This document shows, piece after piece, positions 1-38,629 of a stretch of 38,629 nt of DNA (positions are counted from its first letter, which is position 1; each line of letters opens with the position of its first letter). The notes beneath the pieces were generated by a model, which saw only the letters and a list, made by a program, of their open reading frames with translations, was not told the DNA's origin and did not search any database. Both the position numbers and the translations under genes were made by a program. This DNA is from Salpingoeca rosetta (lineage: Eukaryota > Protista > Choanoflagellata). The stretch covers positions 1,110,820 through 1,149,448 of the forward strand of contig JAWQFM010000022.1 in NCBI GenBank assembly GCA_033442325.1, written 5' to 3'.

Positions 1-128
1 GCACACACACACGCACGCACACACACACGCACGCACACACGCACGCACGCGCGCACACACACACACACACACACGCACACACACACACACACACATACAC
101 ACACACACACACATGGTCACCACTGCAG

Positions 129-225
129 GGAGCGACGCACCATCGGTTCTTCTGGATCGACATGCTGACGGGAGAGGTGTGCTGGGCAAAGTCGCCCGAA
201 GCATTCTACAAGAACCCAAAGTCAG
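129..225 (+). CDS. Isolated internal exon of a plus-strand gene; PH-domain-like fragment
   Basis: (CA)n tract then ...ctgcag| acceptor at 128 and |gtacgg donor at 226. Translates GATHHRFFWIDMLTGEVCWAKSPEAFYKNPKS, resembling the 'RFFW....LxW' beta strands of PH domains (Num1/Mcp5 or PLC type). No downstream partner exon found. Confidence 0.45.
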
Positions 226-302
226 GTACGGCTCACAACCGTGGTGAAGATGTTGAAGATGGATGCTGGCACAGCGCTTTCCTTGACCATCCGTTCTTAC
301 AT

Positions 303-405
<103 letters not shown>

Positions 406-497
406 TACACCGGCACATACACCTACATACACAAACACCTACACAGAGACATACACAGGCACACACAGACACGGACGCACACATGTATTCCTCGTAC

Positions 498-1337
498 CGC
501 GTCGAGCATGGCTGCGTGCTGCCTGAAGAATGTTCTCCACAGCACTTTGAAGAGCGCTGTGCCAACAAAGAAGCTCACAAACCCAGACAGCGTCGTCGTC
601 AGCGTCGCAAACAGCATCGGGTCCAAACCCCTGTCTCCACAAAAAGATACAACAGCGGGACATGCGCTGATGGTGAGCTCGTGGGCTGCAGTAAAGAATT
701 AAGCCCAGATCACACGACACACACACACACACACATGCACACATACACACATGGACGAACAGCGAGTTGACACCAAAGTCGCCACGTGCAACAACAGCAA
801 GCGGTCGGAATGAAAAGAAAAGGCAAGCGCAACAAAGCACCATTGAGATTGTGGTTCCCCCCCCCACACACACACACATTTCCTGCCAACTGACATGATG
901 GGCTCGACTTGTTCTGCAGTCTCTGGCATAAGGTTGGGAATTTGTGTTGCGCAGACGTAGGCGGAGCCAACGATGCCTGTGAAGAAGCAAGGGACGCCAA
1001 AGAGGTAGCCGCGAATGCTGAGCTTGCGGCGGAGTTTGACATAGTCGTTGAACGGCAGCTGACGCAGCAGCGAGCGATCAACGTTGCGCGCCTGAAGTGC
1101 CTCAATCTCCCGTTGCCTCTACACGACGTATCAGCGCACACACGTATAAGGTTTAAGGTGAACGAATGCGATGATGTGAGCGTCAAGCTTGCACGCAAAC
1201 TGTGCGTGTACATGCACTAACACACCCTAACGCAAACATGCGTACATGAATGCACTCCGATGCAAGCAGAAGCAAGCGTAGACACACACACACACCCACA
1301 TACACACACCACAAACACCCACCCACTCACACCCACC

Positions 1338-1372
<35 letters not shown>

Positions 1373-1661
1373 CACAAACACATACACACACACGCACACA
1401 CGCACGCACGCACACACACACACACACACATACACACCACAAACACCCACACGCAAGCACACATACACACACCTTCTTTTCTTCCTCATCGACAGTGTCT
1501 GTCGCCATGTGTCGGGTCATAGAGGAGCCAATGCAGGCGTGCACGGGCATGGGTGTCCGCCTTGCAGCCAGTGCAAGAACACTCTGCTGCCCCTGTGCTG
1601 CCATCATCGTTCCACAGCATCGCGCAGTGCTGCGCCTCAACACGCCGCCAAGCAACATCAT
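498..1661 (-). CDS. PAM17: PAM17-like mitochondrial import motor subunit (3 exons found; C-terminus absent from window)
   Basis: Exons 1661-1473, 1118-895, 630-498, GT-AG and phase-consistent. Exon 1 is an Arg/Ser/Ala-rich presequence ([14 protein letters not shown]...). Then [13 protein letters not shown], a hydrophobic segment, EPIM|GLDPM and a second hydrophobic segment, matching the Pam17 pattern 'LxWxxFFxLR...PIMGLDP'. The family C-terminal 'PDYYGE' region is not seen. Confidence 0.72.
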
Positions 1662-1745
1662 CGTGTGCTTCTTGCTTGCTGTTCAGTTCTCCTGGATGGG
1701 ATTGTGGAAAATTACACCAAATCATACTTCAATTTTCCAACACTG

Positions 1746-1891
<146 letters not shown>

Positions 1892-2179
1892 TGTGGGTGA
1901 ATCCCCTCCCCCATCCCGTCCCGTACACATGGCGCTTGTTCAAAAGACGGGGTGAGGTGGTTTACCGTGTGAGCACGACAGTGTAACGTGTACCCCCTCC
2001 CCGCTTTTGAGAAGAGAGGAAGAGAGCTGGATGGCTAACTGCAGGAGAACAGGCAAGACAATTAAGGAAGGCGCACAGAACGGTTGAGAATCAAGTCACA
2101 GCGTCCATTTGCTGGTGTTGCTGGCTGGCGTTGATTAAAACGGGCAAGCTGCCGCCTTGATGAGAACAGTTGTACACTT

Positions 2180-4091
2180 TTACTTCCTGTGGTGTGGTGT
2201 GATGTGGGTGCACAGACGTCTGAGTTGGAAAACATGTGCATGCGAGTACGATGATGACCAAACAAGCAAAGGCGAGCAAAGGCGAGCAAAGGCGAGCAAA
2301 CACCACTGACCTGTGGCTGCGGTTCCTATCTTGCTGGCGGTAGTGCTGTTGCTGGTGCTGCTGTGGGGCGTATGGTGGCTGGCCTGGGATGAGCGGGGGT
2401 TTCGATGCTGCTGGCGATGACGAGGGCGGCATTGCGTACTGGGCAGGCATTGGCCACCCCATCATGCCCGGCGCCATCATCGGCGGTGCCACGTGCATGC
2501 CGTGCGGGCTGGACGGCTGCTGGATGGGCGACGCGGGCTGCATCGGGTGGTACCCGGCGTGCATCGGGTGCGGTGGCGGCGAGTGGTGCTGGGGCGGTGA
2601 GGACGGCACGGGGGCTCCCATCATCGGCGGCGGCACACCTTGCATCATCGACCACACCCCGTTCCCATCCTGGTGATGCAAGGCGCAGGCAGCCACACAC
2701 ATGCACACACACACATGCACACAAGATTAGGACATGGGCACAAAGTAAACTGATGCAAAGCCGCCAGCACAACAGTGTCAAACCAACAGTGTCAACTCAA
2801 CCTCCCCTCTATCTGTATCAGCGCCATTAAAAACGACGACCACCACCGACCTGAGGCATCTGCATTGGCTGCTGGCCCATCATCCACGGCTGCTGCGGCT
2901 GATGTTGCTGTTGATGTTGTGGCTGGTGGTGTTGGTGTTGGTGTTGGTGCTGGGGCGCGGTGAACTGCTGTGGCGGTTGATGCACCCCATAGGTCGGCGC
3001 CACTTGGGGCGAGGACATGTTACCACCACCACCGCCACCACCACCATACGCATACGTCTGTTGTGGCGGCAGTGGCGACTGCTGCTGTTGCTGCTGGTGC
3101 TGCGGCGGCATGTATGGCATTGGCTGCTGGTGCTGGTGCTGGTGCGAATAGAAGCGTTGCTGCCCCCGTTGGTGGTGCTGGTGGTGTGGCTGGTGGTGCT
3201 GGTGCTGTTGCAGTCTGGTCATGTGCATGGCGGTCATGTGCGTCTGCATCATCGCCGCGTACATCTGCTGCTGCGCCATGCGCTGCTGGGGTGTGAGGTC
3301 CCGATCATCCATACCGCCACCACCACTGCTGCTGCTGCCACCGCGGTGCCGGCCACCGACGGGCTGGTGTCGATGTCGCCCTCGCCGCACTCTGCCGTCT
3401 CCGCCCCCCGACGAAGATGCTGACAGCGACGGTGGCACAGGTGCAGGCGCGCTCCCCACCTCCAACTGCTGTTGGTGTTGCTGTTGATGGTGTTGGTGGT
3501 GGGTAGTGGGTGCGGCATTTGGTGCTGGTGCAGGGGCGTCGATGATGTCGTCATTCTCGTCGTCATCATCGCCGTCGCGGAAGATGCGCGCACGTGCACG
3601 CTGGTACTCGTCCTCCTTCTCGCTCAGCGTCCTGGCAGCCATGCACAGACACAGCACAGAGGCAGGCAGTGCAGGTTGGAGTCATGTGAGCGCCGTCTTG
3701 GTGGGTTAGCACATGTGTGTATGTGTGCATGTGTGCATGTGTGTATGTGTGTATGTGTGTATGTGTGCGCGTGTGTGTGTATGCGCGTGTGTGCAATACG
3801 GCGGCAAACCATAAAAGAGCGTGTGGTGCCTACCGTTGGCGTCCTGTTGCGCCATCATCGCTCCCTTCCGCTGCCGCGTCATCCTCCTTCTCACCAGCGC
3901 CATTCGGTCCATCTCCCGCCACCTTGGCTCCGTCCTTTGCGTCCCCGTTGCCGGCTGCCCGCTGCGCCCGTGCCGCGCGCGTGTGTTTGCGGCCCTTTGC
4001 GTTTGCCGGCCGCTTCATCAGCACAAACGATCCCTCCGCAGCCTGCAAGGGAGGGGTGTGTGCGATGGCATGAGACAGAGCGGGGAAGTAA

Positions 4092-4148
<57 letters not shown>

Positions 4149-6665
4149 TGTGTGTGTGTGTGTGTGTGTCTGTGAGTGAGTGAGTGTGTGCGTGTGTGCG
4201 TGAAGTTCAGGACGATTCAATTCAACGCTTGGATCACAATGGGACATGCAGACCAGCAGGAGGACATGTGCTGACCTCGTTTGTTTCGTCTTGTTCGGCC
4301 AGCAGCTCGTCGATTCGGGGCGACCAGACAGACACGCCACTGAGGCCAAGACAAGCGCGCGAGAAGGCGTTCGTGGTGGCGGGGCGTGTGAAAGGCGGCA
4401 GTGCTTGACAACAACGAGGACAAGGATAACAAGAATAACAAACAGCAGTGGAGAGTCGAGTATGTGCGGTGAACGTGCTTACGCGACTTTTGTGTAGACC
4501 ACGCGTTGGCCGCCCATATCCACCGAGTGGTCGAGGCCAAACAGATCCGCCATCTGCACCACATGGAGCATCAAGGGGGGGGGGGCGGTGTCAGAGGGAG
4601 TGTTTGTCTTGTGGCACGAGAGCGTGCGCAGCAACCATGGACATGCACATAAAGATACAGACAGACACACACACACGCGCACAGACACACACACACGCAC
4701 GCACAGACACACACACACACGCACGCACAGACACACACACATACACGCGCGCGCGCGCACACACACACACACAGGCACATGAACACGGCCCACCTTGTGG
4801 CAAATCATGCGGTGATACGACGACATTTCTCCGAGCACGAGCTGTACGCCGTCAAGGTGGCGTGCAAGGGCACGTGAGCGATGCGTTGGGGTGGCGAGTT
4901 GTGTGTTTGTGTATGCAAACGCATGTATGTGTGCATGTGTGCGATTGCATATTTGCGTGTGTGGCAGTGTAACAAGGAAAGAGCATGGCTGCTTGTGAGG
5001 AGATCAGTTAGAGCTAATAGAAATCGCTCACGGAAGCGAACACCATTGTGCCGCATCACGATAAACGTGGTAATGTATAACTCTCATCACATCTCCGTCA
5101 CCAGCCACAATATTGCCAAAGGCAGCAAAGAGAGATGGGACAGCATGGAAAACGAATAAAAGCGCAAAGGAAGAGAACGACTGTGCAAGAAAGAACATGG
5201 AGGATCAGTTAGAGCTAATAATGATCGCTCACGGAAGCGAACAACAGTGTGCCGCATCACGATAAACGTGGTAATATATAACTCTCATCACATCCTCGGC
5301 AAAGACAATGAAAAGAGACGAACGAGAGAGAGAGAGAGAAGGGAGCAAGAAACGCTATCAACGTACAACACTGACAATGCGCAAAGCGCTGTGCTATGGA
5401 GGATCAGTTAGAGCTAATAATGATCGCTCACGGAAGCGAACAACAGTGTGCCGCATCACGATAAACGTGGTAATGTATAACTCTCATCACATCCTCGGCA
5501 AAGACAATGAAAAGAGACGAACGAGAGAGAGAGAGAGAGAGAAGGGAGCAAGAAACGCTATCAACGAACGATACTAGCAGCGCGCAAAAGCGCTGTGCTA
5601 TGGAGGATCAGTTAGAGCTAATAATGATCGCTCACGGAAGCGAACACCATTGTGCCGCATCACGATAAACGTGGTAATGTATAACTCTCATCACATCCTC
5701 GGCAAAGACAATGAAAAGAGACGAACGAGAGAGAGAGAGAGAGAGAAGGGAGCAAGAAACGCTATCAACGAACGATACTAGCAGCGCGCAAAAGCGCTGT
5801 GCTATGGAGGATCAGTTAGAGCTAATAATGATCGCTCACGGAAGCGAACAACAGTGTGCCGCATCACGATAAACGTGGTAATATGTAACTCTCATCACAT
5901 CCTCAGCAAACGCATTGCTCTAAGGCAGGCAGGACTTGGGAAGGGAAGAGCAAAGCGCCGGTGTTGCTTGAGTGTGTGCGCGATACTTGAAACGTGGCAA
6001 AACAGGACAACCAGCGACAACGTATACCTGTCTGACGGGGGCGTGGATGAACTTGTGAAGCTTGTCGCGCACATCCATAATCATTTGGCGATCCCTGCGC
6101 ATGGTGTGTGGCGTTGCAAGATGCAAGTGGGACCAAGGTGTAGCAAGTTGGTGAGGGCAGTAGTACTATGAGAATGGAGCAAGGGAAGGTGCTTCACATG
6201 TGTGTGTGTGTATGCACACATGCATCGCGTACATGCGAGCATGCACAAGATACTTACTGAACGCGCTTGTTGAGCGCGGTTCTCACTGCCTCCTCTGCAT
6301 CACGAACGGCTGCCGCCCGGTCCTCGGCGCTGACTGTACACGTGGCATGTGCATTCGGCCATGCGTGCATGCGACAGGTAACAACGGATGGTGAGGACGA
6401 TGGCGAGCACGACGACGACAATAACGACCCGCACCACAAGGCAGCAACAATTGGACCACTGTTTACGCACGCACGCGCATGCACACATGTATGTGGACAT
6501 ACGTGTTGGTTGAGGGTCTGGGTTGGGAAGCAAGGGTGCCTTTGGCGCGAGCTGCTCCTCTTGTTGATGTTGCTGCTGCTGTGGTTGTTGTGGTTGTTGT
6601 GGTTGTTGTTGTTGTGGTTGTTGCTGTTGTAGTTGCTGCTGCTCGTCCTTGTCAGTGAGTGTCAT
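2180..6665 (-). CDS. R3H + SUZ domain RNA-binding protein (R3HDM/ARPP21/encore-like) with Q/P/H/M-rich C-terminus; snoRNA host gene
   Basis: Exons 6665-6503, 6333-6258, 6094-6028, 4841-4794, 4553-4483, 4339-4276, 4042-3834, 3631-2851, 2669-2311 and a tentative last exon 2186-2180; phases consistent. R3H: [16 protein letters not shown]...[20 protein letters not shown] (RxxxH). SUZ: [18 protein letters not shown]. The 3' end is uncertain (an unspliced form would stop at 2827). Confidence 0.85.
4999..5096 (-). ncRNA. SNORD44: Box C/D snoRNA, U44-like, copy 1 (most diverged; terminal stem GGAGAU/AUCUCC)
   Basis: Minus strand: terminal stem, box C GUGAUGA, element AUUACCACGUUUAUC, guide UAUUAGCUCUA then A and box D CUGA. 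The guide is complementary to conserved 18S UAGAGCUAAUA. The D+5 rule gives the A equivalent to human Am166, and human U44 has the same AUUAGCUCUAACUGA. Confidence 0.88.
5200..5297 (-). ncRNA. SNORD44: Box C/D snoRNA, U44-like, copy 2
   Basis: Stem GAGGAU/AUCCUC, box C GUGAUGA, box D CUGA, same two 18S-antisense elements. Confidence 0.88.
5399..5496 (-). ncRNA. SNORD44: Box C/D snoRNA, U44-like, copy 3
   Basis: Same stem, boxes and guides as copy 2. Confidence 0.88.
5603..5700 (-). ncRNA. SNORD44: Box C/D snoRNA, U44-like, copy 4
   Basis: Same stem, boxes and guides as copy 2; shares the internal CACCATT variant (plus strand) with copy 1. Confidence 0.88.
5807..5904 (-). ncRNA. SNORD44: Box C/D snoRNA, U44-like, copy 5
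   Basis: Same stem, boxes and guides as copy 2. Confidence 0.88.
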
Positions 6666-7453
6666 GCGCTGCAAGGGTTTCAGCAGCTTTGGCGAACTGC
6701 ACGTGCACGCATAGCAAAGGGGAACCCGCGTTATCAAACAACATGCACGCGACAGCGGACAGGTGAGGCGCAGCAACAGCCACACAACAGCCAAGTGAGC
6801 CGAGTGCAGCAAAACAAGGAAGCAAGCAGGCATGGAGGTGTGGGGTCCAGCACCCACCCACAGCCGACACACCACAACACCACCACCCACCAGTCGTCTG
6901 CCATCGTGTGCGTGCGTGTGTTGGTCAAGAAGAAAATTAGCGACAATCTTTCAACAATCGTCCACAGGACGAATGGACCAGCAAACGATCAAGGCAGGCA
7001 AGCACGACTGCGTGTGCGGCTCACATCACACGCCTCTCTCTCCCCAGGTTATCGTTCGTTCTCATTCATTCATTGCTTCTCAAAGTCTCAGTGTGTCTAT
7101 GTCAACCTGTCTTATGAGCGTGTTGCACGAGTCCACCAATCAATACACACAACCAACACCAGAGGAAGGAGGGAATAGCAGACGACATTGCATCCGCTCG
7201 CCTCCAAGTTTCACGCAAACAACACACAGACAAGACTGACACAGACACGGCTAAGTCGAGTTTGCCTTTGACAAGGGCAAGGTCACTGCTGTGGGTAGGT
7301 AGGTATTGGGCACAAACGGAACACAAAGAAGAAGAGGCGAAAACCACGGAGGGAAAGTCAACCACAACAGTGGCGGAAACACCACAACCACAAACGACGG
7401 AATTAACTATGTATGTGCATGTGCGTGTCAGCATGTTCATGGATCGCCTGCAA

Positions 7454-8080
7454 TTAGTCCTCGTCCCAGTTGGGGTTCTGCTTGGGGGGCTTGGGGCCAC
7501 CTGCCTTCTTCGCCATAATAATCTGTGTTTCAAGGAAAGAGAGAGAGAGAGAGGGGGGGGGGGGGAGGGAGTGGGTTTAGTGTCAACGAAACGAAGGAGT
7601 ACGACACGACACAGCACCAATTGAGACAGGGACAGGTAAAGCAAGCACAAACCGACACAAACACACAAACACACACACACCTGGTCCACGCGGAGGATGG
7701 TCTTGGCGGCGCGAGTGGCGTACTTGAGAGCCCAGACCTTGGCATGGAAGCTGTCATACACACCGGCCTCATTCATGTCTGCGACGGCCACGTCCTCGGA
7801 CAGGATGTCGTAACCGGCGTTCTTCTCGCCGTTCTCGTGCGCTGCATACAGGTTGGACACAACCTCCCGCGACTTGACACCGCAGTTCTCAGCAAGCGTC
7901 GCCGGAACAACCTCCAGCGCCTCTGCATACGACTTGATGGCATACTGCTCCAGGCCTGTACAAGGACGTGCAACAGCATAACGTGGAGTGGAACAGTGAG
8001 CGCAAAGCAGACCGACAGTGTGTGTGTGTGTATGCAGGGGAAAAGAGAGGATGGAATGCGGGTTGAAAGACCGCCGAGGG

Positions 8081-8167
<87 letters not shown>

Positions 8168-11100
8168 TGTGTGTGTGTGTGTGAGTGAGAGAAAAGGGTT
8201 GAGTGTAACTGCCGGCTTACACATGGGAGCGCACAGAAGCAAGGCGACCATGTCCGATTAAAAGGCAGACCCAACCAAATGGTTGATATCACTGTCAATG
8301 ATGTACATAAAACGAGCAACAGGGTGGGGTACCAAAAGCCCTGCTGCCCGTTCCCTTTGACAGTTTCAAGAACGAGAAGGGTGAAGGAGGAGGACGACGA
8401 ACAGGAGGCGGAGGAGGAGGAGAGGAGGAAGTTGTGGCAAGTCGAGCGAAAGTAGTGCGAAAAAGGAGGAGGAAGTGGTGGCAAGTCGAGCGAAAGTAGT
8501 GCGAAAGGAGAGGAGAACAAGACAAGGAATCGGAATCGGTGGAAGGAGACCATATGGGCAAAGCACGAAGGAACAAAAGCGAAAAAGACACTCGCCAAAC
8601 ACACAACATCATAGACACATACAGGCAAACGCACGCTACACACTGACCAGAGCATGTGTCGCCAAACTTGGTGATGAGACGAGCGAGCTCAATCTCGGTG
8701 GCACCGCCACCGGGGAGGAAGCGCTGCTCCTTGGTCAGCGACTTGTAGGCGTTGATACCGTCGTCCAACGCACGCTCAACATCATCCATCACGTTGCCTG
8801 AAGAGGTGGACAAGCACATTCACATTCACACGCACACACACACACGAATAAGCAGCCGTAGCAGCAGTAGCACCAAGTGTGAGCACAACACAAGAACGCA
8901 CACACAAGGCAAGGTATTCGAGAGTCAGCCGGGACGTGTTGGTGGAGGGGAACAGCAACCAGACACAAGGACAAGCCAAGGAAGGAGAAGAAGAAAGGGT
9001 GATATGGACTGTAGGACTGAAGCAAGCGAGGGAGCTGGAAACGGAGAGTCCAAAAACAAACAAACAAACAAACAAACAAACGGACAGGCGAGTGACGCAA
9101 CCACGAACCGCTCGAAACTTGATCCCACAACCACAACCATCACAACGAACAACCACATCAACGGGAAAATGAAGGGTTGTTCGCGGCAAGGTGGACAGCA
9201 GCAGGCACGTAACGGGAACGCAGGGGAGCGGGACAGGGCACGCACGCAAGAACCCAAGAATCACACAGTGTACAGCCATGACGGGTGAGCAGCACAGAGC
9301 AGGTGTATCAACAAACAGACAGACGGGCTATCAAACGAGAGGGGAGCGAGGCAAGGAGGAAGAAGCGTGGAAAGTGAAACAGAAGTGTCTCACGAAGAAA
9401 ACACGAACATAGAATCAACAAACGAGGGGATCGATCAAAGACCGTTGGTCACACGTTTGACCGCTTGGTCGCACATTTGTTAGGGTTGAAGTCTTACTTG
9501 TTGCGCCACGCACGATGATGGTGGAAACAGCGCTGTTGATATCGGCTTGCCTGAACACGGTCACAGTTGTGTCGCCAATCTGTAACAGAAAGGTACACAT
9601 GGGCGACATGTGGCGTGGTGAGTGAGGAAGAGGGGGAGGGAGAGATTGTGGTGCACGAAGTATGGTCGGGAACGGTGTATCGAGGAAGAGTGGTAGCGGG
9701 GGTTACAACGTCGAGAGAAAGCCACGTTCAGTTCAAAGAAGCACACAGGTTCTTATTCCCACCAAGCACCGCAGGAAGCACGCACCTCCTGCACGGAGAC
9801 GGAGTGGCAGTGGCCGAGCTCCTGCGAGCTGGGGCCGGTGAGGACGGGAAGCGCGGTGGCACCGGTTGCCCGGCACAGCCGCTTGAGGTCAAACTTGGAG
9901 TTGAGCTTGACAACGAGCAGCTCAAACCGGTTGCAGAAGTGCATGCCGAGGTCGCCAACCTTGCCCGTGGTCACAATCACAGACGCACCGCTGTCCTTGA
10001 TGGCCTTGATCTTCTTCTCGAGCACAGACTCCTCGTCCTTGCTGTACGACTTGAGCTCCTCGGCAGTGTTGAGAAGCACAGTGCCCTGCGAAACGGTATG
10101 CGAGGGTGCGAAAGGTAGCATGGTTGAGTTGGGGTTGAGTTGGGCGAGGAGGTGTTGGGGCAGTAGCAACGCAGATGCCCGTGCTTGAGAAGGGAGCACG
10201 CAGTAGCTCAACAACAGCAAGGTAAACAAACGATCAAACAAACAAAAAACAAATAGCGTCGAGGAACACGTCGTGCCGCACATAAGCACCCGAGCTAGGG
10301 GCTGTTGCTGTTGCTCTGCGTTGCTGTCAGGGCACTGGGAAAGGAGCATGGCGCACCTTTGTCTCGGTGTAAGCGTGGTCGAGATCGGCCGTGAACGCGG
10401 CGATGCGTGCGTCCTGTGCAGATGTGATGGAGCTGTGGATGTTGCGGGTGAACACCATGCCGCGAACCACGGAGCTGGAGAAAACGCCGCTGCCGGGGAT
10501 CTTGACAATGCGCACGTTGTCCACGTTGAAGGGTTTCCTCGACTCCTCCTTGGGCATGATGTCCACGCACGCCTGTAGTTACCAACACAATGGAATGAGG
10601 GGAATGAGTGGAAGGGGAAAGGGGGAAAGGGGCACGGTGTCGTGTTCTTGCGTGCATGCGTGCGTGTGTATGTGTGTTCGCGCGCCTCTTGTCTGCCTCC
10701 ACCACCTTCACACCCCTACTTCACGCGCCGCAAGGATCACATGAACACGTACGTCGGTGACGAGCTCTGACAGGAAGTCCTCGAGACCGTTCTGTTTGCT
10801 CATGATGACAGTCTTGATCGCCCGCTTCACTTGCTGTAGATCGGGGAAGGCACGAGGCAAGCAGGGTGCGTGCGTGTGTGTGTGTGTGTGTGTGTGTAAG
10901 TACGGATGGAGCTGGCAAAGGTCGGCAGGGTGAGGCGGTGGAAACAACCACCAACCACCAACACAATCAACGCACACATGCACAAACACAAACACATGCA
11001 CAAACACATACAGCAAGAGCGATCGCAAAGACATGTCGAGTGGAAAACGCACCGCCTTGTCGCGGAAGTCCTCGACTGTGTGGCATGCAAGCTCTGGCAG

Positions 11101-12364
11101 CACCTCAAGCGCCTTCTCAAGAGCCATCTCGTAACCCTCAATGACCTCAGGAGGCGAGAGACCCTGAATGACAAGGCAGTTGAGTAGTGGAGGTGGCGGC
11201 ATGTGAGGGCTGTGAAAAGGCCATGATAGGACAAAGTGGGCATCTATCTCATGGGAACCGCGAGTGACGAAGCACCGTAACCAGTGACTGCGGGTGACGG
11301 GATCGTAGGCAACGACAGAAGCAGTCAACTTTACCACGTAACACAGCATGTAATCCTGTCAGCACGCACACCCACAAACGCACACCCACACACACACACA
11401 CAAACGCAAGCACGTACACACGCGAAGCGCACCATGCGGAGAAGCGTCTCGGCCTTCTCGAGCATTTTGCCGGCGAGGATGATGACCAGGTTGGTGGCAT
11501 CACCGGCCTCGTGCTCCTGCTGCTGCGACGCGAGCACAACAAGCCTGGCAGCTGGGTGTTCAACCTGGGGGGGGGGGTGAGGAAGCAGGGGCGGAGAGGG
11601 TTGAGGGTGAGAGTGGCGTGAAGGGAAGGGAAGGAATGAGATGAACAGTGACATGCGATCGTGAATACAGAAAAACACCTCTCGAGCAATCAAGCAACGT
11701 AGACACACACACACACAACGCAAACGCACGCAACGACAATAAAGAGGCACCGGCCACACCAAGAGGACAGCATCACAACAAACACATATCTTCATCATCA
11801 TCATCAACAACAACCACAACAACCACACGCACCGACTATCAGAAATCACGACCACGTCATCAAAGATATGCGCATAGAGACAGGCACACATGCAGGCGAG
11901 CCGTTTGCGGACCTCGAGCTCCTTGATGATGGTCGCTGCGTCGTTTGTGACAAAGAGCTTGTCAAGATGGTTGAGGATCATCTTGTTCATGCCGTTGGGG
12001 CCAAAGGACGTGCGCACAATCTGAGCAATCTCCTTGCAGGCACCGATGTTGCGGTACACGGCCTCCTCCATACCGGAGTAGTGCTGTCATCATTGATGTG
12101 CGAATTGGAAATGAGGGTAGGATAACGGGCAGACACAGCGGAGTGAGCAAGTGACAACGGTGGACACCGCGTCAGCGACCGCACAGGTAACACATCTGCC
12201 ATATCTCCAAACGCACAGCCATCGCGAACGAACACGTAATCGCAGCACAACGAAAGAGCATGAAGCATCAAACAACGAAACATGAGGGTGATGTGGCGCG
12301 TACGTACCTTGGCACCAGACTTCATCATGGTCTGGAGACCAACTTTGGGGACGTGCAGCGCCAT
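7454..12364 (-). CDS. CCT8: T-complex protein 1 subunit theta (CCT8), 11 exons, about 547 aa
   Basis: Exons 12364-12308, 12083-11913, 11564-11433, 11163-11053, 10833-10753, 10572-10357, 10085-9786, 9579-9498, 8797-8648, 7955-7681, 7522-7454 (1644 nt). N-terminus MALHVPK...HYSGMEEAVYRNIGACKE...GPNGMNKM...VTNDAATI; internal NVDNVRIVKI and FLPGGGATEIELA; C-terminus DQIIMAKKAGGPKPPKQNPNWDED. All are theta-subunit signatures. Confidence 0.98.
8201..8365 (-). ncRNA. Candidate box H/ACA snoRNA in CCT8 intron 9
   Basis: Sense to host. Hairpin 1: ACUGUCAA/UUGACAGU lower stem and AACGGGCAGCAGGG/CCCUGUUGCUCGUU upper stem. H box AUAUCA at 8289-8284, then a small hairpin CAACC/GGUUG. Hairpin 2: CUGCC/GGCAG and ACAUGG/CCAUGU. 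ACA at 8206-8204, exactly 14 nt below the pocket apex. Confidence 0.65.
8424..8507. repeat. Two-copy direct repeat (about 40 bp, period 44) in CCT8 intron 9
   Basis: GGAGGAAGT(T/G)GTGGCAAGTCGAGCGAAAGTAGTGCGAAA occurs twice. Confidence 0.85.
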
Positions 12365-12649
12365 GACTGGTTTGATCAGAAGCGGTGGTGGTGTGGTGGG
12401 GAGGGAGGGGGTTGTTGGTTGAGGTGGAGTGGGTGGCAAGGTGTGTGTGGTAGGTTGTTTGCCAAGTTGTTGTTGTTTGGTGGGTTGTTTCGCTGTTGCC
12501 ACAAGAATATCCACGTGAAAGGAAAATCCAAAAATATCTCTCGTGAAAAATCCATCGCCAGGTGTACATGCCATATCTTTCATCACAAATCGACAACGGC
12601 AACGGCATATAAACAGGACAACCGATGGGCTAGAAATAGGTTGACAGTT

Positions 12650-12682
12650 ATGTGTGTGTGTGTGCGCGCGTGTGTGTGTGTG

Positions 12683-12747
<65 letters not shown>
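12650..12747. repeat. Intergenic (TG)n-rich tract between the SDR39U1 3' end and the CCT8 promoter
   Basis: Directly visible. Confidence 0.9.
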
Positions 12748-12750
<3 letters not shown>

Positions 12751-12894
12751 AAGAGGCTGGGCCGCAGCGACGACAGAGATAGAGACAAAGAGACGCACAA
12801 CGTCACAAACAAGACAAACGAGCAAACACAAATGACCGAACAGACAAGCAAAGCAGGCGAGCACAGGAAGGCAAGGTGGTGTTCAGGGTGCTTT

Positions 12895-13304
12895 CTATGC
12901 GTTGACGACGACGTCGTGCATGGCTTTGTCGATGGTGGGGAAGGAAAAGGTGAACCCGGAATCAAGGGCCTTGCGAGGCACGACGCGTTGGCCGCACAGC
13001 AGCATGGTGGCCAGGTCTGGCCCAAAGAGCGCCCTGATCACAAACGCGGGCATGGGCACAATTGCAAACCGGTGCACGGCCTTTGCAAAGGCTTGCGTGT
13101 ACTCTGCATTGGTCGCCACGGTTGGCGCAACCTGCCGCGGGTCGAGTTGAGGAAGGGAGGGAGGAGGAAATGAGTGGAGGGGGGAGAAGAGAGTGAGTTG
13201 GAGAAGGTGTGGGGGCGTAATGGAAGAGTCGAGAAGGAAGGGCAGATGCACAAGCCACAGCGACTGTAGCGATTCAGGAGACACACATACACACATGCAA
13301 ACAG

Positions 13305-13353
<49 letters not shown>

Positions 13354-13665
13354 AGGTTGACGGGCCCTTGCAGGGATTCTGTCTCCATGGCGTGAATGTA
13401 CATGTTGACCACGTCCTGGATATGACACCAGGGGAAGAGCTGCTGTCCAGAGCCAAAAGGTCCACCCAATCCCTGATGGCCAGTGAATGGTGGTGTGTGG
13501 ATGGACAAACGTCGCGAATGCGTGAACAAGGGCACGGGTGTGCAGTGTGCAGTGTGGAGTGTAGGGTGTGTGTGGGGGCGGTTGGGAGACCAAGCCAGGA
13601 CGAGAGCACGTACGCACGCTTTGCATGCAGTCGCAACGGCATGATCAAACGCACAAAGTGTACGA

Positions 13666-13724
<59 letters not shown>

Positions 13725-14928
13725 AAGAGGAAAGGGAGCTTGGCTTGGGCAACGACGCCACCATCGGGGGCAAGGACAGCGCCCGTGCGCATGGCCACGT
13801 GGCGAACCCCTGCACCGACAGCAGGCTGTGCCGCCGCCTCCCACTCCCGAACAAGCTTGGCAAAGAAGTCCGAGCCACACGCCGCACTCTCATCCACTTC
13901 CGGCGACGCCTCGGCTGTGGGGAAGGCGGGATACACACCCACGCCGCTTGCCGTCACAAACACCTGGCGAAAGAGTGGGCGGTGGAAGGTTAGGTGCGAT
14001 GAAGCCATGCATGAGGGCAGATGGGGGGGGGGAGGAATAGAGAGTGGTAGAGAGAAGTGTCGGTGGACACGAAGTAAAGATGACATTGAGGTGGGCTGTG
14101 CCACGTTCGACGTGAATGCAAAGCGACATAGCATATGTCGGTACAACACAGGGACAGAGTGGGAGACATAGATAGTGATATACAGGCAGACAGGCAGACA
14201 GATGGACAGACAGAGAGACAGCGATAGAGAAGGCGGGAAACACGCACACACGCATGCACACGCATGCACACACACACACGCATACACACGCATGCACACG
14301 CACGCACGCACGCGCATCACGCACACATACACACAGATGCACACAGATAACGTCTCAACAACAATCTGTCAGCTTGTGGCTCATACCTTTGGCTTTGGGG
14401 AAGCAGCAGCGATGGCCTTGCTCAGCAGTGATGTTGTGGAGATGCGGCTGTCTAGGACTTCGGTGGCGGCGGCGTCTGACCACCGCTTGGCCAGGTTCAA
14501 GACGCTGGCACCGGCAAGATTGATGACCGCATGGCACTCCGGCAAGCCGTCGCGTTCCACCTATGCGGAGTGCAGTTGCATTGAGAGTGTGTGTGAAGGA
14601 GTGGGCTTGAGTGACGGTGTGTGTGTGTGTGTGTGTATGTGTGTGTGTGTGTGAAGGAGAGATTGCGCCTGTGTATGTGTGTGTGTGTGAGAGAGAGAGT
14701 GCATGTCACAGCCCCAAGACATGCGTATGTCACAGCCCCAAGACATGTCACAGCGCGGACCTCTTGCCAGGTGATTTGTTCGGAGGTTGCTGACTGTGGC
14801 TGCTGTTGCTGTGGTTTGCGGGAGATGATAACGACGTCGTACCCGCGAGCAGCAAGCGCCTTGGTCAGGTGTTTCCCTACCAAGCCCGTGCCACCGCCGA
14901 CCAGCACCCTGCGCACCCCGCTGCTCAT
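12895..14928 (-). CDS. SDR39U1: Epimerase family protein SDR39U1 (TIGR01777/YfcH-like), 5 exons, about 312 aa
   Basis: Exons 14928-14761, 14560-14387, 13963-13724, 13472-13353, 13131-12895, all phase 0. Motifs: VLVGGGTGLVG (Rossmann), AVINLAG, SRISTT, SGVGVY, LVREWE, RTGAVL, GLGGPFGSGQQLFPWCHIQD, GPVNLVAP, GQRVVP...GFTFSFP (DUF1731). Confidence 0.95.
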
Positions 14929-15236
14929 GATGGTGGTGTTGTTTGTTGTGGTTGCAATGGCGGTGCTGCTGATGTTCGTGAACAATGTCCGGTTTTTGTC
15001 GTTGTTGTTGTCGTTGTCGTCGTTGTTGTTGTGGATTCTTGCTTCTTCCTTGCTTGCTGCTTGCTTGTTTTCAATGTCTGTTGTGATTGTGGTTGTTGGT
15101 TGTCACGATGATGACGATGCAGCAACACGCTACGCACGAGGGGTATGAACAGTACAAGGAGACATATTCGCTCACTCACGCACATAGCACACAAGTAGCA
15201 CATTCAAGCAAACAAGAGCGCCTGGTGTTTTCCTGT

Positions 15237-19489
<4,253 letters not shown>

Positions 19490-19897
19490 GGTGCCTGTGT
19501 GTGGTGTGTATTGGTGGTGCGCGGATGTGTGTCTGCCAAAAAGGTGAAAGCGGTTGTGAATGTTGTCTCTTCTTCGTTGTCGTCGTGTGCTTTTGCTGAC
19601 GCTGCATTTGCGTGTTTGCTTGTTTGCCAACAACTCGTGACGTGTGATGTGAGGTGTGATGAGGTGTGATGTGCAGTGCAGTGCTTCCACTGTGCTCTCA
19701 TGCACGTGCTCTTGCCTGTTGTGCTTGGGTGTGCTTGGTTTGCGTTCACTTATGTGGGTTGCTGATACACGAGGGTAACACGGGCAAGAGAGCGCCGAGA
19801 ACCAGCACGGCGGCGGTTGGAGATGCCGTGCAAGCCAGCGCGACGTGAACGCTTGGAGTGTGTTCGACGCCACAACAGCGCATGAGCCACAGCCACG

Positions 19898-23121
<3,224 letters not shown>

Positions 23122-23781
23122 CTCACTCACGACAACATAAGTAGGCAAATTGCGCACTCAGCAGTTTTGTTGGAGGGCTCGATGACACACACAAAAACGA
23201 CTGATTGGGTTGTTGTGTGCGTGGGTGTCATGGCGCTGATACAACCAGACAACCCGCAGTCCTTGCAGCTGGTTGCTTGTCAGACGAAAGGAAGAAGCGA
23301 ACAAGCAAGACAAGACACCGCACAGGCCACAGGCAGCAGGAGGGACGACGTTGCGCATGGGAAACAAAAAAATACAGTCACACCATGGAGCGTGACAAAC
23401 GCTGTGTCGCTGTGTCGCTTTGGGCCCTTTCCTTCGGTCGTAAGTCAAAACGGCTTTTGTTGTGATTTATCTCTCTCGCCCTCTCACCGGCCGCACACAC
23501 ACACACACACACACAGACACACACACAGACACACACACACAGACACACACACAGACACACACACACACACACACACACACTGGTTCTCTCCTTGTGCAGC
23601 TGCAGGTGGCCGTGTTGTTCTGAGTCGCACTCTTTGCACTTCATTTCTCTGCCCTTCACTCCTCGTCAAGCCAGCACCTCCCTTCCCTCCTTCCAGTCTG
23701 CCAAGCGACGACACTTGAAGGCTCAAGCGGCGACTGCGAGCACACACTACACAAAACGCATTCGCTTCTTTTCCGCACAAA
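23122..23781. promoter_or_regulatory. 660-bp divergent intergenic region between the UPF0052 and RNF213-like genes (contains a CA/CAGA tract at about 23494-23580)
   Basis: Head-to-head ATGs at 23121 (-) and 23782 (+). Promoter function is inferred from position only. Confidence 0.45.
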
Positions 23782-26700
23782 ATGGACGACGAACCGAAAC
23801 AGCAAAACCCTGTCGACTCAGGGGAGGACAGGCATCCGCCAGACACATCTTCCCTGACTGCGACCCATGAAATGGACACCCAACATGCGGGACGAGCAGC
23901 TTCGACAGATATCACGCCAGTCTCAAGCCAGTCAACAGCACAAGATCACGCAGGGCAGCAAACGCAGCAGCAACCCGCCGTAGATGCGACTAACCTTCTA
24001 GCCGCTTTGCAGAACCCCGCGACATTGGCCTCGCTCTCACCAGAGCAAATGCAGGTCGCAATGGCAACACTTCAAGCGCACATGACGCGCACCCAGACAC
24101 ACCAAACCCAAGACCCAAGGTCTAATCAGCACGAGAATGTCAGTGCCGTTGACCGTGGACATCCGCAACCATTAAATGCGCAACAACAGCCAGAACACTC
24201 ATGCAGCCAGCAGCTTCCCGCGACTGTCCAGCCACCACTACCACAACACCCAAATTCGGGAAGGACCACCAACTTCCCAGCCGTCAGAGGTGTGCTGGAA
24301 ACAACCACGTCGCTGATGGGAGCACCGCACAGCCACTCCAAGGCTCCTCCACCATTCGCAACAGGCAACAGTGGCCCTGTTTTGACTGCAGGTATTCGAT
24401 CCCTCGCTGTTTTGTGTGCATGTCCCTGCCCTGACCCTGCAAGCAACACCGTGCGCGTTGCCTCGCCTTCTCATTTGGAAACAAGCTCACAGCAACATGG
24501 GGGGTTGTTCTTGCTTGATTCTCGCTTTGCAGCTGGTACTCAGGCAAGCGCGACAGTGTCGTCGCACGCACAACGCACCCGCGACGTTCACGTAGTAAGT
24601 TGTACACAATCCCACTCCAATAGAATGGCACACCATCTCATCCTATGGCCGCTCTGTTGCTGTTGTTTGCAGAACATGCGTGCACACTCACCCTCCTTTC
24701 TGACGGCAGCTCACACCGCCACGTTTCGTCGCCCTGTTCCACAGCACGTGCACGTGATGGAGAGACGCCGACAAATCATCCACATGCTCGGAGGCCATCC
24801 TGCTTTTGGCAGATGTTGCGACGCAGACGGCAAGGGAAAGTGGCTGCCAAACGCCGAAACACGGCTGCCAGAGCAACATGACGATGATGACAATGACAGT
24901 GATGATGTTGACGATGATGATGATGATGATGAGGAGGAGGAGGAGGAGGAGGAGTTGCGTGACGCAAGGTCCACCCTGGGGGTTGGTCGGCCGTCCAGAC
25001 CAAGGCAACAATGGAAGAAGGGAAACAGCAAGAGCAAGGGCAAGAACAAGAAGAAAGGCACGAAGAAAGGCACGAAGAAGCACAGGGGGTGTCGGACCAC
25101 GCACCAAACCCGCTCGGCCTTTCTCAGCAACCGCGGCAGTGACTACAGCTACTACACCAAGGATTTCATCCTTCGTGTTCCCAGCCCCACAACCATCCCA
25201 TACAAGCTCTTCAAGAAATCAACATTTCCAGAGTGGCAGCCTGGTTACGACAGAGTCGTTGTAATCGAGGATGACAAGACTGCGCACGTGCACGTGTTCA
25301 GCGATTTTGCAACAGACAACCAGCAGCTCCATGCAAAGGCAATTCGCTTCTTCATCCAGCGGTTTCTGCGCCGCGACGACAACGACGGCGCGCTGCGTGC
25401 CCTGCTGAACATGACATCAATGCACGTACTCATGGACGACGTGCTGAATGACACCGCACTCATTAAGGCTCTGACGGGTCACCAGGTGCTGCGCTTGCTC
25501 ACGATGATTGATACTAGCAGTCTGGTTGGCGAGTTGCAGTCACGGCAGGGTCACCCCAGCACGCGAGTCCTGATCCAGCGCGCTCTCGTGTCCGATCCCA
25601 ACACGATTCAACTCTTCTCCGCCAACAACCCCAACCTTCTGCACGACCACCTGCAGCTGCTGGCTGCCCTCATCAACACGAGTACCAGCAGCACTTACTC
25701 CTACGACAGGGACGCCGGATACAATGACTTGTGCTTTGTCATCCTCGTTCTGGGGCTCGCCCCAAACTTTGAGGCAGAGAAGCTCAAGCACAGGGCCGAG
25801 CTGCCCACCACCAACAGCAGCAGCAACACCAACTCACACGACGACCACGACGACCACGACGACCACGACCACGACCACCACAGCAACGGCGGCAGCAGCA
25901 GCAGCTCCGTCGAGTACAGCCAGGACGACATCTTGGATGCCGCTGATTTCGTGCAGAAGTACCACGAGACGATCCACATCAGCGCCGACACGATGATGTG
26001 GCTCGCTGCTCGCGCAATCCTGGCACAACTGACACCCAAAGATGCCATCTTCTTCGCTGCAACTCACCCGGCGAGCAAGGTGCTGAGCGAACACGACCCC
26101 AGCAAGTTTGGCAGGGTGGTGCGCACTGCTCTCACCAACACTGGCGGCAAGGGCACCAAGAAGAAGAAGAAGAAGAAGAAGCGGGCTGCGGGCACATCGG
26201 GCGCCTACCTCAAGTACATGTCCACGCTGCCACAGGCGCAGGAGCACATCTTCGACGTGTGGCTGAGCCAGCTGCCATCGATTGGCAACGACGCGGACCA
26301 CCCGCTCGCAAAGGGTGCGATAAAGCTGGCAACGTCGGCGCAACTCACATCTGACCAGCGGGGGCGGCTCATGCAGATGCTCATGAACAACACACGAAGC
26401 AGCATGTGCCGTCTCATTCTTGGTTCTGTTCTTCATATCATCCCGGACCACCTCACGCCCGTGACGGTCATCGCGGGCATGTGGAGTGTGGTGTCGCCAG
26501 CAGAGGTTGAGACAGGCCTGCGCACCTGGCTGAAGGAAGAAGCAACCAAGATGCGAGTCGTCACCGTGGACGACCCTGACTCTGACACCAGTGGTGCATC
26601 GTCGTCGTCATCGCGCAGCCCAGCCACATCTGCTTCTGCCACTGTCTTCACCAGTCGCCGCAATCGAAACGGCAAAGGCAGGGCACGTCGTCGGCACCGA

Positions 26701-29700
26701 CAACGTGCCCAACATCAGCAGCACCACCAGCAGCACCACCAGCAGCACCACCAGCATCAGCAGCCACGCATCAAGACGGTGAAGGAGCTGAGTGTTCGCT
26801 CACTCATTCATTTAGCCGTCCAGCTTGAAGACACACTACGCGAGCAGCTTGGTGTAATCAGCAGCATACCAGCTGGCAGACCGGCTGAGGTGGCAGCACG
26901 CATGCACAAGTTCAAGCCCATTTACCTGCTCGCCGGCGACTGCGTGGAAGAGAGCAACGTGCCCCTCGTTGCCTTCTTCCAACAGCTGATTGCCGCCTCA
27001 AGTGAAGACGGCATCCAGTTGACCGAGAAGGGAACGACACCAAACCATCTCTTTGGTCTTGCTGCGAACCGCGCTGTTGCTCTCGCCCGGCAGCACCGCC
27101 AGGCCGGTGATGAAGAGCTGTGCAACCTGCTCAAGGTGTTGCGAACCGCCGCTCGCCAGAACGACAGCCATCACGACATGTTCCGCCGCGTTGGCGTGGA
27201 CATGTTGTCAGAGCTCACCATCCCGCAAACCTTCAAGGATGTTACTGATCAACCTGCGTTGTGGCGGCTGGTGCTCAACATGCGCTCGCCACGCGATTGG
27301 CGGCAGACGCAGCCGGCAGTGTCAGCACGACAGACCCTGGCCCGCGAATACGAGGCGTGGCGTGACCTCACCAAGACGCCAGCCGACATGGCAGTGTTGT
27401 TTCCACCGGCGCAGGAGCCTGGCAGAAGACTGAGTAAAATCCACACCCTTGCGAACCTTCTGGCCATCGTGGCACCATCTGATCAAGAAGAGCTTCTTGT
27501 CCTGATTCAGGAGGCATTGAGTGTGTACGACCAACTTTGTGACGAACGTTGGACGGTGTACAGCTTGCACAAGTTCGCCTCAGACATCCTGCCTTCGAAT
27601 CCCTGGGTGGCCAGTTTGCCTGCCACGCTGGAAACGTGGCTGACGGAGCCACTCAGTCAAGTCAATGACAGCAACCGCTGGAACACTGCCGAAAACATCT
27701 TGAAAGAGAGCAGAGATTTGCTTACAGCACTTCACCAGCGCGCCAACAGCCACACGTTTCGAAGGATGCTCGCGACAGAAATGGCCTCAGTGCATTCATC
27801 ATACACCCCAGCCACACCATCAGCAAGCGACGCAAGCGAGACAAACGAGAGCAATGAGAATGACGACTCCGGCCTCTCCGAAACCACGACATCAACCTCA
27901 ACAACAGCCGCATCGCCATCACCACCACCGTCATCGCCATCAACAGCTCGCGCTGACGATGAGCAGGTCATGACAGACGCGAAGCGGGAGGTGGAACAGG
28001 TGCTCAAGACTGCGGACAAAGTTAAGACTCAACACACACGCTTGTTCAACAACCTTCGAAGCAGTACTCAGCTGTCTGATCTTCACATCATGTGGGGAGG
28101 GCTCACGCGCGCGCAGGTGGAGCACGACATGACACTGCTGTGTACAATCATTGGCCACCCATCTGAAGTCCGTACACGGGGCCCGTTCGCGCAATTGACC
28201 AAGCAGCTCATCAGCTATGCTGAGCAGCGTCATTATGCACAGCGCGCAGAGCAACTCAACCGAGTGTTACACGTGTGCAGGCCGTTCTTCGTCACGCCAG
28301 TTTCGAAGCTTACCAGTGCCATCGACGCGGTGCTGGACGTGGATGACTCACAGACACTCCGCCACCTGCACACGGCTGTGCAGGACGTGCAGTCACATGT
28401 CCCTGACGATCCCGACGTGTGGGAGGTGCTTGGTGAGATGGCCGACGCAGGCAACTTGCTCGAGTTTCTGCGAGAACAAGAGGGCGACATACGTCACTAC
28501 ACGGCGAGCGCGGACACATTTGGTTCCGACGCATACATGGCCACCGCAGAGCAGGTCAACGCCTTCATCTTGTTGCACTCGTTCATGTTCCCGCTCATCA
28601 ACGCTGACACAAAGGCGAAGGACCTGGAGGACTTTCTTCGTCTTCTCAGCCAGCGCTTTCACCAGAGCCAGGGCCATGCTGCATCCTCCTCGGGAGCAAC
28701 ATCAGGTTCGGCGTCGTCGTCAGCATCATCGGCACGTCAGCCAGACCGCCTACCGCTGTCGCAACTGCTGCGCATCTGCAACCAAGGCCTGGAGGCGCTG
28801 CAGCTGTTTGTGAACACGCTGAGCGACCGCGGTGCCGCTGCCCGCGAACGCATTCGCCTCGTTGTTGATCCCTCCGTCGAAGGCGCACGCATCGTGTTCA
28901 GGTGCGACTCGCTCCGCCAGACCGCAAGCTACCACATCTGCATCCGCCACAGGAGCGAGGACATTGAGTTGTCGGAGCGCGACGTGAGCGACCTGCGTGC
29001 GCGCGCGTGCCTGCTGTCCACAGACCAGGACCAGGACGTGCGTGTGCACATGCAGCGGTTCAGGGATTTGGTGGAAGGCGTCGAGTTGGCCATGGCAGAG
29101 CTGAAGCAGCTGGCGGAGAGCGGACACCTTGAAGAGTTCAACTGCTACACGCACGCAATGGCGGTGCAGGGCGCCAACCTGAAGGACTACAGGAATGCAC
29201 TGCAGACCCGCCTCCTGCTGTGGACGGAGCGCTTGAAGGAGATGCGCGAGCACTATGACGTACTCAACATCTTTTCCAACCGCCAGCTGGTGGTGCTGTT
29301 CCATGCACTCGTGCAACCACACGAGCACCACGATGAGGAGCTGGTGCAGGAGCGAGACCAGCTGCTGCTGGCCATGCTCGGTCCCCACGCCGACGTGCAC
29401 CAGGTGTCGCTGTTTGTGCGCGATGGGCTCAACAGCATGGGTGCATGCGATGACAACGTGCACCGGCTGAGCGAGCTGCTGGCGATGCTCAAGTCGCTCA
29501 TCGATGCGCCGCCACCACGCGCCCTTCGCCCCTCTGGAATGATTGACGAGAGCATGCTGCCGCCGTTCCGCCACGCTGCCAAGCACGATCTTGTGCGGGT
29601 GCTGCTGTCTGAGGACGATCGCACGACCGCCGCCTCCATCCTGGCCGCATTCACGGACGCCAACCTGGAGTACCTGCCTGCGCAGTGCCTCTTCTGCTCC

Positions 29701-32700
29701 GAGCACACGCGCGTGGCGATTGTGCGGCTGTTCCTTGCCCGCAGCCAGGAGACAACAGACCTGCCGTTTGTGCTCGTGTATCCGGAGCTGCTCAGCATTG
29801 AAGCGCAGGCGGAGTTGAAGGAGGAGTTGACCAAGTGGGGCCACCGCTGCTCCAACCCTCGCTCCTCAAAGCCATTCGCACCCGCTGTTGGCGAGCACGT
29901 GCCGGAGTCAAGCCGCCCGCTTCCACGCTTCACCGTCGTGTGTCGCCGCACCACGCGAAGTCGCCTCCTGCATGGCGTTGCAGGGCTGGTGGACGAAGAC
30001 TTGACGGGGCACGTGGCGCAACAGCTGCTGGCCAACTACGCGCTGCACACGAGGGAGCACGGTGCTGTCACCGTTGTTGCCAGCGAGTACGCGCAGCAGG
30101 GCAAATCCACCTTCATCCAGCAACACCTCGCACGCCTTGCTGGTGGCAGCAACGGTGCTAGCGATGGTGATGATGATGGTGATGGCGACAGTGGACGTGG
30201 CAGTGGCCGTGTTGGGCGACGCGGGCCGCTTCGCTCGTCCATGCTCTCACGCACGTCGCAAGCTACCACCGCAACCACCGCCACGACGAAAACGGGTGGC
30301 AGTGGTGCTGATGGCGGGGACGACCTTGTGGACGACGATGAAGGGGATGGCGACGCATCACCGGCGCTCTTCTCATCCGATGACGATGGTGAAGACGACG
30401 AGTTTTTGGACGCGTCGTTTGAGTTCCCCGTGCCACCGAGTGGGCCCGTGCCTGCAGGCATGGCGACAACAGCAACACTCCCGCGTGACGCTGTTGCTGG
30501 CGATGGCGGGCACTACTGCACGCTGCTTGTCTCTGGGCAGGACACGTTTGACGTCCTGCACGACAAGCTGTCTCGCCTGCCGCTGATGGACCCGCGCGTC
30601 AAGGCACTGTACATTGACGTCGGGGCGGCACTGAACATTGAGGATGACCTCAACATGCATCTGTTCCAGCTGCTGGTGCTGCGCTGCCTCTCGCGCGACG
30701 ACAGGCTGTGGCACGTGCCACGCCACGTCGCGGTGTACGTTGAGATTGGCAACACGCTGCACGACCGCTTGAGCCAGCAGCTCGCGCTCACCACCAAGGC
30801 GCCGTTTGCCGATGAAGTGGCGGCATCCACCACACAGGCTGCGCCTGCACAGACGGGCGCGCCCACTGCCTCTTTTACCAAGGAAGTGCTTGGGTGGGAC
30901 GCAAACAACATTCACGTGCCAACGGATACGAGCTCCCCCATCCAGCGTGCTTGTCGCTACCTCGACCTCCTGCACAGGGACCAGCTCACGGACGTGGTGT
31001 ACAGGGAACCTGATCTGAACGCCATGGATGGCATTGAGCCAACACCGCTGAGCAAGGGAGACTGCATTCGCCTCCTGACTCAATACTTCCCGCGCCTGCA
31101 AGAGAACCACGCCTCCTTTGGCGAACTCAACACCTTCCTCCTCGTCGCCGCCCAGCAGCTGCCGCGCATGCTTACAAGTGTGTTCCTTCGCCTGAGTGAG
31201 CTCTGCGGTTGGGTAGGGCGCTCTCGCTCACGAGCACACGAGATTCGGCGGGGCATGCTCATGGCGGTGGTGAACACAGTACAACGATTTGCAATGCCCT
31301 CCGTTGACGCCGTGAAAGACGTGCAGCACCATCACCAGGACGCGGCTGGGACGGTGACCGATGACGTGTTGCGGCAGATGGAGAAGGCCATCACGTGGGC
31401 TGAGATGGAGCACTGGATGCTGTGCGTTGCCGATGATGGGTGTGTTTGTGCCTTCTACTCGGACCCAAACAGTGTCCCGCCGCAGGTGCGCCGATTCTTT
31501 GCACTTCAACGCCATCCACTCAAACAAATGCACGAGTACACTTCTCAAGAGCTGTTTGTGCAGCTCAAGCAACTGCTGGGTCACAAAACTCAAGCGGCCC
31601 AGAACTGGTATGCCATGACACCAGACAACCTGCTGAAGATGGTGCTGATCTACATCCGCATCACCAACAACGTGCCGTGCATTCTCATGGGCCACGCAGG
31701 CTGCGGTAAGACGTCACTGTTTCATCAGCTGGCCCACATGTGCAACGACGTGGTGTATGAGCGGCCACTTGGCATCCACGCAGGCACAACGGCGCAGGAC
31801 ATTATCGATTACGTCAACGAAGCCATCGATCTGGGGGAGAAGCTGCTGCAGGACGCCGGGTGTGTTGATGTGGCGGTGGTGCCCCAGGCTGGTGTTGGTG
31901 CTGGTACACAGGGGCAAACCAACGACCAGACAGCCACGTCAGCCACAGCAGAGCAAGATGGTGATGCTGACCCCAACGCTCCCGGCTCTGCATCGACATC
32001 GTCAGCAACGAATACTCGTGTGGTATCTCAGGGCAATGATGGTGACGATCCACAGGGTCAAACCAACGACCAGGTAGCCACGTCAGCCACATCGGCCACA
32101 GGAGAGCAAGATGGTGATGCTGACCCCAATGCTCCCGGCTCTGCATCCACTTCGTCAACAACCACTTCTTCGGCGTCGTGCACCTCCACTCCAGTGATGC
32201 CCGCTCATCCTGTGACGGTGTGGGCATTCCTTGATGAGATCAACACGTGCGAGCACCTCGAGCTGCTGTCAGACATCATTGTGCGCCGCCGCTGCGGCTC
32301 CCGCTCCATCCCGGACAACGTGAAGATTGCCGCTGCGTGCAACCCGTACAAGCGCCGTGACCGCCCAGCGCCAACACCAGGCCTGGTCACCATGGAGCGC
32401 CAGCCCATTGACGCGCAGTCGCACCTCATGTACCGCGTGCACCCGCTGCCGGAGGCGATGCTGCCGTACGTGTGGGACTTTGGCGAGCTGTCTGCTGGCG
32501 ACGAGCGGCTGTACATGGGCAGCATGGTGGACGGCCTTGGACTCAATCGGGACGAGAAAAAGGCTGTGGTGGAGATGCTGTATCAGTGCCACGACTACCT
32601 GAGGAAGAAGACAGGCCACATAATCAGCCTGCGTGACGTCAAGCGTTTCTGCACACTCTTCAAATTCTTCCAGAAGTGGCGGCAGCAGAGAGCACCCTTC

Positions 32701-34725
32701 CCCAGTCCCGGACCAAGACCGCGCGAAACCACCATCCCCTTCATGTCATCGAAAATGCATGCTGCATGGCTGTCACTCATTCAGTGCTACGTTGTTCGTC
32801 TTCCTGAGCAAAGCAAGCGCAATGAGCTGCTTGACCAGTGCAGCGCGCGTTTTCGGGCGTGGAAACGGTGGGGGAGAGAAGCCATTCTGCGGCTCCTTCG
32901 CGAAGAGCAGCTGGACATGGTGGATCGCATGGACAGGCGGGCACCGCAGTTCCAGAACTTGGCAGAGAACGCGGCCTTGCTGGAGAACACGTTTTCCATT
33001 GTGGTGTCGCTGCTCAACCGCATCCCCATCTTCCTGATTGGCAAGCCGGGCAACAGCAAGACGGTGAGCATGAGCCTGGTCAACAACAGTCTTCGTGGCC
33101 GTGACTCGCGCGACCCGCTGCTCAAGCTGTACCCTGGCATCACCGTGTTTGCGTACCAAGGCAGCGTTGAGGCGACGAGCGAGGGCATCCTGCAGGTGTT
33201 TGCCCGCGCGGAAGCGTACCTGGACAGCGCCAACCATCAGGACGTGCTGCCCGTGGTGGTGCTGGATGAGGTTGGACTCACAGAACACTCGCGCCACAAC
33301 CCGCTCAAGGTGCTGCACGCCAAACTTGAGCCGCCAGACGGCAGCGAGCTCCGTGTTGGCGTCGTCGGCATCTCAAACTGGGCGCTCGATGCGGCGAAGA
33401 TGAACCGCGCACTGCACATCTCCCGGCCTGATCCATCACGCGAAGACCTTCTCCACACTGCAGTCACCATTGCAAGCAACTTCGTTACAACAGAATATCG
33501 GTTCTACGAAGGTCCAACACGAGCTTGCGATCTCCCTGATGAGTTGCAGCTACCTCTCAAGGGGGTGGCTTTTGGGTATCATGATTACATGCAGGAATGC
33601 AAGGCCCAGAACCGCCAGCCCTTTTTTGGCCTCCGAGATTTCTACAGTGTCTGCAAGTCGATGTGTCGCAGGATGAGTGAGCTGAATGCGAGCGAGGGCG
33701 TGGTGGCCACCGCCATCATCCGCAACTTCTCCGGCACGCTCGGAGGCGACACCGTCCACAGCGACCGGCAGCTCTTCTTCACCCGCGTGCAGGAGCAGTT
33801 GCTGCAAGTGGGGTGGTACCACGCTGACCGCTTGGCTGTGACGCTGATGAATGCGAGCCACAACACCGTGGCATGCATCGAGGACAACTGGCAGGACGTG
33901 TTTGCGCGCCACCTGATGATTGGGTCCGTTGGTCGCGCGGCGCTGTCCATCTTGAAGACTTTCTCCAGCTTGGACACGAGCAACGCCCTCATTATCCGCG
34001 GCAGCCAGTTTGAGGCGGACGTGGTGAGCGAGGAGTACCCGTACTCTGTGCTGAGCCAGATCATCCTGAAAATGGAGCACGGTGGCGTGCTGGTGCTGGT
34101 GGACCTTGATTCCATCTACGGTAGCCTGTACGACATGCTGAACCAGAGCTACACCATGATCAAGGGCCGGCGCAACTGCACCATTGCCCTGGGCTCCCTC
34201 AGCAACCCGCTGTGCCCCGTGCACGAGCGGTTCCGCTGCGTTGTGCTGATGGATCGGGAGAAGATGCAGACGTACGACCCGCCCTTCCTCAACCGCTTTG
34301 AGAAGCACCTGCTCAGCTTCACAGACGTGTTGTCGGGGGACCAGCGGGACGTGTGCACGCAGGTGGAGAACTGGCTCACACGCATCGTTGCGTGTGGACA
34401 GGACACGTCCGCCGTGACGCCACAGGACAAGGCGAGGGCCATCCCGTGCTATGGCGACAACTTGGTAGCAAGCCTGCTGCTCAAGCACCTGGCGAGCATG
34501 CAGGCGGCCATGGCCTCGGCTGGGAGCAGCAAGACAATCAAGAGAGAGAACATTCGACCAAGTCGCGTTGTACGTGCCAAGCCGGCTCAGCTGCACGTCA
34601 CTGTCACCCATGGGTGGCAGTCAGAGCAGCAGCAGCAAGGCATGCAGCCTGGTGACGAGAGCTGGCAGGAATTGCTGCATCAGCAAAATGAAGGGTTGAA
34701 GATGCATGTGCCACCAAGCTATCTC

Positions 34726-34769
<44 letters not shown>

Positions 34770-37700
34770 ACATGCCGGTGGTGCGACGGGAAGCCGGTTC
34801 CTGCGCGCATCGCAGTGGCGCCTGACCCCCGACCTGGCACAGCAGCTGCAGCAACGCATCAAGCACAGCTTGATTGACCTGATGACGCTTGAGTTTGTGG
34901 TGTCCCTGACGCAGTTTTCGGACGAGGACAAGCAGCGCGTGGTCGACGTGTACACGCATGAATCCTCGCACCACTCCCTCGCGGGCCTGTTGGAGTGGCT
35001 GCAGTGGTTTGGTGCACCGTCAGGGGATAGTGGTGGTGGGGATGGTGACGAACAACAAGGGGCCAGTGTGCGCAAGGGCGATTATGGCGATTATGGCGAT
35101 GGTGGTGGTTATGATGGCGATGGTGGTGCTGGTGGTCATGATGATGACGACGCCGCCACTGATGAAGGTGCCGCTGAAGACGATGACGATGAGATGCTGG
35201 AGAAGCCAAGCAAGGCGAAGAAGGCACGGCAGCAGCCGCTGCCGGCCCAGCCGCTGCGCCGCCTGTTGCTGGTGACGCGCACCAGCATCTTCTATCCCTT
35301 CAGGGAGGTGTCGGAGTGTGAGATTGTGCGTGTGTCCGACATCAAGTCTGAGCGCATGTTGTCGCTTGAGCTGCGAGAAGCACTGCGCCGCGCCGGCCAC
35401 CACGGCACGGTTGTGGTGCAGCTGCTGCTCAACGAGTTCAAGCACCTGGCCATGGTGCAGGAGAAGGTGGACGGCCTGCTGGCTGGCGTTGACCGGGAGA
35501 CGCGCGGCGATGCTGGTCTCAACGGTGAGCACACACATGGTGGCCAGGGGTGCAGCCGCGTGATTGTGTGCGTGCACATGCACTCCAAGACGACGAGCCT
35601 CCGCAAGCAAGCGCAGGAAGTGGCCATGCTGCAGACCATCACCGCGTCTGCGGAGTGGGAGCTGCGCTACTGCGACGATCTCGGCTCGCTGCCCTCCTTT
35701 GCTGCACAAGCCCTGCAGCAGGAGCAGCATACGCAGCACGTGAGCGGTGGCGGTGATGATGTTGGCGGTGCGTCGATGCATGTGCCAGCTGGGCCATCGG
35801 CGCCACCTGTTGTTGAGCCGACCCTCAACCTGATTGAGCTGTGCTCGCACTCTCTGCAGGACGTGGTGCTGCGCCACGATCATTCGCTGCTGCACTACCG
35901 GCGCCTGATCACCCCAGACGCGCTGTGGTGGTGCTACTCGCGCATCGACTTCTCGCGCGTGCCGCACTGCCAGCAGCGTGCGCGGTCCTCAATCGACCGG
36001 CTGCTGGCCGCGCTCACGTCCCAAGACCAGGAGGGCGAGCAGCTGTGCATGATTTTGGCGCACGCGGCGGCGCTGATGCTGGATTCCACCACGACGTGGG
36101 TTGCACAGCTGGCGCAGCAGGACATGAAGCAGCCAAGCTACGCCACGTTTGGGCAGCGTGTGGTGCGCACGGCGCGTGAGGCATTCCTGTCTGCGCTCGC
36201 ACGCATCATCTTCAGCATGGAGCAGCACCACTTTGTGCCCGATGTGAGGCAGCTTGTGCCTGACGATGCCACGCGCGCGCTGCTTGCTCAGCTCGAGATT
36301 TCCCCGCGGGCGTACGCCGTGCTCGCACTCGATGCACTGCCGTCCACGGCGCGCGCATTTGCCGCTAGCACTGCGCAGCACGAGCAGCCAGTTGTTGACA
36401 ACGAGGGCGACGCGGATGACATTTCGCCTGCAACCACAAGTGTGCTGCGCCCCGTGTCACTGCGGCTCCCAGAAACGCATCGCTGGTACAACAGCCTGTG
36501 TGCGCTGGCAGAGGCGCTATTTGCCGAGATGGACGCGGCGCCCACGGAGCAGACGCGTGCCAGCCACGTGCAGGGGTTCATCGCACGCGTGCGTGACGCC
36601 TTTTCGCACGCCATTGCGGCCGGTGTGAGCACCGACGACGTCACTCTTGACATCATGGACACACAGGACGATGATGATGGCGACATGGACGACGTGGACG
36701 ACATGGACGAGCGCGAGGACGATGATGACGATGACGATGATGACGATGATGTGGACGAGTTGGATGCGAATGGCGATGATGATGATGACGGTGACGAGAG
36801 CGGGAACGGGTTTGGTGACATGTCTCAGGTACACAACGCAGCTGCGGTTGTTGGGCCGTTGTTGCTGGTGGACTGGGTGCGCTATGCCAACAACCACGTT
36901 GGCGCCAACGTGCTGGACATCTGGCGCGGTCTGTGCCTGTGCTTTGGGGACGACATCAGCATCACCTCCGATGAGCACGTGTTTCAGGTGCTGAAGAAGC
37001 TGCAGGAGAACGAGCAGATGCTGTACGCGTTCTTCAGCCTGCTGTCAATTGCCCGCCGCTCTGACGCACGCGGTGACGTGTTGCAAGTTGCCCTCAACTC
37101 CATCAATGACACCAACATTGGTGGTGACGACGCTGATGGCGATGACAATGATGCTGAAAGCAGTCCTGGCCGGCCCACGGGCACATCTGCCATCGTACAC
37201 GGCATCTGTGAAAGCATCGCACTGCGCTTCATCGCTGCCATCACCCGCCAACAAGACGACGACGACGATGAGGATGATGATGCTGAGGACGATGATGATG
37301 ACGACGATTACAGTGGTGACGATGATGAGGGTGAGGATGAGGCCAATGAAGCCATGGGCATGGTGTTTGCTGCCCGCGATGTGATGCAGCACCTGCTTGC
37401 CCTGCCGTGCGATGCGAGCGGCGGGCGTGCGGCCATCACGCCCCAGATCATGGCGCGCGTCAGGCTCCTCAACGCCATCCTGCACGCGTGGAGCAGAAAC
37501 AGCGACCTGGAGGTGGTGCCGCTGCTGCAGGCATTCATGCACTTGTCGCTGACACCAGCCCACACCGAGCCGTACGCGGCGCCGGTGACAGCAACAGCAA
37601 CGGGGTCGCCGTCGCAGCAGCTGCTCAGGTTCTTGCAGCAGAGCTTCGACGAAGACAAACCACTGTGGTCCGTTGGTAGTGAGCGAAGGCGCCTGGTCTC

Positions 37701-38629
37701 CGACACGGTTGCCCTCTTCAGCCAGATGCTGCACCTCAACTACGCGGAGATGACGGCACAAGAGCAGCGCACGACCCTCGCCCAGCTGTGCCGAATGGTC
37801 ACGCGTGCAGCGATGACATTCTGCCCCATCTGCCTCGTCACTGCCGTGAACGTCAGCACAGAGTGCGGCCACAGATTCTGTCACCAGTGCATTGTTGAAT
37901 GGGCCCAGGCGAGGCGCACGTGCCCGTCGTGCCGCCGTGTCCTCAACGTGGCCAACCTCACGCCCATCGAGAGCGAAGAAGACGATGGTGGTGCTGGTAT
38001 TGGTGGCCAGACGAGCAACCACTTCTGGCTGCCGCACGTTGGGCATGCTGTCCACACGGCTGTGCTGCACTTTGCAGGTGGTCACCGTGAGGTGCACGAG
38101 CTATTCCAGCAAGCGCCTGGCCCCTTGTTTGAGGCACTGAGCGCGGTGATGTCCCACGACAACTTTGATGCAACGCAGAGCCCGCCCATGCTCGTGCTTG
38201 CCGTTGACGTGCTGGAGCGCTTTGTGGTCGAACGCGCCATCAACGGCTGCAGCCTCATCGCCATCTTGCACATGGAACACCACCTGCAGCCGTGCGTAAA
38301 TGCGGTGCAGGAGGTGATGAGCAACGTTGGCGACGGTATGGGTGGCATCTCCCCGGCGCAGGCACGTGATGGCGTGGTTGGCATTGCTGTGCTGCGTACA
38401 TGCGTGCGTGTCATTGCGCGCGCGCTGTTGGACCACGACGTGGCCGATTTGGAGACGCTGACTGACGTGCTTCCTGTGCTGTTTGGAGGAGACGATGATG
38501 GTGACGGCTTTGCCAGTGGTGTCAACGACAGCATGAGCGTGATCCAGCGCATGCGCCTGTTCCTGCTGCAGCTGCTGAAGCAAGGCCGCAGCTTTGCCGA
38601 GTTGCGCACGGTGCTGGTTGCCCTCATGG
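23782..38629 (+). CDS. RNF213: RNF213/mysterin-like giant AAA+ ATPase and E3 ubiquitin ligase (3' end beyond window; >4,900 codons)
   Basis: Frame-1 ORF from caaaATG at 23782 (in-frame stop upstream at 23716). No frame-1 ORF in this span appears in the track, consistent with no stop. RNF213 signatures in order: LPAQCLFC...VRLFLAR; VASEYAQQGKS; LFQLLVL; TPDNLLKM...ILMGHAGCGKT; AFLDEINT; ACNPY; YRVHPLPEAMLPYVWDFG; SLRDVKR; IFLIGKPGNSKT; VVVLDEVGL...PLKVLH; ISNWALDAAKMNR; FFGLRDFYS; SLYDMLNQSY; PPFLNRFEKH; then a C3HC4 RING. Two probable small introns near the 5' end (24392-24532, 24595-24744). Confidence 0.95.
24745..25275 (+). other. CBM20-like carbohydrate-binding domain of the RNF213-like protein, split by an acidic/basic insert
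   Basis: HVHVMERRRQIIHMLGGHPAFG...W resembles CBM20 'VYVVGSxPxLGxW'. IPYKLFKK...EWQPGYDRVVVI resembles 'IEYKY...WExGxNRxl'. Recognised by eye only. Confidence 0.55.
29580..34330 (+). other. Dynein-like multi-AAA+ core (approximately AAA1-AAA5) of the RNF213-like protein
   Basis: AAA2 Walker A ...QQGKS (GKS at 30100-30108). AAA3 Walker A GHAGCGKT 31690-31713 and Walker B AFLDE 32224-32238. AAA4 Walker A GKPGNSKT 33040-33063 and Walker B VVVLDE 33253-33270. Confidence 0.92.
31909..32163 (+). repeat. In-frame tandem duplication (two copies of about 100-110 bp) inside AAA3
   Basis: QGQTNDQTATSATAEQDGDADPNAPGSASTSSAT (31909-32010) and QGQTNDQVATSATSATGEQDGDADPNAPGSASTSSTT (32053-32163). Confidence 0.9.
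37822..37935 (+). other. C3HC4 RING finger of the RNF213-like protein
   Basis: CPICLVTAVNVSTECGHRFCHQCIVEWAQARRTCPSCR: all eight zinc ligands, the conserved Trp and the linchpin Arg are present. Confidence 0.93.

Follow-up and report, generated by a model that had tools for sequence, protein, structure and literature searches.

Animal-type snoRNAs lie one to an intron and are freed by debranching and exonuclease trimming. Choanoflagellates such as Salpingoeca rosetta are the sister group of animals, and our literature search on choanoflagellate snoRNA gene organisation found no paper. Intronic snoRNA clusters are known in plants, Chlamydomonas reinhardtii and Ostreococcus tauri (PMC7671301, citing Chen et al. 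2008 Genetics), and clusters of H/ACA snoRNAs occur in introns of Drosophila (Huang et al. 2004 J Mol Biol, as cited in PMC5932544). Such clusters hold several sense snoRNA genes, often tandem-duplicate isoforms, in one host intron, and excision from a polycistronic precursor has been presumed or shown there, whereas the S. rosetta array described here is known from sequence and splicing. The array also differs in being homogeneous, with one guide repeated five times. An earlier note on this DNA had opposed one-per-intron animals to the polycistronic clusters of other eukaryotes; the fly H/ACA introns and the plant and algal cases make that contrast less sharp than claimed, and the novelty was overstated.

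The DNA analysed (the window) is a stretch of 38,629 nucleotides, in which a 1,186-nt intron of an R3H-SUZ gene contains five tandem 98-nt box C/D units on the minus strand. The intron (4842–6027, minus strand, GT..AG) starts with GTATAC and ends with GTACAG. Its splice joint, from 4841 to 6028 (CT..AC on the plus strand), is carried by five RNA-seq reads from two runs, one in X21 and four, with four different starts, in X23. The joint spans all five units, placing them together in one spliced intron. In every mapped RNA read the first mate lies on the plus strand, which for a usual stranded library means minus-strand RNA, so that read strandedness agrees with the sense orientation that the earlier note had assigned to the units.

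The host exons fit the same picture. The upstream exon (6028–6094, minus strand), placed by the splice joints, begins the R3H domain, and Pfam R3H matches the spliced peptide at 40.7 bits. The downstream exon (4794–4841, minus strand), likewise placed by splice joints, encodes a 16-residue peptide with an R-x-x-x-H motif, and RNA depth in run X23 is restricted to the 4794–4854 bin. The R3H domain ends in the next exon (4483–4553, minus strand), whose AG and GT sites were read from the sequence and whose junction raises the Pfam R3H score. An open frame at 2827–3657 (minus strand) holds the SUZ domain (Pfam PF12752, 28.5 bits against a cut-off of 25) and a Q/H-rich tail; a homologous-protein search with this SUZ/Q-rich frame, swamped by low-complexity words, found none. 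The joint and the Pfam matches to R3H and SUZ bear out the assignment of all five units to a single intron of an R3H-SUZ gene. An exon of CCT8 also lies within the window.

In transcript order, copy 5 (5807–5904) comes first, 123 nt past the 5′ splice site, followed by copy 4 (5603–5700), copy 3 (5399–5496, taken as the representative unit), copy 2 (5200–5297) and copy 1 (4999–5096), whose 3′ end precedes the 3′ splice site by 157 nt; all are on the minus strand. Unit alignment supports copies 2 to 5, joined by 18S pairing for copy 3 and, for copies 2, 4 and 5, by a covariance model and a sub-threshold Rfam match (131 bits with model R1 and 27.0 bits with snoZ102_R77 for copy 5), with BLAST in addition for copy 2. 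Tandem Repeats Finder reports a repeat at 5197–5910 with a period of 204 bp, 3.5 copies and 96% matches, leaving a fifth, more diverged unit at 4999–5096. The spacers of this repeat, seen also in folds, alternate with copies 3 and 4 over 5298–5806 (minus strand), and each of the three contains a (CU)n tract. Spacers 5701–5806 and 5497–5602 are 100% identical, and spacer 5298–5398 is 84% identical to both. In folds, a GC-rich hairpin begins 3–4 nt past copies 5, 4 and 3; it was rejected as a general processing signal, being missing after copies 2 and 1.

Copies 2–5 are 96–99% identical among themselves. The copy 1 unit is 89–93% identical to the others, whereas its flanks match theirs at a random-like 44–55%. 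As read from these alignments, copy 1 is an old duplicate, the oldest copy of the array, and copies 2–5 arose recently, when a 204-bp block of unit and spacer was duplicated in tandem. Copies 2–5 are too young for their conservation to serve as proof that all four are in use. The copies are distinguished by variants at unit nt 2/3 with 96/97, nt 20/22, nt 51/54 and nt 75–77; C51/U54, U22 and C20 are each specific to copy 2, 3 or 5, and the internal variant AAUGG (nt 50–54) is common to copies 4 and 1. BLAST, exact 12-mer and covariance model searches of the 55.4-Mb assembly each recovered just these five units, in agreement with the five-fold amplification of one guide that had been proposed.

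Each unit has the anatomy of a box C/D snoRNA, and all the elements described in the earlier note (stem, boxes C and D, and 18S guide in five sense units of 98 nt) are present in the sequence. Box C (GUGAUGA, unit nt 7–13) and box D (CUGA, nt 90–93) are invariant in the alignment of all five copies, and the guide UAUUAGCUCUA occupies nt 78–88. A C′-like GUGAUGC lies at nt 38–44, and the sole D′ candidate is a degenerate UUUA at nt 32–35; highly divergent C′/D′ motifs can be functional (PMC3116282). The C′-to-D interval is unusually long, at 45 nt, and contains an internal 5-bp hairpin (nt 58–62 with 69–73). In copy 3 these positions correspond to box C at 5484–5490, an 18S accessory element (see below) at 5466–5474, the C′-like box at 5453–5459, the D guide at 5409–5419 and box D at 5404–5407, all on the minus strand. 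The terminal stem of 5 bp (nt 1–5 with 94–98) is paired in every copy (50 of 50 stem cells), and it appears in the folds of all five units, with z-scores of −2.3 to −2.9. In copy 1 the stem is compensated at two pairs, changed on both sides as had been claimed: 2–97 (A-U to G-C) and 3–96 (G-C to A-U). We count the compensated pairs and the pairing of all stem cells in support of selection on the stem, and the identity of the copy 1 unit against its random-like flanks in support of selection on the unit.

To place the guide, the genome's own 18S was located with a 15-mer pattern and confirmed with Rfam. The guide forms 11 Watson–Crick pairs with small-subunit positions 188–198, about 0.05 such 11-mers being expected by chance (98 × 2096 positions), and A191, the conserved adenosine in UAG-A-GCUAAUA, lies opposite the guide nucleotide five positions upstream of box D. 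By the guide rule, a mature RNA of about 90–98 nt would pair over 11 bp with 18S UAGAGCUAAUA and direct 2′-O-methylation of A191. The target of SNORD44 (U44) in the literature is human 18S-A166, equivalent to Arabidopsis A162; the shared guide, taken with that literature rather than with a human rRNA alignment, suggests that A191 is the equivalent of human A166.

A second conserved element, the 9-nt AUUACCACG, pairs over 9 bp with small-subunit positions 177–185, two bases upstream of the guide duplex at 188–198. With no usable D′ box after it, this element is read as probably providing accessory (‘extra’) base-pairing rather than a second methylation guide; the latter would need UUUA as D′, with G181 as target, and was rated less likely. 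Extra base-pairing is an established box C/D mechanism (van Nues et al. 2011, PMC3116282), and the S. rosetta element resembles it in sequence, being conserved and complementary to rRNA adjoining the predicted methylation site. A scan for large-subunit targets gave 9–10-nt matches no better than chance (about 2 and 0.6 expected) over a partial LSU, the large-subunit rRNA in the terminal rDNA copy of contig C4 lacking its 3′ portion (the sarcin–ricin and UAAUAGGGAACGUG motifs are absent). A box C/D scan of the 38.6-kb window gave no other convincing candidate; its one other match, at 18793–18927 (plus strand), has several short 10-bp pairings, most of them with G-U.

The nearest described family is snoZ102_R77 (RF00359, clan CL00060). 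Rfam returned no match at the gathering score for any unit, and snoZ102_R77 was found below threshold in all five (26.6–27.8 bits against a cut-off of 40). In all five copies the guide and box D (UAUUAGCUCUA.CUGA) align to the family consensus. Together with the boxes and the 11-bp pairing to A191 in the organism's own 18S, this alignment upholds the U44-type identity. The units resemble SNORD44 and snoZ102_R77 in their box C/D architecture, in a 3′ guide and box D (AUUAGCUCUA.CUGA) that fit the Rfam consensus, and in the conserved 18S adenosine predicted as target. They differ from snoZ102_R77 in their length of 98 nt with a 5-bp internal hairpin, and in lacking a D′ guide to large-subunit rRNA, of which only AUUACCACG(UUU) remains. 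The bare 3′ guide and box D are shared with human SNORD44. Human U44 lies alone in one intron of GAS5, whereas S. rosetta packs five copies into a single intron of a protein-coding gene.

Homologues were also found on metagenome contigs, as single-copy snoRNAs sharing box C, CAUUACCACGUUU and AUUAGCUCUAUCUGA. A pattern with the S. rosetta-specific spacing gave no metagenome matches; a looser one gave 17, of which L024, L039 and L027 (with L028 identical to it across the matched unit) are the only real snoRNA homologues. Box C and a terminal stem are missing from the rest. Rfam gave no match at E ≤ 1 on the metagenome loci. In these homologues, which are apparently fungal, the large-subunit D′ guide is present, as it is by eye in the plant consensus, and the extra base-pairing element overlaps it by 4 nt. 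One homologue sits between two exon-like open frames that by eye resemble eIF3k.

We regard it as likely that all five units are functional genes, encoding isoforms of a single box C/D snoRNA in the SNORD44/Z102-R77 lineage, a joint explanation that includes the predicted guiding of A191 and release from the array. One rival reading is that the copy number is an assembly artefact, the true locus having fewer or more units, or that the units are functionless decaying repeats. Short-read contigs of run X1 do break within the array and cannot span it; against this, their depth is 56 for the contig of the copy 2–5 unit type versus 14–15.5 for unique flanks (about 4-fold, depth being a weak measure of copy number) and 32 for the duplicated spacer (about 2-fold), as the assembly predicts, and the assembly consists of 68 contigs for 55 Mb. 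Decay is at odds with the invariant functional elements, the compensated stem and the homologues in other eukaryotes, and we consider artefact or decay extremely improbable. Scarcely more probable is an array that is transcribed independently, from a promoter of its own within the intron and free of host transcription and splicing, like the independent plant clusters. A few host-strand intronic reads in run X21 (4855–5281) could be its product and fit pre-mRNA equally well, but the array has the host's orientation, lies fully inside a spliced intron with only 123 nt upstream of copy 5, and read starts pile up nowhere. The units are transcribed by Pol II within the R3H-SUZ pre-mRNA, in the sense orientation, in the spliced 1,186-nt intron.

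A more serious alternative concerns how many copies yield mature RNA. With regard to Pol II transcription of a protein-coding host, sense orientation and intronic position, the units are like the mono-intronic snoRNAs of animals; the difference lies in the five units of one intron, whose inner copies cannot be freed by exonuclease trimming alone. In the proposed mechanism, boxes C and D of each unit would be brought together by its 5-bp terminal stem, and Snu13, Nop56, Nop58 and fibrillarin, the core snoRNP proteins, would then assemble on the folded unit. Release would follow the route of the polycistronic clusters of plants and algae, with endonucleases cutting inside the spacers and the ends then being trimmed as far as the protected stems. 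The cuts would be needed because the copies are separated by four spacers of about 100 nt, and exonucleases entering from the ends of the debranched intron cannot free those inside. Alternatively, only one copy or the outermost copies give a mature snoRNA, and copies 2–5 are a young neutral expansion, degraded with the intron, that would have arisen by unequal crossing-over at the (CU)n-containing spacers. Copy 1 would then be the likeliest producer, since its distance of 157 nt from the 3′ splice site is close to that of two intronic box C/D candidates in NAT10 of the same genome (about 130–150 nt, read from sequence), which lie one to an intron in two consecutive introns. No selection can be read from copies 2–5, as they are 96–99% identical with two spacers 100% identical, which suits this alternative. 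So does an exon-by-exon genome search for an RNase III domain that found none (a second model gave a weak partial match of 18.7 bits), a search weakened by the intron-rich genome. On the other hand, every box, stem and guide is intact in all five copies, other eukaryotes do process introns that hold several snoRNAs, and the inner copy 3 unit has high word shares in runs X4–X7 and X24, the words being largely common to other copies. RNA reads bear on this point indirectly. Three raw-read RNA runs gave scattered intron reads and splice junctions, with no depth over units 2–5 and no pile-up on units, and those libraries probably do not capture snoRNAs. Runs X6–X8 contain 0.21–0.25 of the words of 4400–6400, where exons and units alone would give 0.07 + 0.17, and X6 and X7 contain 0.63–0.75 of the unit words (X8 does not appear among the runs for this comparison); with the kinds of run guessed, these shares are an indirect hint of mature RNA from the units. 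On balance we think a single or outermost producer unlikely. That S. rosetta frees all five snoRNAs by plant-like endonucleolytic processing of an intronic precursor, alongside animal-like one-per-intron genes, is put forward tentatively, at somewhat less than even confidence.

The arrangement does not overturn current understanding, as it is already established for plants and green algae and, with H/ACA snoRNAs, for flies; a multi-snoRNA intron, well known in those plants and algae, appears not to have been described before in so close a relative of animals as this one. The array adds to a model choanoflagellate an unannotated snoRNA locus that Rfam misses at its curated thresholds, and it is the only source of a U44-type guide found in the S. 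rosetta genome. The retention of the 18S accessory element despite loss of the neighbouring large-subunit guide makes the locus a small natural experiment on extra base-pairing. As the copies carry distinguishing variants, one small-RNA library could reveal which of them are in use, and the locus thus offers a compact, genetically tractable test case for the release of several snoRNAs from one intron in an animal relative. If all five are indeed freed in this way, the animal ancestor would have had both release routes, and animals would have come to their near-strict one-per-intron rule through a later loss.

All five tandem 98-nt box C/D units claimed from the sequence, each with a terminal stem, boxes and an 18S guide, were present and aligned with one another when the minus strand was read. 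They lie at 4999-5096 (copy 1), 5200-5297 (copy 2), 5399-5496 (copy 3), 5603-5700 (copy 4) and 5807-5904 (copy 5), the last being first in the transcript. Tandem Repeats Finder reported 5197-5910 with a period of 204 bp (3.5 copies, 96% matches). From its 5′ end, a unit consists of the 5′ stem half GAGGA, U, box C (GUGAUGA), 18 nt ending with AUUACCACG, UUUAUC, a C′-like box (GUGAUGC), 33 nt including a 5-bp hairpin (UCGCU/AGCGA), the guide UAUUAGCUCUA, A, box D (CUGA) and the 3′ stem half UCCUC. The boxes, the hairpin, the nine-nucleotide element and the guide were invariant across the copies, and the terminal stem was closed in the fold of every unit (z = −2.3 to −2.9 versus shuffles). Scanned for box C/D genes, the full 38.6-kb window gave these five units and one other match, at 18793-18927 (+), which was unconvincing as a snoRNA, having several short 10-bp matches, mostly with G-U pairs.

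The array lies within one spliced intron of an R3H-SUZ gene and in the sense orientation, both as the earlier note had it. An RNA-seq junction, 4841|6028, was supported by five reads from two runs; it skips 1,186 nt (4842..6027) with GT..AG on the minus strand and encloses all five units, copy 5 beginning 123 nt past the 5′ splice site and the end of copy 1 lying 157 nt short of the 3′ one. The junction from 6093/6094 to 6257/6258 was supported by 31 reads from three runs. First mates of the placed RNA reads were all on the plus strand, which for a stranded library of the usual kind indicates minus-strand RNA. Exons 6028-6094, 4794-4841 and 4483-4553 join in one reading frame, the spliced peptide scoring 40.7 bits for Pfam R3H, and a SUZ domain (28.5 bits) is encoded in an open frame further downstream. 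The array is co-transcribed with its host gene. At window position 5158, where the assembly has A, both RNA run X21 (2/2 reads) and X1, a probable DNA run, gave G; the discrepancy is therefore a strain difference and not RNA editing. The introns (4657-4779, 1740-1900 and many others) are filled with long microsatellites of (CA)n/(TG)n and (GA)n, and the mir-297 and mir-466 hits there were spurious matches of the Rfam permissive mode.

The rDNA of the same genome was located with a 15-mer and its 18S confirmed with Rfam. At the guide target this 18S reads ...GGAUAGCCGUGGUAAUUCUAGAGCUAAUACGUGC..., and the claimed complementarity held: the guide forms 11 Watson–Crick bp with SSU 188-198 (chance expectation of such 11-mers about 0.05), with A191, the predicted methylation position, facing the fifth nucleotide upstream of box D. 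In human 18S the guide on record for A166, which corresponds to Arabidopsis A162, is SNORD44. The U44-like label survived the Rfam check in part: guide and box D aligned to the snoZ102_R77 consensus in every copy, but scores of 26.6–27.8 bits fell under the 40-bit gathering cut-off, short of formal membership. Given that alignment and the recorded SNORD44 target, 'U44-like' is fair as a functional description of the RNA. The motif TAGAGCTAATACGTG of 18S occurred at 12 places in the assembly. Seven of these, on C4, C9, C23, C24, C32, C35 and C36, lie no more than 25 kb from a contig start, and the others are on C3, C22, C25 and C30; this suggests rDNA units dispersed at chromosome ends. The large-subunit rRNA of the C4 unit lacks its 3′ part, and only positions 4-605 of the SSU model are matched by the C22 copy.

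The element AUUACCACG (unit nt 23-31) forms 9 bp with SSU 177-185, a segment two bases upstream of the target of the guide; a 9-mer match so near would be expected by chance roughly 0.015 times. The S. rosetta units have no usable D′ box after the element, just UUUA. A metagenome pattern scan yielded real homologues on three distinct loci: L024, L039 and L027, the last with the same matched unit as L028. They have box C, CAUUACCACGUUU and AUUAGCUCUAUCUGA in common with the array units and differ in the remainder. In these homologues CACGUUUCCUAUUAC stands before a well-formed D′ box, CUGA or AUGA, and is complementary to a conserved segment of large-subunit rRNA, UAAUAGGGAACGUG, present in S. 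rosetta too. All are single-copy U44-type RNAs with two guides, D′ for large-subunit UAAUAGGGAACGUG and D for 18S UAGAGCUAAUA. The S. rosetta RNA has lost the large-subunit guide and retained the part that pairs with 18S, and AUUACCACG probably acts as an accessory element of the 'extra base-pairing' kind that van Nues et al. 2011 (PMC3116282) described.

Only these five copies were found in the genome (55.4 Mb, 68 contigs) by BLAST, an exact 12-mer and a unit-derived covariance model, the last scoring 150 of about 4,300 rough candidates; the five-fold amplification of one guide stands in the assembly. Contig depths in X1 were 56 for the unit type of copies 2–5, 32 for the duplicated spacer and 14–15.5 for unique flanks, ratios in keeping with 4 + 1 units and two spacers that are identical, although depth gauges copy number poorly.

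Copy 1 differs from the rest in its stem, GGAGA...UCUCC in place of GAGGA...UCCUC. The compensation reported earlier is real: pairs 2-97 and 3-96 are altered on both sides, and 50/50 stem cells remain standard pairs, against only 33–66% pairing when partners were slid by 1–3 columns. The copy 1 unit is 89–93% identical to the others, while its flanking spacers (44–55% by global alignment) are effectively unalignable; copies 2–5 are 96–99% identical in their units and 84–100% in their spacers. The array therefore comprises one old duplicate, copy 1, and a unit-plus-spacer block that recently expanded in tandem. That the copy 1 unit is conserved amid diverged flanks points to purifying selection on the unit, while the identity among copies 2–5 is uninformative about selection on the young copies, speaking neither for nor against it. 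On the main rival explanation, mature RNA comes from copy 1 alone, or from the copies at the ends, and the young copies are neutral.

No pile-up over the units was seen in three raw-read RNA runs, where junctions and a few intron reads were present. Runs X6–X8 contained 0.21–0.25 of the sampled words of 4400-6400, a region in which exons hold 0.074 and units 0.173 of the 31-mers, and, among the runs listed, X6, X7, X24, X4 and X5 contained 0.63–0.88 of one unit's words. X8 was absent from that listing. Mature mRNA and mature snoRNA without spacers would leave such a profile; it is an indirect hint, and the kinds of run were guessed. A snoRNP would assemble on each unit, and the inner copies, because spacers separate the units, would need endonucleolytic cleavage and then exonucleolytic trimming to be released, as in plant and algal polycistronic clusters. 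An exon-by-exon search of the genome gave no clear RNase III gene. A GC-rich hairpin lies 3′ of copies 5, 4 and 3; being absent after copies 2 and 1, it is not proposed as a processing signal.

Elsewhere in the genome, two consecutive NAT10 introns each hold one box C/D candidate (L020, contig C15, 7930-8022 and 8535-8616, plus strand), both sub-threshold in Rfam (snoZ196-like, 34 bits; SNORD53-like, 24 bits). The animal-like layout of one snoRNA per intron is thus used in S. rosetta too, and the R3H-SUZ array, with five units, is an exception within its genome. The CCT8 exon in the window equals the NCBI S. rosetta CCT-theta protein residue for residue. A CCT8 intron segment at 8190-8375 (−) forms two long hairpins and a hinge (−63.9 kcal/mol, z = −3.6) with ACA near its 3′ end; it fits a candidate H/ACA-like RNA, and Rfam gave no match there at E ≤ 1.

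The L027 snoRNA lies, on a 497-kb contig of 56% GC that is probably fungal, between two exon-like open frames that read by eye like eIF3k. Judged from this single-copy homologue, the U44-type family has changed host genes over time. Full-text searches of a partial literature collection found no description of choanoflagellate snoRNA genes. The array is not a new mechanism; it is a known arrangement in a lineage of evolutionary interest.
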